DNA of 64,000 nucleotides from a bacterium (lineage in GTDB: Bacteria > Fidelibacterota > Fidelibacteria > Fidelibacterales > Fidelibacteraceae): assembly GCA_963676395.1 (NCBI GenBank), contig OY781066.1:96001-160000 (forward strand), in the 5' to 3' direction. Positions within the stretch are counted from its first letter, which is position 1. Every line of letters begins with the position of its first letter. Under the pieces are notes generated by a model. The model was not told where the DNA came from, ran no database searches, and was given only the letters and a program-made list of their open reading frames with translations. A program made the position numbers and the translations under genes. Shown in pieces: positions 1 through 64,000 of the stretch.

Positions 1-28
1 TTCACTTACCTTTTATAATTCTTAAATA

Positions 29-1528
29 TTATTTTTTATTAAATTTAATTTTATTCTTAATTGATTTATAAATTCCTTTTACATCAACCCGTTTACTAAT
101 TTCAACATAGGAAAACCCAAAAGAAAATATTAAAATTATCGCTCCGATATAATACATATTTGGGTACCCAAATACCTTATACAGTAGAAGTGCTAAAATA
201 CATACAATATTGGTAATTATAAATATTTTCACATACTCCTTACTAAAGCTAAAATCAAACAATTTTTTATCAAGTGTATAATGTATTACAAAATACAAAG
301 TATAATTTATTAAATAAGCAATTCCCATGCCCTCTAAACCAAATAATTTATATCCAACAATATTTGCAACAAGGTGAAAAATACCAATACTTACTTCTGT
401 AGCAAAAAATAATACACCTTTACCTTTTGCTAACAAAATGTATGACATACTCCATGAACTTGCTTTAAATAGCATTGCAACAATTGCCCATACGATAAAA
501 TTAGTTATACCCAGAAACTCCTTTGAATATAACAATTGAATAATAATAGGAGCAATTGTGATTAAAGATATTATTAATGGAAAAATGATTAAATTTGCAA
601 TTTCAGCTTGTTGATTTACAATTTCTTTAATTTGTGTATTATCTTTATTTATTTCAGATAATCTTGGAAGATAATCTGCACCCATAGCCGAAAATACTAG
701 ATTGACATAATATGTTGTAATTAAAAATCCCGCTCTATACAACCCTACAGCTTCAATACCACTTTCTCTTGCAATATAAGCATTGAGAACATATGAAAAC
801 AGTAATGATAAAGAGCTACTAAGCATCATAAAAAAACCGAGTTTTATCATTCTATTGCCTAAAGAAACGGTTTCCTTAAATGGTAATTCTATTTTATCAA
901 TCTTAATTTTTTTAGAAAAATACAGTGATACAAGCATGCGCCCAAATGCTGTAGCAATCAATGCATAAATTACACCTTCCTTACCTAAAGCAAAATATAG
1001 TATTGATGAAAGAATTAGACCTAAAACAACACTAATTAAATTTGTTTTTGCATAATCGCCTTTTCTTCTCATTCCACGAATTAATGCAACATGTCCATTA
1101 TTAAGGGATGTAAAAAGCATTATTGCTGAAAGTAAAATAAATGCCCATGTATACTCATTAGTCCCAAACGTCCATTTACTTAGTAAAGGTGATATGATAA
1201 TTGTAATAATCATACCAAATATTCCAAGTATGAAAACCCATCTTTTTAATGTTAGATGAGTTTTACTGATGCTTATACTATCTTTTGAATTATTTGCTTC
1301 AGCTATTTCTCTTACTGCACTGGTTCTTAATCCTAAACCAGTAATTTGAGAAATCATATTGGTAGCAGTTTTAAAAATACTTTCAAAACCTATACCTGCT
1401 GGACCTAATAGTAAGGCAAGAATTTTTGCTTGAAGTGCGCCTACAATTATTCTTATGATTTCAACTCCACCAAATAGGCTAGTGGCTTTAAATATTGAGT
1501 TATAACTTCTATTTTTATCTTTATTCAT
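29..1528 (-). CDS. wzx: O-antigen/polysaccharide flippase (Wzx, MOP superfamily)
   Basis: 499 aa, about 12-14 hydrophobic helices; N-terminal 'SIFKATSLFGG...KILALLLGPAGIG' and 'AMGADYLPRLS' are typical of Wzx; lies in a sugar-nucleotide cluster. Confidence 0.9.
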   Translation of the reverse strand: MNKDKNRSYNSIFKATSLFGGVEIIRIIVGALQAKILALLLGPAGIGFESIFKTATNMISQITGLGLRTSAVREIAEANNSKDSISISKTHLTLKRWVFILGIFGMIITIIISPLLSKWTFGTNEYTWAFILLSAIMLFTSLNNGHVALIRGMRRKGDYAKTNLISVVLGLILSSILYFALGKEGVIYALIATAFGRMLVSLYFSKKIKIDKIELPFKETVSLGNRMIKLGFFMMLSSSLSLLFSYVLNAYIARESGIEAVGLYRAGFLITTYYVNLVFSAMGADYLPRLSEINKDNTQIKEIVNQQAEIANLIIFPLIISLITIAPIIIQLLYSKEFLGITNFIVWAIVAMLFKASSWSMSYILLAKGKGVLFFATEVSIGIFHLVANIVGYKLFGLEGMGIAYLINYTLYFVIHYTLDKKLFDFSFSKEYVKIFIITNIVCILALLLYKVFGYPNMYYIGAIILIFSFGFSYVEISKRVDVKGIYKSIKNKIKFNKK

Positions 1529-1585
1529 AAAGAATACTTTACTTTATCCTTATGCTGTAACACAACTTAAATACTTTATTAAGAT

Positions 1586-2251
1586 TTAATCCATTTTAAC
1601 TTTTTTATGAAATACCGCTGGAGTTCCAATATGAATTTCATAATCAGGTATATCTTTGGTAACTAAAGAATGGGCGCCTGCAATTGCATAATCACCCATA
1701 GTGACCTTCTCAATAACCCTTGCACCAAGGGTTACATCAGAAACTTTTCCAATATTAACATAAGAACTAGTTATAGATCCAACAGAGAAATGACAAAGAG
1801 AACTAATCTTAGTATTATGCCCTATTAAGGCATTTGCCATTATTAAGCAGCACTTACCTATTTGTGTCTCAGGGCCAATATAACAATTTGACATCACAAA
1901 TACACCGGGAGCAAGGGTTGCGTTATCTGCTACGAAAGCGGTTTTATGCACTATTTTTGCAAACCTATTGTCAGGAATATTCATTTTATTATATACTTGT
2001 TCACTCTTGACATTCCTACCAATCATATGAATGGCATACATAAAATAATAGTCTTCCTTAAGCAATTCATCTATATCATCAGTGCCACCTAAAACTGGAT
2101 ATCCATTAATAGTTTTACCTAACTCATAATCATTTATAAATCCAGCAACTTCCCATTCCAAATCATTATATTTCTTTCTATTATCTTCAATACAAGATGC
2201 AATTACTCCACCATTCCCTTCACCACCAATTATTACAACTCTTTTACTCAT
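1586..2251 (-). CDS. Sugar O/N-acyltransferase, NeuD/PglD family
   Basis: N-terminal Rossmann-like 'VVIIGGEGNG...GFIND' followed by hexapeptide (left-handed beta-helix) repeats and C-terminal 'GTPA'. Confidence 0.85.
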   Translation of the reverse strand: MSKRVVIIGGEGNGGVIASCIEDNRKKYNDLEWEVAGFINDYELGKTINGYPVLGGTDDIDELLKEDYYFMYAIHMIGRNVKSEQVYNKMNIPDNRFAKIVHKTAFVADNATLAPGVFVMSNCYIGPETQIGKCCLIMANALIGHNTKISSLCHFSVGSITSSYVNIGKVSDVTLGARVIEKVTMGDYAIAGAHSLVTKDIPDYEIHIGTPAVFHKKVKMD

Positions 2252-3138
2252 TTTATTTCCTTCTTTGAGATCATTTCATGTTTTTTTAAAACTTTTTTAG
2301 CTGAAATTACCATGGGTGGGCCAATAAATTTACCATTCAGAATAGCAACGCCTTTATTGTCTTCTTGTGCTTGATCATATAAACGTAGCATATCTTTTGC
2401 TTCTTCAACTTCTTTATCAGATGGTGAGAAATACTCATGAGCCAATTCCAATTCTTTTGGATGAAGAACTAACATACCTTCAAAACCAAGATTTTTTGCA
2501 ACCTTTAAATTAACTTCGAGATCTTCAAGATCATGTACATTAATATGAACCGTATCAATGGGAATCACATTGTTGGCTCTTGCGGCCAAAGAGATCAAGG
2601 CGCGAGGATTGAAAAGACTCTCATGTTCCTTATCATGAATACCCTCTAGATCTGCAATAAAATCTTCACAGCCAAATGCAATGGCAACAACCCTATCGGA
2701 AGCTTGACAAATATCCTGTGCATTTAACACAGCACCGGCAGTTTCGATAAGCGGAATGATCTTAAATGTTCCCACCTCGATACCTTTTTCATATTCAACA
2801 GTTTCAAGAAGCTTATCAAAGAAATAGATATCTTCACCTGTTCGAGCCTTAGGATACATAAAACCGGTAATACCATCAATCGTCAACTGATAAATATCTT
2901 TTAACAATTCACCACTTTCACGATCATTAACTCTAGGAAAAATAACTCGATTTGTAAACAATCCTTCTGAAATCATTGATATAACTCTATCGCGAGCTTT
3001 TTGCTTGTTTGAATTCGGCTGAACAGAATCTTCAATGTCCATCAGAAGGACATCAGCTTTTGAACGTGAAGCACTATTCATAAGTTTTTCATTATGCCCA
3101 GGTACAAACATTAAACTTCTTAATAAAAAATCACTCAT
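2248..3138 (-). CDS. CitE-like CoA-ester lyase (HpcH/HpaI aldolase/citrate lyase family; malyl-/citramalyl-CoA lyase-like)
   Basis: 'RSLMFVPG', 'DIEDSV', 'PRVN', 'PLIETA', 'FGCEDF', 'GFEGMLVLHP' motifs. Confidence 0.9.
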   Translation of the reverse strand: MSDFLLRSLMFVPGHNEKLMNSASRSKADVLLMDIEDSVQPNSNKQKARDRVISMISEGLFTNRVIFPRVNDRESGELLKDIYQLTIDGITGFMYPKARTGEDIYFFDKLLETVEYEKGIEVGTFKIIPLIETAGAVLNAQDICQASDRVVAIAFGCEDFIADLEGIHDKEHESLFNPRALISLAARANNVIPIDTVHINVHDLEDLEVNLKVAKNLGFEGMLVLHPKELELAHEYFSPSDKEVEEAKDMLRLYDQAQEDNKGVAILNGKFIGPPMVISAKKVLKKHEMISKKEIK

Positions 3139-3156
3139 TTTTATCTCCTAAGCTAT

Positions 3157-3615
3157 TTAAACATTCTTTTTGGGGACCAATACGTGTCTTCTAAAAGTCA
3201 ACACCTTTTTTCCATCTTGATTATAGGCGCAAGTTTCAACATAAACAACACCTCGATCATTTTTACTTTTGGATTCCCTTACATCTAGCACAAGTGTTTC
3301 TGCATGTAGTGTATCACCAATAAATACGGGACCATCATGAGTTACACGTTCGTAATCAAGGTTTGCAATCGCTTTCCCACTAATATCAGGTACAGTAAAT
3401 CCTACAACTAAACTCAAAACATAAGTACCAACTACCAGAATCTTTCCATGAACCTTGGTTTTACAGTATTCGATATCCAAATGAACAGGGTGATGGTTCA
3501 TTGTTAGCAGGGTAAACAAATTATTATCTGATTCCAATACAGTTTTTGTTGCATTATGTTTAATTGTTTCTCCTTTAGAAAAATCTTCTAAAAATCTTCC
3601 AAATTGAATATTCAT
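3157..3615 (-). CDS. MaoC-family (hot-dog fold) acyl-CoA hydratase/dehydratase
   Basis: 'GRFLEDF', 'DNNLFTLLTMNHHPVHLD', 'PVFIGDTL', 'NQDG' motifs. Confidence 0.9.
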   Translation of the reverse strand: MNIQFGRFLEDFSKGETIKHNATKTVLESDNNLFTLLTMNHHPVHLDIEYCKTKVHGKILVVGTYVLSLVVGFTVPDISGKAIANLDYERVTHDGPVFIGDTLHAETLVLDVRESKSKNDRGVVYVETCAYNQDGKKVLTFRRHVLVPKKNV

Positions 3616-3645
3616 TAAAATATCTCCTAACTAAAATTGGTTTTA

Positions 3646-4185
3646 TTATTTTAAAACAAGTTCACCATTTCTAAAAGTATATTTCAAACCCTTCTTGTCA
3701 CACAAATCTAAATCTAAGACATTACCATTTTTAGTAATGTATCCTTTATGAACTGCAGGATTACCATACCATAAAGTATAAGCTGGAATGTTTTTGGTTA
3801 CTACACTTCCCGCTCCAACCATACAATAGTTTTCAAGTACCAAGCCAGGCAATATTGTTGAATTAGCACCAATACTAACACCTTCTTTAATAATTGTTTT
3901 TTTAAAAACTTCAGGATATTGATTTGAACGAGGTGTTAAATCATTTGAAAAAGTTACATTTGGACCAATAAATGAATTATCACCAATATGTATACCATCC
4001 CATAATTGTACTCCTGATTTAATGGTAACATAGTCTCCAATAACAACATCATTTTCAACAAAAACATTAAAATTCAAATTACAATCATGACCAATAATGG
4101 CTTTTTCTAACACAACGCAGTATTGCCATATTCTTGTATTTTTACCAATATTTTTTGTTTGAACTTCAGCTGTTTTATGTATCAT
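3646..4185 (-). CDS. dTDP-3-amino-3,6-dideoxyhexose N-acyltransferase (FdtC/QdtC/WxcM-like)
   Basis: 'IGKNTRIWQY', 'FIGPNVTFSND', 'SIGANSTILPG', 'YGNPA'; directly downstream of fdtA. Confidence 0.8.
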   Translation of the reverse strand: MIHKTAEVQTKNIGKNTRIWQYCVVLEKAIIGHDCNLNFNVFVENDVVIGDYVTIKSGVQLWDGIHIGDNSFIGPNVTFSNDLTPRSNQYPEVFKKTIIKEGVSIGANSTILPGLVLENYCMVGAGSVVTKNIPAYTLWYGNPAVHKGYITKNGNVLDLDLCDKKGLKYTFRNGELVLK

Positions 4186-4580
4186 TTTTTTACTATTTCT
4201 TTAAATGTGTTATAATCTCTAATATAATCATTTTCATCGTAATATTCTGATGCAATTACCATGATTACACAGTCATTGCTAAAATCATACATTTCTCGCC
4301 ACACCATCTTGTTGATTACCAGGCCTTCATTAGGTTTATCCATTTTAACTGTTACTTGTGTTTTACCATCATCAAGCAATATTTTACATGAGCCATGCAT
4401 GCATATTAATACTTGCTTTAAATTAATATGTGCATGGAATCCTCTTCTCAAGTTTCCCTGATTATTATAAATATAGTAAACTCTTTTAATGTCAAATGGA
4501 ATAGTTTTTTTTGATTCAAGAGCTACAAGTGATCCTCTTTCATCTCCATTTGTAACAAACTGTATTATATCAGCTTTCAT
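4182..4580 (-). CDS. fdtA: dTDP-4-keto-6-deoxyglucose 3,4-ketoisomerase (FdtA/QdtA cupin)
   Basis: 'DERGSL', 'IPFDIKRVYY', 'RGFHAH', 'YDENDYIRDY'. Confidence 0.9.
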   Translation of the reverse strand: MKADIIQFVTNGDERGSLVALESKKTIPFDIKRVYYIYNNQGNLRRGFHAHINLKQVLICMHGSCKILLDDGKTQVTVKMDKPNEGLVINKMVWREMYDFSNDCVIMVIASEYYDENDYIRDYNTFKEIVKK

Positions 4581-4606
4581 TTCTTTACCTTTAAATTCAT
4601 TTATAC

Positions 4607-5479
4607 TTAGTCTGAAATTTTTTTAAGATATTCAGCATATGTACTTTTACCTAATTTCTCTGCAAGTCCTAATAATTTTTTAGAATCAATATAACCGAGT
4701 TTATAAGCAATTTCTTCTATACATCCAATCTTTAAGCTTGTTCTTCTTTCAATAGCTTTTACAAATTCGGTAGCATCGCTCATCGCCTCATGTGTACCGG
4801 TATCCAACCATGCAAATCCTCGACTGAATATCTGTAACTTTAATTGTTCATTATCTAAATACGCATTATTTACTGAGGTTATTTCCAGTTCACCTCGTTC
4901 AGATGGTTTTACATTTTTTGCAATATTCACAACTGAATTTGGATAAAAATAAAGTCCAACTACAGCATAACTAGATTTTGGATTTTCAGGTTTTTCCTCA
5001 AGGCTTAAAACATTATTATCTTTATCAAACTCCGCAACACCATAACGCTGAGGATCATCGACATAATAACCAAATACAACAGCTTTATTTTCATCTTTAA
5101 CAGTTACAACAGCCTCATCAAGTAGATTCTTGAAACCGGATCCATAAAAAATATTATCACCTAAAACAAGACATACATCATCGTCACCGATAAATTCTTC
5201 ACCTATTATAAATGCTTGAGCTAAACCATCGGGAGAAGGTTGTTCTGCATATTTCAAGGTAAGCCCAATATCAGAGCCATCACCTAACAATTTCTCAAAA
5301 TTAGGTAGATCCTGAGGAGTGGAAATAATCAAGACCTCACGAATTCCCGCTAACATCAATACCGAGAGAGGATAATAAATCATTGGTTTATCATATACAG
5401 GCAATAACTGCTTTGATACAACCTTAGTGACCGGGTATAATCTTGTACCGGATCCACCTGCTAAAATAATTCCTTTCAT
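4607..5479 (-). CDS. rfbA: Glucose-1-phosphate thymidylyltransferase
   Basis: '[16 protein letters not shown]', '[17 protein letters not shown]', 'RGELEIT', 'WLDTGT'. Confidence 0.97.
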
Positions 5480-5498
5480 TTTACCACCTCAAAATTTA

Positions 5499-6581
5499 TT
5501 ATCTTTTAGAATAATTCTTATTGATCCAATTTTTATACTCACCGGATTTAACATTTTCTATCCACTCCGGATTATTCAAATACCAATCGACCGTTAATTT
5601 TAAACCTTGGCTAAAATCTACAGATTGCTTCCATCCAAGTTCTTCTTTTATCTTATCACAGTTAATGGCATATCGTCTATCATGTCCCGCCCTATCCTTA
5701 ACGAAAGTAATGAGTTGTTTATACACGTCTTTTTCTTTACCCAAGGAAACAGCAACAATTTCACACAGTGTATTTAATAGATCTATATTAGTCCATTCGT
5801 TTTCACCACCAATATTGTAAGTCTCTCCCCTTTTTCCATCTTTAACTATTGCCCAAATACCACTGCAATGATCGTCAACAAATAACCAATCCCTAATATT
5901 TTTCCCATCCCCATATACCGGTAGAGGTTTTTCTTCTAGCATATTATTGATCATGATGGGAATGAGTTTTTCAGGGAACTGGTATGCCCCATAATTGTTC
6001 GTGCAGTTGGATAATGTAACCGATAAACCATAGGTATGAAAATACGCTCTCACAAGATGATCTGAAGATGCTTTTGAAGAAGAATAAGGACTCCTGGGAT
6101 CATAGGCTGTCGTTTCATGAAATTTTTCATTTGGATCATCCGAAAGTGAGCCATATACCTCATCGGTTGAAACATGATGAAAATGTATGCTTATACCTTC
6201 GGATTTTTTATTTCGCACGCACTCCAATAGATTAAAAGTACCAATAATATTTGTATGGATAAATTCAGCAGGGCCGCTAATTGAACGATCCACATGAGAT
6301 TCTGCGGCAAAATGAACAACACAGTCTACGGGATACTTATTAAATATCTTTTCAAGGTTATTAAAATCTACAATATCAACCTGTTCAAAATAATATCGGC
6401 TACTTCCATACTTTTCATTAATATCAGTTAAATTATTTGGATTCCCTGCATAGGTAAGTTTATCAACATTGATAATTTTACCTTCATAATTGGTTTGCTC
6501 GAATATATAACGTATAAAATTCGCACCAATAAATCCCGAGCCACCAGTCACAACAATACAGTTAAAACTATTTGAATTCAT
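5499..6581 (-). CDS. rfbB: dTDP-glucose 4,6-dehydratase
   Basis: 'VTGGSGFIG', 'HFAAESHVDRSI', 'STDEVYG', 'YSSSK', 'GHDRRYA'. Confidence 0.97.
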   Translation of the reverse strand: MNSNSFNCIVVTGGSGFIGANFIRYIFEQTNYEGKIINVDKLTYAGNPNNLTDINEKYGSSRYYFEQVDIVDFNNLEKIFNKYPVDCVVHFAAESHVDRSISGPAEFIHTNIIGTFNLLECVRNKKSEGISIHFHHVSTDEVYGSLSDDPNEKFHETTAYDPRSPYSSSKASSDHLVRAYFHTYGLSVTLSNCTNNYGAYQFPEKLIPIMINNMLEEKPLPVYGDGKNIRDWLFVDDHCSGIWAIVKDGKRGETYNIGGENEWTNIDLLNTLCEIVAVSLGKEKDVYKQLITFVKDRAGHDRRYAINCDKIKEELGWKQSVDFSQGLKLTVDWYLNNPEWIENVKSGEYKNWINKNYSKR

Positions 6582-6604
6582 ATTTCACCTTTACAATACA
6601 ATAG

Positions 6605-7714
6605 TTAGAATATATCTCGAATTAATGATACAATACGCTTTAAGTCATCATTGTTTAGTTTAGTATCTGATGGCAAGCACACTCCCTTCTCGAATAATTC
6701 TTTATCAATATTATCACCTACATAATCAGCTTGAGCATAATATGGTTGCAAATTCATTGGTTTCCAAAGTGGTCGTGCTTCAATATTTTTTTTATCCAAT
6801 GCATTTATTAAATCAATTGGCTTTACCTTCCCTTGCAACAAAATACAACTCAACCAATTATTTGGTTTATCCCATTCGTTTTCAGGCATAAAACTAATCT
6901 CGGATATGCCCGCTAGCTCCTTCTTATAAAAATCATAAATATACTTCTTCTTTTCAACGCGACGCTCAAGAACCTTTAATTGTCCTCTACCAATTCCTGC
7001 GACTATATTACTCATCCTATAATTGTACCCCAATTCAGAATGCTGATAATGAGGAGCTGTATCTCTTGATTGAGTAGCCCAAAACCTTACCTTATGAATC
7101 ATTTCTTCGTTATCTGAAACAAGCATTCCTCCACCAGACGATGTTATAATCTTATTTCCATTAAACGAAAATACTCCAAAATCGCCAAATGTACCCGTGG
7201 GACGCCCCTTATAAAAGGATCCTAAACTTTCCGCGGCATCTTCTATCAAAGTAACATTATATTTTTTACATAATTCAATTATAGGATCCCAATCAGCTGA
7301 AATACCATATAAATTTACCGCTATCACGGCTTTTGCTTTGGGATATTTTTCCAATGCCACTTCTAGATGTTTAGGAGAAATATTCCATGTTTTATCGTCA
7401 CTGCCAATGAAAACAGGTTTTGCGTTTTGATATATTATAGGATTTGCAGAAGCAGAAAATGTTAAATTCTGACATAAGACAATATCACCACTTTCAACAG
7501 CTGCGGCCTTTAACGCAAGATGTAATGCAGCAGTCCCAGATGAAAGCGCTGCAGCACCTTTTACTCCAACTTTTTCGGCCATTTCATTTTCGAATTCATC
7601 AACATTAGGCCCCAAAGGAGCGATCCAATTTGTATCAAATGCATCTTTTATAAACTGCAATTCATAGCCTTCTTTACTCATATGGGGGGATGCTAAATAT
7701 ATTTTCTTATTCAT
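6605..7714 (-). CDS. DegT/DnrJ/EryC1/StrS PLP aminotransferase, PglE/EpsN-like
   Basis: 'LASPHM', 'WIAPLGPNVD', 'EDAAESLG', 'SFNGNKIITSSGGG', 'GYNYRMSN'. Confidence 0.9.
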   Translation of the reverse strand: MNKKIYLASPHMSKEGYELQFIKDAFDTNWIAPLGPNVDEFENEMAEKVGVKGAAALSSGTAALHLALKAAAVESGDIVLCQNLTFSASANPIIYQNAKPVFIGSDDKTWNISPKHLEVALEKYPKAKAVIAVNLYGISADWDPIIELCKKYNVTLIEDAAESLGSFYKGRPTGTFGDFGVFSFNGNKIITSSGGGMLVSDNEEMIHKVRFWATQSRDTAPHYQHSELGYNYRMSNIVAGIGRGQLKVLERRVEKKKYIYDFYKKELAGISEISFMPENEWDKPNNWLSCILLQGKVKPIDLINALDKKNIEARPLWKPMNLQPYYAQADYVGDNIDKELFEKGVCLPSDTKLNNDDLKRIVSLIRDIF

Positions 7715-8018
7715 TCCTTAAAATCTCCAACTCATTTCTTAATTCATTATATTCAGCTTCTTTAAGCATTATAAATTTTTCTATGAGACTGATTTTTTTC
7801 TTTATTCCACTTACAGTTAATAAATATCTATATTTTTTTTTATTCTTTACTGTCAAAATTTTCTCAACCTGGATAAATCCCTTATCGACAAGAGCATTAA
7901 TTATATAATTAACTTTTCCAACGCTATAGCCCAACTTGTCAGATAAATCTCGTTGACTATCTACAGATTCAACCTTTCTAAGAACCTCCAATATTTGCTC
8001 TTCATTAAACATAAGCAT
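7707..8018 (-). CDS. EPS-associated MarR-family winged-helix regulator
   Basis: 'SQRDLSDKLGYSVGKVNYIINALVDKG', 'YRYLLT..GI..K', 'EYNEL'; heads the polysaccharide operon. Confidence 0.88.
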   Translation of the reverse strand: MLMFNEEQILEVLRKVESVDSQRDLSDKLGYSVGKVNYIINALVDKGFIQVEKILTVKNKKKYRYLLTVSGIKKKISLIEKFIMLKEAEYNELRNELEILRNE

Positions 8019-8202
8019 TGCCTACTTATAAACTATATCAAGCATTTTATTTCTTTATTTATTCTATGCCTCAATAAACAATAAAATCACATTTAATATT
8101 ATACCATATTATATTAGTAATATACATAATTTATTGCGTTCAAAAAGTGAATTTTAATTATTTTTTTCAAGTTATGACGATAGCATAATTTTTCTCCACT
8201 CT

Positions 8203-8242
8203 TGCGCCAAAACACCCGTTTGGGGTAGATGTTTTGGCGAAG
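8203..8242. repeat. Intergenic hairpin (CGCCAAAACA ... TGTTTTGGCG)
   Basis: 10-bp perfect inverted repeat with an inner CCC/GGG stem, read directly from the sequence. Confidence 0.7.
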
Positions 8243-8438
8243 GATAAGGAGGGAAGTAATAAGTATTTAATATATGTGCTTAGCTTTGCAGATGTTCCCG
8301 GATTTTGGGGATTTTGTTATTATTTAGATAAAATTCGGGTGAACCGATTCCGCAAATTCATTTCTTTTAATATCTCAAGGAACGGTTGCCCCGATGCTTC
8401 GGGGTTCTTTACAAACATTATTTTATTATAAATAAAAA

Positions 8439-8460
8439 GGACAGGCATGCCTGTCCCTGC
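8439..8460. repeat. REP-like palindrome GGACAGGCATGCCTGTCC; may terminate the wbp operon
   Basis: Perfect 18-bp palindrome just past the wbpD stop, followed by TTTTT on the minus strand. Confidence 0.7.
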
Positions 8461-8477
8461 AATTCTATCGTTAATCA

Positions 8478-9044
8478 TTATTTCTGAAGGATCAATTTCT
8501 CGTTAACAAGCTCATATTTTTCACCCGTTCTTGGACAAATTAATGATTCATCTAATATTTCACCCATCTTGCTCACCCAACCAATTCGCTTTGCAGGAAC
8601 ACCGGCCATTAAGGCAAATGGAGATACATCTTTCGTAACAACTGCTCCAGCCGCTATAAAGGAGTATTCACCCAGAGTAACACCACAAACAATAGTAGCA
8701 TTTGCACCTATCGATGCTCCTTTTTTGACTCGCGTTTCTTTATATTCTGTCTTCCGTTCTACAAAAGCTCGTGGATTCATGACATTTGTAAATACACAAC
8801 TTGGGCCACAAAATACATCATCTTCAATAATGACCGAATCATATATTGAAACATTATTTTGGACTTTAACTCCATCACCTAATACTGCTTTAGAGCTAAT
8901 ATTCACATTCTGCCCGATAGAGCACTTCTTACCTACTTTGGCTCCGGGCATTACATGAGAAAAATGCCATATTTTTGTTCCTTCTCCAATTATGGCACCC
9001 TCATCAACATAGGAAGATTCATGTACAAAGTAATCAGCCATCAA
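8478..9044 (-). CDS. wbpD: UDP-2-acetamido-3-amino-2,3-dideoxy-glucuronate N-acetyltransferase (WbpD/WlbB-like)
   Basis: 'IGEGTKIWHFSHV', 'KVQNNVSIY', 'FCGPSCVFTNV.NPRA', 'GVPAKRIGW'. Confidence 0.88.
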   Translation of the reverse strand: MMADYFVHESSYVDEGAIIGEGTKIWHFSHVMPGAKVGKKCSIGQNVNISSKAVLGDGVKVQNNVSIYDSVIIEDDVFCGPSCVFTNVMNPRAFVERKTEYKETRVKKGASIGANATIVCGVTLGEYSFIAAGAVVTKDVSPFALMAGVPAKRIGWVSKMGEILDESLICPRTGEKYELVNEKLILQK

Positions 9045-10125
9045 TAAATTCCTTTATTTTGTCGCATACAAATGTGATCTCTTCATCAGTTAGAAAAGAA
9101 TGCATCGGTAGAGAGACAACCCGTTCTGAAAGCATATTTGAAATTGGATAATCATCACCTTGGCCCAAGTAGGCAAAGGCTTCTTGTCGCGGCAGAGGCA
9201 TTGGATAGTGAACTGCAGTCGGAATATCAAACCTTGAGAGATAGTTCCTTAGATCATCTCTATTGTCCAACCTGATGGTATATTGCGCCCACACACTTTC
9301 TTTATTTTCCAATATTTTTGGTGTCTCGACGATTCCTTTTAACTGCCGTGTATACATTTCAGCCACATGATTTCTCATGATTATCTCTTCGGGAAAATGT
9401 TTTAGTTTCACTCGAATTATTGCAGCTTGCAAAGTATCCATTCGACCGTTAACGCCGAGCATTTTATGATAATAACGCTTTTCTTGCCCGTGATTTCTGA
9501 TCATTCTCAGTCTTTCGGCAACTTCATCATCGTTGGTGAATACAGCTCCGCCGTCTCCATAGCAACCTAATGGTTTAGCCGGAAAAAAGCTCGTCGTAGC
9601 AATATCGGTCATAGAGCATGAACGTTTACCGCAATACGTGGCACCATAAGATTGAGCACCATCTTCAAGTACCCATAAATTATGCTTTTTCGCAATTTTA
9701 TTTAAAGCATCAAAATCGGGAGTTTGACCATAAAGCGAAACAGCAATAATACCCTTGGTTTTACTGGTGATCTTCTCTTCAATTTTTGTTGGATCTAAAT
9801 TAAATGTAATTGGATCCACATCGACAAATATAGGTTTTGCTCCTAAAACAGCGATCATGGTTCCTGTGGCAATAAATGTAAAAGCAGGACAAATAACCTC
9901 ATCGCCGGGCTTAATATTCATAGCGAATAAGGCTAAAGAAATTGCATCTGAACCCGAGCTGCATGCGATTGTATGCTTTACACCCGCAAATTCAGCCAAT
10001 TCACTTTCCAGTTCTTTAATATCAGGACCATTAATAAATGCTGTTCTATCGATCACAGATGCAATAGCTTCATCTATCTCAGATTGATATTCCAAATACT
10101 GTTTTTTTAGATCACAAAATTTCAT
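9034..10125 (-). CDS. wbpE: UDP-3-oxo-GlcNAcA aminotransferase (WbpE/WlbC-like)
   Basis: 'EDGAQSYGA', 'TSFFPAKPLGCYGDGGA', 'NGRMDTLQAA'; between wbpB-like and wbpD-like genes. Confidence 0.88.
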   Translation of the reverse strand: MKFCDLKKQYLEYQSEIDEAIASVIDRTAFINGPDIKELESELAEFAGVKHTIACSSGSDAISLALFAMNIKPGDEVICPAFTFIATGTMIAVLGAKPIFVDVDPITFNLDPTKIEEKITSKTKGIIAVSLYGQTPDFDALNKIAKKHNLWVLEDGAQSYGATYCGKRSCSMTDIATTSFFPAKPLGCYGDGGAVFTNDDEVAERLRMIRNHGQEKRYYHKMLGVNGRMDTLQAAIIRVKLKHFPEEIIMRNHVAEMYTRQLKGIVETPKILENKESVWAQYTIRLDNRDDLRNYLSRFDIPTAVHYPMPLPRQEAFAYLGQGDDYPISNMLSERVVSLPMHSFLTDEEITFVCDKIKEFIDG

Positions 10126-10132
10126 ATTATTC

Positions 10133-11089
10133 CTAATAACTGAGTTTTTCCATTAAGTTAATACCCGAAAGAACATCTTCACGCGAAGGAAACATTTCCC
10201 ATTTTTCCTGAGCAACAAAATCATAAAGTTTGTTATGTCCCTTACCGTAAACATGATCCAGCTTAAAATCCATATCGGGTTTTTCCATACCTTCAACATT
10301 CCAGTGAGAAATTGAATTTAAATTTGTTCCGGCCAAACGGATAATACCTTTTTCAGCGATCAAGGTAAATTCTGTCTCATAATTTTTTTCAAAAGCATCA
10401 ACAGTAGCATTCAAAGATCCAACAATACCTGATTTAAATCTCATGACTGCTGACACCGAATCATAAACTTCAAGTCCTCTTAATGTTCCGCCTTCGCCTT
10501 TCCCGGCCACAAGTTCACCAAAGAAATAATGCAACATATCTACATAATGACTTGCCTGGGTGTATAATACACCACCATCCAAAGAACGTGTTCCATGCCA
10601 ACCGATATCAAAATACGCGTCATTTCTATTCCAAAGTACATTACAAACAAACTGATTTAAATCTCCCAATTTCTTTTCATCGATCATTTTTTTCAACATT
10701 TGTACTAAGGGATTGTATCTATTCTGATAAACAGGTAATAAAGTTTTCCCCGCCTTATCGACTCTGTCAAATACCTCATACGCTTCGCGAACGGTTAAAC
10801 TGAGGGGTTTTTCACAAATAATATAGGGAGCATCGGTATTTTCTGCGATTTCGGCAACATGAAGAGGGTGATTGCCCGATGGTGTTAAAACCGAGATTAT
10901 CTCTACATCTTTTATTTGACGATAATCGGTAACATAGTCTACATTCAGTTGTTGAGCTAAAGCTTTTGCTTTTTCTTCAATTATATCACAAACAATGGAT
11001 ATTTTGAGATCTTTATTTTCATTAATTGCTTCAATATGTCGTTTTGATATACGGCCGCATCCGACCAGAGCGATCTTTTTCATGTACAT
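10133..11089 (-). CDS. wbpB: Gfo/Idh/MocA oxidoreductase, UDP-GlcNAcA 3-dehydrogenase (WbpB/WlbA-like)
   Basis: 'VGCGRISKRH', 'TPSGNH', 'CEKPL', 'QNRYNP', 'DGGVLYTQASHYVD'. Confidence 0.82.
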   Translation of the reverse strand: MYMKKIALVGCGRISKRHIEAINENKDLKISIVCDIIEEKAKALAQQLNVDYVTDYRQIKDVEIISVLTPSGNHPLHVAEIAENTDAPYIICEKPLSLTVREAYEVFDRVDKAGKTLLPVYQNRYNPLVQMLKKMIDEKKLGDLNQFVCNVLWNRNDAYFDIGWHGTRSLDGGVLYTQASHYVDMLHYFFGELVAGKGEGGTLRGLEVYDSVSAVMRFKSGIVGSLNATVDAFEKNYETEFTLIAEKGIIRLAGTNLNSISHWNVEGMEKPDMDFKLDHVYGKGHNKLYDFVAQEKWEMFPSREDVLSGINLMEKLSY

Positions 11090-11197
11090 TTGTCCTTTCT
11101 TAAAAATCCATATGAAATATAAACTTTGTTTGTGTTTTTAACAAAGTAAATGTTAGGCGCCGATGAAGTCGATGTATGTCAATTTAAGTCGATAATT

Positions 11198-11563
11198 TTA
11201 GATTTTTAACGATCTGTTTAAGGAATTTAACATAAATGTTATTTCATTCACTTTGATCTCTATATCATTAAACAAGGTTTCACTGATATAATTCAAATAG
11301 AAGTGACATTGTAATTCTGTAGCGCTGCCATACGATATGCAAATATACCGCCTAAAATCTTTATTAGAAAATCTCGATGATCCTTCTTTCTGCCATATTT
11401 GCAACAATTGACACAGAACAATAACGAATTTAACTTTTTAGGTTCTTTTCTTCGTCATATGGAATTTTTTCGTAACATCATAAACATAGCTATTGAATTC
11501 ATGTGCTTTTTTCCAAACATCAAGCTTTTCAAAGCCATAAACAAATGATTTAGCTTCTATCAT
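11198..11563 (-). pseudogene. Four-helix-bundle (23S rRNA IVS/S23-like) protein, frameshifted
   Basis: ATG at 11563 after GAGGGGG gives MIEAKSFVYGFEKLDVWKKAHEF..VYDVTKKF; a second frame continues YDEEKNLKS*IRYCSVSIVANMAE; a third gives EGSSRFSNKDFRRYICISYGSATELQ...MLNSLNRSL. Two frameshifts and an internal stop. Confidence 0.8.
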
Positions 11564-11639
11564 AGTCCCCCTCGGACGTTTTATAGAATTAACAATAAGC
11601 CATTAAATCATATTTATTTACAACATCGACCTTATCGAC

Positions 11640-13082
11640 TTATTCTTCAGACGGTTTTATCCAAACCAATAATCTGTTCATCAACAATGATGATGTTACG
11701 CCAATGAGGGTATACCATGTCCAATTTACTTTAAACAAACCCTGCCAACCCGCAACAATTATAAAGGTCATTACAGCTATCGAAAAGAAGAAAGGTACAA
11801 CATACTGCCATAGTTTACATTTCTTAAAGAAACGTACAGCAATAAATACTCCCAATGTTCCTCCGTAGGTAAAGGATGCGATGGATAAACCTATTTCTAC
11901 CAAAGGACTCTCTTGGTTGGTAAAGATCATAGCACCAAAAACCATCACAATACCCCATACAAAAGTGGTTATACGAGAGATTTTCAGCCATTTTCCTTCA
12001 TCAGTGATATTCTTGAAAATAGGTTTAAAAATATCAACAGTAATCGATGAGGACATAGCACTTAACGAACCACTTAAAGTCGTCATTGATGCGGCAAAGA
12101 TACCTGCGACTGTTATCCCTTTAACAACAGGAGGTAAGTTTTCGATAATAAATTTTGTAAATAGTTCATCCGGTTTTGTAATACCAAGCGCTTCAAAGCT
12201 GGCACCTTGCCATACCATATACAGCATTGCGCCAATACAAAGGAAAATGACAAATTGTACAAATACTACGATACCGCTTCCGACCATAGCTTTTTTAGAA
12301 TCAGCCTGACTTTTACATGAGAGAATTCTCTGAACAATCAATTGATCTGTACCGTGACTTGCCATAGAAAGTAAAGCACCCCCTATAACACCGCCCCAGA
12401 TTGTATACCCTTTAGCACCATTAAAATTGACTAATAAAGACTTTCCTTTTTCGACGAAATCTGCGACTGACGCACCAGCATCCGGTAGCATATTCATTCC
12501 AATGACCAATGCCGCAACAGCTGCCCCCATATAGATGATCCACTGTGCAAAGTCCATCCAAACAACACCTTTAATTCCACCCATCAAGGTATATGCAACT
12601 GTTACGATACCCAGAATTAGTAATGAATAGAAGTAAGGTAATCCGGTGATCATACTTAAAGGAATAGCAACAGCAAACAAGCGAACACCATCTGCCAAAA
12701 GACGAGTCAACATGAATGTAATTGACATTATACGTTGCATTGTCACGCCGCCTTTTTCCTTGATGGCTTCATATACGGAGATATACTGTCCCTTTGCATA
12801 CATGGGTATAAAAATCAAAGCTACAAAAATTCGACCAACTATATAACCGATACATACCTGTAGAAATGTAAAATTCCCGAGATAAGCTACGCCGGGGATT
12901 GACAAGAATGTCAATACAGAGGTTTCTGCCGCAACGATGGAAACCATAACCGCCCACCAAGGCAATTTGTTGCCGGCTGAAAAATAATCTTTCATATTTT
13001 TTACACTTCGTCCCAGAAGGGATCCTGCCGCAAAAACACCTATCATGAAAGCGACAATAATTGCAATGTCTACTGCTTGCAT
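11640..13082 (-). CDS. Sodium:solute symporter (SSS family; sugar/amino-sugar-like subgroup)
   Basis: 'DYFSAGNKLPWWAV', 'ETSVLTFLSIPG', 'YTLMGGIKGVVWMD', 'GTDQLIVQR', 'AASMTTLSGSL'; about 13 TM helices. Confidence 0.92.
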   Translation of the reverse strand: MQAVDIAIIVAFMIGVFAAGSLLGRSVKNMKDYFSAGNKLPWWAVMVSIVAAETSVLTFLSIPGVAYLGNFTFLQVCIGYIVGRIFVALIFIPMYAKGQYISVYEAIKEKGGVTMQRIMSITFMLTRLLADGVRLFAVAIPLSMITGLPYFYSLLILGIVTVAYTLMGGIKGVVWMDFAQWIIYMGAAVAALVIGMNMLPDAGASVADFVEKGKSLLVNFNGAKGYTIWGGVIGGALLSMASHGTDQLIVQRILSCKSQADSKKAMVGSGIVVFVQFVIFLCIGAMLYMVWQGASFEALGITKPDELFTKFIIENLPPVVKGITVAGIFAASMTTLSGSLSAMSSSITVDIFKPIFKNITDEGKWLKISRITTFVWGIVMVFGAMIFTNQESPLVEIGLSIASFTYGGTLGVFIAVRFFKKCKLWQYVVPFFFSIAVMTFIIVAGWQGLFKVNWTWYTLIGVTSSLLMNRLLVWIKPSEE

Positions 13083-13110
13083 ACTTTTTCCTTTACTGTT
13101 TATCTAAAAT

Positions 13111-13140
13111 AAAAAACCCGATCGTCTGTAAACGGTCGGG
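13111..13140 (-). terminator. Rho-independent terminator after the 13173-14795 gene
   Basis: Minus strand CCCGACCGT-TTACAG-ACGATCGGG-TTTTTT. Confidence 0.75.
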
Positions 13141-13172
13141 CTAATATACTAAAAAAGATGTGCGTTTAAAAA

Positions 13173-14795
13173 TTAAAAAAGAATACCAGTTTCAACATTC
13201 ATAACCGTAACGTTTTCTGTTTTAGGATTAATTATTGCATCACCATTCATATCACGATATGTTAGCATATAGTTATAAACGATACTTATACCACCGCCCA
13301 GGTCCATACCCAGCTTAGCTCCCATAACTGTACGTTCAGAAGGATTACGGAATGCCCATGGATTCGGATCGTTGTTACGATGATAATATCCTGTTATCTC
13401 AGATACCAAAGGAATAGTACCCTTAGGAACAGATGCTTCCGCTTGGAAAGTTTGCAAGATATCACCGGCATTGGATGTCATATTCATATAAGCAAAATCA
13501 AGAGTAAAGAAATTTGCTATATTAATACCGATCGATCCAAAGAAACCTTGTGATTGCGGTAGATTTACTGATAGCAATTGATCAAATTTTGTTTTAGCAA
13601 TATAGCGTTGATCTTCATCCTGGACAAAGTAAACACGGTTTAAATCATAATTTCTATCAAAGAAACCATACTGAAAGTTTTCTTGAGCCCAACGATATTC
13701 AATCTTTGCAGTCATGAAATTACTTATATTCATACCAATACCGACAGGCGATGTACCAATAAATACATCATCCATTGTCAAGTCGCTAAATTGTGTATTT
13801 CCATCAAGATAGCCCAAAACAGCTCCTACTGAATACACATCCAAAGAAAATCCGCTTTTACGAATAATGGGAATGGTAATATCGGCAGCCGCTGAAAATA
13901 CGGTGGGATGAGTTGTCATTAAAGTATCAATTGTTGGAATATACAAAGTTTCAACCGTATCTGCTCTTTCATAACCATCATATGTGGGGAACATCAAACT
14001 CATAATATCCAATACATCCGGAGTCATTTCAGCAATTGCAGGATATTCCCACTTATTGTTACCGTCATCATCTATGTCTTCGGCATCGGCAATTCCGTCA
14101 CCATCCGTATCAACATGAAAATCTCTATTCAAAGGGAAATGATCCATTAAATCTGCATAACCATCGTTATCAAAGTCAGATTCAAACGCATTGTATGGAT
14201 TTAAATCGGCAACGGCTGATACACCCAGTTCTACAAAACCACCAAGGGCAAAGCGACCACCCATAAGGCCGGGTTCTCTACTTACACCACCCATTTCGGT
14301 CCAATCTGCAATAAAACCATAGAAGCTGGTTTTAATCCCTTTTTCTTTCGTTTTCTTGTTAGAGATGGCAATTTCAGTACCAAAACGTTTTTTAACCGGA
14401 TATTCAAGCATGTTGGTGTATCTGTCAATGGAAATACCATTAACAAACGTCACATCATCAAGACCACCGATACGAAAATAAAAGGGATCGTATTTTGTTG
14501 CCCAGCTCAAATAGTAAAGCATATTGAGATAATCTTCATATTCATCCCAATTATGTGTTGATATCTGTCCTTCTGCATTGATATATACTGCCAAATCCAA
14601 CCCCAAACTCAATTTACCAATTGAAAATGTTGGTCGGAATGCAATCTGATTGAACAATTCACCATCTATTGTTACTGCACCGATACCAAAACCGGTTTCG
14701 AACATGGAAGATAATCCTGTGTCTTCTTCAGCTTGTCCAATAAATGGCATTGCTACAAGCAAAAGCATGATTAAAACACTAGCAGTTCTTTTCAT
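13173..14795 (-). CDS. Secreted hypothetical protein, probable outer-membrane beta-barrel with an acidic Ca-binding insert
   Basis: Signal peptide ending 'GQA'; alternating beta-strand pattern; 'DFDNDGYAD..DHFP....HVDTDGDGIADAEDIDDDGN' (thrombospondin type 3-like); C-terminal Phe. Confidence 0.65.
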   Translation of the reverse strand: MKRTASVLIMLLLVAMPFIGQAEEDTGLSSMFETGFGIGAVTIDGELFNQIAFRPTFSIGKLSLGLDLAVYINAEGQISTHNWDEYEDYLNMLYYLSWATKYDPFYFRIGGLDDVTFVNGISIDRYTNMLEYPVKKRFGTEIAISNKKTKEKGIKTSFYGFIADWTEMGGVSREPGLMGGRFALGGFVELGVSAVADLNPYNAFESDFDNDGYADLMDHFPLNRDFHVDTDGDGIADAEDIDDDGNNKWEYPAIAEMTPDVLDIMSLMFPTYDGYERADTVETLYIPTIDTLMTTHPTVFSAAADITIPIIRKSGFSLDVYSVGAVLGYLDGNTQFSDLTMDDVFIGTSPVGIGMNISNFMTAKIEYRWAQENFQYGFFDRNYDLNRVYFVQDEDQRYIAKTKFDQLLSVNLPQSQGFFGSIGINIANFFTLDFAYMNMTSNAGDILQTFQAEASVPKGTIPLVSEITGYYHRNNDPNPWAFRNPSERTVMGAKLGMDLGGGISIVYNYMLTYRDMNGDAIINPKTENVTVMNVETGILF

Positions 14796-14961
14796 ATTCT
14801 TCTCCTCACTTTGTTATTATTCTTTACCATGATAATATAAAGGCTATATTAATAAAATGTAAGATTTTTTATTATTGTTCCGACTAATAATTAAGAATTA
14901 GCAGTTAATAATAGAGGTTGAAAATTGAAAGTATATTATATCAGGCCACTTACTGAGCAAA

Positions 14962-15717
14962 TCAACACATCGACTCATCAACTAATTGCAGTTCACCTGC
15001 CATCGCAAAAGCATTAAAGGCAAATATTGAAATGTGTTTTACAGCTTCGTAGACCTTAAAATTATCTATAACTTTCTTAATATCTTCTGCTTGCTTGACT
15101 TCATTTGCAAATTTTGTTGCCAATTGATCTGCCATTACCGTATCTGGACATGCTACCGCTACAAGATCGGCATGACCAAAATTGGTAGAATGACCAAATT
15201 TCCCGGATGACGCGCAAAGCCCCAGTGGAGTATTCTCAGGGTATATTTTTAGATTTAACTTATTAGATAATGGATGTTCACCTGCGTAAAGTTTCACAGT
15301 AAGTTCTTCCATGACATCAATATATAGATCACCCCCATTTTCTACAATAATTTCATTAAAGGAAAACTTCTCCTTGAGCACCTCACCTATCTCCTGAGCA
15401 AACAATCCGGCTATACCCGCCATAGGACCAACCTTCGTAAGCTTTGAGCATTCGGCGAGCCGCGAAACCAATAAAGGTGCGGAATCTGATGTATTTATTG
15501 GTTCCAAACTTGTTTTGTACTGAGGGTTAAGTATAAAATATTGTTCAAAAATGTTTCTTAACGATCTGATCTTTTTCGCAAGAATATCAATAATATTTTT
15601 TTCGGGAGTTGTGTTATTAACATCGAATGCCAACCAAATATCACTTTCGAGATACGAGTAAGATAGTGTTCTAAATCGTTCCCCCATGTTATCGCGATAC
15701 CAACGGGGTTCGTACAT
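14962..15717 (-). CDS. UPF0280 family protein (ApbE-like superfamily)
   Basis: 'SLEP', 'VGPMAGIAG', 'IVENGGD', 'CASSGKFGHS.NFGHAD', 'AD..AT..AN'. Confidence 0.88.
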   Translation of the reverse strand: MYEPRWYRDNMGERFRTLSYSYLESDIWLAFDVNNTTPEKNIIDILAKKIRSLRNIFEQYFILNPQYKTSLEPINTSDSAPLLVSRLAECSKLTKVGPMAGIAGLFAQEIGEVLKEKFSFNEIIVENGGDLYIDVMEELTVKLYAGEHPLSNKLNLKIYPENTPLGLCASSGKFGHSTNFGHADLVAVACPDTVMADQLATKFANEVKQAEDIKKVIDNFKVYEAVKHISIFAFNAFAMAGELQLVDESMC

Positions 15718-15718
15718 G

Positions 15719-16864
15719 TTAATCTATGGCTTTGAGGTTTTTCAGTGATTTATTTTTCGGAAATAATTGCACCGGTTCAGAGATAAGAAATTCACCTTTT
15801 TCAATCTTTTCCTTTAAAATAAGAGCAATTTCTCTGGCTTTTTTAAGCGACGACATAGGAGTTGTAGGTATTAGCTTACCGTTAAATTTGATTTTACCGC
15901 TTCTCAACTCCTTGTAGTTAACTTTACCCAGTATGGGATTCCCCGGAGTTCCATAATCACGCACATAGGTTTCAATTTGCTCATTTCTTATGGATAGCCG
16001 CTTTGCCATCTCGGCGTCAAGCACCGGAATGGGAATACCGATGCCAACAAACATACTAACGCCATATTTTTGATAATAAGCTGCACGAATAAAGTCGGGA
16101 CTCATATCTTTCATATTACCTGTAACGGTCAAGGTACGTGAATGTATCAAAGGAATTCCGTGTTCATTCACCTCAGAATCACTGCGAAACTGGGTTCCAT
16201 TCCAAGTAACATAACCTTCTGCACCACCAAGAAAAATACGCGTACCCAAACCAATTGTCCTTAGTTCAGGATCATTAAGTAATGGACTCATTTCACCTGA
16301 TGTTGAGTAAGTTATATTGCCTAGCTCAGGTTTCAAAATGCCCATATATGTAAATTTTTTATCTTTGGTAGTGTTTGTAGCCGCAGGATAATTTTGATAT
16401 GCATTACGGGGATTATGCAAGATCATTTCATTAACGGTTTCTTTGGATATTTTCGCCTTTATCTCCTTGCGTGGATAACAATCTGTTCCTTTGCCGGTAG
16501 CGAGCAGGTCTACCTCATCACCTCTTATCAAAGCTTCGATAACATGCGCTCCTCCAAATGTAGGATCGTTTTCAGATTCCTGAGTGGCACCTATATAGGT
16601 GTCAACGGCAGCAATACCTCCCGAAACTTCAACGTTATTCAGAAAGATCTTTTCCATTCGCATTGCGGGTGTAGAATGTCCAAAATTAACAAATGCACCC
16701 GATGAACACATAGGTCCAAAGGTTGCAGTAGTAACCACATCCACTTTTTCGGCTATTGCTTCTGAAGACATCGTTTCAGCCAATACAGAAACCTCTTCAG
16801 CGGTCATGACCACTGCCTCTCCCTTTGCTATTTTCTCATTGATCTCTTTATATGATTTTGCCAT
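15719..16864 (-). CDS. Homocysteine biosynthesis protein / L-aspartate-semialdehyde sulfurtransferase (DUF39)
   Basis: 'EINEKIAKGEAVVMTAEE', 'VDVVTTATFGPMCSSGA', 'GTDCYPR', 'NPRNAYQNY', 'SPLLNDP', 'VGIGIPIP'. Confidence 0.9.
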   Translation of the reverse strand: MAKSYKEINEKIAKGEAVVMTAEEVSVLAETMSSEAIAEKVDVVTTATFGPMCSSGAFVNFGHSTPAMRMEKIFLNNVEVSGGIAAVDTYIGATQESENDPTFGGAHVIEALIRGDEVDLLATGKGTDCYPRKEIKAKISKETVNEMILHNPRNAYQNYPAATNTTKDKKFTYMGILKPELGNITYSTSGEMSPLLNDPELRTIGLGTRIFLGGAEGYVTWNGTQFRSDSEVNEHGIPLIHSRTLTVTGNMKDMSPDFIRAAYYQKYGVSMFVGIGIPIPVLDAEMAKRLSIRNEQIETYVRDYGTPGNPILGKVNYKELRSGKIKFNGKLIPTTPMSSLKKAREIALILKEKIEKGEFLISEPVQLFPKNKSLKNLKAID

Positions 16865-17207
16865 TATATCCCTTTCTTTAACAAAATATAATAAAAATAT
16901 ATCGCAATAGGGGAATGAATTATTGGTAAAATGAACATTTTACATAATTCGTTGTTTTTACATGGATGCAGGAGCGACTCAAGAATCATTCTGAATATGA
17001 AAGAAGATTCTATCAAATAATTTAGCATTCGAACAATAGATATATCAATTATTCCATATTCGTTTACTCACCTATTCATTCGCTCAATGAAAACCTCCTC
17101 GCAATATGCTTTAAAACTATAGCATAATTTATCGAAATTAAAATTAATACGTAAAAAAAATAGAATGCCAGATACACAACACTTTGTATATGGTAAAAAA
17201 GTTTTCA

Positions 17208-17236
17208 TTGTCAACCATGCGCTTTAATCTTAAATT
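17208..17236 (+). promoter_or_regulatory. Sigma70-type promoter for the dipeptide epimerase
   Basis: TTGTCA-N17-TAAATT, 38 bp before the ATG. Confidence 0.6.
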
Positions 17237-17274
17237 CCCCACGTTAATGGAAAATCTACAACTAAGGATCTTTA

Positions 17275-18312
17275 ATGAAACTCAAAGTTCATGAATATGA
17301 CCTACCGCTAAAGTATAAATTCGGTATCTCCCGCGAAACACGAACCGTCCAAAAAACCGCCATTATCGAGGTAATCGACGGCGATTATTCCGGATTTGGT
17401 GAATGTGTTGCAAATCATAAATATTATAAATTCACTATCGACATGATCAGAGATGATATGGCGTCGGTTGAAACTGATCTTAACAAGGTCGATATTATTG
17501 CTACTCCTCCCGCGGAAATTTGGGATATGCTCAATGATAAACTTAAGCACAATCCATTCGCTCAATGTGCTTTAGATATGGCCTTATATGATCTTTGGGG
17601 TAAAAAACAGGGGAAAGCGACCTATGAGTTATGGGGATTAAACCCGAAAAACAATCCCGTAACTGATTACACAATTGGAATTGATGAAACACCCATCATG
17701 ATCAAAAAGATGAAAGAATATGCCGATTGGCCTGTCTTTAAAATAAAATTAGGTACAGATCATGATATGGAGATCATGAGTGAATTACGCGAAAATACGG
17801 ATGCCATTTTACGGATTGATGCCAACTGTGCTTGGACAGCCGACCAAACCATTGAATATTCTCATCGTTTAAAGGAATTAAACGTAGAATTCATTGAACA
17901 AGCCATGCCTGCCGAAGCAAGTATAGAAGATATGAAAAAGGTTTATGAGAATTCAGCATTACCTCTTATCGCCGACGAAAGCTGTATTTCTGAAGAAGAT
18001 GTCGATAAATGCTACGGTTTATTCCATGGTGTCAATATTAAGGTCGTCAAATGCGGTGGTCTTACTCCCGCAAAGCGAATGGCCTTGCGCGCCAGAGAAT
18101 TAGGTATGAAAGTGATGGTGGGTTGTATGACAGAATCGACCGTAGGTATTTCGGGGATCGCTCAACTTCTTCCTCTTTTAGATTATGTAGACATGGACGG
18201 TCCAATTCTTCTTGCCAAAGATATTGCTACCGGCGTACGTATCAATAAAGGTGTCGTATCTTATTCCAAAATAAAAGGTAATGGTGTTGTATTAACCGGG
18301 TTCACCGAATAG
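17275..18312 (+). CDS. Dipeptide epimerase (L-Ala-D/L-Glu epimerase, enolase superfamily)
   Basis: 'FKIKLG', 'RIDANCAW', 'FIEQ', 'IADES', 'NIKVVKCGG', 'MVGCMTES', 'DMDG'. Confidence 0.92.
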   Translation: MKLKVHEYDLPLKYKFGISRETRTVQKTAIIEVIDGDYSGFGECVANHKYYKFTIDMIRDDMASVETDLNKVDIIATPPAEIWDMLNDKLKHNPFAQCALDMALYDLWGKKQGKATYELWGLNPKNNPVTDYTIGIDETPIMIKKMKEYADWPVFKIKLGTDHDMEIMSELRENTDAILRIDANCAWTADQTIEYSHRLKELNVEFIEQAMPAEASIEDMKKVYENSALPLIADESCISEEDVDKCYGLFHGVNIKVVKCGGLTPAKRMALRARELGMKVMVGCMTESTVGISGIAQLLPLLDYVDMDGPILLAKDIATGVRINKGVVSYSKIKGNGVVLTGFTE

Positions 18313-18320
18313 GAAAAACT

Positions 18321-18761
18321 ATGAGTGATATAAAAAATAATAAAGTACTTCTTTCTTGGAAAGTCCACATGGCTAAGCACAATATCTCACGAGCCATTTC
18401 AGCGCTGATTCTCATCTTGATTTGTGTTTACTTTGTTAACCTTACACTTGAGGATGGATTTTTAACCTTGGTTTCGTTTTTCGTTCTATTAATGATGGTT
18501 CTCCCCTACTATTTACCTAATACCTTTATCTTAAGCGATGAAGGAGTTGAAAAAAAAATGTTATTCTCAAAGCAGACACGTAAATGGAGTGAATTCCATC
18601 GCTATGAGGTTGGCAAGAATGCCGTTAATCTTTATACCATGAATAAAAAATCGCGCCTTGACAATTATCGCTCGTTTTTGATCATTTGTCATCAAAATAA
18701 AGATAAAGTGATAAAGATCGTTGAAGAAAAGCTTAAAATAAATGAGAAACGAGAGCCTTGA
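18321..18761 (+). CDS. Hypothetical membrane protein (2 TM plus PH-like beta domain)
   Basis: Two N-terminal hydrophobic helices, then 'FILSDEGV.......RKWSEF'; 8 bp after the epimerase stop. Confidence 0.7.
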   Translation: MSDIKNNKVLLSWKVHMAKHNISRAISALILILICVYFVNLTLEDGFLTLVSFFVLLMMVLPYYLPNTFILSDEGVEKKMLFSKQTRKWSEFHRYEVGKNAVNLYTMNKKSRLDNYRSFLIICHQNKDKVIKIVEEKLKINEKREP

Positions 18762-19125
18762 CAAATCGATAGAAGTAATTTTAAGAAACAATAAGGCATA
18801 TATCTAAAGAGAGACGAAAGGTTTATGTGATCAAATTTGCATAGTTACAATTTCCGCACATTCCAGAAAAAGCGATAGATTGGGCACTAAAGATCAAATT
18901 AGTTTAACTACCATAGCATATTTAAATCGATTAGAATATAGACTAGCTTAGCATGGAGTCTGTATTAATAAAAGGCTTTTCATAAAGATCGTAATCTTAG
19001 CGATAACCCACACCTACAAATAGAAATTTCATACGAAAAAATGCAAGCAAATAAGCAGCTAAACACACACAATTATTTAAACCATAGATCACTAGGAACA
19101 AAGCAAATCTAAGCTCTTTATTATA

Positions 19126-19154
19126 TTGTTCTTCGAACCTTTTATGCTTATATT
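19126..19154 (+). promoter_or_regulatory. Putative promoter of the membrane-complex operon
   Basis: TTGTTC-N17-TATATT, matching the other promoters in the window. Confidence 0.45.
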
Positions 19155-19231
19155 TTTCCGTTGTAGTAAATCATAGTACTCTTTAATATAGATTTTGAAT
19201 GTTACTATACCATTATTGGGGTTTATAAGGT

Positions 19232-19579
19232 TTGGAAGATAAAGTATTCGAACAAGAAATGATTGAAAAAATAGCTTCGACAGTAGTCAGACGTCGTTTA
19301 TCTGTGCCGGCTATCCTATTCATGGAAGTTTTAAAGCCATTATCGTTTTTTGGAGCCCAAACTTTGAATTTTTTTGGCCCAATTATTGAATCTCTTATGA
19401 AGAAAGAAAATCGATATTATGATTTTACTTCTTTCCTTGAAGAAAGAAAAAATATCGAAAAGATCCTTGTGCGTATTGAGGAACTTGAGAATGAGAGACC
19501 GCACCCCCCCCAAAAGAATAAAAAAAACAGAAAAAAAGATAAAAAAGACAAACATCATACATTGCAATTGGAGGATTAA
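19232..19579 (+). CDS. Hypothetical protein, first gene of the membrane operon
   Basis: 115 aa, TTG start; amphipathic 'VPAILFMEVLKPLSFFGAQ'; basic tail; stop abuts the next ATG. Confidence 0.75.
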   Translation: MEDKVFEQEMIEKIASTVVRRRLSVPAILFMEVLKPLSFFGAQTLNFFGPIIESLMKKENRYYDFTSFLEERKNIEKILVRIEELENERPHPPQKNKKNRKKDKKDKHHTLQLED

Positions 19580-20686
19580 ATGATGTTAAAACGTACAACA
19601 TGTTTACTGATCCTTCTATTGGGAGTGTTCAGCTTTGCATTTGCCGGCTTGGGAATCCATGCCGAGGCAGAGATAGGCGAACCGGAAGGCAGCATCGTAA
19701 AGATCAGCCTGACCCCGATTGAAGAAGCCAGTATTTACATTGTCGAAAAAAATACGGGTACACATAAGTGGTTGCCTGTGTTAGAAACTGCCAACATGGA
19801 GTTTGAGACGAATATTGACAATGAAGTTGCCACAACATTTAAGGTAACAGCATTGGACAGTGATCGTAAAATTCTTGCGACTGCAGTATCCGAGGCCGTA
19901 ACCACTCACGCAAAATGGTTCAACCATCTACGTTTGAACCGTTTTATCGCACTAATCGTGATTTGCGGTACCATCTTGTTCTATATTTCACGAGCAAGAA
20001 AGAACAAAAAGATTTATATGCGTCCCGTTGCCGGTCTGCAGGCTTTTGAAGAAGCCGTTGGTCGTGCCACAGAGATGGGGCGTTCGGTACTATTCGTACC
20101 CGGTATTATGGATCTTGATCAGGTTGAAACCATTTCCGGTTTGATCATTCTTGGACACGTTTCAAAAATGACAGCACGTTATGAAGCGGATCTAAATGTT
20201 CCTGTATCTCGTTCTTTGGTAATGGAATCAGGACGCGAAACGGTTCAAGCATCCTATATTTCCGAAGGTCGTCCGGATCTATATTCATCTAACATGGTTC
20301 AGTACTATACCGATGACCAGTTCGCCTTTGCTGCGGCTGTAGATGGTGTAATGCTTCGCGAAAAACCTGCTGCAGTATTTCTGCAGGGCAAGTTTTATGC
20401 GGAATCACTGATCATGGCTGAAACCGGTAACTCTATCGGCGCTATACAGATTGCCGGTACCGGATCACCTTCTCAGATCCCATTTTTTGTTACAGCTTGT
20501 GATTACACTCTTATCGGTGAAGAATTTTTTGCCGCATCAGCTTATCTTGGCGACGATCCTAAGCTTTTAGGTTCGATCAAAGGTCAGGATATTGTAAAAG
20601 GTATCCTTATAGCTGCAATCGGCTTGGGTGTAATTCTTGAAACATTTAATTTAAATTTCTTTAAAAACCTGTTCGCAGGGTCATAA
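19580..20686 (+). CDS. Signal peptide + Fn3-like domain + TM + DUF6754-like domain
   Basis: 'YMRPVAGLQAFEEAVGRATEMGR', 'QFAFAA', 'AESLIMAETG..GAIQIAGT...QIPFF...CDYTLIGEE.FAASAYL' recalled as the DUF6754 signature. Confidence 0.75.
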   Translation: MMLKRTTCLLILLLGVFSFAFAGLGIHAEAEIGEPEGSIVKISLTPIEEASIYIVEKNTGTHKWLPVLETANMEFETNIDNEVATTFKVTALDSDRKILATAVSEAVTTHAKWFNHLRLNRFIALIVICGTILFYISRARKNKKIYMRPVAGLQAFEEAVGRATEMGRSVLFVPGIMDLDQVETISGLIILGHVSKMTARYEADLNVPVSRSLVMESGRETVQASYISEGRPDLYSSNMVQYYTDDQFAFAAAVDGVMLREKPAAVFLQGKFYAESLIMAETGNSIGAIQIAGTGSPSQIPFFVTACDYTLIGEEFFAASAYLGDDPKLLGSIKGQDIVKGILIAAIGLGVILETFNLNFFKNLFAGS

Positions 20687-20702
20687 ATAAGAGGAAAACA
20701 AC

Positions 20703-21632
20703 ATGTTTTGGAAAAGAACAATTCCAGCTATCATTGTTGCTGCAGTCGGTGTGATCATGCTGCTGTCATGGTTCATCCCTCATGAACCTTTTGGTTCGCT
20801 TGAGACCCATGCGACACAATGGTACGATATCATCGCAAGTTTTGCGATGATCCTCGGAGCTTTAAACTTGCTAAGACTCCAAGGAAATAAAGTCATTAAA
20901 CAAAAGAAAGGTTGGCCTTATGCCTTAGCAGCCGTCATTGCCTTCTTTATGACATTAACCTTTGGCTTTGTTGTTAAAGGTGGATTTTATCCCAACATAA
21001 CATCAGTTGGTGATAATCCCGAAGCCGTATATCTAAAAATCGCTCAAGTGATCGATACAGACGGAAACGTTAGTGAAGAAGATGTTGCCGAAGTTCGCGC
21101 TTTGTATGCAATCCCCGGTCCCGATGGAGAAAAAGTACTTCTTCATAAGGCCGTTGTCTCTAAAAGAATGGCTCAAAAAGTCGTTGATGAATTAAATACT
21201 CTAGGTGCTACAGCTTCGGTGGGTGAATTAAAATGGGGCTCTCATGTTCAAGGTAATAAAACATACTACAGCTGGGTATTCTACTCATTCTTCACTCCCC
21301 TATCAGCAACGATGTTTGCTTTATTAGCTTTCTTTGTTGCCTCAGCTTCTTACCGTGCATTCAAAATACGTAATGCTGAAGCAACGGTTTTACTGGTTTC
21401 CGGTATCCTTATCATGCTTGGTCGTGTTCCTTTAGGTGCATATCTAACAGCATGGACACAAAACATTCCATGGCTATCCTGGTTCCATTTACCGGTAATA
21501 CAGGAATGGTTATATCAGTACCCGAATGCCGCAGGTGCCCGTGCCATTATGATCGGTATCGGTCTTGGTATCGTTGGTACATCACTTCGCGTGATCCTCG
21601 GTATTGAAAAATCATTCATGGGAGGTGATTAA
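20703..21632 (+). CDS. Polytopic membrane protein with an inserted soluble domain
   Basis: About 6 hydrophobic helices; 'PLSATMFALLAFFVASASYRAF', 'MLGRVP', 'RAIMIGIGLG....LRVILGIE'; RBS GAGG. Confidence 0.85.
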   Translation: MFWKRTIPAIIVAAVGVIMLLSWFIPHEPFGSLETHATQWYDIIASFAMILGALNLLRLQGNKVIKQKKGWPYALAAVIAFFMTLTFGFVVKGGFYPNITSVGDNPEAVYLKIAQVIDTDGNVSEEDVAEVRALYAIPGPDGEKVLLHKAVVSKRMAQKVVDELNTLGATASVGELKWGSHVQGNKTYYSWVFYSFFTPLSATMFALLAFFVASASYRAFKIRNAEATVLLVSGILIMLGRVPLGAYLTAWTQNIPWLSWFHLPVIQEWLYQYPNAAGARAIMIGIGLGIVGTSLRVILGIEKSFMGGD

Positions 21633-21633
21633 A

Positions 21634-22602
21634 ATGGCTAAAAACAGATCAAAAGCATATACGAATTTAAGCAATAATTTTAAAGACATTCTTGAAAAGT
21701 TCGTAAACTTTCTTGCTAAATTGGACGGTCTTGATCGCCGAATCATCTTCTTGATTATTGGCCTTGTAGTGCTCTTCCCTCTCCTTGTTCCACTGGGTTT
21801 ACCCATTGAAACAACACAGTTGACCGAAGATGCTTTCTACGCTATCGATGAACTACCTACAGATGCCAAAGTATTGGTGTCATTTGAATACGGTCCTTCG
21901 ACCAAACCCGAGATTCACCCTATGGCTATTTCCGTACTACGTCACCTTTTCTCTAAAGGTAACAAAGTTGTAGTAATGTGCCTGTGGCCTGACGGGTTAT
22001 TTATGGCTAATGAAGCTCTAGATCTCGTAGCTAATAAAGAATTTGGACTTAAATATGGTGTTGATTATGTGAACCTCGGCTACCGTCCCGGCAACGAAGC
22101 GATCATTAAAGGTATTACAAAGAGTTTTAAAGCTAACTTTTCTATCGACTCAAAGGGTACCAACATCACAGAGATTCCCATTATGCACGATGTACAGACA
22201 GCTAAAGATGTTGATTTCATCTTCTCATTGTCTGCCGGTTATCCCGGAGCCATCGAATGGGTTCTATATGCCGGTGATCCTCTGCAAGTCCCCGTATCCA
22301 GTGGTAATACGTCCATTCAGGTCAACCAGTTACTTCCTTATGTGAAGTCCGGGCAAATGAGAGGTATTGTTGCAGGTATGCCGGGTGCGGCAGAATATGA
22401 GACTATGGTCATTCGTAAACTCGAAGAGAACATTGGTCCTATTACAGATCACGCAAGAACACTATTACCTAACTTCAAAGAAAGACGAAATGCAACAAAG
22501 TTCATGGATGCGCAATCCATTGCTCACCTTGTGATCGTTCTTTTTATTATCCTGGGTAATATTTCATTTCTTGTTAAACGTAAAAAACAGAAAAAATACT
22601 AG
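21634..22602 (+). CDS. Membrane-anchored alpha/beta domain protein (N- and C-terminal TM helices)
   Basis: ATG at 21634 after GGAGG preferred over TTG 21604; 'DRRIIFL', 'YGVDYVNLGY', 'PYVKSGQ..G...G..GAAEYE', 'MDAQSIAH'. Confidence 0.85.
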   Translation: MAKNRSKAYTNLSNNFKDILEKFVNFLAKLDGLDRRIIFLIIGLVVLFPLLVPLGLPIETTQLTEDAFYAIDELPTDAKVLVSFEYGPSTKPEIHPMAISVLRHLFSKGNKVVVMCLWPDGLFMANEALDLVANKEFGLKYGVDYVNLGYRPGNEAIIKGITKSFKANFSIDSKGTNITEIPIMHDVQTAKDVDFIFSLSAGYPGAIEWVLYAGDPLQVPVSSGNTSIQVNQLLPYVKSGQMRGIVAGMPGAAEYETMVIRKLEENIGPITDHARTLLPNFKERRNATKFMDAQSIAHLVIVLFIILGNISFLVKRKKQKKY

Positions 22603-22612
22603 GAGGTAATTC

Positions 22613-23452
22613 ATGTATATAGGAATTTTAGGTGCATGGATCGCCGTCTTTTTGACATTATCCATCTTGAGTTATCTCTATGAAGACAATGTCTTCTATA
22701 AGCTGGCAGAGCACATCTTTGTTGGTGTTTCTGCTGCACACTGGGCAACCATTGCTTTTTGGAACCAGGTACAGCCTAACCTATTTGGTCGTTTATGGCC
22801 ACAAGCGGAAGTTGCTTCACTTGAAGGTTTCCAAAAGTTTTGGTATGGTATTTACCACGGTCTGCATGCTGTTTTCGGTAAGATATTTCCCGAAGCTACT
22901 GTAAACGGAGTTCTGTATCGTGGTATTGGTGATCAGCCTCAAAACCTCAGCTACCTTTTTGCTTTTGTTTTGGGAGTATTTATGCTTTTCCGCCTTATCC
23001 CTAAGATTGGTTGGCTAAGTCGCTGGTCATTAGCATACGTTATTGGTATGGCTGCCGGTCTTCGTCTTTATGGTTACATGAGTTCGGATGTTATCGGTCA
23101 GGTACACGCAACGATGTTGCCATTATGGACAGGTAATCTCGGTTCAAGTATCAACAATATCATCTTGATCGTAGGTGTATTGACCGGACTATTCTATTTC
23201 TTCTTCTCTGTAGAACACAAAGGCGCGCTGAAAGTTGTATCCAGGATCGGTATTTACTTCCTGATGATCTACTTTGGTGCATCATTCGGTTTTGCCGTTA
23301 TGGGTCGTATTTCATTGCTTATCGGTCGTTTTAATGACCTTATCCTTTATTCAGGGAAAGAGTACGGATTCGCTACGCCCATCATTCTTATCTTGATGAT
23401 CGTAGTTCTCGTTCTCACCACAAGAAAGAAAAAGCCTGAAGAAGAAGTCTAG
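22613..23452 (+). CDS. Polytopic membrane protein, last gene of the operon
   Basis: RBS AGGAGG; about 7 TM; 'SYLYEDNVFYKLAEHIFVG', 'YFFFS.EH', 'FGASFG..VMGRISLLIGR'. Confidence 0.85.
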   Translation: MYIGILGAWIAVFLTLSILSYLYEDNVFYKLAEHIFVGVSAAHWATIAFWNQVQPNLFGRLWPQAEVASLEGFQKFWYGIYHGLHAVFGKIFPEATVNGVLYRGIGDQPQNLSYLFAFVLGVFMLFRLIPKIGWLSRWSLAYVIGMAAGLRLYGYMSSDVIGQVHATMLPLWTGNLGSSINNIILIVGVLTGLFYFFFSVEHKGALKVVSRIGIYFLMIYFGASFGFAVMGRISLLIGRFNDLILYSGKEYGFATPIILILMIVVLVLTTRKKKPEEEV

Positions 23453-23504
23453 TCATAGACGAATAAGTGATTAATCAATTAATCGACTTATGATTCAAAT
23501 AAAT

Positions 23505-23532
23505 AAAAACCTCGAAGAAATTCGGGGTTTTT
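23505..23532 (+). terminator. Rho-independent terminator of the membrane operon
   Basis: AAAAACCTCGAA-GAAA-TTCGGGGTTTTT. Confidence 0.85.
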
Positions 23533-23713
23533 TATTTCCAACCTTAATGCTATTTAGCTGAAATCATCTCAATGTAAATATTGCTTTAATCCAATTTGTC
23601 ATTCACTCATTTAAATATTAATTTCCCTATTACGCCTATATTATTAACTGCATGAAATATTATTTCCGAATTTCATGTCATTTTATTATTTTTATACATT
23701 AAATGGAATAAAC

Positions 23714-24121
23714 ATGAAAACACTCAAATTCACACTTTCTACCCACAGTAGAACTTCCTTTACGGACATTACTCGTCAACTTCAAAGCATTCTTGATAAA
23801 AACAATTGCAATAGCGGGATCATGTGTGTGTTTACAACACATACAACCGCCGCTATTACCATCAATGAAAATGCGGACCCAAATGTACAACATGACCTAA
23901 AATATAAGCTAAACGATATGATTCCCAAAAATGAAACACCATATCGACACGCCGAAGGAAATAGTGACAGTCACATGAAGTCATCTCTCTTTTCACCATC
24001 CTTATCTTTGATCTATGAAAAGGGTAAACTTTTATTGGGGATTTGGCAGGCCGTTTATTTTTGTGAGTTTGACGGCCCCAGAAACAGGCAATATTTTGTA
24101 AAAATAATTGAAGATCAATAG
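23714..24121 (+). CDS. yjbQ: YjbQ/UPF0047 family (secondary thiamine-phosphate synthase-like)
   Basis: 'HTTAAITINENADPNV', 'HAEGNSDSHMKS', 'LGIWQ....EFDGPR'; ATG 23714 preferred. Confidence 0.92.
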   Translation: MKTLKFTLSTHSRTSFTDITRQLQSILDKNNCNSGIMCVFTTHTTAAITINENADPNVQHDLKYKLNDMIPKNETPYRHAEGNSDSHMKSSLFSPSLSLIYEKGKLLLGIWQAVYFCEFDGPRNRQYFVKIIEDQ

Positions 24122-24122
24122 A

Positions 24123-24425
24123 ACGAAATTATTAAAAAATATATTGATCCTGACTATTACAATACTTCGCCTTTCACTTCCTATTTTTGCTGACTCTAGC
24201 CATAATAATAACATATAAATCATTGTTGAATGCGATATATATGTGGCTTTTAAACCGGGAAATGCCATGCAACTAAGTTATTCTATTCTTAAAATTATCA
24301 GTTTGGGTGCTATGGCCGGTATAGTGTTAATGTTCGCTTATGGTCAAGGATATCAGGGGGATAGTTTGGAACTATATGCCGGATTACCCTTTGAAAAATA
24401 TCCAAAATATACAAGTGGCTTTTGA
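24123..24425 (+). pseudogene. Decayed secreted-protein gene
   Basis: One frame reads ACG(ex-ATG)-KLLKNILILTITILRLSLPIFA-DSSHNNNI-TAA(24216)-IIVECDIYVAFKPG...KYTSGF*; signal-peptide-like start with one in-frame stop. Confidence 0.5.
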
Positions 24426-24450
24426 CTCATCTTTTTTGATACAAGTAAAA

Positions 24451-24477
24451 AGAGACGCAAAATCTTGCGTCTCTATA
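24451..24477. repeat. REP-like palindrome / bidirectional terminator
   Basis: AGAGACGCAA-AATC-TTGCGTCTCT between convergent genes. Confidence 0.7.
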
Positions 24478-24500
24478 AATCTATATTAAATTGTTATCAG

Positions 24501-27500
24501 TTATTTCAACAATAACATCTTAGATGAAGCTTGAAAATCACCGGCAATCATTTTATATACATAAACACCACTTGGAAAAGCCGCCGCATTAAATGTGATA
24601 GTATGATAACCCGGATTTTGCAATCCATCAACAAGCGTTGTTACAAATTTTCCATTGATATCAAACAATGAAATAGTCACATTTTCAGCACTTGGTATAG
24701 AATAATTGATCCGAGTAATCGGGTTAAACGGATTTGGATAATTTCCGGATAGTTCAAATTCGGTAGGAATATCCACGGATTCAAGTTCAATATCAATATA
24801 ATAAGTGAGTGTATCCGAGTTTGTAAACAATCCGGCTTTATCAATAGCAGAGACACTCCAAAAATACTCTCTCCTATTCCCCATTCTTCGATCATCGGAA
24901 AATGTTTTTGATGTTGACAAAGAATAATCATAGGATGAACCGGTATACCAATAATTCATTTTATACGAAACTTCATCACCCGGATCGGGATCTACCGCTT
25001 CAGTCCATTCAAAATATGGATAACGGGTTGTTTGATATGAATTATGGTTAGGACTCAATTGTCGTGGAGCCGAAGGAGCTTCATTATAAGTATTCACATA
25101 TAAATCTCTGATACTCGAAGATCTTTTAACAGCTCCGGACATATCTATAACATCGACATACCATTTATAAGCAGCGTTCTCTATCAAATCATATGATAGT
25201 TCACATTCTGGCTCTATGCCTATATGGACACATTCAACACTGTCCAATGAAGATCCAATATACAACTTATAAATCAAGCTATCACCGGGATCCTTATCTA
25301 CGGCTTCTTCCCAAGAAAATATCGGCTTCAGGGTATCGGAAATAAAACCATTTTCGGGTGCTATCAATTCAAAATCCAATGGTGGTACATTTGAGGCATT
25401 GATCGTAAAAGTACTGATTTTTGAAACATAAGATATTGTCCCATCAGAACTATTCAAAAACACCTTACAATATACATTTTTATTTTCCGGCAAGTCCCTT
25501 GTTAGCGTGCAATATGTAGGGGAAGCAGGGAATAAATATAATGAGTCGGGATCACTAAATTCAGGTGTAATATCAAACATCACTTCAGCTTGCGCATTTA
25601 TCGGCGCCATCTCCCATGTAATCGTAGGACGATTGGTTCTCAATATATCAAAACAATTTGGACTATTTATATCAAAATCACCTGTATTCTCATGAATCGT
25701 GATCATATCACTTTTAACTTTATTTTGATTTATACCACCGGTTTCTGCCATTAGTGTAATACTATAATTATCGGTGTTACTAAATACATGAACAGCGCTA
25801 TCGCCTTCGGCGCTTGTGCCGTCCCCAAAATTCCATATATAATTATAATGACCTTCACTGATTGGAGAATCCACCCAGAATTTTACCTCAAATCCGGGGT
25901 AACCATTTGTATAATCGGAAGTAAAATCTAAATTCTGGACTTCTACCGGTTCCCACCTCATGGCATCAAAAGCCAGTTTTTCACTGCCTACTCCGGTAGA
26001 ATCGCCCAAATATACATAATCCGATCCATCGTTTCTAAACATATATTTACCTAGGGACACCCACTCGTCATTATATGCGGATTGATCGATCATAACATGT
26101 CGTTTACCGGCAGCATGATGAATACGATAAAGAGCACCCGTGGCTTCAGCATTAGCGGGTATATAAGCAAATATTTCATAATACGATGCAGAATCAACAT
26201 TCGGCGTCCAGGTTACATAACACCGATCACTTTCATCGGCCTCGGAATAGGTCCACCAATGATGACCATCATATCCACTTAGCGAACTATGATAATGACG
26301 CATAGGAACCGTATTTCCTTCGGCTTTCATATAAAAACCATCCTTAAACTGCTTATCATCAATAACAGAATCAGGATATTCAGGCATATTATAAGAAGTA
26401 GCAATACACCAGGGCATGCTTGTATAACCACTATAAGCATAATTTAAACTAGCGTGACCATGATTATAGCCGGGCCAATCATAATAAACGGCATCACCAT
26501 AATAATTCGGCCAAGAAGAGCTATTTCTATCTCCATAAGGATCATTTGCAATAATTGTTCTTTGACCACTTGATACACGACCAAGTCCTACAATAAGGTG
26601 ACCACTTCCTGATAAATAGTTACATATAGAATATGGATGCTTCTTATCTATTTCGTTTCTTACCGTAGTCCAGTTAGTACTCCAGGTTTGATGTGCGGGC
26701 ACACCGTGTTTTTCATAGTAGCTGGCCATTTTGGAATTAGGTGAACCTCCTGACCACATATATCCCATACCCCCATAACATGTGTAACAATAGGATTGAC
26801 TGCTATTACAATCTCTGTATGAGGAATCGAAATAGTAGCCATTATAATAATAACGTTCATGAACATAAGCACCGTAGTTACTCAGATTCCCAAAACCTGA
26901 TACAAAAGGCCATTCAGGAATACGCTTATAATAAGCCAAAACCATTGCAGCCGTTGTAGGAGCACAAGATGAATAACCTCTTTGACCCGGGGTATCATAC
27001 ACTTGGTTCACATAAGGAACACTTAAAAATGTATCGGCCGCAGAAGCCTCATAAGCAAATGTTTTCGCTTCGGTCTGTAGCTCAATTCGCGTTTCATTAT
27101 TCTTAAAAAGACGATTTTCGCTTTGAGTATTTTTTATCTTTCCATCGGTATAAATGATAAGTTCACTATTCTTGTTATAGAAAGCTTGATCCTTAATACC
27201 CAAGCTCTGCTGAAATACCTGCTCCCCATTTTCCTTGCAAGAAATGAGCTCCCGACTTTCAATAGATGTTTCATCAATTATATTTATTTTTGTATAGGTA
27301 TAATCAGCATTTTGTTTAGACCAATGCAAATCACAGGCAGTACCAAGATCGCGTGAGTTAGCATTTCGATGATCATAGATCATTAAATGGCCATCTAAAG
27401 TCTGAAATGAAATATATCGCGAATCGACTGACCACTGGGGAAAAGCATTACCGTACTTACCTGATGTAATTTGTACCTTTTCTTCTGAATAAAGATCAAG

Positions 27501-27998
27501 AATCCATAATTGATCATGCTCATCATTATAAACGACTTTATTTCCATCAGGTGAGATCGGAGCAATATTTGCGTAAACCCCAATATGGTATTTCCTGGTA
27601 TTATCACCATCTTTAACATAGATGTCATTCCCGATCGTATATGCGATCATCCCATTATTGGAAAATGATATTTGCCCTGCCAAATAGGTATCTTCATGTA
27701 GTTTGATGATTTTCTTTGTTTCTATTTCAAGAAGTGCGGGAGCTTCGAGTCCACCGGGATTTTCCCGATATTTAAATCCCACATATTTTTCATCGGGTGA
27801 AAGTGTAAATAAACGACCGGCTCCCGGAGAAGAAATCAGTTTTTCCGCAACTTCGGCATTCTTGATATAAATAGCCGAATAGAGTGAATCGCTATAAAGA
27901 TATGAATGATCGACGGGAACAATATTCACTGCAGAGAATAAGATTGCCGTGGATACAAGCAAAATAAAGGTAATTCGCTTTGTTAATAATGAAGACAT
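24501..27998 (-). CDS. Large secreted multidomain protein: TolB-like beta-propeller, C39-like peptidase, golvesin/Xly-CBD-like, PKD, Fn3-like repeats, T9SS/FlgD-type C-terminal domain
   Basis: 'SPDGNKVVY'/'PQWSVD' propeller; 'VPYVNQ...SCAPTTAAMVLAYY', 'GHLIV', 'NDPYG'; 'WVSLGKY.F', 'FDAMRW'; 'WNFGDG'; 'LSGNYPNPFNP...SGVYVYKM......KMLLLK'; ATG 27998 after GGGAG. Confidence 0.85.
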   Translation of the reverse strand: MSSLLTKRITFILLVSTAILFSAVNIVPVDHSYLYSDSLYSAIYIKNAEVAEKLISSPGAGRLFTLSPDEKYVGFKYRENPGGLEAPALLEIETKKIIKLHEDTYLAGQISFSNNGMIAYTIGNDIYVKDGDNTRKYHIGVYANIAPISPDGNKVVYNDEHDQLWILDLYSEEKVQITSGKYGNAFPQWSVDSRYISFQTLDGHLMIYDHRNANSRDLGTACDLHWSKQNADYTYTKINIIDETSIESRELISCKENGEQVFQQSLGIKDQAFYNKNSELIIYTDGKIKNTQSENRLFKNNETRIELQTEAKTFAYEASAADTFLSVPYVNQVYDTPGQRGYSSCAPTTAAMVLAYYKRIPEWPFVSGFGNLSNYGAYVHERYYYNGYYFDSSYRDCNSSQSYCYTCYGGMGYMWSGGSPNSKMASYYEKHGVPAHQTWSTNWTTVRNEIDKKHPYSICNYLSGSGHLIVGLGRVSSGQRTIIANDPYGDRNSSSWPNYYGDAVYYDWPGYNHGHASLNYAYSGYTSMPWCIATSYNMPEYPDSVIDDKQFKDGFYMKAEGNTVPMRHYHSSLSGYDGHHWWTYSEADESDRCYVTWTPNVDSASYYEIFAYIPANAEATGALYRIHHAAGKRHVMIDQSAYNDEWVSLGKYMFRNDGSDYVYLGDSTGVGSEKLAFDAMRWEPVEVQNLDFTSDYTNGYPGFEVKFWVDSPISEGHYNYIWNFGDGTSAEGDSAVHVFSNTDNYSITLMAETGGINQNKVKSDMITIHENTGDFDINSPNCFDILRTNRPTITWEMAPINAQAEVMFDITPEFSDPDSLYLFPASPTYCTLTRDLPENKNVYCKVFLNSSDGTISYVSKISTFTINASNVPPLDFELIAPENGFISDTLKPIFSWEEAVDKDPGDSLIYKLYIGSSLDSVECVHIGIEPECELSYDLIENAAYKWYVDVIDMSGAVKRSSSIRDLYVNTYNEAPSAPRQLSPNHNSYQTTRYPYFEWTEAVDPDPGDEVSYKMNYWYTGSSYDYSLSTSKTFSDDRRMGNRREYFWSVSAIDKAGLFTNSDTLTYYIDIELESVDIPTEFELSGNYPNPFNPITRINYSIPSAENVTISLFDINGKFVTTLVDGLQNPGYHTITFNAAAFPSGVYVYKMIAGDFQASSKMLLLK

Positions 27999-28099
27999 GT
28001 ATACTCCCAAAAATTATTAAGTTATTTTCGCTGAATAATACTATATTACAAAACGAAAGTAAACTGTAAATAATATTAATTTCTAAAATAGGATATTTA

Positions 28100-28936
28100 A
28101 TGAAACGCTTATTAATTCTTCTTACACTCGGGACTCTACTATTTGGACAGACCTTTTATCCGGTCGTTACGATCGAAGGGAATAATTTCACTTCAAAAGA
28201 AGATCGCATTGTTGAAGAATTAAAGAATACCATTGAGCAATATATTTCATCAAACAGCTTCAGCAATGAGGTCTATAACCTTCAAGTCCCGTTCAAGATC
28301 AAACTGTACGTAACATCAATCATCCAAGGCTCATCCAAACTCAGCATTACAGCAAATGCATTTTTTTCAAATGGTTACGATCAGCGTTATATTGATAACA
28401 ACTGGTCATTTGAATATACTGAACAAGAAGCCTTATTTAGAGATATGATCTATCATCCCTTAAGGGACATTATTGATTATTACGGTTATTTGATCATGGC
28501 ATCTGAGTTGGATGGAATTGAAGATATGGGAGGTAACTCCTTGTTTGACCAAGCTAATGAGATCTATTCCAGAGGTGTCTCATCGAAATGGAAAAAAGGT
28601 TGGGATAAACGCAAAGAAGATTTTGATAAATTGACCGGTGATTTCAAACTTAGAAAAGCCCGCAACCAATATAATGAGGCCTTATGGTCCATTGATGATG
28701 GCAATGGCACCAAAGCTTGGTATTTACTTGAAGATGCTTTAAACAATCTATGGGAATCCTTGGAACTTGATAATCAAAATAAGTTTTTAAAATTCTTTGT
28801 TGAACAACACTTCAAGGATAGTGATTATTTTGTTCAAATATATCAGGATACCAGTTTACTGCCCCTATTTAGAAAACTCTCACCTAATAATGAAGATTAT
28901 TTTAATTCAATAGCCATGCCATTCGTTACAGAATAG
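28100..28936 (+). CDS. DUF4835 / PorD-like periplasmic protein
   Basis: Signal peptide; 'DNNWSFEY', 'PLRDIIDYYGYLIMASELDG...GG..LFDQA' resembles DUF4835. Confidence 0.65.
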   Translation: MKRLLILLTLGTLLFGQTFYPVVTIEGNNFTSKEDRIVEELKNTIEQYISSNSFSNEVYNLQVPFKIKLYVTSIIQGSSKLSITANAFFSNGYDQRYIDNNWSFEYTEQEALFRDMIYHPLRDIIDYYGYLIMASELDGIEDMGGNSLFDQANEIYSRGVSSKWKKGWDKRKEDFDKLTGDFKLRKARNQYNEALWSIDDGNGTKAWYLLEDALNNLWESLELDNQNKFLKFFVEQHFKDSDYFVQIYQDTSLLPLFRKLSPNNEDYFNSIAMPFVTE

Positions 28937-29549
28937 CAAAAATATCTCTTTCAGAGATTACACCTTCTCTTAAAATCTTAAGATTAGATTGCTTATCAAT
29001 CATTACCACTGTAGAACCCTGATTCGGACTAGAAGACTCCAACTTCTCATCTTTAATCATTAATTCGACTTTAGTTGAAAAAGCTTTTTGAATATCATTG
29101 ATATTGTTTAAAGGAGCTTGCCCTGATATATTCACGGATGTAGTGACGTAAGGTTTATTAAATTCTTTTGCAAGATCGAGACAAAATTTATGGTCCGGTA
29201 GACGAAAACCAAGATAAGATTCAAGATTAAATAGACGTTTAGGCAGATTTACATCTTTTGCGGGTAAAACCAAAGTTAAAGCACCGGGCAAAAATGCTTC
29301 GATCAATTTCTCGCTCAAAAGCGATATTTGCGCATATTTATCTAACATCTCAACATTTGCAACAAGAATGCTAAGCGGCATGGATGCTGGACGCATTTTT
29401 ATATCGTAGAGTCTCTCCAACGCCTTCTCTGAGCTCGCATCGGCCCCAAACCCATAAAGAGTGTCTGTTGGGTAGACGAAAACATTTTCGTCCCTTAAAC
29501 ACGCTAAAGCATATTTTTTCGCGTTCAAGTCAGTATGAGATACTATCAT
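28926..29549 (-). CDS. tsaC: L-threonylcarbamoyladenylate synthase (TsaC/YrdC)
   Basis: 'YPTDTLYGFGAD', 'IKMRP...PLS', 'PGALTLV', 'TTSVNISG', 'STVV', 'LREG'. Confidence 0.93.
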   Translation of the reverse strand: MIVSHTDLNAKKYALACLRDENVFVYPTDTLYGFGADASSEKALERLYDIKMRPASMPLSILVANVEMLDKYAQISLLSEKLIEAFLPGALTLVLPAKDVNLPKRLFNLESYLGFRLPDHKFCLDLAKEFNKPYVTTSVNISGQAPLNNINDIQKAFSTKVELMIKDEKLESSSPNQGSTVVMIDKQSNLKILREGVISERDIFAIL

Positions 29550-30571
29550 TTTTTACTCTCATGATATAATTGTCCGCATGCTGCCTTAATTCCTCTTCCC
29601 CCACTATACCTCAATGTTACCGGAAAGGGAACATCATGAAAAAATGATACAAATTTCTTAATATCCTTTTCCTCAGGTCTTTTAAACTTTGAATCGGTTT
29701 CATTATAGGGAATAATATTTAGTTTGCAAGGAATATGGCTGAGCTTTTCGACTAATCTATATGCATCCGAAGAGCTGTCATTCACTCCTTTAAGCAATAC
29801 ATATTCAAAAGTCAGTAATTTATTTGTTACATGAGTGTAATAAGATGCAGCCGCCAACAACTCATGTAAAGGATAACGACGATTCACAGGCATGATCTCA
29901 TTACGTTGGTTGTTATCGGAAGCATTTAAAGATACAGCCAATTTAAATTGATAAGGCAAATGAGCAAATTCCTTGATCTTTGGCACTAAACCCGATGTAG
30001 ACAAAGTAATATGTCTCGCACCGATATTGGGACCTTTCTCATGATTCAGTATAATGGCTGCTTTTATTACTGAATCATAATTATTAAAAGGCTCCCCCAT
30101 TCCCATGAATACGATATTTGATATTTTCTTTTCCGATAATCTTTTTACCTGAATAAATTGTTCAACTATCTCAGCCGTCTCTAATTTACGAAGCAATCCC
30201 ATTTCACCGGTTTTACAAAAAGCACAGCCCATAGCACATCCGACTTCGGAGCTAACACATAGAGTAAAATGATTTCCCGACCGTAATAGTACCGTTTCGA
30301 TAGAATGACCATCATAACATGTAAACAAATATTTTTCAGACCCATCCTCTTCTGATATATTGCGTTGGGAAAGCTCTAATATGTTTAAAGTACCCAATTC
30401 ATCAATTTTATCCCGAATCTTTTTTGAAATATTTAGCATCTCAACACTTGATGAAACACCTTTATCAAACAACCATTCAAATATCTGTCTTCCTACAAAT
30501 GGTTTTAGTTCGTTCTCAACTGCCCAGGCTTGCATTTCTTCATAACTGTAGTTTTTCAATGTATTTATCAT
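29546..30571 (-). CDS. rlmN: 23S rRNA m2A2503 / tRNA m2A37 radical SAM methyltransferase
   Basis: 'CVSSEVGCAMGCAFCKTG', 'VFMGMGEP', 'AACGQL'. Confidence 0.96.
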   Translation of the reverse strand: MINTLKNYSYEEMQAWAVENELKPFVGRQIFEWLFDKGVSSSVEMLNISKKIRDKIDELGTLNILELSQRNISEEDGSEKYLFTCYDGHSIETVLLRSGNHFTLCVSSEVGCAMGCAFCKTGEMGLLRKLETAEIVEQFIQVKRLSEKKISNIVFMGMGEPFNNYDSVIKAAIILNHEKGPNIGARHITLSTSGLVPKIKEFAHLPYQFKLAVSLNASDNNQRNEIMPVNRRYPLHELLAAASYYTHVTNKLLTFEYVLLKGVNDSSSDAYRLVEKLSHIPCKLNIIPYNETDSKFKRPEEKDIKKFVSFFHDVPFPVTLRYSGGRGIKAACGQLYHESKK

Positions 30572-30762
30572 GTGTGTAAGATTGGAAATTTATGAGTATT
30601 ATACAAGTAAATACTTAATGCAATAGACTGAAATCATATTCCAAGCAATAGAGTAATTAAAATTTGATCATTGAATATTTTCATACAATTTTTCGAGTTA
30701 TAGGATATATGACACACAGCTTTTTGCGTTCTTTGGCTTTATTTCACAAGCAAAGCTTTTCC

Positions 30763-30791
30763 TTGCATTTTATACCCTAAACCAATAATTT
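30763..30791 (+). promoter_or_regulatory. Promoter for the HU / HU-LysM operon
   Basis: TTGCAT-N17-TAATTT followed by the RBS AAGGAG. Confidence 0.6.
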
Positions 30792-30816
30792 TCAAGGAAT
30801 TCTATAAGGAGCAGTT

Positions 30817-31089
30817 ATGAACACCGCCGATCTAATGCAGAGTGTCTCTGAAAAATCGGAATTATCAAAATCCGACACAAAAGAATTATATGAGATCCTC
30901 ACAGATATTATTCATGAGAAATTCTCATCAGAGACCGGAATTGTTATCCCGCAATTCGGTACGTTTAGAATAAAAGAAAAACAAAGCAGAAAATCCTACA
31001 ATCCGGCAAGCAAGGAATATGTACAATTGCCAAAAAAACTACTCCTCTCCTTTACACCGGCAGCACAATTAAAAGAAGATCTCAGATAA
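30817..31089 (+). CDS. HU/IHF-family DNA-binding protein
   Basis: 90 aa; 'FGTF....RKSYNP....LP....FTPA..LKE'. Confidence 0.9.
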   Translation: MNTADLMQSVSEKSELSKSDTKELYEILTDIIHEKFSSETGIVIPQFGTFRIKEKQSRKSYNPASKEYVQLPKKLLLSFTPAAQLKEDLR

Positions 31090-31098
31090 GGAGCATCT

Positions 31099-32664
31099 AT
31101 GACTGACAAGATAACATATCAACAACTCATAGATGAATTCACTGAAAAATCAGGTAGAACAAAAGCCTTTTCCGACAGATTCATCAAAGATATTTTCACC
31201 AGCATTCAAGAAGGATTGCGTAAGGACGAGAATGTAAATATCAAAGGTCTGGGAATTTTTAAACTACAGGAAGTGGCCGAACGGGAAACTCTAAACCCTA
31301 AAACCGGTCGCTCGGCTCTAATTGAAGCACATAAAAAAATCGTATACCGACCTGAAAAAGCGTTACGGGAAAAAGTCAATGCCAAATATGCCGATCTGGA
31401 AGCAAAAGTAATCGGTAAAAAAGAAGACATAAAGCCAGCAGATGAAAATAAAAGTGATAGCGAAAGCATTCCAACCTTTCCTAAACCAGAGCTTAAACCT
31501 GAACCTGAGATGAAAGCTACTCCGGTTAATCATAAACCCATCACCTCTTCTATTACCAATGCCGATGGCAGTATAGATATTCGAAAGATATTTGGTGGTG
31601 ATGATCTTCCAAGTGATGATGATGTAAAAAAAGAGAACCCTGCTTTTGACAACACGCAAGAAAACGATGATATCGAACAACATATTCAACATGTAAAAAA
31701 CAATGGTCCTCAAACACTTGATGAGTTAATTAATATTACAAAAGGGAGCAATGAAGAGAAGCCTGTTGAGGAAGAAAAACCAGGGGAAAAAGTAAATATT
31801 ACTTTTGAAGGTGATACCGCACCTCAAGTTTTTGGTGATAATATTGACGAACCTGTCAAAGAGGAAGAACCCGATCTTTCTCAAAACCTACCATGGATAA
31901 AATCTCAGGAAGAAGAACAAGAACAATATCAAGAAGGGGCTAAAATATCTCCTACTTTCATTATAGAAAAAAAACAGAGACGCTCTCCATGGCGTTGGTT
32001 ATTTCCAATTATATTGGTCATACTTATTCTTGCTGTTATCTACTTTGTTCCAAATAATTCACTCAAGATCGAAGATATTGCATTTTGGAAAAACTGGAAT
32101 AAAATCACCCTGTTTGAAAGAAAAGATAAAGATCAACAGTCTACTACTTCAAACGATTTAGATAAAGAGAAAGAAATTTCAGCCACTCTTAACAAAGATA
32201 AGGATAAAGAAAGCGATAATAAGCTCAATAATATTTTCTTAAAGCTTAAAGAACGTGGTGAAAATACAGCTAAGCCCAAAGATGAAAATGAAAAACAAGT
32301 TACAAACATTACCGAAGCCACACAAATTACTCAGGCTCCAGCTGATGAAAAAGTCTTAATCCACATTGTTCAACCCGGTAATACTTTATGGGGATTGTCA
32401 GATCATTACTATAAACGCAGTAGCTTATGGCCTAATATATACAGAAAAAACATTGAAGTCCTCCCCACTCCGGACTTTTTACCTTTAGGAAGAGAACTGC
32501 TTATTCCCGAATTAAACGGTGATTCATATGAACTCTCAAAAGCAGATTCTGCAAGAATAGCACAAGGCTATTACCTGGCTTATACGGCATATAAAAAATA
32601 TGATGAAGCGAAGGCTAAAGGCTATTTGAATATGGCTAAGAAATTTGGGACAACCATTAAATAG
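31099..32664 (+). CDS. HU domain - acidic linker - TM - LysM fusion protein
   Basis: N-terminal HU fold ('GLGIFKL..VAERETLNPKTG...IEAHKKIVYRPEKALREKVN'); TM 'WLFPIILVILILAVIYFV'; LysM 'HIVQPGNTLWGLSDHYY....WPNIY..N....PDFLPLGRELLIP'. Confidence 0.88.
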   Translation: MTDKITYQQLIDEFTEKSGRTKAFSDRFIKDIFTSIQEGLRKDENVNIKGLGIFKLQEVAERETLNPKTGRSALIEAHKKIVYRPEKALREKVNAKYADLEAKVIGKKEDIKPADENKSDSESIPTFPKPELKPEPEMKATPVNHKPITSSITNADGSIDIRKIFGGDDLPSDDDVKKENPAFDNTQENDDIEQHIQHVKNNGPQTLDELINITKGSNEEKPVEEEKPGEKVNITFEGDTAPQVFGDNIDEPVKEEEPDLSQNLPWIKSQEEEQEQYQEGAKISPTFIIEKKQRRSPWRWLFPIILVILILAVIYFVPNNSLKIEDIAFWKNWNKITLFERKDKDQQSTTSNDLDKEKEISATLNKDKDKESDNKLNNIFLKLKERGENTAKPKDENEKQVTNITEATQITQAPADEKVLIHIVQPGNTLWGLSDHYYKRSSLWPNIYRKNIEVLPTPDFLPLGRELLIPELNGDSYELSKADSARIAQGYYLAYTAYKKYDEAKAKGYLNMAKKFGTTIK

Positions 32665-32695
32665 TTAATAATTGATAATTGGAAGTTAAGAATTT

Positions 32696-32717
32696 GGCGC
32701 AATTTATTGCGCCTTTT
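32696..32717 (+). terminator. Rho-independent terminator
   Basis: GGCGCAAT-TT-ATTGCGCC-TTTT. Confidence 0.8.
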
Positions 32718-32847
32718 CCTTTTAGAAGAGAGAAAAAAACAGAAATAATTCCAATATATTAATATCATTTTGAATGATTAAAATTTATACTTGTTTATAC
32801 TAACCTAATTTATTTATATTTGCAGGCTTTTGATTAATATCAATGCT

Positions 32848-32921
32848 CGGGGTGTAGCGCAGCTCGGTAGCGCGCTTCGTTCGGGACGAAGAGGCCGTAG
32901 GTTCAAATCCTATCATCCCGA
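32848..32921 (+). tRNA. tRNA-Pro (anticodon CGG)
   Basis: Acceptor CGGGGTG/CATCCCG, D stem GCGC/GCGC, anticodon arm CTTCG-TTCGGGA-CGAAG, T arm GTAGG-TTCAAAT-CCTAT; CCA not encoded. Confidence 0.97.
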
Positions 32922-32927
32922 CTTCAA

Positions 32928-32955
32928 ACAAAACCCATCGTACGATGGGTTTTGT
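32928..32955. terminator. Bidirectional terminator after tRNA-Pro
   Basis: CAAAACCCATCG-TA-CGATGGGTTTTG perfect inverted repeat. Confidence 0.85.
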
Positions 32956-33459
32956 TTATATGGATTCCATACCGACTGCAATCATAAATACTATATATAC
33001 CACAGAAATACTAATAAGTGAATATTTAATATTTTTGATTTCAAAATAATACTTAAGCAAAAACGCTTCACTGATCGCCCAAAGTAAAAAGAACAAGGGC
33101 AAATAATCAATAATATCTATCAACTGATATGAGTTCCTAATAATTATCAATTCTACATTATAAAAAGTAATTGCAGTCGAAATTATTGTTAACAAAATAC
33201 CAATCATTAAACTGGCATCATTAAATTTTCTATCAATAATAATATGTAGAAAAGCTAATAAATATGATAAACTGGTTTCTAATAACAACAACACTGTTAA
33301 TCTAGTTATTATATTTGCACCAGAAAATAGCTTAAAGTTGATTAAATGGAATTCAGGAAAAAAAATAGTTGGAATTGCAATCAAAGCATTTATTAATGTT
33401 ACAATCGATGCAGTTAAATTTATTATTTTTTCTCCGTTCAAAATCTTACCACAATTCAA
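32956..33459 (-). CDS. Very AT-rich hypothetical membrane protein
   Basis: 167 aa, about 5 hydrophobic segments, TTG start without a clear RBS; no recognised family. Confidence 0.45.
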   Translation of the reverse strand: MNCGKILNGEKIINLTASIVTLINALIAIPTIFFPEFHLINFKLFSGANIITRLTVLLLLETSLSYLLAFLHIIIDRKFNDASLMIGILLTIISTAITFYNVELIIIRNSYQLIDIIDYLPLFFLLWAISEAFLLKYYFEIKNIKYSLISISVVYIVFMIAVGMESI

Positions 33460-33551
33460 TATTAAGTTATTCTATAAATGAATTAATTTAGGCTTAAAGG
33501 TAAAACAAATTTTAATTAAAAAAAATAAATTTATTGTGCAGTAAATAGCTT

Positions 33552-34319
33552 TTATCCATCTATCATATCGGCGAGATCTGACATAGTATAAAAACTCATC
33601 TCATTCTCATTGGCATAATTACAGATCATATCTAAAGTATTAAAACTGACCTGACATATTCCGTTCACCGTATCAACAGGCCTGTGACCATACAGAATAA
33701 GTATTTTACCGTTTTCATGGGCATAGGTTAACAAATCCAATATATATTCATTGCTTGTCTCCTCAGATTCCGAATCGATATCAACACCATATATAATACG
33801 TGTATTATCAAAAAAACATTTTTGTTTATCCGGAGAAGATTTACTAAAACTTATCCCTCGTAATAAATCAAAATAATCCAGAAGGTTGTTATCTATATGT
33901 TTGTTACGGTATCCATATGGATATGCAAAGGTTCTGAGATCTATCAATTCATCTTCCATGGAATCTATCATAGGAGTTATTTCATCTTCAATATATTTTT
34001 CTATCCCATGGATTGCCGTGTACAATGTTGCATGTGTATGAATATAACCGTGACCGGCAATTTCATGTCCGGCATCCTTTAACTTATGCATTCTTTCAAT
34101 ATCCGATTCGCTTCTTGTCCCAATTAGGCAAACACAAAATGTGGCTTTCCATTCATATTGCTCCAACAGAGAATCGGCCTTAAGCCATTGGGTAAAATGA
34201 TGATCATCAAAAGTAATAACAATACCACCATTTGAGACTATATGATCTTCAGGATGAGTACATGATATTATAAATATTGCTATGATTATAATAGCCGGAA
34301 TAATTAATAATCGTTTCAT
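33552..34319 (-). CDS. Polysaccharide deacetylase (CE4/NodB-like) lipoprotein
   Basis: Lipobox 'IISC'; 'ITFDD', 'GHEIAGHG..H', 'FAYPYG', 'LYGH'; start 34319 or 34325. Confidence 0.85.
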   Translation of the reverse strand: MKRLLIIPAIIIIAIFIISCTHPEDHIVSNGGIVITFDDHHFTQWLKADSLLEQYEWKATFCVCLIGTRSESDIERMHKLKDAGHEIAGHGYIHTHATLYTAIHGIEKYIEDEITPMIDSMEDELIDLRTFAYPYGYRNKHIDNNLLDYFDLLRGISFSKSSPDKQKCFFDNTRIIYGVDIDSESEETSNEYILDLLTYAHENGKILILYGHRPVDTVNGICQVSFNTLDMICNYANENEMSFYTMSDLADMIDG

Positions 34320-34332
34320 TTTCATTGATAAT

Positions 34333-34953
34333 TCAATTCTCAAGTTTTATTGATATGCCAATCACATCCCACCCAAAACCCTTGCCTTGCAAATATCTAA
34401 TTGCCTTTGATCTTTCTTCTTTGCTTTCCAGTAATCTCTTTGATTTGAATTTCTTTTGGAAATGATACCGGCAATTCTCAAGTTGTTTTTCATGATCGTA
34501 ATTTGAAAGGATATCATTAATTATGTCAGTTGAGACACCCCGTTGAAATAGCTTCTCTTTCACTTTCATGGGACCCAATTGTTTTCGTTGGATCAATTCC
34601 TGAGAGAACAGCTCTGCAAAACGGGTATCATTTACATAATTCTTTTCCCGAAGATAATCTATTGCGGCTGCAATAGCGTCCTTCTGATAGCCTTTTTGAA
34701 ATAGTTTAGTGCGGAGTTCCCCCGAAGCATGATCACGCAGGGAAAGCAGCTCCAGGGCCTTTTCACGCGTAAAAGCGAAGTCGGCAGCTTTGCGTAATTC
34801 ATCTAAAGTCTCGTCATCCAATTCTATATTAGATGACAAAGAAAAATCAAGGATCAAATCGTCGGTGACGCTGATCCTTTCTTCGTTATCTAAAAACAAA
34901 TTAAACCTGTTTGAATGTCGTTTTTGCGCAGTGATCTTAAGAATGCGCGGCAT
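34333..34953 (-). CDS. recX: Recombination regulator RecX
   Basis: 'ALELLSLRDHASGELRTKL', 'YVNDTRFA', 'YLQGKGF'; directly after recA. Confidence 0.92.
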   Translation of the reverse strand: MPRILKITAQKRHSNRFNLFLDNEERISVTDDLILDFSLSSNIELDDETLDELRKAADFAFTREKALELLSLRDHASGELRTKLFQKGYQKDAIAAAIDYLREKNYVNDTRFAELFSQELIQRKQLGPMKVKEKLFQRGVSTDIINDILSNYDHEKQLENCRYHFQKKFKSKRLLESKEERSKAIRYLQGKGFGWDVIGISIKLEN

Positions 34954-34958
34954 AATAA

Positions 34959-35978
34959 TTATTCGCTTTCTTCGACCTGCTGATCTCCGATACCAAGAGC
35001 ATTCTTAACCTCTTTGGCAACTTTTTCAAGAACAGCCGGATTATCTTCAAGGAACTGTTTTGAGTTCTCTCTTCCCTGTCCGATCTTCTCTTTTTCATAA
35101 GAATACCAAGAACCCGATTTATCAACAATATTATAGGCAACCGCTAAATCAAGAACATCACCGGTATATGAAATACCTTTACCGTACATGATATCAAATT
35201 CTGTTTTCTTGAAGGGAGGTGCAACTTTGTTTTTTACAACTTTAACGGTGGTTCTATTTCCTGTAAAATCCGTACCGTCTTTAATTGCGGTGGATTTTCG
35301 GACTTCAAGCCTAACAGAAGTATAGAATTTTAGCGCACGTCCACCTGTAGTGGTTTCGGGATTTCCAAACATAACACCAATCTTTTCACGGATCTGATTA
35401 ATAAAAATAACCGCAACGCGTGATTTAGAAACTAAACCGGTTAGTTTTCTAAGAGCCTGGCTCATTAAACGAGCTTGCAAGCCCATATGTGAATCACCCA
35501 TATCTCCTTCGATCTCAGCTTTTGGTACCAGAGCGGCAACAGAATCGATAACAATAATATCAAGTGCATTTGAACGCACAAGCGTTTCCGTGATCTCCAA
35601 TGCCTGTTCACCAAAATCAGGTTGAGAAACGAGCAGTCTGTTCGTATCAATTCCCAAATTCTTGGCATAACCGATATCAAGAGCATGTTCAGCATCGATA
35701 AATGCTGCATTACCACCGACTTTTTGCGCTTCGGCGATACAATGAAGCGCCAATGTGGTTTTACCTGATGATTCGGGGCCATATATCTCGGAAATTCGGC
35801 CACGAGGAATCCCACCAATACCCAAAGCAGCATCTAACGAAAGTGAACCGGTAGAAATAGCATCAACCGATAAAGGTTTTGAATCGTCTCCCATATACAT
35901 AACGGAACCTTTTCCAAATTGTCTGTCAATTTGCGCAATTGCAACTTCTAAAGCTTTTATCTTATTGTCTTCAGCCAT
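34959..35978 (-). CDS. recA: Recombinase RecA
   Basis: 'GPESSGKTT', 'DSVAAL', '[11 protein letters not shown]', 'GGRALKFY', 'KNKVAPPF'. Confidence 0.99.
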
Positions 35979-36010
35979 TGAGTATCCTTTCTCAGTATTT
36001 TATTAACCCT

Positions 36011-36039
36011 AATTTAACACGATAACATGCGGTTTTGAA
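36011..36039 (-). promoter_or_regulatory. Putative recA promoter
   Basis: Minus strand TTCAAA-N17-TAAATT with a TG extension. Confidence 0.5.
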
Positions 36040-36064
36040 GTAAAATATTTCATTAAAGAAAAAG

Positions 36065-36080
36065 TGTGACCAATATCACA
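36065..36080. promoter_or_regulatory. CRP/FNR-family-type palindromic site TGTGA-N6-TCACA upstream of recA
   Basis: TGTGA-CCAATA-TCACA, exact match to the CRP half-sites. Confidence 0.5.
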
Positions 36081-36192
36081 TATGAAATGCGTAAGGAATA
36101 GGATTTAAAGCGAATAAAAATACTGAATAATGATTTAAGATTTAAGAATGATAATAATATTTTTTTAATTTACAATATTCAATCTACAATTG

Positions 36193-36240
36193 AAAAGGGC
36201 TGAGATCCTGATATTAATTCAGAAAAACATCAGCCCTTTT
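36193..36240 (-). terminator. Terminator of the amino-sugar operon
   Basis: AAAAGGGCTGA...TCAGCCCTTTT inverted repeat. Confidence 0.75.
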
Positions 36241-36279
36241 ATATCACAACCAGTAACTGGTTACAAGTTACAGGAATTA

Positions 36280-37236
36280 CTATTTTAGGTTTGCAACCGC
36301 CAATGAGGCAGAACCGACTAAACCGGCATCATTACCTAATTTGGCACGAACGACTTTAACAGCTGCAGCAGGAATGGTATATGCATGTTTAAGCATGCCC
36401 ATCCGGATAGGTTCCATTAAGAGTTCACCGGCATTAGAGATACCACCACCGATAACCACCATTTGAGGATTAAGGATGTTTACAAGGCTTGCAATGGCAT
36501 GACCAAGTATCTCACCTGTTTCTTTGAGAACTTCGATAGCCATCTTATCGCCTTCACCAGCGGCCATAGCAATGGCTTTAGGTGTGACTTTACCATCTTC
36601 CAAATATTTATCAATAATGGTATCCAAACCTTTGCTCATGTACATTTCCATGCGTTCAACAATACCATCTTTACCTACATAGCGTTCCAAACAGCCGTAG
36701 TTTCCGCATCCGCAGTATTTACCGTCACGTGCAATGCTCATATGACCGATCTCACCGGCTGTAAATGAAGTACCACGATACAATTCACCATTTAAGATAA
36801 TACCACCACCAACACCGGTTCCAACAGTCAAAGCGATAACATCTTTTAAACCTTTACCCGCACCAAAGTGAAATTCACCTAATGACATAGCATTCACATC
36901 ATTATCTAAAAAAGCCGGTTTGCCCAAATGCTTTGAAATACCGGGTGCTAAATATGTTTCATTCAAATTTGGCACATTGGTCACAATCTTCAGCTGGCCT
37001 GTTTCAGGATTCAATAAACCGGGTGAACCGATACCTACACCAAGAATATCTTCTTGAGGCAATTTAGAATCATCCATAACCTTTTGTGCACATTCGGCAA
37101 TATGCTTTACAATTTCATCACCGCTTTTGCTCGGATCGGTTACAAATGAATCCTTTAGAACGATCTTACCTTCTTCATCAATGATACCGACCTTTATACC
37201 GGTTCCACCGAAATCAATACCTACATAATACTTCAT
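36280..37236 (-). CDS. ROK-family sugar kinase (glucokinase/GlcNAc kinase-like)
   Basis: 'GIDFGGT', 'GIGSPG', 'DNDVN', 'GTGVGGG', 'GEIGH...CGCGNYGCLE'; no HTH. Confidence 0.92.
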   Translation of the reverse strand: MKYYVGIDFGGTGIKVGIIDEEGKIVLKDSFVTDPSKSGDEIVKHIAECAQKVMDDSKLPQEDILGVGIGSPGLLNPETGQLKIVTNVPNLNETYLAPGISKHLGKPAFLDNDVNAMSLGEFHFGAGKGLKDVIALTVGTGVGGGIILNGELYRGTSFTAGEIGHMSIARDGKYCGCGNYGCLERYVGKDGIVERMEMYMSKGLDTIIDKYLEDGKVTPKAIAMAAGEGDKMAIEVLKETGEILGHAIASLVNILNPQMVVIGGGISNAGELLMEPIRMGMLKHAYTIPAAAVKVVRAKLGNDAGLVGSASLAVANLK

Positions 37237-37302
37237 GTATCTTCCTTTGTGTTTGTTTTCATGCTTATATAACGTTTCCGATCAATCGGTTCAACCGAAA
37301 GG

Positions 37303-38319
37303 TTAACCTACAAATTCGTTACCAACTTTACGTGCACGTGTTGGATGATCCAAATCAACACCGCAAGCAATGCCAACTTCAACAAGAATATTCCAGCAAG
37401 CCTGTAGCTGTAAATAGGCATCATGGCAACCCATACTTGGGATCTTGATAGTGGGGAACATGGTATCATGATCTGAAATAGCGATCACTTTCATACCAAC
37501 ACCATCAACCAATACTTCTTTGAACTTTTCTTCTTCTTCTTTGTATGGATCTACCACGATCACAACTTCATTTTCGGTCATTACTTCTTCAATACCATGA
37601 ACGGCATATGTGCCTTCAAGATATCCGGACTTTTTACGAGTGATCTCATTGGTCTTTAGTGCTGCTTCTTCGGCAACACCAACATTACGACCGGCAAAGT
37701 AAATGACATCTGCTTTTGCAATAGTTGCGATCAATTCAGGATCAATTTCCATTTCAAGCACTTCTTTTGACTTGTCAGCCAGTTCTTCAACGGTTGCCGC
37801 ACATTTATCTGCCGCTGCGCCAATATATGTTTTCATTAATTGATGATAAAACAGTGCTTGCTCAATCACTGATTTTGTAGCAGCTACCGCATCTTCATTA
37901 CCACAATTCAATACAAATTCGTCATCGGAAATAGCTCCCAGAGGCGTTTCTTCGTGAGCAATCAAAGCAAATTTACCCTTCGATTCTTTCGTCTTAAATA
38001 GAGAAATAACTTCTTTTGTTTTACCTGAGTTTGAAGCCCCGAACACGGTAAATTCATCCAACTTTAATTCCGCAGCCTGACGTGAACCTTCGGTGTAAGC
38101 GGTGATATCAAAACCGTTCTTTTGAATTAAATTGATGGTATGTTTAGCAGGAAAGATTCTCGAAGAACCTTCACCTGTCATGAAAAGTTTTTTTGTTTCT
38201 TTCAATGAAGCAACGGCTTTTGAAAGGTCTTTGGTTTTAAAATTGCGAACAACGTCTACAGTTTCAAGCATTTCTTTACATAGCGCAAATTGAGCATATT
38301 TTTGTTCTGATAATTTCAT
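37303..38319 (-). CDS. Double-SIS sugar-phosphate isomerase/deaminase (GlmS C-terminal / NagB-II / AgaS-like)
   Basis: 'TGEGSS', 'ASNSGKTKE', 'E.AVAATKS', 'EEAALK..E', 'HG', 'DHPTRARKV'; no glutaminase domain. Confidence 0.8.
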   Translation of the reverse strand: MKLSEQKYAQFALCKEMLETVDVVRNFKTKDLSKAVASLKETKKLFMTGEGSSRIFPAKHTINLIQKNGFDITAYTEGSRQAAELKLDEFTVFGASNSGKTKEVISLFKTKESKGKFALIAHEETPLGAISDDEFVLNCGNEDAVAATKSVIEQALFYHQLMKTYIGAAADKCAATVEELADKSKEVLEMEIDPELIATIAKADVIYFAGRNVGVAEEAALKTNEITRKKSGYLEGTYAVHGIEEVMTENEVVIVVDPYKEEEEKFKEVLVDGVGMKVIAISDHDTMFPTIKIPSMGCHDAYLQLQACWNILVEVGIACGVDLDHPTRARKVGNEFVG

Positions 38320-38333
38320 TCTATTTTCCTTAC

Positions 38334-39563
38334 TTATTTCTTTTCGACTTTTTTTAATACTTCAAGATCAGCATACTCCGGTTTTTTGCCTAATAAAGGA
38401 CAAATATAATCTTTAAATGCCGGTGTCATATTCATACCATTTTCTGCGATATATTCATCTGGAATGGGTTTTTGTTTTCCGCCTACATCGCATAGAGGAA
38501 CTTTACCGATACTTGTTTTATATTCGACTCCGGACTGACGCTTGATCACGGTCATGTAACCCGTTTCGCCTCCGGCAGCTAATTTAACAGCCGCTTCACC
38601 CAACTCGAATGCTTCTTTTCTGTCCACATCAACCACACGATCATCAGCACACATAGGTAAGGATTCTGTTACCTGAAATTCACCGCGCATATCAGGAAAA
38701 TGTTTTGAAATGATCTTATGGATTTCCATTCCAACCGACACACCGCCCATAGCACCAAATTCGCGATTTCCAAATTCATCTTTAATTTTGGTTGCAGACA
38801 CGGCATTACCATCTTCATCGGTAACACCTTCTCCACAAATAATTGAAACAAAGCCGTATTTATCATAACATTCTTTAAAAAATTCTACAAATTTATCTTC
38901 ATTGAAAGAACGCTCGGGCATCAAAACAATATGAGGTGGGTCTGATTCTTTTTCTTTAAAACCATAAGGTGAAGCTGCTAACCAACCGGCTGAACGACCA
39001 ATGGTCTGATATATTACAAACTGATCGACTTTTTGCATATCCTGAGTCAAGCGACCACCCTGAAATACCGATAAAGCCGTATAACGTGCCGCTGAAGGAA
39101 AACCGGGTGTGTGATCGGTGAGAGGAAGATCATTATCCACCGTTTTGGGGCAACCCATACCGCCCAATTCATAACCTTGTTCACGACAATATTTTTCAAC
39201 TTCATATACATTCAATTGTGTATCATCACCACCAATCCCAAAGAAATAACGAATATTATATTTTTTAAACACTTCAAGAACACGAGGCATATTCTCTGAT
39301 TTCAGCTTTATGCGAGAAGATCCAAGTGCAGAACCGGGAGTTTTCTGCAATAGCTCTACAGGCGCATCACTCAGATCAATAAAATCTTCTTCTAGAAGCC
39401 CTTTCATACCGAAATGACAACCCCATACTTGTTCAACGTTTTCCTCTTTGAGGCATTGTGAAATAATACCGGCCAGACTGGAATTAATCACCGAAGTGGG
39501 TCCACCGGTTTGCGCTACAACTGCGATTCCTTTCATATATGTTTGCTCCTTATACTTAGACAT
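38334..39563 (-). CDS. pfp: Pyrophosphate-dependent 6-phosphofructokinase
   Basis: 'QTGGPTSVIN', 'GGDDT' (Asp signature of PPi type), 'PKTVDND', 'GRSAGW'. Confidence 0.85.
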   Translation of the reverse strand: MSKYKEQTYMKGIAVVAQTGGPTSVINSSLAGIISQCLKEENVEQVWGCHFGMKGLLEEDFIDLSDAPVELLQKTPGSALGSSRIKLKSENMPRVLEVFKKYNIRYFFGIGGDDTQLNVYEVEKYCREQGYELGGMGCPKTVDNDLPLTDHTPGFPSAARYTALSVFQGGRLTQDMQKVDQFVIYQTIGRSAGWLAASPYGFKEKESDPPHIVLMPERSFNEDKFVEFFKECYDKYGFVSIICGEGVTDEDGNAVSATKIKDEFGNREFGAMGGVSVGMEIHKIISKHFPDMRGEFQVTESLPMCADDRVVDVDRKEAFELGEAAVKLAAGGETGYMTVIKRQSGVEYKTSIGKVPLCDVGGKQKPIPDEYIAENGMNMTPAFKDYICPLLGKKPEYADLEVLKKVEKK

Positions 39564-39655
39564 GATGACCTTTTGATAAGACCACAGAATTTATTTTACT
39601 TTGACAGGATCAAAGGATAAACATGATATTCTTTCCTGTCCTTCATATTTTAAAT

Positions 39656-39681
39656 GTACAAACAGATAGGTCTGTCTATAC
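39656..39681. repeat. REP-like imperfect palindrome
   Basis: GTACAAACAGA-TAGG-TCTGTCTATAC. Confidence 0.5.
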
Positions 39682-39693
39682 AATCAAATTATA

Positions 39694-40521
39694 TCACAAC
39701 ATCGATTTCAACAAATTCGCTACAAATTTATAGTATTGGTCACCGACTTCGATAAATCCATCACCAAACTCAACATGCTTGCGTTCATGCCCCCAGTCGA
39801 CAAAACCACCGACCCAGTGCGGGGCCAAATCAAAGGCTAAAGCAGCTGTTTTACCTTTACCTGCTTGTCCGTAAACCAATAAAGGGATTTTTTCATGATC
39901 CATTTTTGCTTGAGTCGCACCCTTATCCACCGAAAGAATAACTTTTTGTCCGCATAAGACCAATTGTGCGTTTTCTTTTGGAATAAACTCATTATATCCA
40001 CCGATAACACCGGGTCTTTCCCATTCCAGGTCATTGCAAACGGGGTGAAATTTTTCACACGGAATCACGGCAATGCCCTGATCATAATTTCGACGATCAT
40101 CTTTAATGGAGATCATCACAGGCAATATATCTTCTATAGGTGAATTTTTATATTCAATATTGAGACCGGTAAAAGATTCCCAGCCACCGATCATCAGCAG
40201 TGCACCACCATATTTAATATAGTCTGCTATCTCCTGCAATCGATCGTCACCGATCTGTTCTCGGGGATAATCTGACAAAATAATCAGATCATAGTCCTGA
40301 ATTTTAATATTTTCGGGGAAAGTAAGAGGCGATGGAATATAATCAAAATCATAGCCTTCTTCGTGGATAATGCTTCCAAGATAAATTGCGGCTAAATCTA
40401 AGTCATCATCACCGCAAAACAGGATCTTTTTATCAGATCCTTGAATATATTTTCTTAATTCGAGGGGATTCAATGTTTCTCCAAAGAAGATGTCTGCCTT
40501 CGCCAAGGCTAAGACAGACAT
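39694..40521 (-). CDS. Class I glutamine amidotransferase-like fold protein (DUF1355-like)
   Basis: 'YDLIILSD', 'GGALLMIGGWESF', 'ILPV', 'PLLV.G..GKGK..A.A.D..PHW'; alternative TTG start at 40473 after GGAG. Confidence 0.8.
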   Translation of the reverse strand: MSVLALAKADIFFGETLNPLELRKYIQGSDKKILFCGDDDLDLAAIYLGSIIHEEGYDFDYIPSPLTFPENIKIQDYDLIILSDYPREQIGDDRLQEIADYIKYGGALLMIGGWESFTGLNIEYKNSPIEDILPVMISIKDDRRNYDQGIAVIPCEKFHPVCNDLEWERPGVIGGYNEFIPKENAQLVLCGQKVILSVDKGATQAKMDHEKIPLLVYGQAGKGKTAALAFDLAPHWVGGFVDWGHERKHVEFGDGFIEVGDQYYKFVANLLKSML

Positions 40522-40524
40522 CTT
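40487..40524. repeat. Intra-operon hairpin/repeat element overlapping the first ATG of the GATase-like gene
   Basis: AAGATGTCTG-CCTT-CGCCAAGGCT-AAGA-CAGACATCTT; 10-bp perfect outer stem. Confidence 0.7.
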
Positions 40525-40536
40525 TACCTAATAGTC

Positions 40537-41334
40537 TTAGAATAGATCCTTATAATTGTTCACCGAATAAAATCTAAATTCGATTTCGCGGAGATACTCA
40601 AAAGGACCACCCTCTTTTACGTTCTCAACAAGAGATGCAATCTGTTCCTGAGATTTATATGCGAGAATAGCATCCAGTTTTTTCTGGAATATATCTTCAT
40701 CGGCTTCGATCTTTAGGTTTGGTGCGTCTGCAAAGTCACAGTATACACCAAATTCATAAGCCATGGGAGGTTCGTGAGGTCCACCTAATTCCGGCCAGAT
40801 ATTACCACCGGCATGGAACATTGAAATAATTACTTCCTGATAGACGATCTTATGATCCGGATGAAGATCTTCACCTGTTGGTAAGAAAATACGTGTAGGT
40901 TTAACTTTACGTAAATAATATGTAAAAGCGTTCTGCAGCCCTGTGTAACCTTCAATAGCAGGATCACCGGGGTTAGCTGCGCGTCGGCCTACATAAGATG
41001 TCGTATCACAATCAGGGAAATCGGCAAAGAAAATATGATCGTCATCAAGACCCATGATCTTGAAAGAATCCACTGTTTCTTTTTGACGGACCTTACCGAT
41101 AGTTTTTTCCTGTTCCATATGACAATAGCCCATACCGCCGTCGGTCGTAACAAGGGCGTAGACGTCTACACCGGCTTCAATGGCTGAACGCATTGTTATA
41201 CCCGAACCCAATACGATATCATCATCGTGCGGTCCAATAAACAACCAGGTTTCTTTCTCTTTCCAATCAGGGAATAAACCTTTTAGTTCATCGGTGGTTT
41301 TCACGTCTTTTCCTGTGCGGCGCAAAAATTTCAT
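40537..41334 (-). CDS. PIG-L/LmbE-family N-acetylhexosamine deacetylase
   Basis: 'GPHDDD', 'TDG', 'RQKE', 'DLHPDH', 'AYKSQ'; ATG 41334 after AAGGAG. Confidence 0.9.
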   Translation of the reverse strand: MKFLRRTGKDVKTTDELKGLFPDWKEKETWLFIGPHDDDIVLGSGITMRSAIEAGVDVYALVTTDGGMGYCHMEQEKTIGKVRQKETVDSFKIMGLDDDHIFFADFPDCDTTSYVGRRAANPGDPAIEGYTGLQNAFTYYLRKVKPTRIFLPTGEDLHPDHKIVYQEVIISMFHAGGNIWPELGGPHEPPMAYEFGVYCDFADAPNLKIEADEDIFQKKLDAILAYKSQEQIASLVENVKEGGPFEYLREIEFRFYSVNNYKDLF

Positions 41335-41374
41335 GCTCGCTCCTTTTCGTTTTATGTTTGTCCAAAACTGCTTA

Positions 41375-41388
41375 GTAAAGAGGTTTAC
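41375..41388. promoter_or_regulatory. Candidate repressor operator of the amino-sugar operon
   Basis: GTAAA-GAGG-TTTAC palindrome just downstream of a minus-strand TTGAAA-N17-CAAATT promoter-like element. Confidence 0.4.
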
Positions 41389-41602
41389 CAATTGTTTTAA
41401 TTTGCAACAATTTCGTGGCTTTTTCAATTCATTTTTTATTTTTTTTAAATAAATCGTAAGAAAAATTGGATATTTCTCTAACTATCTTATTATGTGGAAG
41501 AAAGGGCGGCATCCATCCCAAACAAATAAAAATTACAAACATCAATAGAGTGAAAATCATTGATCAATTTCAAACATTCTAATAAATGATAACAAAAACA
41601 GC

Positions 41603-41631
41603 TTGCAAACACATACTTCTTGCTTTAGCTT
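41603..41631 (+). promoter_or_regulatory. Putative promoter of the helicase-rlmF cluster
   Basis: TTGCAA-N17-TAGCTT. Confidence 0.45.
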
Positions 41632-41679
41632 GCATGATTATGAACAGCTATATATATAAGGGAAATTTTTAAACATAAC

Positions 41680-43026
41680 ATGAAGACTAAAACACCATCA
41701 AATATCTCCACTACAGAAACTAAAATACATATATTAGACAAGTTTGGTATTGACTCACTTAATCCCATGCAAATAGAAGCTGATACAGCCATTCGTACTG
41801 GTTCTGATGTGATGTTACTTTCTCCCACGGGCACAGGGAAAACCCTGGCATTTCTATTGCCTCTTATTGACTCTCTTGAAAAAGATTATCATGAAATACA
41901 ATTATTAATACTTGTGCCATCGCGTGAGCTTGCCTTGCAAATTGAACAAGTTTGCAGAAATATCGGTTCAGGTTTAAAAGTCAATGCAGTTTTTGGCGGT
42001 CGTTCGCCTTCTTTAGATAAACTAGACCTAAAGCACAGACCTGCTATTCTAATTGCAACGCCCGGACGTTTTGCCGATAGGTTAAGACGTGATGACTTTC
42101 CTTTAGGCAGTATCAACACTGTAGTTTTGGATGAATTCGATAAATCTTTGGAAGTAGGTTTTGAAAAGGAAATGAAAGAGATCATAGAGGAACTTCCCTT
42201 TGTTGACCAACGAATACTCACTTCGGCAACAAGCTATGTAAAAGTTCCGGACTTTGTCGGCTTTGATGATCCTATTGTAATAAATTATTTAAATGAGGAT
42301 AAGTCAAAGCTAAAGGTTAAAACACTTCTTTCGACAGATAAAGATAAGTTAAAATCACTTCAAAAAGCGCTGGCATACATAGGTCCACAACCCGGGATCA
42401 TTTTTTCGAATCATAAAGATGCCTTAAAGCGCATCAGCGGCTTCTTGCAAGAAAATAGCATTGAGCATGAATGCTTTCACGGTGGCATGGAACAGGTCGA
42501 TCGAGAGCGTGCGTTATTAAAATTCAGGAACGGCTCTTCGCGCTTACTCTTGGCAACCGACCTTGCGGCCAGAGGATTGGATATACCTGAGATCAAATTC
42601 ATCCTACATTATCATCTTCCTCTTCACAAGAAGGAATTTACCCACAGAAACGGACGAACCGCCAGAATGGATCGCGACGGTATTGCCTATGTCTTGCATT
42701 GGCAGGAAGACAAGCTCCCCGATTTTATTCAAGAGCTCGAGCCCGAAAGCATACAAGTCGAAGACCAAGCTCCCTCTCCCCTTCCTCTTCCCCAAGAATG
42801 GAAAACGCTGTACATAAGCGGTGGAAGACGAGATAAAATATCCAAAGGTGATATTGCCGGACTTTTCTTTAAGCAAGGTGAGATCAAAAAGCATCAACTT
42901 GGACTCATTGAAGTAAAACAAACGTGCGCATACGCAGCCGTTCATACTGAAATTGCCGAAAAGCTCATAAGTAAAACCAATAATAGCCGACTTAAAAAGA
43001 AAAAGGTAAGAATTACGTTTATTTGA
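41680..43026 (+). CDS. DEAD-box RNA helicase with a DbpA-type C-terminal RNA-binding domain
   Basis: 'SPTGTGKT', 'PSRELA', 'DEFD', 'SAT', 'ARGLD', 'HRNGRTAR', 'GGRRDKISKGDIAG'. Confidence 0.92.
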   Translation: MKTKTPSNISTTETKIHILDKFGIDSLNPMQIEADTAIRTGSDVMLLSPTGTGKTLAFLLPLIDSLEKDYHEIQLLILVPSRELALQIEQVCRNIGSGLKVNAVFGGRSPSLDKLDLKHRPAILIATPGRFADRLRRDDFPLGSINTVVLDEFDKSLEVGFEKEMKEIIEELPFVDQRILTSATSYVKVPDFVGFDDPIVINYLNEDKSKLKVKTLLSTDKDKLKSLQKALAYIGPQPGIIFSNHKDALKRISGFLQENSIEHECFHGGMEQVDRERALLKFRNGSSRLLLATDLAARGLDIPEIKFILHYHLPLHKKEFTHRNGRTARMDRDGIAYVLHWQEDKLPDFIQELEPESIQVEDQAPSPLPLPQEWKTLYISGGRRDKISKGDIAGLFFKQGEIKKHQLGLIEVKQTCAYAAVHTEIAEKLISKTNNSRLKKKKVRITFI

Positions 43027-43072
43027 GGTCATATGACTGTAAATCAAATAAGCAAGTATTCTAAAAATTTAA

Positions 43073-44050
43073 ATGACCCTAGATAAAAAGCAAGACATCG
43101 ATCAGCGTCTACATCCACGCAATAGAAATCGTGAACAATATGATTTAAACGCCCTTGTCCAACACTATCCAAAATTGGAAAAATTCATCATTAAAAATAA
43201 ATTGGGCCTAAAATCACTTAATTTTTCCAATCCTAAAGCTGTCAGACTCCTCAATAAAGCCATTCTACATCATTATTATGGTATAGAGAATTGGGATTTC
43301 CCTCAAAATAACCTATGCCCGGCTATACCCGGACGCGCCGATTACATCCACTATGTTGCCGATTTACTAAGTAAAAGTAACAAAGGTGTTATTCCAAAAG
43401 GTAAAAGCATCACATGCTATGATATAGGTGTCGGGGCAAGTTGCATCTATCCGATCATCGGTGTCGTAGAATATCAATGGAAATTCATCGCCTCCGATAC
43501 TGACAGCAATTCGATCAAATCTGCCAATACCATTGCTAAATTCAATTCCAGCCTAAACAACAAAATCCGATGCCGTCACCAGAAAAATTCAACACATATT
43601 TTCAAGGGAATTATAAAAAGTGACGAATTGATTGATGTAAGCATTTGCAATCCACCTTTTCATGCCTCGGCAGAAGAAGCTCGCAAAAGCTCATATCGCA
43701 AGGTCAAAAACCTCTCCGGTTTCAATGCTAAAAAGCCACCACGTAATTTTGCAGGGATCAGCAATGAATTGATCTATGAAGGTGGAGAAATAAACTTTAT
43801 CTCCAATATGATCAGTGAATCTAAAGACTATGCAAAAAACTGCCTTTGGTTTACCACGATGGTTTCGAAACAATCCAATTTGGATGACATAAACAGAACC
43901 TTGGAAAAAGTCGGTGTCAGTAGAACAGAAACTATCGATATGGGCACCGGTAACAAAACAACACGAATCGTAGCCTGGACCTTTCTTTCGGAAAAAGAAC
44001 AAATAAGCTGGGCCAAAGAGCGTTGGAATAATAAAGCATCCGCTAAATAA
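43073..44050 (+). CDS. rlmF: 23S rRNA m6A1618 methyltransferase
   Basis: 'LHPRN', 'LCPAIPGRADYIH', 'DIGVGASCIYP', 'CNPPFH', 'EGGE..F', 'AWTF'. Confidence 0.95.
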   Translation: MTLDKKQDIDQRLHPRNRNREQYDLNALVQHYPKLEKFIIKNKLGLKSLNFSNPKAVRLLNKAILHHYYGIENWDFPQNNLCPAIPGRADYIHYVADLLSKSNKGVIPKGKSITCYDIGVGASCIYPIIGVVEYQWKFIASDTDSNSIKSANTIAKFNSSLNNKIRCRHQKNSTHIFKGIIKSDELIDVSICNPPFHASAEEARKSSYRKVKNLSGFNAKKPPRNFAGISNELIYEGGEINFISNMISESKDYAKNCLWFTTMVSKQSNLDDINRTLEKVGVSRTETIDMGTGNKTTRIVAWTFLSEKEQISWAKERWNNKASAK

Positions 44051-44061
44051 AGGATAAACAC

Positions 44062-44532
44062 ATGCCAATGAACAACAATGATATACTAAGACGAGTCCGC
44101 TATTTATTTAATTACAACGATGAAAAAATGATCTCCGTGTTTAAACTTGCGGAATACGACGTCGATAAGGCCATTCTAAGAGCCTGGCACAGGAAAAGCG
44201 ATGATCCACTACTGCTAGAAATGACAGATAAACAATTGGCTACATTCTTGAATGCCTTGATCATTGAAAAACGCGGACGAAAAGACGGTCCACTGCCCAT
44301 TGCCGAAGAAATTATAAACAATAATATCATTCTTAGAAAAATAAAGATCGCCTTGAATTTACAGGCAGAAGATATGCTTGAGATATTCAAACTCGGCGAA
44401 AAACCTATCGGTAAAGCCGAGCTCAGCTCATTCTTCCGCAAGCCAGGACATCGCTCCTATCGACCCTGTTTAGATCAGTATTTGAGAGGGTTTTTGAATG
44501 GATTGCAGAAAAGATTGACGGAGAAAGCATAA
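44062..44532 (+). CDS. DUF1456 (YehS-like) protein
   Basis: 'NNDILRRVRY', 'FLNALI..KRG', 'NNIILRKIKIAL', 'ELSSFFR...H..YR.C.DQ.LR.FL.GL'. Confidence 0.9.
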   Translation: MPMNNNDILRRVRYLFNYNDEKMISVFKLAEYDVDKAILRAWHRKSDDPLLLEMTDKQLATFLNALIIEKRGRKDGPLPIAEEIINNNIILRKIKIALNLQAEDMLEIFKLGEKPIGKAELSSFFRKPGHRSYRPCLDQYLRGFLNGLQKRLTEKA

Positions 44533-44660
44533 GCCGTGAGAAATAAGGAAATTTTTTCCTTGTGGTTAAACCCAAAAATTCTGGGAGCTTTTTTCTAAAG
44601 TCAAAACTAATATTCCCACAGAGGCATGTTAATAAATAAACTATTGGTATCGGCAATTCA

Positions 44661-44906
44661 ATGGACAATAAAAGCACGATAAGCCCCAAAAATCCGAACA
44701 ATCCCCTGCATGGGGTAAAATTGGTCAACATGCTTGAAACTCTTGTCAACTATTTCACATGGGATCAATTAGCAATGATGATCAATGTTAACTGCTTCAA
44801 ACATGATCCTTCTATAAAATCTTCTCTCAAATTCCTAAGAAAAACCCCATGGGCTAGAAAAAAAGTAGAACAACTTTATCTCGATTTGACACACAATGAG
44901 CTGTAA
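44661..44906 (+). CDS. VF530 / DUF2132 family protein
   Basis: 'NNPLHGVKL', 'CF..DPSIKSSLKFLRKTPWAR.KVE.LY'. Confidence 0.92.
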   Translation: MDNKSTISPKNPNNPLHGVKLVNMLETLVNYFTWDQLAMMINVNCFKHDPSIKSSLKFLRKTPWARKKVEQLYLDLTHNEL

Positions 44907-45006
44907 TTACTAAGCTGCGAACTGTTAATTGCTCCCTCTCCCCCTTATCTCATCTCCCTTCACATCTTTCCTGCGGAGGTACATAAAATTCTAGAATCTC
45001 CCTCTA

Positions 45007-45033
45007 TACAGACAACTCGAGAGTTGTCCCTAC
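45007..45033. repeat. REP-like palindrome
   Basis: Minus strand GTAGG-GACAACTC-TC-GAGTTGTC-TGTA (GTAG-type REP). Confidence 0.65.
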
Positions 45034-45063
45034 GATCACATTCATTTCGCATCATTCTTTAGC

Positions 45064-45092
45064 TTGCATCCCCCTCGCATTCAACTTAAATT
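45064..45092 (+). promoter_or_regulatory. Promoter for proS
   Basis: TTGCAT-N17-TAAATT. Confidence 0.6.
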
Positions 45093-45139
45093 ACAAGCTG
45101 TTAGAAATATGAATTATATATAGAATTGAAAGGACAATT

Positions 45140-46570
45140 ATGAGCAAAGGCGTTACACCTCAATCGCAAGATTACGCAAGATGGTACACGGATGTGGTCC
45201 AAAAGGCCGAACTGGCCGATTACTCCCCTGTTAAGGGTTCCATGGTCATCCGTCCCTACGGTTACGCTCTGTGGGAAAACATTAAATCCAACCTTGATCG
45301 CATGTTCAAAGAAACCGGTCACGTTAATGCCTATTTCCCCATGCTCATTCCTGAAAGTTTTCTAAAAAAAGAAGCCGATCATGTGGAAGGTTTTGCTCCG
45401 GAATTGGCTGTTGTCACTCATGGTGGCGGCAAAAAATTAGAAGAACCGCTCGTTATTCGTCCTACTTCCGAAACCATTATCTGGTCGATGTACAAAAAAT
45501 GGATCAAATCCTATCGCGATCTACCACTTCTGATCAATCAATGGGCCAATGTTGTTCGCTGGGAAATGCGTACGCGACTTTTCTTGCGTACCACAGAATT
45601 CCTATGGCAAGAAGGTCATACCGCTCACGCAACTGCAGAAGAAGCGATAGAGGAATCTCATAAAATGATTGGTGTATACAGCGATTTTGCCGAAAATTAC
45701 ATGGCAATGCCTGTGATCGTCGGTACAAAGACCGAAAATGAAAAGTTCGCCGGTGCCGTTGATACCTTTACCATCGAGGCCATGATGGGCGACAAACGTG
45801 CCTTACAGTCCGGAACATCACATTACCTTGGTCAAAACTTTGCCAAGGCTTTTGATGTAACTTTCCAAAATAAAGACAATGAGCAAGAATACGTTTTTGC
45901 CTCATCCTGGGGTGTTTCAACCCGCTTGGTCGGTGCTTTGATCATGACCCACGGTGACGACAAAGGACTTATCCTACCCCCTATGCTGGCTCCTTATCAA
46001 GTTGTGATTGTTCCTATTTATCGTGATGACGAAGCCAAAGCCAAGGTTATGCCTTATGTTAAAGAACTAACTGATTCCATGGATGCTCAAGGTATCCGTT
46101 ATCATATTGATGATCGCGAAACCTTATCACCCGGTTTTAAATTCAACGACTGGGAAATGAAAGGCGTACCGCTACGCGTTGAAGTCGGTCCTCGTGATGT
46201 AGACGGCGGCAAACTGGTCTGTGCCAAACGCCTCACCGGCGACAAAGCCATCATCACAAAAGAAGAATTCACCGAAAGTGTTAAAAGCATATTGGATGAG
46301 ATCCAAACAAGCATGCTTGAAAGCAAAAAAGCCTTCCGCGAAGAAAACACAACAGATATTACTTCTTACGATGAATTAAAAGATGCAACCAAAGATGGCG
46401 GTTTCGCACGTGCTTTCTGGGCAGGCTCGAATGATGATGAAAAACGTATTCAGGAAGAAACTAAAGCCACTATACGCTGTATCCCATTTGAACAACCCGG
46501 TACCGAAGGTGTTTGTTTTTATACCGGTGAAAAAACTACAAAACAGGTTATTTTAGCTAAATCGTATTAA
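45140..46570 (+). CDS. proS: Proline--tRNA ligase (eukaryote/archaea-like type, no INS editing domain)
   Basis: 'IRPTSET', 'QWANVVRWE', '[14 protein letters not shown]', '[10 protein letters not shown]', 'ATIRCIP', C-terminal 'AKSY'. Confidence 0.97.
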
Positions 46571-46678
46571 CAGAAGCCTGAAGCTATAAGTCAGAAGGCA
46601 GAATATAGAATAATGAAGGCGTGAGAAATTGCGCCTTTTCTTGTAGTAGACAGAAGACAGTAGCCAGTAGTCAGAATA
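46571..46678 (+). repeat. Two 7-bp periodic tracts flanking the proS terminator
   Basis: cagaagc ctgaagc tataagt cagaagg cagaata tagaata, then the terminator, then tagtaga cagaaga cagtagc cagtagt cagaata. Confidence 0.75.
46616..46639 (+). terminator. proS terminator
   Basis: AAGGCGTGA-GAAA-TTGCGCCTT-TT. Confidence 0.7.
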
Positions 46679-46683
46679 TGGCT

Positions 46684-46774
46684 GTCATTTCGACCGAGAG
46701 AGGAACGAACGAGTGGAGAAATCTCAGGCAAAAGACTCTCTCGTTTAAAACCTCTTGACTACGCTCGCGATGAC
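46684..46774. repeat. GTCAT...ATGAC non-autonomous palindromic repeat element (degenerate)
   Basis: Starts GTCATTTCGACCGAG...GAGTGGAGAAATCT and ends CTTGACTACGCTCGCGATGAC; terminal inverted repeats. Confidence 0.7.
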
Positions 46775-46866
46775 CCAATGCCTCTACTTTAATCTTTTTA
46801 CTTTACTTTTTTATCTTTAAATTCCTGTCGTATTGCGGACTCAATCTTAACCTTAACAATTAAAAT

Positions 46867-47610
46867 ATGCTCCAAAACACTCAAGCCTTCATCCTTAAAG
46901 TCAACCCCAAAGGGGAAAGCTCGGCTATTTTGCATTGTTATTCCAAGGATATGGGTAAGATCATCCTGATAGCAAAAGGAGCACGATCAAGCAAATCACC
47001 CTATAAAGGTCTGATAGAACCCTTTTCATTGATCAATGTTCATTTCAATGAAAAAAAGGACAGACCCTATCAATTTTTATCCCAAGCTGAATACATTGAA
47101 CCCTATACCAGAGTCAAAACCCATCCCGAAGGTGTGCTCTTTGGCTCCATCATTCTTGAGATACTTTACAAAGAACATGATAGCCACCCTAATGAGCTGA
47201 TCTACAATCTTTTACACTCGGTCATGAATGCCATCGAGCAAGGACATTCGGCGCAGGCCGCCCACTGGTATTTTATTATAAAACATCTTGAGATCGAGGG
47301 GTTAAACTTAAACACTAAGCATTGTTACCATTGCGGAGAAAATATGAAAAAAGCCTATTTTTTCCCCAGAAAAGGCTACAATCTCTGTGAGAAGTGCCGC
47401 GAAGATTTTGCATTAAATTGGGAACTAGATGAGAAACATCTTACTATATTACAGGACTTGAGTTTGCGGTCAGCCAATGACCTGCCTAAAACAATTGACA
47501 AAGATATCGACAAAGAACTGGTCAATCGCGTTTTATGGAATACATTGGCAACAAGATTTGATCATTGCCGAACACTAAAATCGGTAGAAGTACTTCGAAA
47601 AGTCCTTTAG
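46867..47610 (+). CDS. recO: DNA repair protein RecO
   Basis: 'GESSAIL...GKI..IAKGAR..KS..KG.IEPF'; Zn finger CxxC...CxxC; C-terminal 'LKS'. Confidence 0.9.
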   Translation: MLQNTQAFILKVNPKGESSAILHCYSKDMGKIILIAKGARSSKSPYKGLIEPFSLINVHFNEKKDRPYQFLSQAEYIEPYTRVKTHPEGVLFGSIILEILYKEHDSHPNELIYNLLHSVMNAIEQGHSAQAAHWYFIIKHLEIEGLNLNTKHCYHCGENMKKAYFFPRKGYNLCEKCREDFALNWELDEKHLTILQDLSLRSANDLPKTIDKDIDKELVNRVLWNTLATRFDHCRTLKSVEVLRKVL

Positions 47611-47654
47611 GGGTAAGGGACAATCAAAAATTGGGCAAGAATAAGGACAAATGA

Positions 47655-48464
47655 ATGAACCAATATAGATTCAATATGAGACGTAGATTAACTCCAGGCA
47701 TACAGGTCTTGATCATTGCTAATGCCATTATATTTTTATTAGGATGGCTTCTGCCTGAATTGAATAAGTACATGGCGATCTACGGTGGATTGGTACCAAA
47801 ATTATTCACCCAAAATTTCTTTTTATGGCAACCGTTTACCTACATGTTCTTGCATGGTAGTTTTACTCATGTACTCTTTAATATGTTTGCTTTATGGATG
47901 TTTGGTACTGAATTGGAGCAAGTTTGGGGGACTAAATTCTTCCTCAAATACTATTTTATCACCGGTATTGCCGCAGGTATTCTTTCCGCTATAGTACAAC
48001 CAAATTCGATGATCCCCATCATTGGAGCATCCGGTGCTATTTACGGACTATTGCTGGCATTTGCCCTTATGTACCCAAATCGTGTCGTTTATTTAAACTT
48101 CCTCATCCCCATCAAAGTTAAATATTTCGTTATGATATTTACAGCAATTGAACTTTTTGCCACCATTGGTCAAAGTGGTGATGGTGTGGCACACTTCACT
48201 CACCTATCCGGTATGATCTTTGGTTATCTTTACCTTCTCTGGCGCGACCGCCGAAGAAAAAAGGGTCCGGCAAAAAAGATCAAAATCATATGGAATTCAA
48301 AAAACAAAGACGTCAACAAGAAAAAAGATAAACCAAAAGTTTATCGCAACGAAAATGAAGAGCTTAAATCACTTCTCAATCGTATCAATACGGATGGTTA
48401 CGCATCATTAAGCGAAAATGAGAAAGAGCGCTTATTGGATTTAACGGATAAATACAAATCGTAA
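47655..48464 (+). CDS. Rhomboid intramembrane serine protease
   Basis: 'WQPFTYMFLH', 'HVLFNM', 'GASGA', 'AHFTHL.G'; C-terminal 'GY.SLS..EK..L'. Confidence 0.93.
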   Translation: MNQYRFNMRRRLTPGIQVLIIANAIIFLLGWLLPELNKYMAIYGGLVPKLFTQNFFLWQPFTYMFLHGSFTHVLFNMFALWMFGTELEQVWGTKFFLKYYFITGIAAGILSAIVQPNSMIPIIGASGAIYGLLLAFALMYPNRVVYLNFLIPIKVKYFVMIFTAIELFATIGQSGDGVAHFTHLSGMIFGYLYLLWRDRRRKKGPAKKIKIIWNSKNKDVNKKKDKPKVYRNENEELKSLLNRINTDGYASLSENEKERLLDLTDKYKS

Positions 48465-48622
48465 TACAATTTATTATTAATTAATTCAGAAATATTGGGA
48501 ACGACCACGACCCTTTCTTACATTGTTTATGAAACCCATAAACCTTTATTTTTTAACAATTTCCCTTTTATTATTCTTTTTTCTCAATTAATTTATTTCA
48601 CTGAAAATTATTAAGGATTATC

Positions 48623-50005
48623 ATGGCAGAAAAACAAGATATTACTCGAATTCCCCCGCAATCAATCGACTCAGAAAAAGCTGTACTCGGTTCGATGATG
48701 CAAGAAGAAATGGCAGCTTCCCGCGCTATGGAGATCTTGCCTGAAGAGGCTTTTTATATGGATGCGCATCGATATATTTTTCGCGCAATGAAAGATTTGA
48801 ATTCAGAGCATAAGCCAATTGATCAATTAACGGTTGTTGAACAGTTACGACAAATGAAACTTATAGATGATATTGGTGGACCTGCTGTAATTGCCGATTT
48901 AATTAACCGCGTACCGACTGCTGCCAATATTGAATACTATGCCAAGATCGTAAGGGATAAATATACTTTACGAACTATCATTAAAACATCAAATACCATG
49001 ATCGACTCCGCATTTTCCGAAGATGAAAATACGGAAATGATATTGGATAGTGCTCAACAAAAAATCTTTCAATTACGTGAAAGTGCAAGCTCACAAGATT
49101 TTGTTAAAGTCAATACCATCACTCATCCTACCATTGAGCATGTTGAAAAAATGTATGCACATAAAGGTGATATGGTTGGTATCCCAAGTGGATTTAAACT
49201 TTTTGATAATATGACTACCGGTTTTCAGAAATCGGATTTAATAATTATAGCCGCTCGCCCTTCTATGGGAAAAACAGCTTTGGCACTTTCCATGATGCGC
49301 AACATGGCCATAGACCATGGCATTAGTGTCGGTTTTTTCTCTCTTGAAATGTCCCAAGAAGGTATTGCCATGCGACTTTTAAGTATGCAGAGCGGTATCG
49401 ACCACCAAAAATTACGTGCAGGCAAACTACAAAAAAACCAATGGGAATTCTTAACTCAGGCAGCATCTGAGATCAATGATGCCGATATTCACTTTGACTT
49501 TACGGCCAACTTGAATGTTATGGATATGAGATCCCGTGCACGTCGTTTAAAAAGCAAGATCGGAAAACTGGATATTATCTTTGTCGATTATCTTCAGATC
49601 GCCCGCGCAACGGTTCGTGCAAATGATTCGCGTGTTCAAGAGGTTGCTATGATCTCTCAGCAATTAAAAGCACTCGCTAAAGAATTAAAGATCCCCGTTG
49701 TGGCTCTTTCCCAGCTTTCCCGTGCTCCCGAACAACGCGGAAAGGGAGACAGTCGACCAAAGCTATCAGATCTTCGTGACTCCGGTGCTATTGAACAGGA
49801 TGCTGATCTTGTTATGTTTGTACATCGTCAATATTACTATTCCAAAGACCCTGCAGATGAAGGTAAGGCGGAAATGATCATTGCAAAACATCGTAATGGT
49901 CCCACAGGAACCGTTCCCATGACATTTAAAGATCATATTGTACGATTTATGGATGCACCTTTCGAAAACTATTCATCTGATATTGAAGAAGCAGCGGCAT
50001 TTTAA
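48623..50005 (+). CDS. dnaB: Replicative DNA helicase
   Basis: 'PPQS..SE.AVLG', 'AARPSMGKT', 'FSLEM', 'VDYLQ', 'LSQLSR', 'DLRDSGAIEQDAD'. Confidence 0.98.
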   Translation: MAEKQDITRIPPQSIDSEKAVLGSMMQEEMAASRAMEILPEEAFYMDAHRYIFRAMKDLNSEHKPIDQLTVVEQLRQMKLIDDIGGPAVIADLINRVPTAANIEYYAKIVRDKYTLRTIIKTSNTMIDSAFSEDENTEMILDSAQQKIFQLRESASSQDFVKVNTITHPTIEHVEKMYAHKGDMVGIPSGFKLFDNMTTGFQKSDLIIIAARPSMGKTALALSMMRNMAIDHGISVGFFSLEMSQEGIAMRLLSMQSGIDHQKLRAGKLQKNQWEFLTQAASEINDADIHFDFTANLNVMDMRSRARRLKSKIGKLDIIFVDYLQIARATVRANDSRVQEVAMISQQLKALAKELKIPVVALSQLSRAPEQRGKGDSRPKLSDLRDSGAIEQDADLVMFVHRQYYYSKDPADEGKAEMIIAKHRNGPTGTVPMTFKDHIVRFMDAPFENYSSDIEEAAAF

Positions 50006-50010
50006 AACTT

Positions 50011-52158
50011 ATGACGAAAGATCTACCAAAAAAATTTCCTGAAGATTTTCAAATTCTTCTTGATACGGTTAAAAGCTACAACTCTAATGTTGAAGCCGAT
50101 ACCGCACTTCTTTGGAAAGCATATAATTTTTCTAAAGATGCTCATAAAACTCAATTTAGAAAATCGGGCGAACCGTATTTTGTTCACTTATATAATACGG
50201 CTCTTATTCTGGCGGAATTAAACATGGATACCCCGACTATCTGTGCGGGTTTTCTTCATGATGTATTGGAAGACACCAATATTTCAGAAGAGATCATGAC
50301 CAATGAATTTACGCCACAGATCGTTCAATTTGTAAAAGGTGTCACAAAGATCGGTGGCATTAAGTTTCAAAGTGAGCAACAACAGCAAGCGCAAAACTTC
50401 CGCAAAATGTTGCTTAGCGTAGCCGATGATATTCGTGTGATTATTATTAAATTTGCCGATCGGCTCCACAATATGCGGACTTTGGATTATTTACCGGCAA
50501 AAAAACAGCGTCGAATAGCCTTGGAAACTCGTGATGTCTATGCCCCTCTCGCCCATCGTCTCGGTATGTATCGTATCAAAATGGAAATGGAGGATCTTTC
50601 ACTTAAATACTTAGATCCCGAAGTTTACAAAGAATTAAACGAACGTATTACCGCACAGAAAAAACGATCTCAAAAAGATATTGAAGACTTTATTGAAATG
50701 ATCAATGGTTATCTTGCGGAAGAAAAGATTAAAGCCCGTGTTTTTGGTCGAATTAAAAATTTTAATTCTATTTACAATAAAATGGTCCGCCAAAACCGGC
50801 CACTTGAAGAGATCTTTGATATTTTGGCCATACGCGTTGTTGTTGATTCTATCACCCACTGTTATTCGGTTTTGGGTATTGTTCATCAGAATTTTACACC
50901 TATCACAGAACGTTTCAGAGATTTTCTTGCCACGCCGAAGTCTAATGGCTATCAATCCGTACATACTACGGTTATAGGCCCAAAAGGCATTCCTATTGAA
51001 ATTCAGATCAGAACGGAAGAAATGGATAAAACTGCCGAAGTTGGAATTGCCGCACACTGGAAATACAAAGAATCCGGTGAAAGTGATGAACTCGATCGTC
51101 ATATAAAATGGCTACGTGATCTGGTAGAAATGCTCAAAAACGATACTAAAGACGATGAAGAGTTCCTGGAAACCTTAAAGATCGATTTATTTAACGATGA
51201 GATCTTTGTTTTTACACCAAAAGGTGATTTGATTAAATTGCCGCTTAATTCAACTGCATTAGATTTTGCTTTTGCGGTACATACCGAAGTGGGTTTCCGC
51301 TGTATTGGTGCTAAAGTCAACGGTAAGATCGTTTCACTGAATACCAGACTATCAAGTGGTGACCGCATCGAAGTGATCACAGCGAACAATCATAATGTAA
51401 GTTATAACTGGTTACGTTTTGTTACAACTAACAGGGCAAAACATCGTATTCGTAAATGGTTACAACGTCATGAATTCGAACAATCAGTTCGCTTAGGTGA
51501 AGAAATTCTTGAGAAAGGCCTAAGAAAAGCGAAACTGGCATCCAAGATCAAAGATGCCAAAACACGCTTTTCCGATATGGGCTTTGATACCGAACAATTA
51601 TTTTATCAGGCTATTGGTAAGGGTGAATTGACGATAAAACACATCATCAAAGAACTCTACACCGAAGATGAAGAGAAGAAAAAGAAAAACCTGCTGCCCG
51701 AATTAAAACAATTCCGCTCCACTAATGGGATTTCGGTCAGCGGTTATGAAAATATGCTTGTTCAATTGGCTAAATGCTGTAACCCCATTCCCGGTGACGA
51801 GATCATTGGTTTTATTACCCGTGGTCGCGGCATTACCGTGCATCGTCATGATTGCCGTAACATTCCAAATCTTGAAGAAGAAAAAGATCGTTTTATCGAT
51901 GTAAAATGGCATGTTAAAGCGGGTAGAACATTTGTTACGCGCATTAATGTCATTGGTGAAGACAGGCCTAACCTTATCTTTGATGTTTCGCAGATCATTC
52001 ATGATCTTCATACAAACATGTTAAGTATTAATTTTTCAGTCGAAGGTAAGCTGGCCCGCGGACAAGTAGCCGTCATGGTTGAAAGTCTAAAACATGCCGA
52101 ACGTATTATACAAAAATTAAAAAACATCCCCGGAGTATTAACGATTGACAGAACTTAG
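50011..52158 (+). CDS. rel: Bifunctional (p)ppGpp synthetase/hydrolase (long RSH)
   Basis: Intact HD ('LHDVLED'), 'KFADRLHNMRTL', 'NGYQSVHT', 'EIQIRT', TGS, 'AKCCNPIPGD', ACT. Confidence 0.97.
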   Translation: MTKDLPKKFPEDFQILLDTVKSYNSNVEADTALLWKAYNFSKDAHKTQFRKSGEPYFVHLYNTALILAELNMDTPTICAGFLHDVLEDTNISEEIMTNEFTPQIVQFVKGVTKIGGIKFQSEQQQQAQNFRKMLLSVADDIRVIIIKFADRLHNMRTLDYLPAKKQRRIALETRDVYAPLAHRLGMYRIKMEMEDLSLKYLDPEVYKELNERITAQKKRSQKDIEDFIEMINGYLAEEKIKARVFGRIKNFNSIYNKMVRQNRPLEEIFDILAIRVVVDSITHCYSVLGIVHQNFTPITERFRDFLATPKSNGYQSVHTTVIGPKGIPIEIQIRTEEMDKTAEVGIAAHWKYKESGESDELDRHIKWLRDLVEMLKNDTKDDEEFLETLKIDLFNDEIFVFTPKGDLIKLPLNSTALDFAFAVHTEVGFRCIGAKVNGKIVSLNTRLSSGDRIEVITANNHNVSYNWLRFVTTNRAKHRIRKWLQRHEFEQSVRLGEEILEKGLRKAKLASKIKDAKTRFSDMGFDTEQLFYQAIGKGELTIKHIIKELYTEDEEKKKKNLLPELKQFRSTNGISVSGYENMLVQLAKCCNPIPGDEIIGFITRGRGITVHRHDCRNIPNLEEEKDRFIDVKWHVKAGRTFVTRINVIGEDRPNLIFDVSQIIHDLHTNMLSINFSVEGKLARGQVAVMVESLKHAERIIQKLKNIPGVLTIDRT

Positions 52159-52171
52159 TCAGGAGGCCAAT

Positions 52172-52507
52172 ATGGATAAAAAGACATTCACAAAAAAAGA
52201 TATCGCAAAACACATTCGCATGAGAACTAAAGGCGGATGCAAAATGCGTATTTATGAATGTGAAAAGTACATGGATGAAATATTTTCAGCGATATTGGAC
52301 TTATTAATGGATGAGGAAGCTGAAAAAGTACGTATAGAAATAAGAAATTTCGGCGTTTTTGAAGTAAAGAATTCTAAAGCAAAACCTCAAGCAAGAAATC
52401 CGAAAACGAACGAGATCATCTACGTGCCGGCACGTAAAAAAGTCCATTTCAAGGCCGGAAAAAAACTCAAAGAATTCCTTTCGAAACCTCGCGAAATAGA
52501 GGAATAA
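52172..52507 (+). CDS. HU/IHF-family DNA-binding protein (IHF-beta-like)
   Basis: 'RIEIRNFGVFEV......ARNPKT....VPAR....FKAGK.LK'; ATG 52172 after AGGAGG. Confidence 0.9.
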   Translation: MDKKTFTKKDIAKHIRMRTKGGCKMRIYECEKYMDEIFSAILDLLMDEEAEKVRIEIRNFGVFEVKNSKAKPQARNPKTNEIIYVPARKKVHFKAGKKLKEFLSKPREIEE

Positions 52508-52508
52508 C

Positions 52509-52919
52509 ATGAAACGTATCCTTGCAATCGATTTCGGTCTACGCCGAATCGGGCTGGCACTTTCCGATCCGCTTAAGATCATTGCCACCCCTTTGGATAC
52601 AATTAAGATCAATAATTATAAGGAAGGAGTAACAAAACTTTTGGATCTCTTTAAAGAATATGATCTGGAAAAAATCATCATGGGATATCCTATCGGAACA
52701 TCCGGAAATAAAACAGAGCAAACACTCATCGTTGATAAACTTATGGATGATCTTAGAAAAGAAGTTAATACCAACATCATTCCTTGGGACGAACGCTATA
52801 CCTCAGTGCATGCTAAAGCTTTAATGCAGGAACAAGGTATAAAAACCAAAGACAATAAAGAAATGGTCGATCAGCTTTCTGCACGCATTATGCTGCAAGA
52901 ATATTTGGATAGCTATTAA
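52509..52919 (+). CDS. ruvX: YqgF/RuvX family nuclease
   Basis: 'LAIDFGLRRIGLALSD', 'GYP', 'WDERYTS', 'VDQLSA..MLQ.YLD'. Confidence 0.95.
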   Translation: MKRILAIDFGLRRIGLALSDPLKIIATPLDTIKINNYKEGVTKLLDLFKEYDLEKIIMGYPIGTSGNKTEQTLIVDKLMDDLRKEVNTNIIPWDERYTSVHAKALMQEQGIKTKDNKEMVDQLSARIMLQEYLDSY

Positions 52920-52920
52920 C

Positions 52921-54429
52921 ATGAAATTATCACTCAAACATATACTGCTACTTCTACTCTCCGCTTTGTTAATGGAATTATCATTTGCGCCCTTTAATCA
53001 ATGTTATTTTGCTTTTTTTGCACTAATCCCCTTTTTCTATGTACTTCAAAATACTAATAAAGCATTCCTAGCCGGATTAATTTGGGGTTTTATTTATAGT
53101 GTATTTTCTATTAATTGGTTGGCATTAAATACAGGGACTTATTGGTGGTTAGCAACTTTTTCAATGTTACTAGCCTCTTTATTTCTTGCTTTAAATTATG
53201 CTTTCATTGCATGGTTGTTCAGGATCATTCAAAACAAAAATGAAACCTTGGCATTCTTCAGTCTGCCATTCTTGTGGGTCGCGATTGAATTTCTACGTTC
53301 CTTTGGTACGTTCGGATTCCCATGGTTGGCTCTTGGCCATTCACAGGCTCATAATACGGCTTATATCCAACTTGCTGACATTGGAGGCGTTTATACTGTC
53401 TCCTTATTTCTTGTACTGACAAATTTATTTTTATTTTTCTTGTTAAAGAATTATTCAAAAAAACGTTTTTTTGCACTCATTCTTGTCATTATCATTCCAT
53501 TTATTTACGGCGCATTTATGCTAAATGCGAATATTGCCGGTAGCGAAGAACTAAACTTTCGTATTGTTCAGCCCAATATTCCCGCAAAAGAAAAATGGTT
53601 ACCGCAAAACCGGCTGCCCATTATTTATAAGTTAGATTCACTTTCACACAGCGAACATGAACTTAAACCGGATGTCATCGTCTGGCCCGAAACAGCCGTT
53701 CCCTACTATCTTCGCTCATCTGTCCATTACAAACACTTATTACAAGAATGTTCCGACTCAATGAATGCTACACTTATCACAGGCGCTCTGGACTATTATT
53801 ATCCCGAAGACAATTGCTATGCGTCAACAAATACCATGATGGTATTTGAGCCCGGACAAAAATCCATGAGACCCAAATTTTACGATAAGATCCACCTTGT
53901 ACCTTTTGGTGAATTTACCCCGGGCGGTGATTTTTTTGACTGGATGAACAATATGGAATATGGTCAGAGTGATTTTGTGCATCGTAATTACAGAGAAAAT
54001 CTACATATGACCAAAGCGAATATTCCTTTTTCACCCATGATCTGTTACGATTCGGTATTTCCCCACACTCTACGGTCTTTTTCTGCCAAAGGAAGTCAGT
54101 ATAATATTTTAATTACCAACGATGTCTGGTTTGGTCGCTCAATGGGACCACATCAGCATGCTGCTTTAGCCATAGTACGCTCTGTAGAAACAAGAAAATC
54201 CATGGTACGTTCTGCCAATGCGGGCATATCCATGTTCATAGATGAAAAAGGAAGAGTATTAGACACCCTTCCCCTATACACCACCGGAACTTTAGATGCG
54301 AAGCTATATGCCTCTGACTATGTTTCGACTTATGTAAAAACAGGTAATTTATTTGGATGGCTGATGTGTATTATCTCAGCTATCTCACTGGTTTATTCAT
54401 TATGGCTAAAAAGAAAATCTTCTTTATAA
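52921..54429 (+). CDS. lnt: Apolipoprotein N-acyltransferase
   Basis: 'GFPW', 'VQPNI', 'WPETA', 'YDK.HLVPFGE', 'ICYDSVF', 'TND.WFG'. Confidence 0.95.
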   Translation: MKLSLKHILLLLLSALLMELSFAPFNQCYFAFFALIPFFYVLQNTNKAFLAGLIWGFIYSVFSINWLALNTGTYWWLATFSMLLASLFLALNYAFIAWLFRIIQNKNETLAFFSLPFLWVAIEFLRSFGTFGFPWLALGHSQAHNTAYIQLADIGGVYTVSLFLVLTNLFLFFLLKNYSKKRFFALILVIIIPFIYGAFMLNANIAGSEELNFRIVQPNIPAKEKWLPQNRLPIIYKLDSLSHSEHELKPDVIVWPETAVPYYLRSSVHYKHLLQECSDSMNATLITGALDYYYPEDNCYASTNTMMVFEPGQKSMRPKFYDKIHLVPFGEFTPGGDFFDWMNNMEYGQSDFVHRNYRENLHMTKANIPFSPMICYDSVFPHTLRSFSAKGSQYNILITNDVWFGRSMGPHQHAALAIVRSVETRKSMVRSANAGISMFIDEKGRVLDTLPLYTTGTLDAKLYASDYVSTYVKTGNLFGWLMCIISAISLVYSLWLKRKSSL

Positions 54430-54794
54430 TATTATGTCTCATCATTGCATTGTTAGTTTTTGCCGAGACAGAAGCAGGCTCTGTATGGATAGCTCCGGAT
54501 ACTCCCTACTTGCTAAAAATTGAAAAGATTCTCGAAAAACACGATTACCTGCTACAAAGTGATTCGCTAAAAGCGGAATATCAAGGTAATCTGATGTTTT
54601 ATGCAGCAGATAATGACTCTATTCGTTGCGAATTGGAGTTAAGTAAAGGAGATGCTCCATCTTTTGTACTAGATTCATTTAATATGGAACCTGAATCAGG
54701 TAATAACGTAAGAAACAGCGTATTAAAATTTTCTATTTGGATGTTGATTTTAAATGCTGTAACGGCGATATTATTTTTCACCAGATCCACATAA
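54402..54794 (+). CDS. Hypothetical protein with signal peptide and C-terminal TM anchor
   Basis: ATG 54402 'MAKKKIFFIILCLIIALLVFA'; C-terminal 'IWMLILNAVTAILFFTRS'. Confidence 0.65.
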   Translation: MAKKKIFFIILCLIIALLVFAETEAGSVWIAPDTPYLLKIEKILEKHDYLLQSDSLKAEYQGNLMFYAADNDSIRCELELSKGDAPSFVLDSFNMEPESGNNVRNSVLKFSIWMLILNAVTAILFFTRST

Positions 54795-54807
54795 ATAAAG
54801 GAATATT

Positions 54808-55404
54808 ATGAAACGAATATTACACATTATACTGATACTAGCACTGGCAATGAGCCTTAGCGCCCAGGAAAGAAAGGATCTATCCACTCTAAAAAGTATT
54901 GTTCTGCCCGGATGGGGCGAACTTAGCCAAAATTCCAATTCCGGTTATATCTTTTTGGCAGCCGAAGCTGCGCTTTGGCTTGGTTTTGGTGGATTACGAT
55001 ATTCTTATGGCGTACAAGGGGAAGATCTCGTTTCATATACGCGCTTACATGCAGCTTTGAATGATCACCCGGGAGATCTCCAGTTTTGGGCAGACATGGG
55101 AAACCACATCTCTTACGAAGATCATAAGGAAAGCATGCTTGACGGCAGAACTCCCGACAAAATCTGGGATATCAAGTATAATTGGGAATGGGATTCACAG
55201 GCAAGCTTACTTGAATACGACGCTCTTAACAGAAGAAAAGAGCTTACATATATGACATCAAATTTCATGATCACAGGTATGATCGTCAATAGAATCGCCT
55301 CAGTCGTGAACGTCAGATATCTTAAATCGAAAGATATGAAATTATCTGCAGTTTCATATCCTGTTAACAGAGGTGCCAACTTACAGGTATTTCTTGATTT
55401 TTAG
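54808..55404 (+). CDS. Secreted/envelope hypothetical protein (DUF5683-like start)
   Basis: Signal peptide; 'KSIVLPGWGE......G..FL..E...W'; C-terminal Phe; RBS AAGGA. Confidence 0.7.
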   Translation: MKRILHIILILALAMSLSAQERKDLSTLKSIVLPGWGELSQNSNSGYIFLAAEAALWLGFGGLRYSYGVQGEDLVSYTRLHAALNDHPGDLQFWADMGNHISYEDHKESMLDGRTPDKIWDIKYNWEWDSQASLLEYDALNRRKELTYMTSNFMITGMIVNRIASVVNVRYLKSKDMKLSAVSYPVNRGANLQVFLDF

Positions 55405-56019
55405 ATGAAACGTTTTATCAACATCATGCAGATAATATTAAGTCTGCTTGCATTTATTTTTGTTTTCATATTCGATCTATTATGGATGCAAATTTCCGTG
55501 TTTGGTATTTTTTTGTTTTTAGCACTCATGTCCTCACAACGAAAAGATATTTTAAAAATGTTCATACATTTTTCCATTCTCCTTGTATTTACCTTAGTGG
55601 TTCACCTCTTTTTCAGATTTGGAGACCTAAATTACTGGCAGGGATTTTTTTCCGTAGAAGTTTGGAGTAAAACCCTATACTACACATTCAGGAATGCTAA
55701 TATTTTACTTATCATGAGCTATATCATAAAAAGCAGAGATAACCTAAATATGGAAACTGTCACAGCTTTTTTAGAAAACAGGAAACCGTCGAAGTTTTTC
55801 CAGCCACTCAGTCTCGCTTCACGCTATACGGGTTTGATCGCTGAAGAATTTAAATCAATTCAGCAAGTTCACCGCATTCTTGGAATACAAAAACCAAAAC
55901 ATGTGATCGCTCAGGTAAAGTATTACACATCCCTGATTTTGCCAACCATCATTTCCTCTATAGAAAGGGCCGAGCATCTATCCATAGCTATGACCTCCAG
56001 AGGATATAATAAAGTATGA
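55405..56019 (+). CDS. ecfT: Energy-coupling factor transporter transmembrane subunit T (CbiQ/EcfT family)
   Basis: N-terminal TMs; 'LASRY...IAEEF..I', 'LILP.I.SSIERAEHLSIAMTSRGY'. Confidence 0.8.
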   Translation: MKRFINIMQIILSLLAFIFVFIFDLLWMQISVFGIFLFLALMSSQRKDILKMFIHFSILLVFTLVVHLFFRFGDLNYWQGFFSVEVWSKTLYYTFRNANILLIMSYIIKSRDNLNMETVTAFLENRKPSKFFQPLSLASRYTGLIAEEFKSIQQVHRILGIQKPKHVIAQVKYYTSLILPTIISSIERAEHLSIAMTSRGYNKV

Positions 56020-56768
56020 AACGAGCAATCTTACAGGTAGAATATGACGGTACCGCATACTGCGGATATCAATTGCAGCCTGATCAACCAAGTATTCAAG
56101 CATGTTTAGAAGTGGCACTTTCAAAGCTTTATAAACAAAACATTCGCGTCCATGCCAGCGGTAGGACCGATGCCGGTGTACATGCACGCTTTCAAATCGT
56201 TCATTTTGATCCACCCAAAGAGCTTAAAAAGCTTAATCTTAAAGCGGCTCTTAATTCACTTTTACCTAAAGATATTAGAGTGATAAATTATGCATACAAT
56301 GTAGACAATTTACATGCGCGATTTGATGCCATTGAACGCCGCTACGAGTACAGTATTTTACAGGGAACAACCGCTTTGGATCGTGATCGCGTTTGGCAAA
56401 ACTATCAAAAACTTGATGTTCAAGAAATGCAAAAAAGCGCAGAACTATTTATCGGTGAACATGATTTTACCGCTTTTTGCTCGGCTCAAGCCGAAGTGGA
56501 TCATAAGCGTTGTATTATCTATAGATCAGAATGGAAAATTAATGATAACAAGCTAATTTACCATATAAGCGGCAACCGTTTCTTACATTCAATGGTTCGA
56601 TCCTTAGTTGGCACCATGGTTGAAGCCGGCAAAGGTCGTATAACAAGTGAAGATATCAAAAACATTCTTGAGAACCGCCTAAGAAACGGTGAGGCTGTCA
56701 CAGCCCCCTCACAGGGACTAGTTTTAGCTGAGGTATTATATAATAAAAATATTGAGTGGGAAGTATAA
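56016..56768 (+). CDS. truA: tRNA pseudouridine(38-40) synthase
   Basis: 'YDGT.Y.GYQ.Q', 'SGRTDAGVHA', 'HARFDA..R.Y.Y', 'FLHSMVR', 'TAP..GL.L'. Confidence 0.97.
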   Translation: MKRAILQVEYDGTAYCGYQLQPDQPSIQACLEVALSKLYKQNIRVHASGRTDAGVHARFQIVHFDPPKELKKLNLKAALNSLLPKDIRVINYAYNVDNLHARFDAIERRYEYSILQGTTALDRDRVWQNYQKLDVQEMQKSAELFIGEHDFTAFCSAQAEVDHKRCIIYRSEWKINDNKLIYHISGNRFLHSMVRSLVGTMVEAGKGRITSEDIKNILENRLRNGEAVTAPSQGLVLAEVLYNKNIEWEV

Positions 56769-57982
56769 TGAGAAAAGGGATCATGAGTATCGTAGCATTA
56801 ATTATTTGTACACTAATGCTAATTTTATCTTTACAATTTTATTTAGATACGCGAAGACATCTACTCTTTGAACAAATTGAACAAAGAAATTCAGATACAC
56901 TAAGAATACAAGATCAGGATCCAGAAACCAGGCTTTCATTAAATAAAACTCTGGAAGACCAAAGAAATACTGCTATAACCAGGGCAATAGAACAAACCTC
57001 AAATGCCATTACGGGTATTCATGTTACTCGAATTAAAAAGGTTTCAAATAATCCCTTTTTCACTGACCCGTTTTTCTCTCGATTTTTCCCAAACAATATT
57101 CAAAAGAAAAAGATTCAGAGTTTAGGGTCAGGTGTACTTATTTCTGAAGATGGCTATATTGTTACCAATGCGCATGTGCTGGGAGAAAATGCAGTAGAAG
57201 TATACGTTACCATGAGTGGAGGAAAACGTTATTTAGCTGAAGTAATCGGTACAGATGCCCTAACTGATATTGCGCTTATAAAAATAGAATCCGAAATACC
57301 TTTACCATATGTAAAATTGGGAAATAGTGATGAAATTATCATTGGTGAATGGGTCATCGCCTTGGGAAATCCGTTTGGACTCTTTGATGTCAGCAATAAA
57401 CCGATCGCAACATCGGGGATCATTTCATCCTTAAATATGAATTTCGGTGAAACCGAAAGCGGCCATGTTTATCAGAATATGATCCAAACAGATGCCAGTA
57501 TTAACAGTGGAAACAGCGGTGGTGCTTTGATAAATATGGTCGGAGAACTTATCGGTATTAATACTTTTATCTTTAATGGTGGCAGTACCAATGGGAATGG
57601 AGGTTCTATAGGAATTGGTTTTGCAATTCCTATAAATCGTGTAAAAGAAATTGTTGAGCATTTAAAAACCCATGGTGAAATTGCAAGAAATTGGGATTTT
57701 GGTATTTCAGGACAACCTTTAACTCAATCAATTATCGACTACTATAACCTTGATACCGATCATGGTATTATCATCATTGATATCCAAGAGGGGAAAGCCG
57801 GTGCAAAAGCCGGATTACAGGTCGGTGACATTATCCTTTCAATTAATAATCAAATAGTTACACATAATCAGGATGTTGTCAATATTATCAATAATTCTTA
57901 TTTAAAGATCGGTGACAGTATTTCTGCCCTTATAAATCGTGATGGAGCCGAGCTATCTGTCCAGATTGACCTAATACAGTGA
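56768..57982 (+). CDS. HtrA/DegP-family serine protease with a single PDZ domain
   Basis: N-terminal TM; 'GSGV', 'TNAHV', 'DIAL', 'QTDASINSGNSGGAL'; PDZ 'AGLQVGDII'. Confidence 0.93.
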   Translation: MRKGIMSIVALIICTLMLILSLQFYLDTRRHLLFEQIEQRNSDTLRIQDQDPETRLSLNKTLEDQRNTAITRAIEQTSNAITGIHVTRIKKVSNNPFFTDPFFSRFFPNNIQKKKIQSLGSGVLISEDGYIVTNAHVLGENAVEVYVTMSGGKRYLAEVIGTDALTDIALIKIESEIPLPYVKLGNSDEIIIGEWVIALGNPFGLFDVSNKPIATSGIISSLNMNFGETESGHVYQNMIQTDASINSGNSGGALINMVGELIGINTFIFNGGSTNGNGGSIGIGFAIPINRVKEIVEHLKTHGEIARNWDFGISGQPLTQSIIDYYNLDTDHGIIIIDIQEGKAGAKAGLQVGDIILSINNQIVTHNQDVVNIINNSYLKIGDSISALINRDGAELSVQIDLIQ

Positions 57983-58042
57983 ATACTTGTGATAAGTAAC
58001 CTGTAATTATTGATCATATGCGAGAGAATGTTATAAATAAAA

Positions 58043-58069
58043 AATAGACGGAGCCATGTTCCGTCTATT
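58043..58069. terminator. Bidirectional terminator / REP-like hairpin
   Basis: AATAGACGGAGC-CAT-GTTCCGTCTATT between convergent genes. Confidence 0.75.
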
Positions 58070-58102
58070 AATTTTTCTATACTATAAATTTCTATGAATA
58101 TA

Positions 58103-59542
58103 TTACATATCCATTATATCCATCAGCTTTTGATAGATATCCGTATTATCAAAAGAACCATTAAATGCTTCCGCACCCACACCAAAGGCTCTTACCGGAA
58201 CCGGAATAGCTGTGTGTGAAAACGTTGACCACCCAATACCGGCTTTTCTTGATAAAATATGCGTAACTTTAATTACAAATGGATCATATGGTCCATACAA
58301 AATATATTCGCTCGGAACATATTTATCACGTTCTTCAAATGAACGGGTATAGGCTTGAGTAAGTTCTTTGACCTCATTTGAATCAAGAGCAAGTCCCTTT
58401 ATATCATCACCGAGTCCTGTTACTCCGAACATATATTCAAGAGCCCAATCAGCTTCAAACATCAAGGAATCCTTACCCATCAACTCTTCTTTTTCTTTTT
58501 TCATCTCAGCATATTCTGCATTAATTACAGCAAAAGATTTTTCTTGCCATTGCAGCTTCCCCAATTCGAGATCATAATCCGCAGAAGCTGTTCCCAGGGT
58601 CATACCACCACATTCATGATCAGCTGTAATTAGAATTAAAGTATTATCGGGATTTTTTTTATAAAATTCTAATGCTACCTCTATCGCCTCATCAAAAGCA
58701 ATAACATCCTTAACTGTTGCCGCCGCATCATTTCGGTGACACGCCCAGTCTATTTTACCACCTTCAACCATAATAAAAAAGCCTTCTTCACTATCTAACA
58801 TGTCAATCGCTTTAGCTGTGATATCAGAAAGAGAAATACCATTGTCATCGTTATCTATACTATATGGCATAGAATAACCTTCTGCCAATTCGGGATAGAT
58901 AAATAAAACTTTCCCCGCTCCGGGTTCAAGAAAAGAAAAAGCTGTTTTATTATTCACATAAAGATACCCATTTTCTTTCGCCAAATCGATCACATTAGTT
59001 GAATCCAGGCCTTTGGGATCTGTAAAATATCTTAGTCCACCTCCAGCAAAATAATCAAATCCGGAGGTCGCCAATTCTTTTCCAATTTGATAATAATTTC
59101 CTCGATTTGGTTGATGAGCATAAAAACCTGCCGGTGTGGCATGATCGATATCCACAGTAGAAATTATCCCGATTTTTTTTCCACTTTCTTTTGCAGATTC
59201 AGCAATCGATTTGAATGCTTTAGTATGCTCAGCATCCATAGATAAGGTTGAATTATTGGTTTTATTACCGGTAGCTAAAGCTGTTACGGCTGCACCGGAA
59301 TCAGTAATATAATGATTTTTTGAAAATGTAGTTGCAGACCCAGTATATTCAGCTGTATTCATATTAAGTTTAACAATACCGCTTTTTCCTTGAACCGAAG
59401 CAAGATAGCGCTCTGCCGCATTAACTTGTACGGGTCCCATTCCATCACCGATAAAAAAGAAAACATATTTAGCTTCTTGAGTTCCACAGGACATTAGAAG
59501 AATGCCTGCAATTAGCATAAGATATTTAGCCACTTTTCGCAT
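58103..59542 (-). CDS. phoA: Alkaline phosphatase (PhoA family), lipoprotein
   Basis: Lipobox 'LMSC'; 'FIGDGMG', 'TDSGAA', 'HATPA', 'VEGGKIDWACH.ND', 'TADHE', 'HT'. Confidence 0.93.
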   Translation of the reverse strand: MRKVAKYLMLIAGILLMSCGTQEAKYVFFFIGDGMGPVQVNAAERYLASVQGKSGIVKLNMNTAEYTGSATTFSKNHYITDSGAAVTALATGNKTNNSTLSMDAEHTKAFKSIAESAKESGKKIGIISTVDIDHATPAGFYAHQPNRGNYYQIGKELATSGFDYFAGGGLRYFTDPKGLDSTNVIDLAKENGYLYVNNKTAFSFLEPGAGKVLFIYPELAEGYSMPYSIDNDDNGISLSDITAKAIDMLDSEEGFFIMVEGGKIDWACHRNDAAATVKDVIAFDEAIEVALEFYKKNPDNTLILITADHECGGMTLGTASADYDLELGKLQWQEKSFAVINAEYAEMKKEKEELMGKDSLMFEADWALEYMFGVTGLGDDIKGLALDSNEVKELTQAYTRSFEERDKYVPSEYILYGPYDPFVIKVTHILSRKAGIGWSTFSHTAIPVPVRAFGVGAEAFNGSFDNTDIYQKLMDIMDM

Positions 59543-59712
59543 TATTAACTCCTATATATAATCTATCAAAAGATTCACCGAATTATATAAATGAAATTGG
59601 GAAGATAAAAGAACAAAGTAAAAAGATAGCGCTTATAATTTATTTTTTCCTAAAAGTATAATCTTTCTTATTTTCTCTTTTGACTTTAGAGATTAAACCC
59701 TAAATTTCATCC

Positions 59713-60555
59713 ATGACAGAAGAGCTCATTTTAGAAACATGGTCAAATATTAAGTCGCTTAGAGAGCAAAAAGGCGTTAGTTTAGATTCTTTAAGTGAAA
59801 AAATGCGACTTCCCGTTGAACGCATTGAATACCTCGAAGCCGGAGATTTTTCAGAAGCCGATCCTATTATCACTAAACTCCAGCTTAAAAATTATGCACG
59901 TATCCTAGATATTGATTATGAAACTATTAGCGAATTAGCCGGTTTTAACATACCTAAAGTAGAGACAATTGCCGAACCGCTCGGTGAAAATGTAAAGATC
60001 AAAAAGACACGAACATACCGCGGTCGAAAAAAAGAACCTAAAAAAGGACTTATTTACGTAGCCATTATCGTTGCATGTATTGTCACCATCATTATACTTA
60101 ATCGATTAGCAATTGCCTTTAATATAAATTCTGATGTATTTGAAATGACTGAAGAACAGGTTAATGCTCTTGATACACCTATTGAATCTGAAAAAGATAC
60201 CGGTTCATTTAAACCCTTTCTTCCTCAAGTCAAAAAGGAAGCCGTTGATGTTGATATTATTTCAACAATGACCATCAAAAAGACAAAGAGCATCAGTTTC
60301 CCGGTTAAAATAAAAGTATTTCCCAAACAAGATATATCCTATCGTCAGGAACTCAAAGGATTAAAGAATATAGAAAACTATATTTTAAAGGATACTCCTA
60401 CTTTGCTTGAGCTTAATAAACCCGGACGAACCATCTTTTATCATGCAAACGACACACGCTTTGTAATTGATGGTGATATTTTGAAAGATGAAAATCTATC
60501 ATTGTTGCTAGTAGAGATCAATGAGGATCGGGAATTAAGTATTTATACTAAATAA
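59713..60555 (+). CDS. RodZ-like HTH + TM protein
   Basis: 'LREQKGVSL..LS.......IEYLE.G.F.......LKNYA..L..D'; single TM; extracytoplasmic tail. Confidence 0.75.
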   Translation: MTEELILETWSNIKSLREQKGVSLDSLSEKMRLPVERIEYLEAGDFSEADPIITKLQLKNYARILDIDYETISELAGFNIPKVETIAEPLGENVKIKKTRTYRGRKKEPKKGLIYVAIIVACIVTIIILNRLAIAFNINSDVFEMTEEQVNALDTPIESEKDTGSFKPFLPQVKKEAVDVDIISTMTIKKTKSISFPVKIKVFPKQDISYRQELKGLKNIENYILKDTPTLLELNKPGRTIFYHANDTRFVIDGDILKDENLSLLLVEINEDRELSIYTK

Positions 60556-60575
60556 AATTTATTTAAATCAATAAT

Positions 60576-60605
60576 AAAAGCCTTGGATTTAAATCCAAGG
60601 CTTTT
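60576..60605. terminator. Bidirectional terminator
   Basis: Perfect 30-bp palindrome AAAAGCCTTGGATTTAAATCCAAGGCTTTT. Confidence 0.88.
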
Positions 60606-60630
60606 GCTTTTCAAAACTTCATTTTTAAAA

Positions 60631-61965
60631 TTAAACTACACCAAGGTCTACCATTGCAATCGCTACTTTCATAAAACCAGCAATATTGGCACCTTTTACA
60701 TAATCAACATAGTTTGCATTTAAGCGACCATGTTCAACACATTGACTATGCACACTTTTCATGATCTTTCTTAGATGGTCATTGACTTCTTCACGAGACC
60801 ATGATAATCCCATAAAATTCTGGGTCATTTCAAGTCCGGAAGTTGCAACACCTCCGGCATTTGCGGCCTTGCCAGGTGCAAAAAGAATTTTTGCATTTTG
60901 GAATACATCTACCGCTTCGGGTGTAGATGGCATGTTGGCTCCTTCTGTGACAAGAAAACAGCCATTTTTAACCAAGGTTTTAGCATCATCTTCATTGATC
61001 TCATTTTGAGTTGCAGAAGGCACAGCCACATCACAAGGAACTTCCCAAGGACGCTTACCTTCTACATATTTACAACCAAATTCCTTGGCATATTCTTTAA
61101 TACGGCCACGGCGCACATTCTTGAGATCCATTACATAATCCCATTTTTCACCGCTAATACCATCAGGATCATAGATATAACCACCTGAATCTGAAAGCGT
61201 AACGACCTTACCTCCGAGTTCATTAACTTTTTGTGTTGCATACTGTGCCACATTTCCAGAACCTGAAACAGTAACAATTTTACCTTCAAAATTATCATTG
61301 CGAGTTGCCAACATATCTTCGGCTAAATAGATCGCACCATAACCGGTAGCTTCGGGACGGATCAAACTTCCACCCCATTGAACGCCCTTGCCTGTCAAGG
61401 CGCTTGTATGTTCATTTTTAAGACGTTTATATTGACCATATAAATAACCAATCTCACGACCTCCAACACCGATATCACCGGCAGGAACATCCGTATGATG
61501 ACCAATATGCCGATACAACTCTGACATAAAACTTTGACAAAAGTGCATTACTTCATTATCGGTTTTACCTTTGGGATCAAAATCTGAACCACCCTTTGCA
61601 CCACCCATAGGTAATGTTGTGAGTGAATTTTTAAAGATCTGTTCAAATCCAAGAAATTTTAAGATCGACAAATTCACACTCGGGTGAAATCTAAGACCTC
61701 CTTTAAAGGGTCCGATCGCGTTATTAAATTCAACGCGGTATCCCCTATTTACTTTCACTTCTCCGGCATCGTTTACCCAAGGGACTCTAAAAACAACAAT
61801 GCGTTCCGGAATAACAATACGTTCCATTATGTTCGCAGCTTGAAAAACAGGATTCGCTTCGTATACTTCCCATACTGAATCTACCACTTCTTTAACCGCT
61901 TGAATAAATTCAGGTTGACTAGGATTATGAGCGACAACGTGATTCATAAATTCACTTTTAGTCAT
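60631..61965 (-). CDS. gdhA: Glutamate dehydrogenase, NADP(H)-type signature
   Basis: 'KGGLRFH', 'GGAKGG', 'DVPAGDIG', 'SGSGNVAQY', 'LSDSGG'. Confidence 0.95.
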   Translation of the reverse strand: MTKSEFMNHVVAHNPSQPEFIQAVKEVVDSVWEVYEANPVFQAANIMERIVIPERIVVFRVPWVNDAGEVKVNRGYRVEFNNAIGPFKGGLRFHPSVNLSILKFLGFEQIFKNSLTTLPMGGAKGGSDFDPKGKTDNEVMHFCQSFMSELYRHIGHHTDVPAGDIGVGGREIGYLYGQYKRLKNEHTSALTGKGVQWGGSLIRPEATGYGAIYLAEDMLATRNDNFEGKIVTVSGSGNVAQYATQKVNELGGKVVTLSDSGGYIYDPDGISGEKWDYVMDLKNVRRGRIKEYAKEFGCKYVEGKRPWEVPCDVAVPSATQNEINEDDAKTLVKNGCFLVTEGANMPSTPEAVDVFQNAKILFAPGKAANAGGVATSGLEMTQNFMGLSWSREEVNDHLRKIMKSVHSQCVEHGRLNANYVDYVKGANIAGFMKVAIAMVDLGVV

Positions 61966-62115
61966 GTAAACTCCTCTAAATTATTTCGATTTAAGTCCTT
62001 GTTTTAAATATAGAGTAACTTTAGCAAAAATGAATTATTTTTTTAATAAATATGACACACCTTGACATCAAAGATATCAAGGCGTGTACCACAATACTTA
62101 TTAGAGGCTAAGTTT

Positions 62116-63453
62116 CTATACGATTCCTTGCTCTACCATTGCATTGGCAACCTTAAGGAAACCGGCAACATTCGCTCCGCGAACATAATCAATATATTTT
62201 GGATCGATCTGACCATTCTCAACACATTGTTCATGAATACGAACCATAATATGATGTAGTTCTTTATCCACTTCTTCACGCGTCCAAGAGCGACCCATAT
62301 AATTTTGACTCATTTCCAAACCTGAGGTCGCCACGCCACCTGCGTTAGCGGCTTTCCCCGGTGCATACAAAATTTTTGCAGCTTCAAATACTTTAACGGC
62401 ATCGGGTGTTGATGGCATATTGGCACCTTCAGAGACACAGAAACAGCCATTTTTAACTAATAATTCAGCATCCTCTTTACCCAGTTCATTTTGAGTAGCA
62501 CAAGGTAATGCGATATCAACTGCTTGTTCCCATGGTCTTTTACCTGGATAGAATGTAGCATTCGGAAATTCTTTTGCATAAGGAGCAACAATATCGTTAT
62601 TGGAAGCACGAAGCATAAGCATATAATTGATCTTTTCATCGCAGATACCATCAGGATCATAAATGTATCCGTCAGGACCGGAGAGTGTAACGACTTTACC
62701 GCCCAGATCATTTACTTTTGTTGCAGCACCCCAGGCAACATTTCCAAAACCTGAGATCGCCACTTTTTTGCCTTCAAAGCTTTCACCGCGTGTTTTAAGC
62801 ATTTCATTTGCAAAATAAACAACACCAAAACCCGTAGCTTCGGGACGTACCAATGAACCTCCCCAATTCAAACCCTTACCGGTTAAAACACCTGTAAATT
62901 CATTTCTTATTCTCTTGTACTGACCGAAGAGATAACCGATTTCACGGGCGCCAACACCAATATCACCGGCAGGAACATCGGTTCTGGAACCGATATGTCG
63001 TTGCAGTTCCATCATAAAACTTTGGCAGAAACGCATAACTTCACCGTCGGAACGACCACGGAAGTTAAAGTCTGAACCCCCTTTACCACCCCCCATGGGC
63101 AAAGTAGTAAGGGCATTCTTAAAGATCTGTTCAAAACCCAGAAATTTTAAGATAGAAAGGTTCACACTTTGGTGAAATCTCAAACCACCCTTGTAAGGAC
63201 CGATTGCAGAGTTAAATTCAACTCGAAATCCACGGTTAACCCTTACAGCGCCCTGATCATCAACCCAGGGAACACGAAATGTAATAACACGTTCAGGCTC
63301 AACAATACGATCAAGAATGTTGGCATCCTTAAATATGGGATTATCCTCATAAATATCCCAAATTGATTCAACCACTTCTTCTACGGCTTGCAAAAACTCA
63401 GGTTGATGTGGGTTTCGTGCAGCGACAGATTCTAAAAAACTACTTTTGCTCAT
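62116..63453 (-). CDS. gdh: Glutamate dehydrogenase, NAD(H)-type signature
   Basis: Same core motifs with 'SGFGNVAWG' and 'LSGPDG'; ATG 63453 after GGAGG. Confidence 0.95.
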   Translation of the reverse strand: MSKSSFLESVAARNPHQPEFLQAVEEVVESIWDIYEDNPIFKDANILDRIVEPERVITFRVPWVDDQGAVRVNRGFRVEFNSAIGPYKGGLRFHQSVNLSILKFLGFEQIFKNALTTLPMGGGKGGSDFNFRGRSDGEVMRFCQSFMMELQRHIGSRTDVPAGDIGVGAREIGYLFGQYKRIRNEFTGVLTGKGLNWGGSLVRPEATGFGVVYFANEMLKTRGESFEGKKVAISGFGNVAWGAATKVNDLGGKVVTLSGPDGYIYDPDGICDEKINYMLMLRASNNDIVAPYAKEFPNATFYPGKRPWEQAVDIALPCATQNELGKEDAELLVKNGCFCVSEGANMPSTPDAVKVFEAAKILYAPGKAANAGGVATSGLEMSQNYMGRSWTREEVDKELHHIMVRIHEQCVENGQIDPKYIDYVRGANVAGFLKVANAMVEQGIV

Positions 63454-63590
63454 TAATTTTTTCCTCCATAGAACACAAGCAAAGCTTACGAGGTCCACAT
63501 GACCCCGCTTTAAAAGTACGACCCCGCTCTCTTCCTTACTCCGGGATCACGACCCATCTTGTTTAGTACAAGAGAACTATCAAATTCCGC
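63454..63590 (-). ncRNA. Candidate structured 5' leader of the gdh genes
   Basis: GC-rich, about 135 nt between a TTACTT-N17-TAAATT promoter-like element and the RBS; repeated GCGGGGTC; several hairpins. Confidence 0.35.
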
Positions 63591-63813
63591 GTAATTTAAA
63601 GATATTTTAACGTAAAAGTAAACCCTAGTTTTGTCTTTTTTACTTTTATTTTATGGGGTTTTTAGAAAAATATAATTATCTATTTCAAGCCTCTTTCTTA
63701 AAAGGAGCAACAAAGCATTGCTAATACATTATTACCAGTGATAATTTGTAATGTTTTCCTATAAATATTTTGGTTAAAACAAATTTGAAAATAAATAATC
63801 AATACCATAAAAA

Positions 63814-63841
63814 GTAAGGAACGGTCACAACCGTTCCTTAC
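63814..63841. repeat. REP-like palindrome
   Basis: GTAAGGAACGGT-CACA-ACCGTTCCTTAC; a degenerate copy lies at 48497-48521. Confidence 0.75.
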
Positions 63842-63893
63842 AAATACAAAACAATTATACAGGTTTCAACACCTTGAACCTCTAGCTGTATTT

Positions 63894-64000
63894 TTACATC
63901 TTAATATCTTTTTCAAATTCGGCAATTGTTGTTCGCATCATACCAATCATATCATGTTCAGCCGCTTCAAGGGCAACACGAATGCCATTCTTAAAAGCAT
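63894..64000 (-). CDS. 3' end of a gene entering from the right edge; resembles the PlsX C-terminus
   Basis: Minus frame ...AFKNGIRVALEAAEHDMIGMMRTTIAEFEKDIKM*; similar to the PlsX 'AIKNAIR.A' helix; only 34 residues visible. Confidence 0.45.
   Translation of the reverse strand, partial: AFKNGIRVALEAAEHDMIGMMRTTIAEFEKDIKM

Follow-up and report, generated by a model that had tools for sequence, protein, structure and literature searches.

A widespread DUF6754 membrane gene cluster that appears linked to a GlmL-like ATPase and may be part of a translocation machine

In ECF transporters and in mycobacterial Mce systems with MceG, one energising ATPase is common to several membrane modules, and several diverged copies sharing one ATPase are more typical of uptake systems of differing specificity. 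Those systems rely on ATPases of the ABC type, which carry Walker and signature motifs. DUF6754 is catalogued in Pfam (PF20539) with no assigned function, and we found no paper mentioning "DUF6754" in the literature. GlmL/MutL (PF13941; NF040745), which assists the coenzyme-B12-dependent glutamate mutase, and the related Or-4 (NF040744), a protein of ornithine degradation, belong to the ASKHA fold family; characterised GlmL relatives are described in a figure legend (PMC4682846) as enzyme-reactivating chaperones and not as transport motors. We analysed a bacterial DNA stretch of 64,000 nucleotides (the window) with a five-gene cluster, A to E, centred on a DUF6754 protein. The existence of a real, conserved, ATPase-linked membrane system we regard as highly probable. 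We give about even chances to the reading that the window encodes the membrane part of a multi-protein system, widespread but uncharacterised, that is an ATPase-dependent translocation machine with uptake as its favoured role. The features of the locus are:

17275-18312, + strand: MR/MLE-family enzyme (dipeptide-epimerase-like), upstream of the module
18321-18761, + strand: accessory 2-TM protein, 146 aa, two hydrophobic segments
19148-19168, + strand: AT-rich block of 21 nt, possible promoter element, ~65-85 nt 5′ of A
19232-19579, + strand: A, 115 aa, TTG start
19580-20686, + strand: B, 368 aa
20703-21632, + strand: C, 309 aa
21634-22602, + strand: D, 322 aa counted from ATG
22613-23452, + strand: E, 279 aa
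~23501-23537, + strand: intrinsic terminator after E, a hairpin and then a T-run

The five ORFs are co-directional on the + strand and closely packed (19232-23452), with gaps of 0, 16, 1 and 10 bp at A/B, B/C, C/D and D/E; GGAGG-type ribosome-binding sites lie 5′ of B, C, D and E, and an alternative TTG start for D at 21604 would overlap C. An earlier note on this DNA had described five co-directional genes with 0-16 bp gaps, strong ribosome-binding sites, one clean terminator, and a dipeptide epimerase and a 2-TM protein just upstream, all as found here. The terminator hairpin has a folding energy of -14.4 kcal/mol (z = -4.2; 0 of 200 shuffles equally good) ahead of its T-run, and is not among the sites listed by a consensus terminator scan. 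The promoter-like element of that note fared less well: the AT-rich block is nearly invariant in the window and its two closest relatives (L036 and L037), close relatives only, but sigma-70-like matches are at chance level by consensus scan (27 found, 25.2 expected), which leaves the claim weak. Codon fractions in B-E (GGT 0.52-0.76, CGT 0.36-0.71, ATC 0.36-0.60, TTC 0.32-0.50) rank among the highest across the window's 50 long ORFs, and they are similar to those of proS (45140-46570; GGT 0.62, CGT 0.48, ATC 0.48, TTC 0.52), as had been noticed before, and also to those of the two EF-Tu genes of the genome, so that codon use of the module appears to resemble that of highly expressed genes.

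Of 20 loci, drawn from 20 genomes of the phylum, 19 have the genes in the order A-B-C-D-E, all on the same strand, and 86 complete B-C-D-E sets were found among 96 loci examined. B-C-D-E also occurs in Zixibacteria, WOR-3, Latescibacteria and other uncultured phyla, often as two or three tandem copies; at least two B genes are present in 23 of the 93 B-holding loci, and three in 14. The system is not rare: DUF6754 occurs in 128 of the 201 genomes sampled from the phylum and in every one of the 61 from a second phylum. It is also kept below 1.1 Mb, in genomes of 0.8-1.1 Mb (12 of 13 in family f11). Retention in such small genomes may, together with codon use, be counted as a sign of importance. 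The genes thus recur together across genomes and phyla, one of the checks that the earlier note had proposed; as to another, the cluster maps to no characterised complex by Pfam, NCBIfam, PDB sequence profiles or the fold of B.

The presence of the module tracks that of an ATPase gene (PF13941). Among the 201 phylum genomes 127 hold both, 69 neither and 5 one alone (DUF6754 only in one, 66% complete; ATPase only in four, 72-87% complete), counts that overstate independence since genomes within a phylum are kin. Each genome of the second phylum has 2-6 DUF6754 matches, and PF13941 is likewise found in 61 of 61, as a single match in 59. In each of the 20 sampled loci of relatives the PF13941 gene is no more than ~4 kb from A or B, and PF13941-like ORFs are present in 51 of the 96 loci; in L015 a PF13941 (MutL/GlmL) protein of 1006 aa is encoded between A and B. 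The ATPase is accompanied by a partner protein of ~375 aa, the two being fused in L015, while no fused A, D-ATPase or B-ATPase proteins were found. In the source genome the ATPase gene is ~1.07 Mb from the module and adjoins cdsA. The near 1:1 tracking and the adjacency of the ATPase gene point to an ATP-dependent system, and the DUF6754 module would accordingly be not self-contained but linked to a GlmL-like ASKHA ATPase.

This ATPase gives a full-length PF13941 match (430 bits), placing it in the same ASKHA fold family as GlmL/MutL and Or-4, yet it falls below the cut-offs for GlmL (NF040745, 237.1 vs 475 bits; TIGR01319, 161.9 vs 204) and Or-4 (NF040744, 230 vs 600 bits). It differs from GlmL in its extra C-terminal region, its partner protein, and its gene neighbours, which encode membrane proteins and no mutase. 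These comparisons put it nearest to the GlmL/hydantoinase branch and not with MreB or ParM; an MreB-like_C match is weak and below cut-off (E 0.0035). A role as glutamate-mutase helper was considered and rejected, as the scores are below the equivalog cut-offs, PF06368 (glutamate mutase E subunit) has 0 matches in the source genome (95% complete), and the ATPase gene adjoins cdsA and the partner gene.

B matches the DUF6754 model end to end (E 1e-114; 382.3 bits vs a cut-off of 27; residues 110-365, profile positions 2-257 of 257), whereas its partners A, C, D and E are without any Pfam or NCBIfam model. It is ordered as a signal/anchor segment, an Fn3 ectodomain (~24-111), a TM segment, the cytoplasmic DUF6754 domain and a C-terminal TM segment. 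The Fn3 assignment comes from the model, Pfam fn3 not being matched by the window B sequence: residues 24-111 model as Fn3 (VIA Z 11.8, rmsd 1.7 over 82 residues, 7jgu_A), and all 50 fold-search matches listed start at 21-25 and end at 108-114, nearly all Fn3-type by title. The core model of a B homologue (pLDDT 90, pTM 0.82) has six parallel strands alternating with helices, and the cytoplasmic domain is predicted to be a generic Rossmann-like three-layer fold. Its fold search gave a flat list with many Rossmann proteins (Z 10.2-8.7), topped by PGK and sirtuins (Z 10.2); Foldseek gave no match at E ≤ 0.001. Transhydrogenase dIII and the RCK/KTN domains of K+ channels, which sit against the membrane as the B domain would, superpose at Z 9.0-9.5 (4j16_C 9.5; 3fwz_B, 1id1_B and 4gx0_A 9.3-9.4; 4ei2_A 9.0), but match no better than unrelated Rossmann enzymes, and B has no GxGxxG and no sequence relation to them. 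Glycines invariant across 85 B sequences are placed by the model at the ends of strands 1, 4, 5 and 6, which we read as the positions where Rossmann folds bind ligands.

These features could also belong to a membrane-bound enzyme or sensor, in which the B domain would bind or convert a small molecule (nucleotide or cofactor), with the GlmL-like protein as chaperone or reactivase and no transport. The best fold neighbours are indeed nucleotide-binding Rossmann domains (PGK, sirtuins, GT-B, transhydrogenase dIII, RCK), the invariant Gly, Asp, Glu, Thr, Gln and Cys of B cluster at strand ends, and GlmL, said to serve glutamate mutase in this way, is described as a reactivating chaperone (figure legend, PMC4682846). 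We nevertheless think this reading unlikely: neither GxGxxG nor P-loop motifs occur in B, the fold matches are non-specific, and three more conserved membrane subunits with an outward domain are hard to square with a purely cytoplasmic reaction.

A hydropathy scan gave 0, 3, 5, 2 and 5 hydrophobic segments for A, B, C, D and E; C and E are the two polytopic membrane proteins claimed earlier. C is 37-64% identical to 19 homologues within the phylum and has a variable extracytoplasmic insert (residues ~100-178); no family matched it above cut-off, with DUF5336 as its only sub-threshold match (Pfam/NCBIfam, E ≤ 0.01). E carries the conserved charged motifs YKDNPFYK.AEH and FFFSKEHKG and has no Pfam or NCBIfam match at E ≤ 0.01, and its ESM Atlas neighbours are all unnamed clusters. 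There is no cysteine in C or E. D has an N-terminal TM segment (30-48), an extracytoplasmic domain of ~240 aa, a C-terminal TM segment (296-314) and a basic tail, and was not matched by Pfam, NCBIfam or PDB; because a conserved DRR precedes TM1 and the tail is basic, its topology would be N-in/C-in. The two membrane-anchored alpha/beta proteins of the earlier note, one with Fn3, are upheld for B by the Fn3 and Rossmann-like models; D is doubly anchored as claimed, its alpha/beta domain being suggested by sequence pattern only.

Sequence profiles place no subunit in any known family of transporters, pumps or secretion systems. Neither A-E nor the 2-TM protein matches ABC_tran or another ATPase family; C and E match neither ABC permeases (e.g. 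BPD_transp_1; Pfam/NCBIfam, E ≤ 0.01) nor Pfam models of secondary carriers and channels (MFS, APC, SSS, OPT/PTR and others); and no subunit matches ABC, ECF or MCE families. Rnf/Nqr components (RnfA/D/E/G, NqrB-E) gave no Pfam or NCBIfam match. A motif scan found no Walker A, LSGGQ, CxxCH or CxxC in any of the proteins, agreeing with the earlier statement that Walker, ABC signature, heme and Fe-S motifs are lacking, and known transport, channel and nucleotide-hydrolysis signatures are absent from all five. Profile comparison detected no internal homology of B with D or C with E.

The earlier note had taken the cluster for a secondary transporter or channel, plausibly for amino acids or peptides. 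Such a self-contained, ion-coupled unit would not need the ATPase: all four large proteins are membrane proteins that lack ATP-binding motifs, C, D and E have conserved charged residues within or close to their TM segments, and no ATPase gene adjoins the module in the source genome. As to cargo, 18 of the 96 loci have OppD/F-like genes flanking the module, and the epimerase-like gene is upstream here. We consider it improbable, given the almost perfect co-occurrence with the GlmL-like ATPase in two phyla, the adjacent ATPase gene in 20 of 20 sampled relatives, the lack of a match to any secondary-carrier family, and no B/D or C/E homology of the sort that would suggest an inverted-repeat carrier. 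The cargo guess loses its footing too, as among 76 loci only L036 and L037 retain the epimerase neighbour, and 0 of 20 do so in the other locus set. What stands of the interpretation is a conserved heteromeric membrane gene set with no characterised counterpart, without the self-containment or the peptide cargo.

For an ATPase-dependent translocation machine, a proposal that we hold to be evenly balanced, we infer physical assembly, ATP coupling and transport along the following lines. The membrane unit would consist of B, C, D and E, with A and the 2-TM protein as accessories. B would span the membrane on either side of its highly conserved cytoplasmic DUF6754 domain, here with an outward Fn3, D would mirror B with its large domain outside, and C and E are polytopic and rich in conserved charged residues. 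The unit would work with the GlmL-like ASKHA ATPase and the ~375-aa partner, a pair that may dock at the cytoplasmic face, most plausibly on the conserved Rossmann surface of B; ATP-driven movements would then pass via C and E and move cargo across the cytoplasmic membrane, with the outer domain of D and the variable ectodomains handling it. A common ATPase would serve the single module here and, in other phyla, several modules at once. The arrangement resembles that of ECF and Mce-MceG systems, in which several diverged membrane modules of a genome share a single ATPase that may be encoded elsewhere, except that the ATPase here is of the actin fold.

The favoured direction would be uptake of nutrients already across the outer membrane, although the importer can be put forward only tentatively. 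One hint of uptake comes from ExbB/ExbD/TonB genes, which neighbour the ATPase genes at L078 and L105 and follow the module at L080, L090 and L106; in the source genome they are ~5 kb from the partner gene, the names there being read from ORF sequences without a profile scan. Two genomes of ~1 Mb have 4 and 6 TonB-dependent receptor matches and no BPD_transp_1 permease match; the same genomes hold 3-5 MFS and 14-17 ABC ATPase matches, and with these other carriers present the argument from a missing importer is weak.

The ectodomains differ between copies (Fn3, PQQ-like, FG-GAP propellers), a further hint of uptake, and FG-GAP repeats occupy the C protein in two homologues. Fn3 and beta-propeller ectodomains are unusual as solute-binding domains in importers, which speaks against an importer; an envelope or adhesion role fits them equally. 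The system might instead be an envelope machine, powered or assembled by the ATPase, whose task is to link envelope layers or to export, anchor or maintain some lipid, glycan or protein of the surface or membrane. Ectodomains of the protein- or glycan-interaction type (Fn3, BamB-like PQQ propellers, FG-GAP propellers, RHS repeats), single fusions to an S49 peptidase and a PMT_2 glycosyltransferase, and ExbBD-TonB and other envelope genes nearby would suit it. So would cdsA and a YegS-like lipid kinase beside the ATPase genes (23 and 13 of the 96 loci), with cdsA also here; these neighbours could point to lipids instead of nutrients. They are all from one phylum, however, and several diverged copies per genome with one common ATPase are the pattern more typical of uptake systems with differing specificities, so that we rate the envelope machine as unlikely.

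Very improbable, in our estimate, is a cytoskeleton-linked adhesion or motility device, in which the actin-fold protein would polymerise and move membrane modules bearing outward adhesins. The fold of the ATPase, the sub-threshold MreB-like_C match, the Fn3 and propeller ectodomains, and the DUF4388 and ExbBD-TonB genes that follow the module in WOR-3-type loci are consistent with it. Against it are the placement of the ATPase nearest the GlmL/hydantoinase branch, the retention of the system in genomes of planktonic size, and the many homologous core modules without an ectodomain (B only 285-297 aa in 12 of 19 homologues).

Were the translocation reading true, a whole type of membrane machine would have gone unstudied, comprising four subunit families without characterised relatives tied to an actin-fold ATPase. 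It is possible, though doubtful, that this is a new class of primary-active transporter, in which an actin-fold ATPase and its partner are common to 1-6 interchangeable four-subunit modules and which provides the chief path of uptake through the inner membrane in several large uncultured phyla, streamlined marine SAR406-type cells among them. Its energy would come from an ASKHA, GlmL-like ATPase instead of the ABC, P-type or rotary ATPases, which would be a new energy-coupling principle for membrane biology. The identity of the cargo would alter metabolic models of Marinimicrobia, Zixibacteria, WOR-3 and related uncultured groups, which matter in ocean and sediment carbon cycling.

The five-gene boundary drawn earlier is too narrow, leaving out the 2-TM gene as well as the ATPase and partner protein encoded outside the window. 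The 2-TM gene (18321-18761) probably belongs to the system, because its homologues sit directly upstream of A in 12 of the 96 loci, in several lineages; in the window a 470-bp gap separates it from A. The window 2-TM protein has no Pfam match, and its homologue in L015 matches PF10756 (bPH_6) below cut-off (E 5.6e-4). The 2-TM gene and A are each single even where the module repeats, A lying beside the ATPase genes or the first module and not once per module. A is a small soluble or amphipathic protein with no TM segment by hydropathy and no Pfam or NCBIfam match; it is present in 20 of 20 phylum loci and, by clustering, in 42 of the 96 loci, and its TTG start context is kept in L036 and L037.

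The DUF6754 operon encodes a conserved four-protein membrane unit, B-C-D-E, that comes with two single-copy accessory proteins (A and a 2-TM protein) and is strictly linked to one GlmL-like ATPase pair, with one to six modules per ATPase. The five-gene co-directional arrangement described in an earlier note was confirmed in its ORFs, gaps, ribosome-binding sites and terminator.

Genes and terminator of the operon
19232-19579, + strand: A, 115 aa, TTG start
19580-20686, + strand: B, 368 aa
20703-21632, + strand: C, 309 aa
21634-22602, + strand: D, 322 aa, ATG start behind a GGGAGGTGA site
22613-23452, + strand: E, 279 aa
~23501-23537, 3′ of E: terminator, hairpin and T-run (-14.4 kcal/mol, z = -4.2, 0/200 shuffles equally stable)

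The intergenic gaps from A to E are 0, 16, 1 and 10 bp. Sites of the GGAGG type lie 5′ of B, C, D and E. The ORF finder listing gives an alternative TTG start for D at 21604, which would overlap C. As to the promoter-like element proposed earlier, a sigma-70 promoter scan gave matches at chance level (27 found, 25.2 expected). An AT-rich block of 21 nt (19148-19168) and the TTG context of A are both kept in the two closest relatives. By hydropathy there are three hydrophobic segments in B, five each in C and E, one at each end of D and none in A. A motif search bore out the absence of Walker A, ABC signature, CxxCH and CxxC motifs from the operon proteins. B-E favour the codons GGT, CGT, ATC and TTC more strongly than do most of the window's 50 long ORFs, and the values resemble those of proS (45140-46570), as had been claimed, and of both EF-Tu genes of the genome, which fits high expression of B-E. 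The two EF-Tu genes are full-length and ~15 kb apart (G000:C1:482748-483938 and 498525-499715, G000 being the window's genome).

Among A-E, B alone has a catalogued family: it belongs to Pfam DUF6754 as a full-length member (E 1e-114). No Pfam or NCBIfam family is matched by A, C, D, E or the 2-TM protein, C having only a sub-threshold match to DUF5336. PDB searches with sequence profiles of B and D gave noise only (E >= 0.16). In the ESM Atlas the neighbours of E are unnamed clusters and the D domain is without a usable named match, with no model of either. The literature search yielded no description of DUF6754 or of the system among the matches listed, and we rate the system as outside every known kind, its function being putative.

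We looked for co-occurrence of these genes in other genomes and found it. Twenty loci were drawn from 20 genomes that belong to different families: A and B are present in all 20, and C, D and E in 19, where the gene order is invariably A-B-C-D-E, on one strand. The exception, locus L015, is without C-E, and its ORFs after B match no window protein; a mobile insertion may have displaced C-E there. These ORFs (L015:1-5035; 224, 624 and 268 aa, and an open-ended one of 328 aa) look by eye like restriction-modification or defence genes. Over the full set of 96 loci there are 86 complete B-C-D-E sets, often in tandem: at least two B genes occur in 23 of the 93 loci with B, and three in 14 of the 93. 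DUF6754 was found in 128 of the 201 sampled genomes of the phylum, including 12 of the 13 genomes of one family with 0.8-1.1 Mb genomes, such that the system is retained in minimal genomes; it is absent from the sampled genomes of four other families (0/30, 0/9, 0/6 and 0/6) and from 14 control genomes. A scan of one genome per species gave at least 618 DUF6754-encoding stretches, labelled Marinimicrobia/Neomarinimicrobiota/Fidelibacterota, Zixibacteria, Eisenbacteria, WOR-3, Stahlbacteria, Latescibacteria and Gemmatimonadota MAGs. The B profile matched 24,978, 8,354 and 1,738 of 1.84 billion representatives at E <= 1e-3, 1e-10 and 1e-30, counts that overstate the family because the profile takes in Fn3 columns and the top of the list is made up of giant Fn3-repeat proteins.

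The operon does not stand alone. In L015, a 1006-aa protein encoded between A and B matches PF13941 over its first 484 residues (E 4e-125). Coordinates place a PF13941 gene no more than about 4 kb from A or B in 20/20 loci, and clustering found PF13941-like ORFs in 51 of the 96 loci. Most Marinimicrobia have an ATPase pair of ~607 and ~375 aa encoded directly upstream of A, and in Zixibacteria-type loci the ATPase genes adjoin the first tandem module. The pair of the window's genome lies at G000:C1 ~1,186,011-1,188,987, ~1.07 Mb from B, directly downstream of a cdsA-like gene (named by homology to a PF01148 cluster). Both families occur in 127 of the 201 phylum genomes and neither in 69; DUF6754 alone occurs in one (G136, 66% complete) and the ATPase alone in four (G104, G120, G130 and G139, 72-87% complete). 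In a second phylum, sampled as 61 genomes around the genome of locus L076 (labelled Zixibacteriota), DUF6754 is present in 61/61 with 2-6 matches each, and PF13941 in 61/61 with a single match in 59. Of the remaining two genomes, one has two matches, and in the other the gene is divided between two contigs. Such co-occurrence counts overstate the statistics since kin are not independent; the same pattern is nevertheless found in two phyla. The ATPase was rejected as a bona fide GlmL (237 bits, cut-off 475) and as Or-4 (230 bits, cut-off 600), and the glutamate mutase E subunit was not found in the window's genome.

A and the 2-TM protein occur as single genes next to the ATPase genes or to the first module, rather than in one copy for each module, and are therefore counted as accessory parts. 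The 2-TM gene (18321-18761, + strand) belongs to the system despite the 470-bp gap to A. This gap is non-coding (18762-19231) and matches no Rfam family, a tRNA at 32848-32921 being the sole match in a scan of the window. The corresponding gap is about 175 bp in L036, one of the two closest relatives, and 13 and 35 bp in the other-genus relatives L031 and L032 (tblastn coordinates).

The most economical reading would be a translocation machine that depends on the ATPase, with one energising unit shared by several modules. ECF and Mce importers are known for such sharing, and because their gene logic is like that found here we favour a role in uptake, by analogy. The earlier note had proposed a secondary transporter or channel, plausibly for amino acids or peptides. 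Of the transport readings, a secondary peptide transporter is now the least supported: the tie of the module to a GlmL-like ATPase speaks against "secondary", and the clue to peptides, an upstream epimerase-like gene, is confined to the closest relatives. That enzyme (17275-18312) is of the MR/MLE family and reaches the cut-off neither of DgcA nor of L-Ala-D/L-Glu epimerase. PF13941 (MutL/GlmL) is an ASKHA-fold family. A cytoskeletal device is a less likely reading than the envelope and the enzyme or sensor roles given below.

Neighbouring genes offer hints of function. A cdsA gene is a neighbour in 23/96 loci and a YegS-like lipid kinase gene in 13/96, each in one phylum only; an OppD/F-like ABC ATPase gene is a neighbour in 18/96. 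ExbB/ExbD/TonB genes adjoin the ATPase genes in L078 and L105 and follow the module in three WOR-3-type loci (L080, L090 and L106). In the WOR-3-type loci a conserved run follows E: first a DUF4388 protein, next four small proteins that match no Pfam family, then ExbB, two ExbD and TonB. Together with the module this run may form a larger conserved unit. In the window's genome, ExbB/ExbD/TonB ORFs (named from their sequences) lie ~5 kb beyond the partner gene of the pair. Alternatively, the system may have an envelope-biogenesis or trans-envelope role. In two genomes of ~1 Mb that retain the system, TonB-dependent receptors account for 4 and 6 matches, MFS for 3-5, ABC ATPases for 14-17 and the BPD_transp_1 permease for none.

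A first model of the window's B, from 20 sequences, had a pLDDT of 69, falling below 50 across the conserved stretch 253-312, and its fold searches retrieved the Fn3 domain only (residues 24-111, Z 11.8). It was superseded by an 85-sequence model of the compact homologue from locus L097 (296 aa; pLDDT 90, pTM 0.82), which predicts a pair of helices at the N-terminus, a parallel alpha/beta domain with six strands (77-258) and, at the C-terminus, a long helix. Foldseek found no match to this model in the PDB at E <= 0.001. An exhaustive structural search gave a flat list (Z 10.2 to 8.7) of unrelated Rossmann-type members, among them phosphoglycerate kinase, sirtuins, GT-B glycosyltransferases, transhydrogenase dIII and RCK/KTN domains, so the modelled domain is a Rossmann-like fold of generic type, with no specific relative. 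Glycines invariant in the 85 sequences stand at the ends of strands 1, 4, 5 and 6, followed by invariant acidic or polar residues (read from the secondary-structure listing); strand ends in Rossmann-like folds are where ligands or partners bind. Another possible reading is an enzyme or sensor in the membrane, with the ATPase serving it much as a chaperone would.

Positive residues after the TM helix of B, together with its exported Fn3 domain, suggest that the DUF6754 domain is cytoplasmic, and a DRR motif before the first helix of D with a basic tail suggests that the large domain of D lies outside. Internal pseudo-symmetry (B/D and C/E) was rejected, as hhalign gave no homology for B with D or C with E (probabilities 0.3-2.7%, 20- and 85-sequence profiles). 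When the B-C-D-E complex of the L097 module was predicted (full-length, 990 residues, own alignments), B as partner scored 0.67, 0.66 and 0.75; replacement of B gave 0.00 and 0.00, and replacement of D by an unrelated protein still gave 0.79.

The Fn3 ectodomain of B is lineage-specific: in 12 of 19 phylum homologues, of only 285-297 aa, the DUF6754 domain is flanked by two helices on its N-terminal side and one on its C-terminal side. Longer B forms (120 listed of 633) carry Fn3, PQQ-like beta-propellers or RHS repeats, and one a PMT_2 glycosyltransferase; none of those listed is fused to the ATPase. In a 795-aa DUF6754 protein at L070:7500-9884 the C-terminal part is an S49 (SppA/NfeD-like) peptidase domain (E 1e-43); genes for C, D and E were not detected at that locus. 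Two C homologues of 591-592 aa (L091:12749-14521 and L102:12653-14428) have FG-GAP/VCBS-type repeats (E 4e-28), presumably in an outward loop. The fusion search found only six longer forms of D, three with zinc-ribbon domains, and no longer or fused forms of A, itself weak evidence.

The gene downstream of the operon is YjbQ-like. Convergent with the operon, 24501-28010 (- strand) encodes a 1169-aa product with Peptidase_C39_2-like, Golvesin_C and PKD domains and a type IX secretion C-terminal sorting domain, probably a secreted or surface protein. On the other side, 15719-16864 (- strand) encodes a full-length HcyBio (PF01837; E 1e-142), a sulfur-incorporation enzyme of homocysteine biosynthesis, and is adjoined by a 251-aa ORF without a Pfam family (14962-15717). 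Around the distant ATPase pair (L112, G000:C1:1178000-1197000), ORFs whose names were read from their sequences follow downstream, for a transglutaminase-like lipoprotein, SurA/PpiC-like proteins, a CtpA-like peptidase and ExbB-ExbD-ExbD-TonB, and recF- and dnaN-like genes, named in the same way, are also near.
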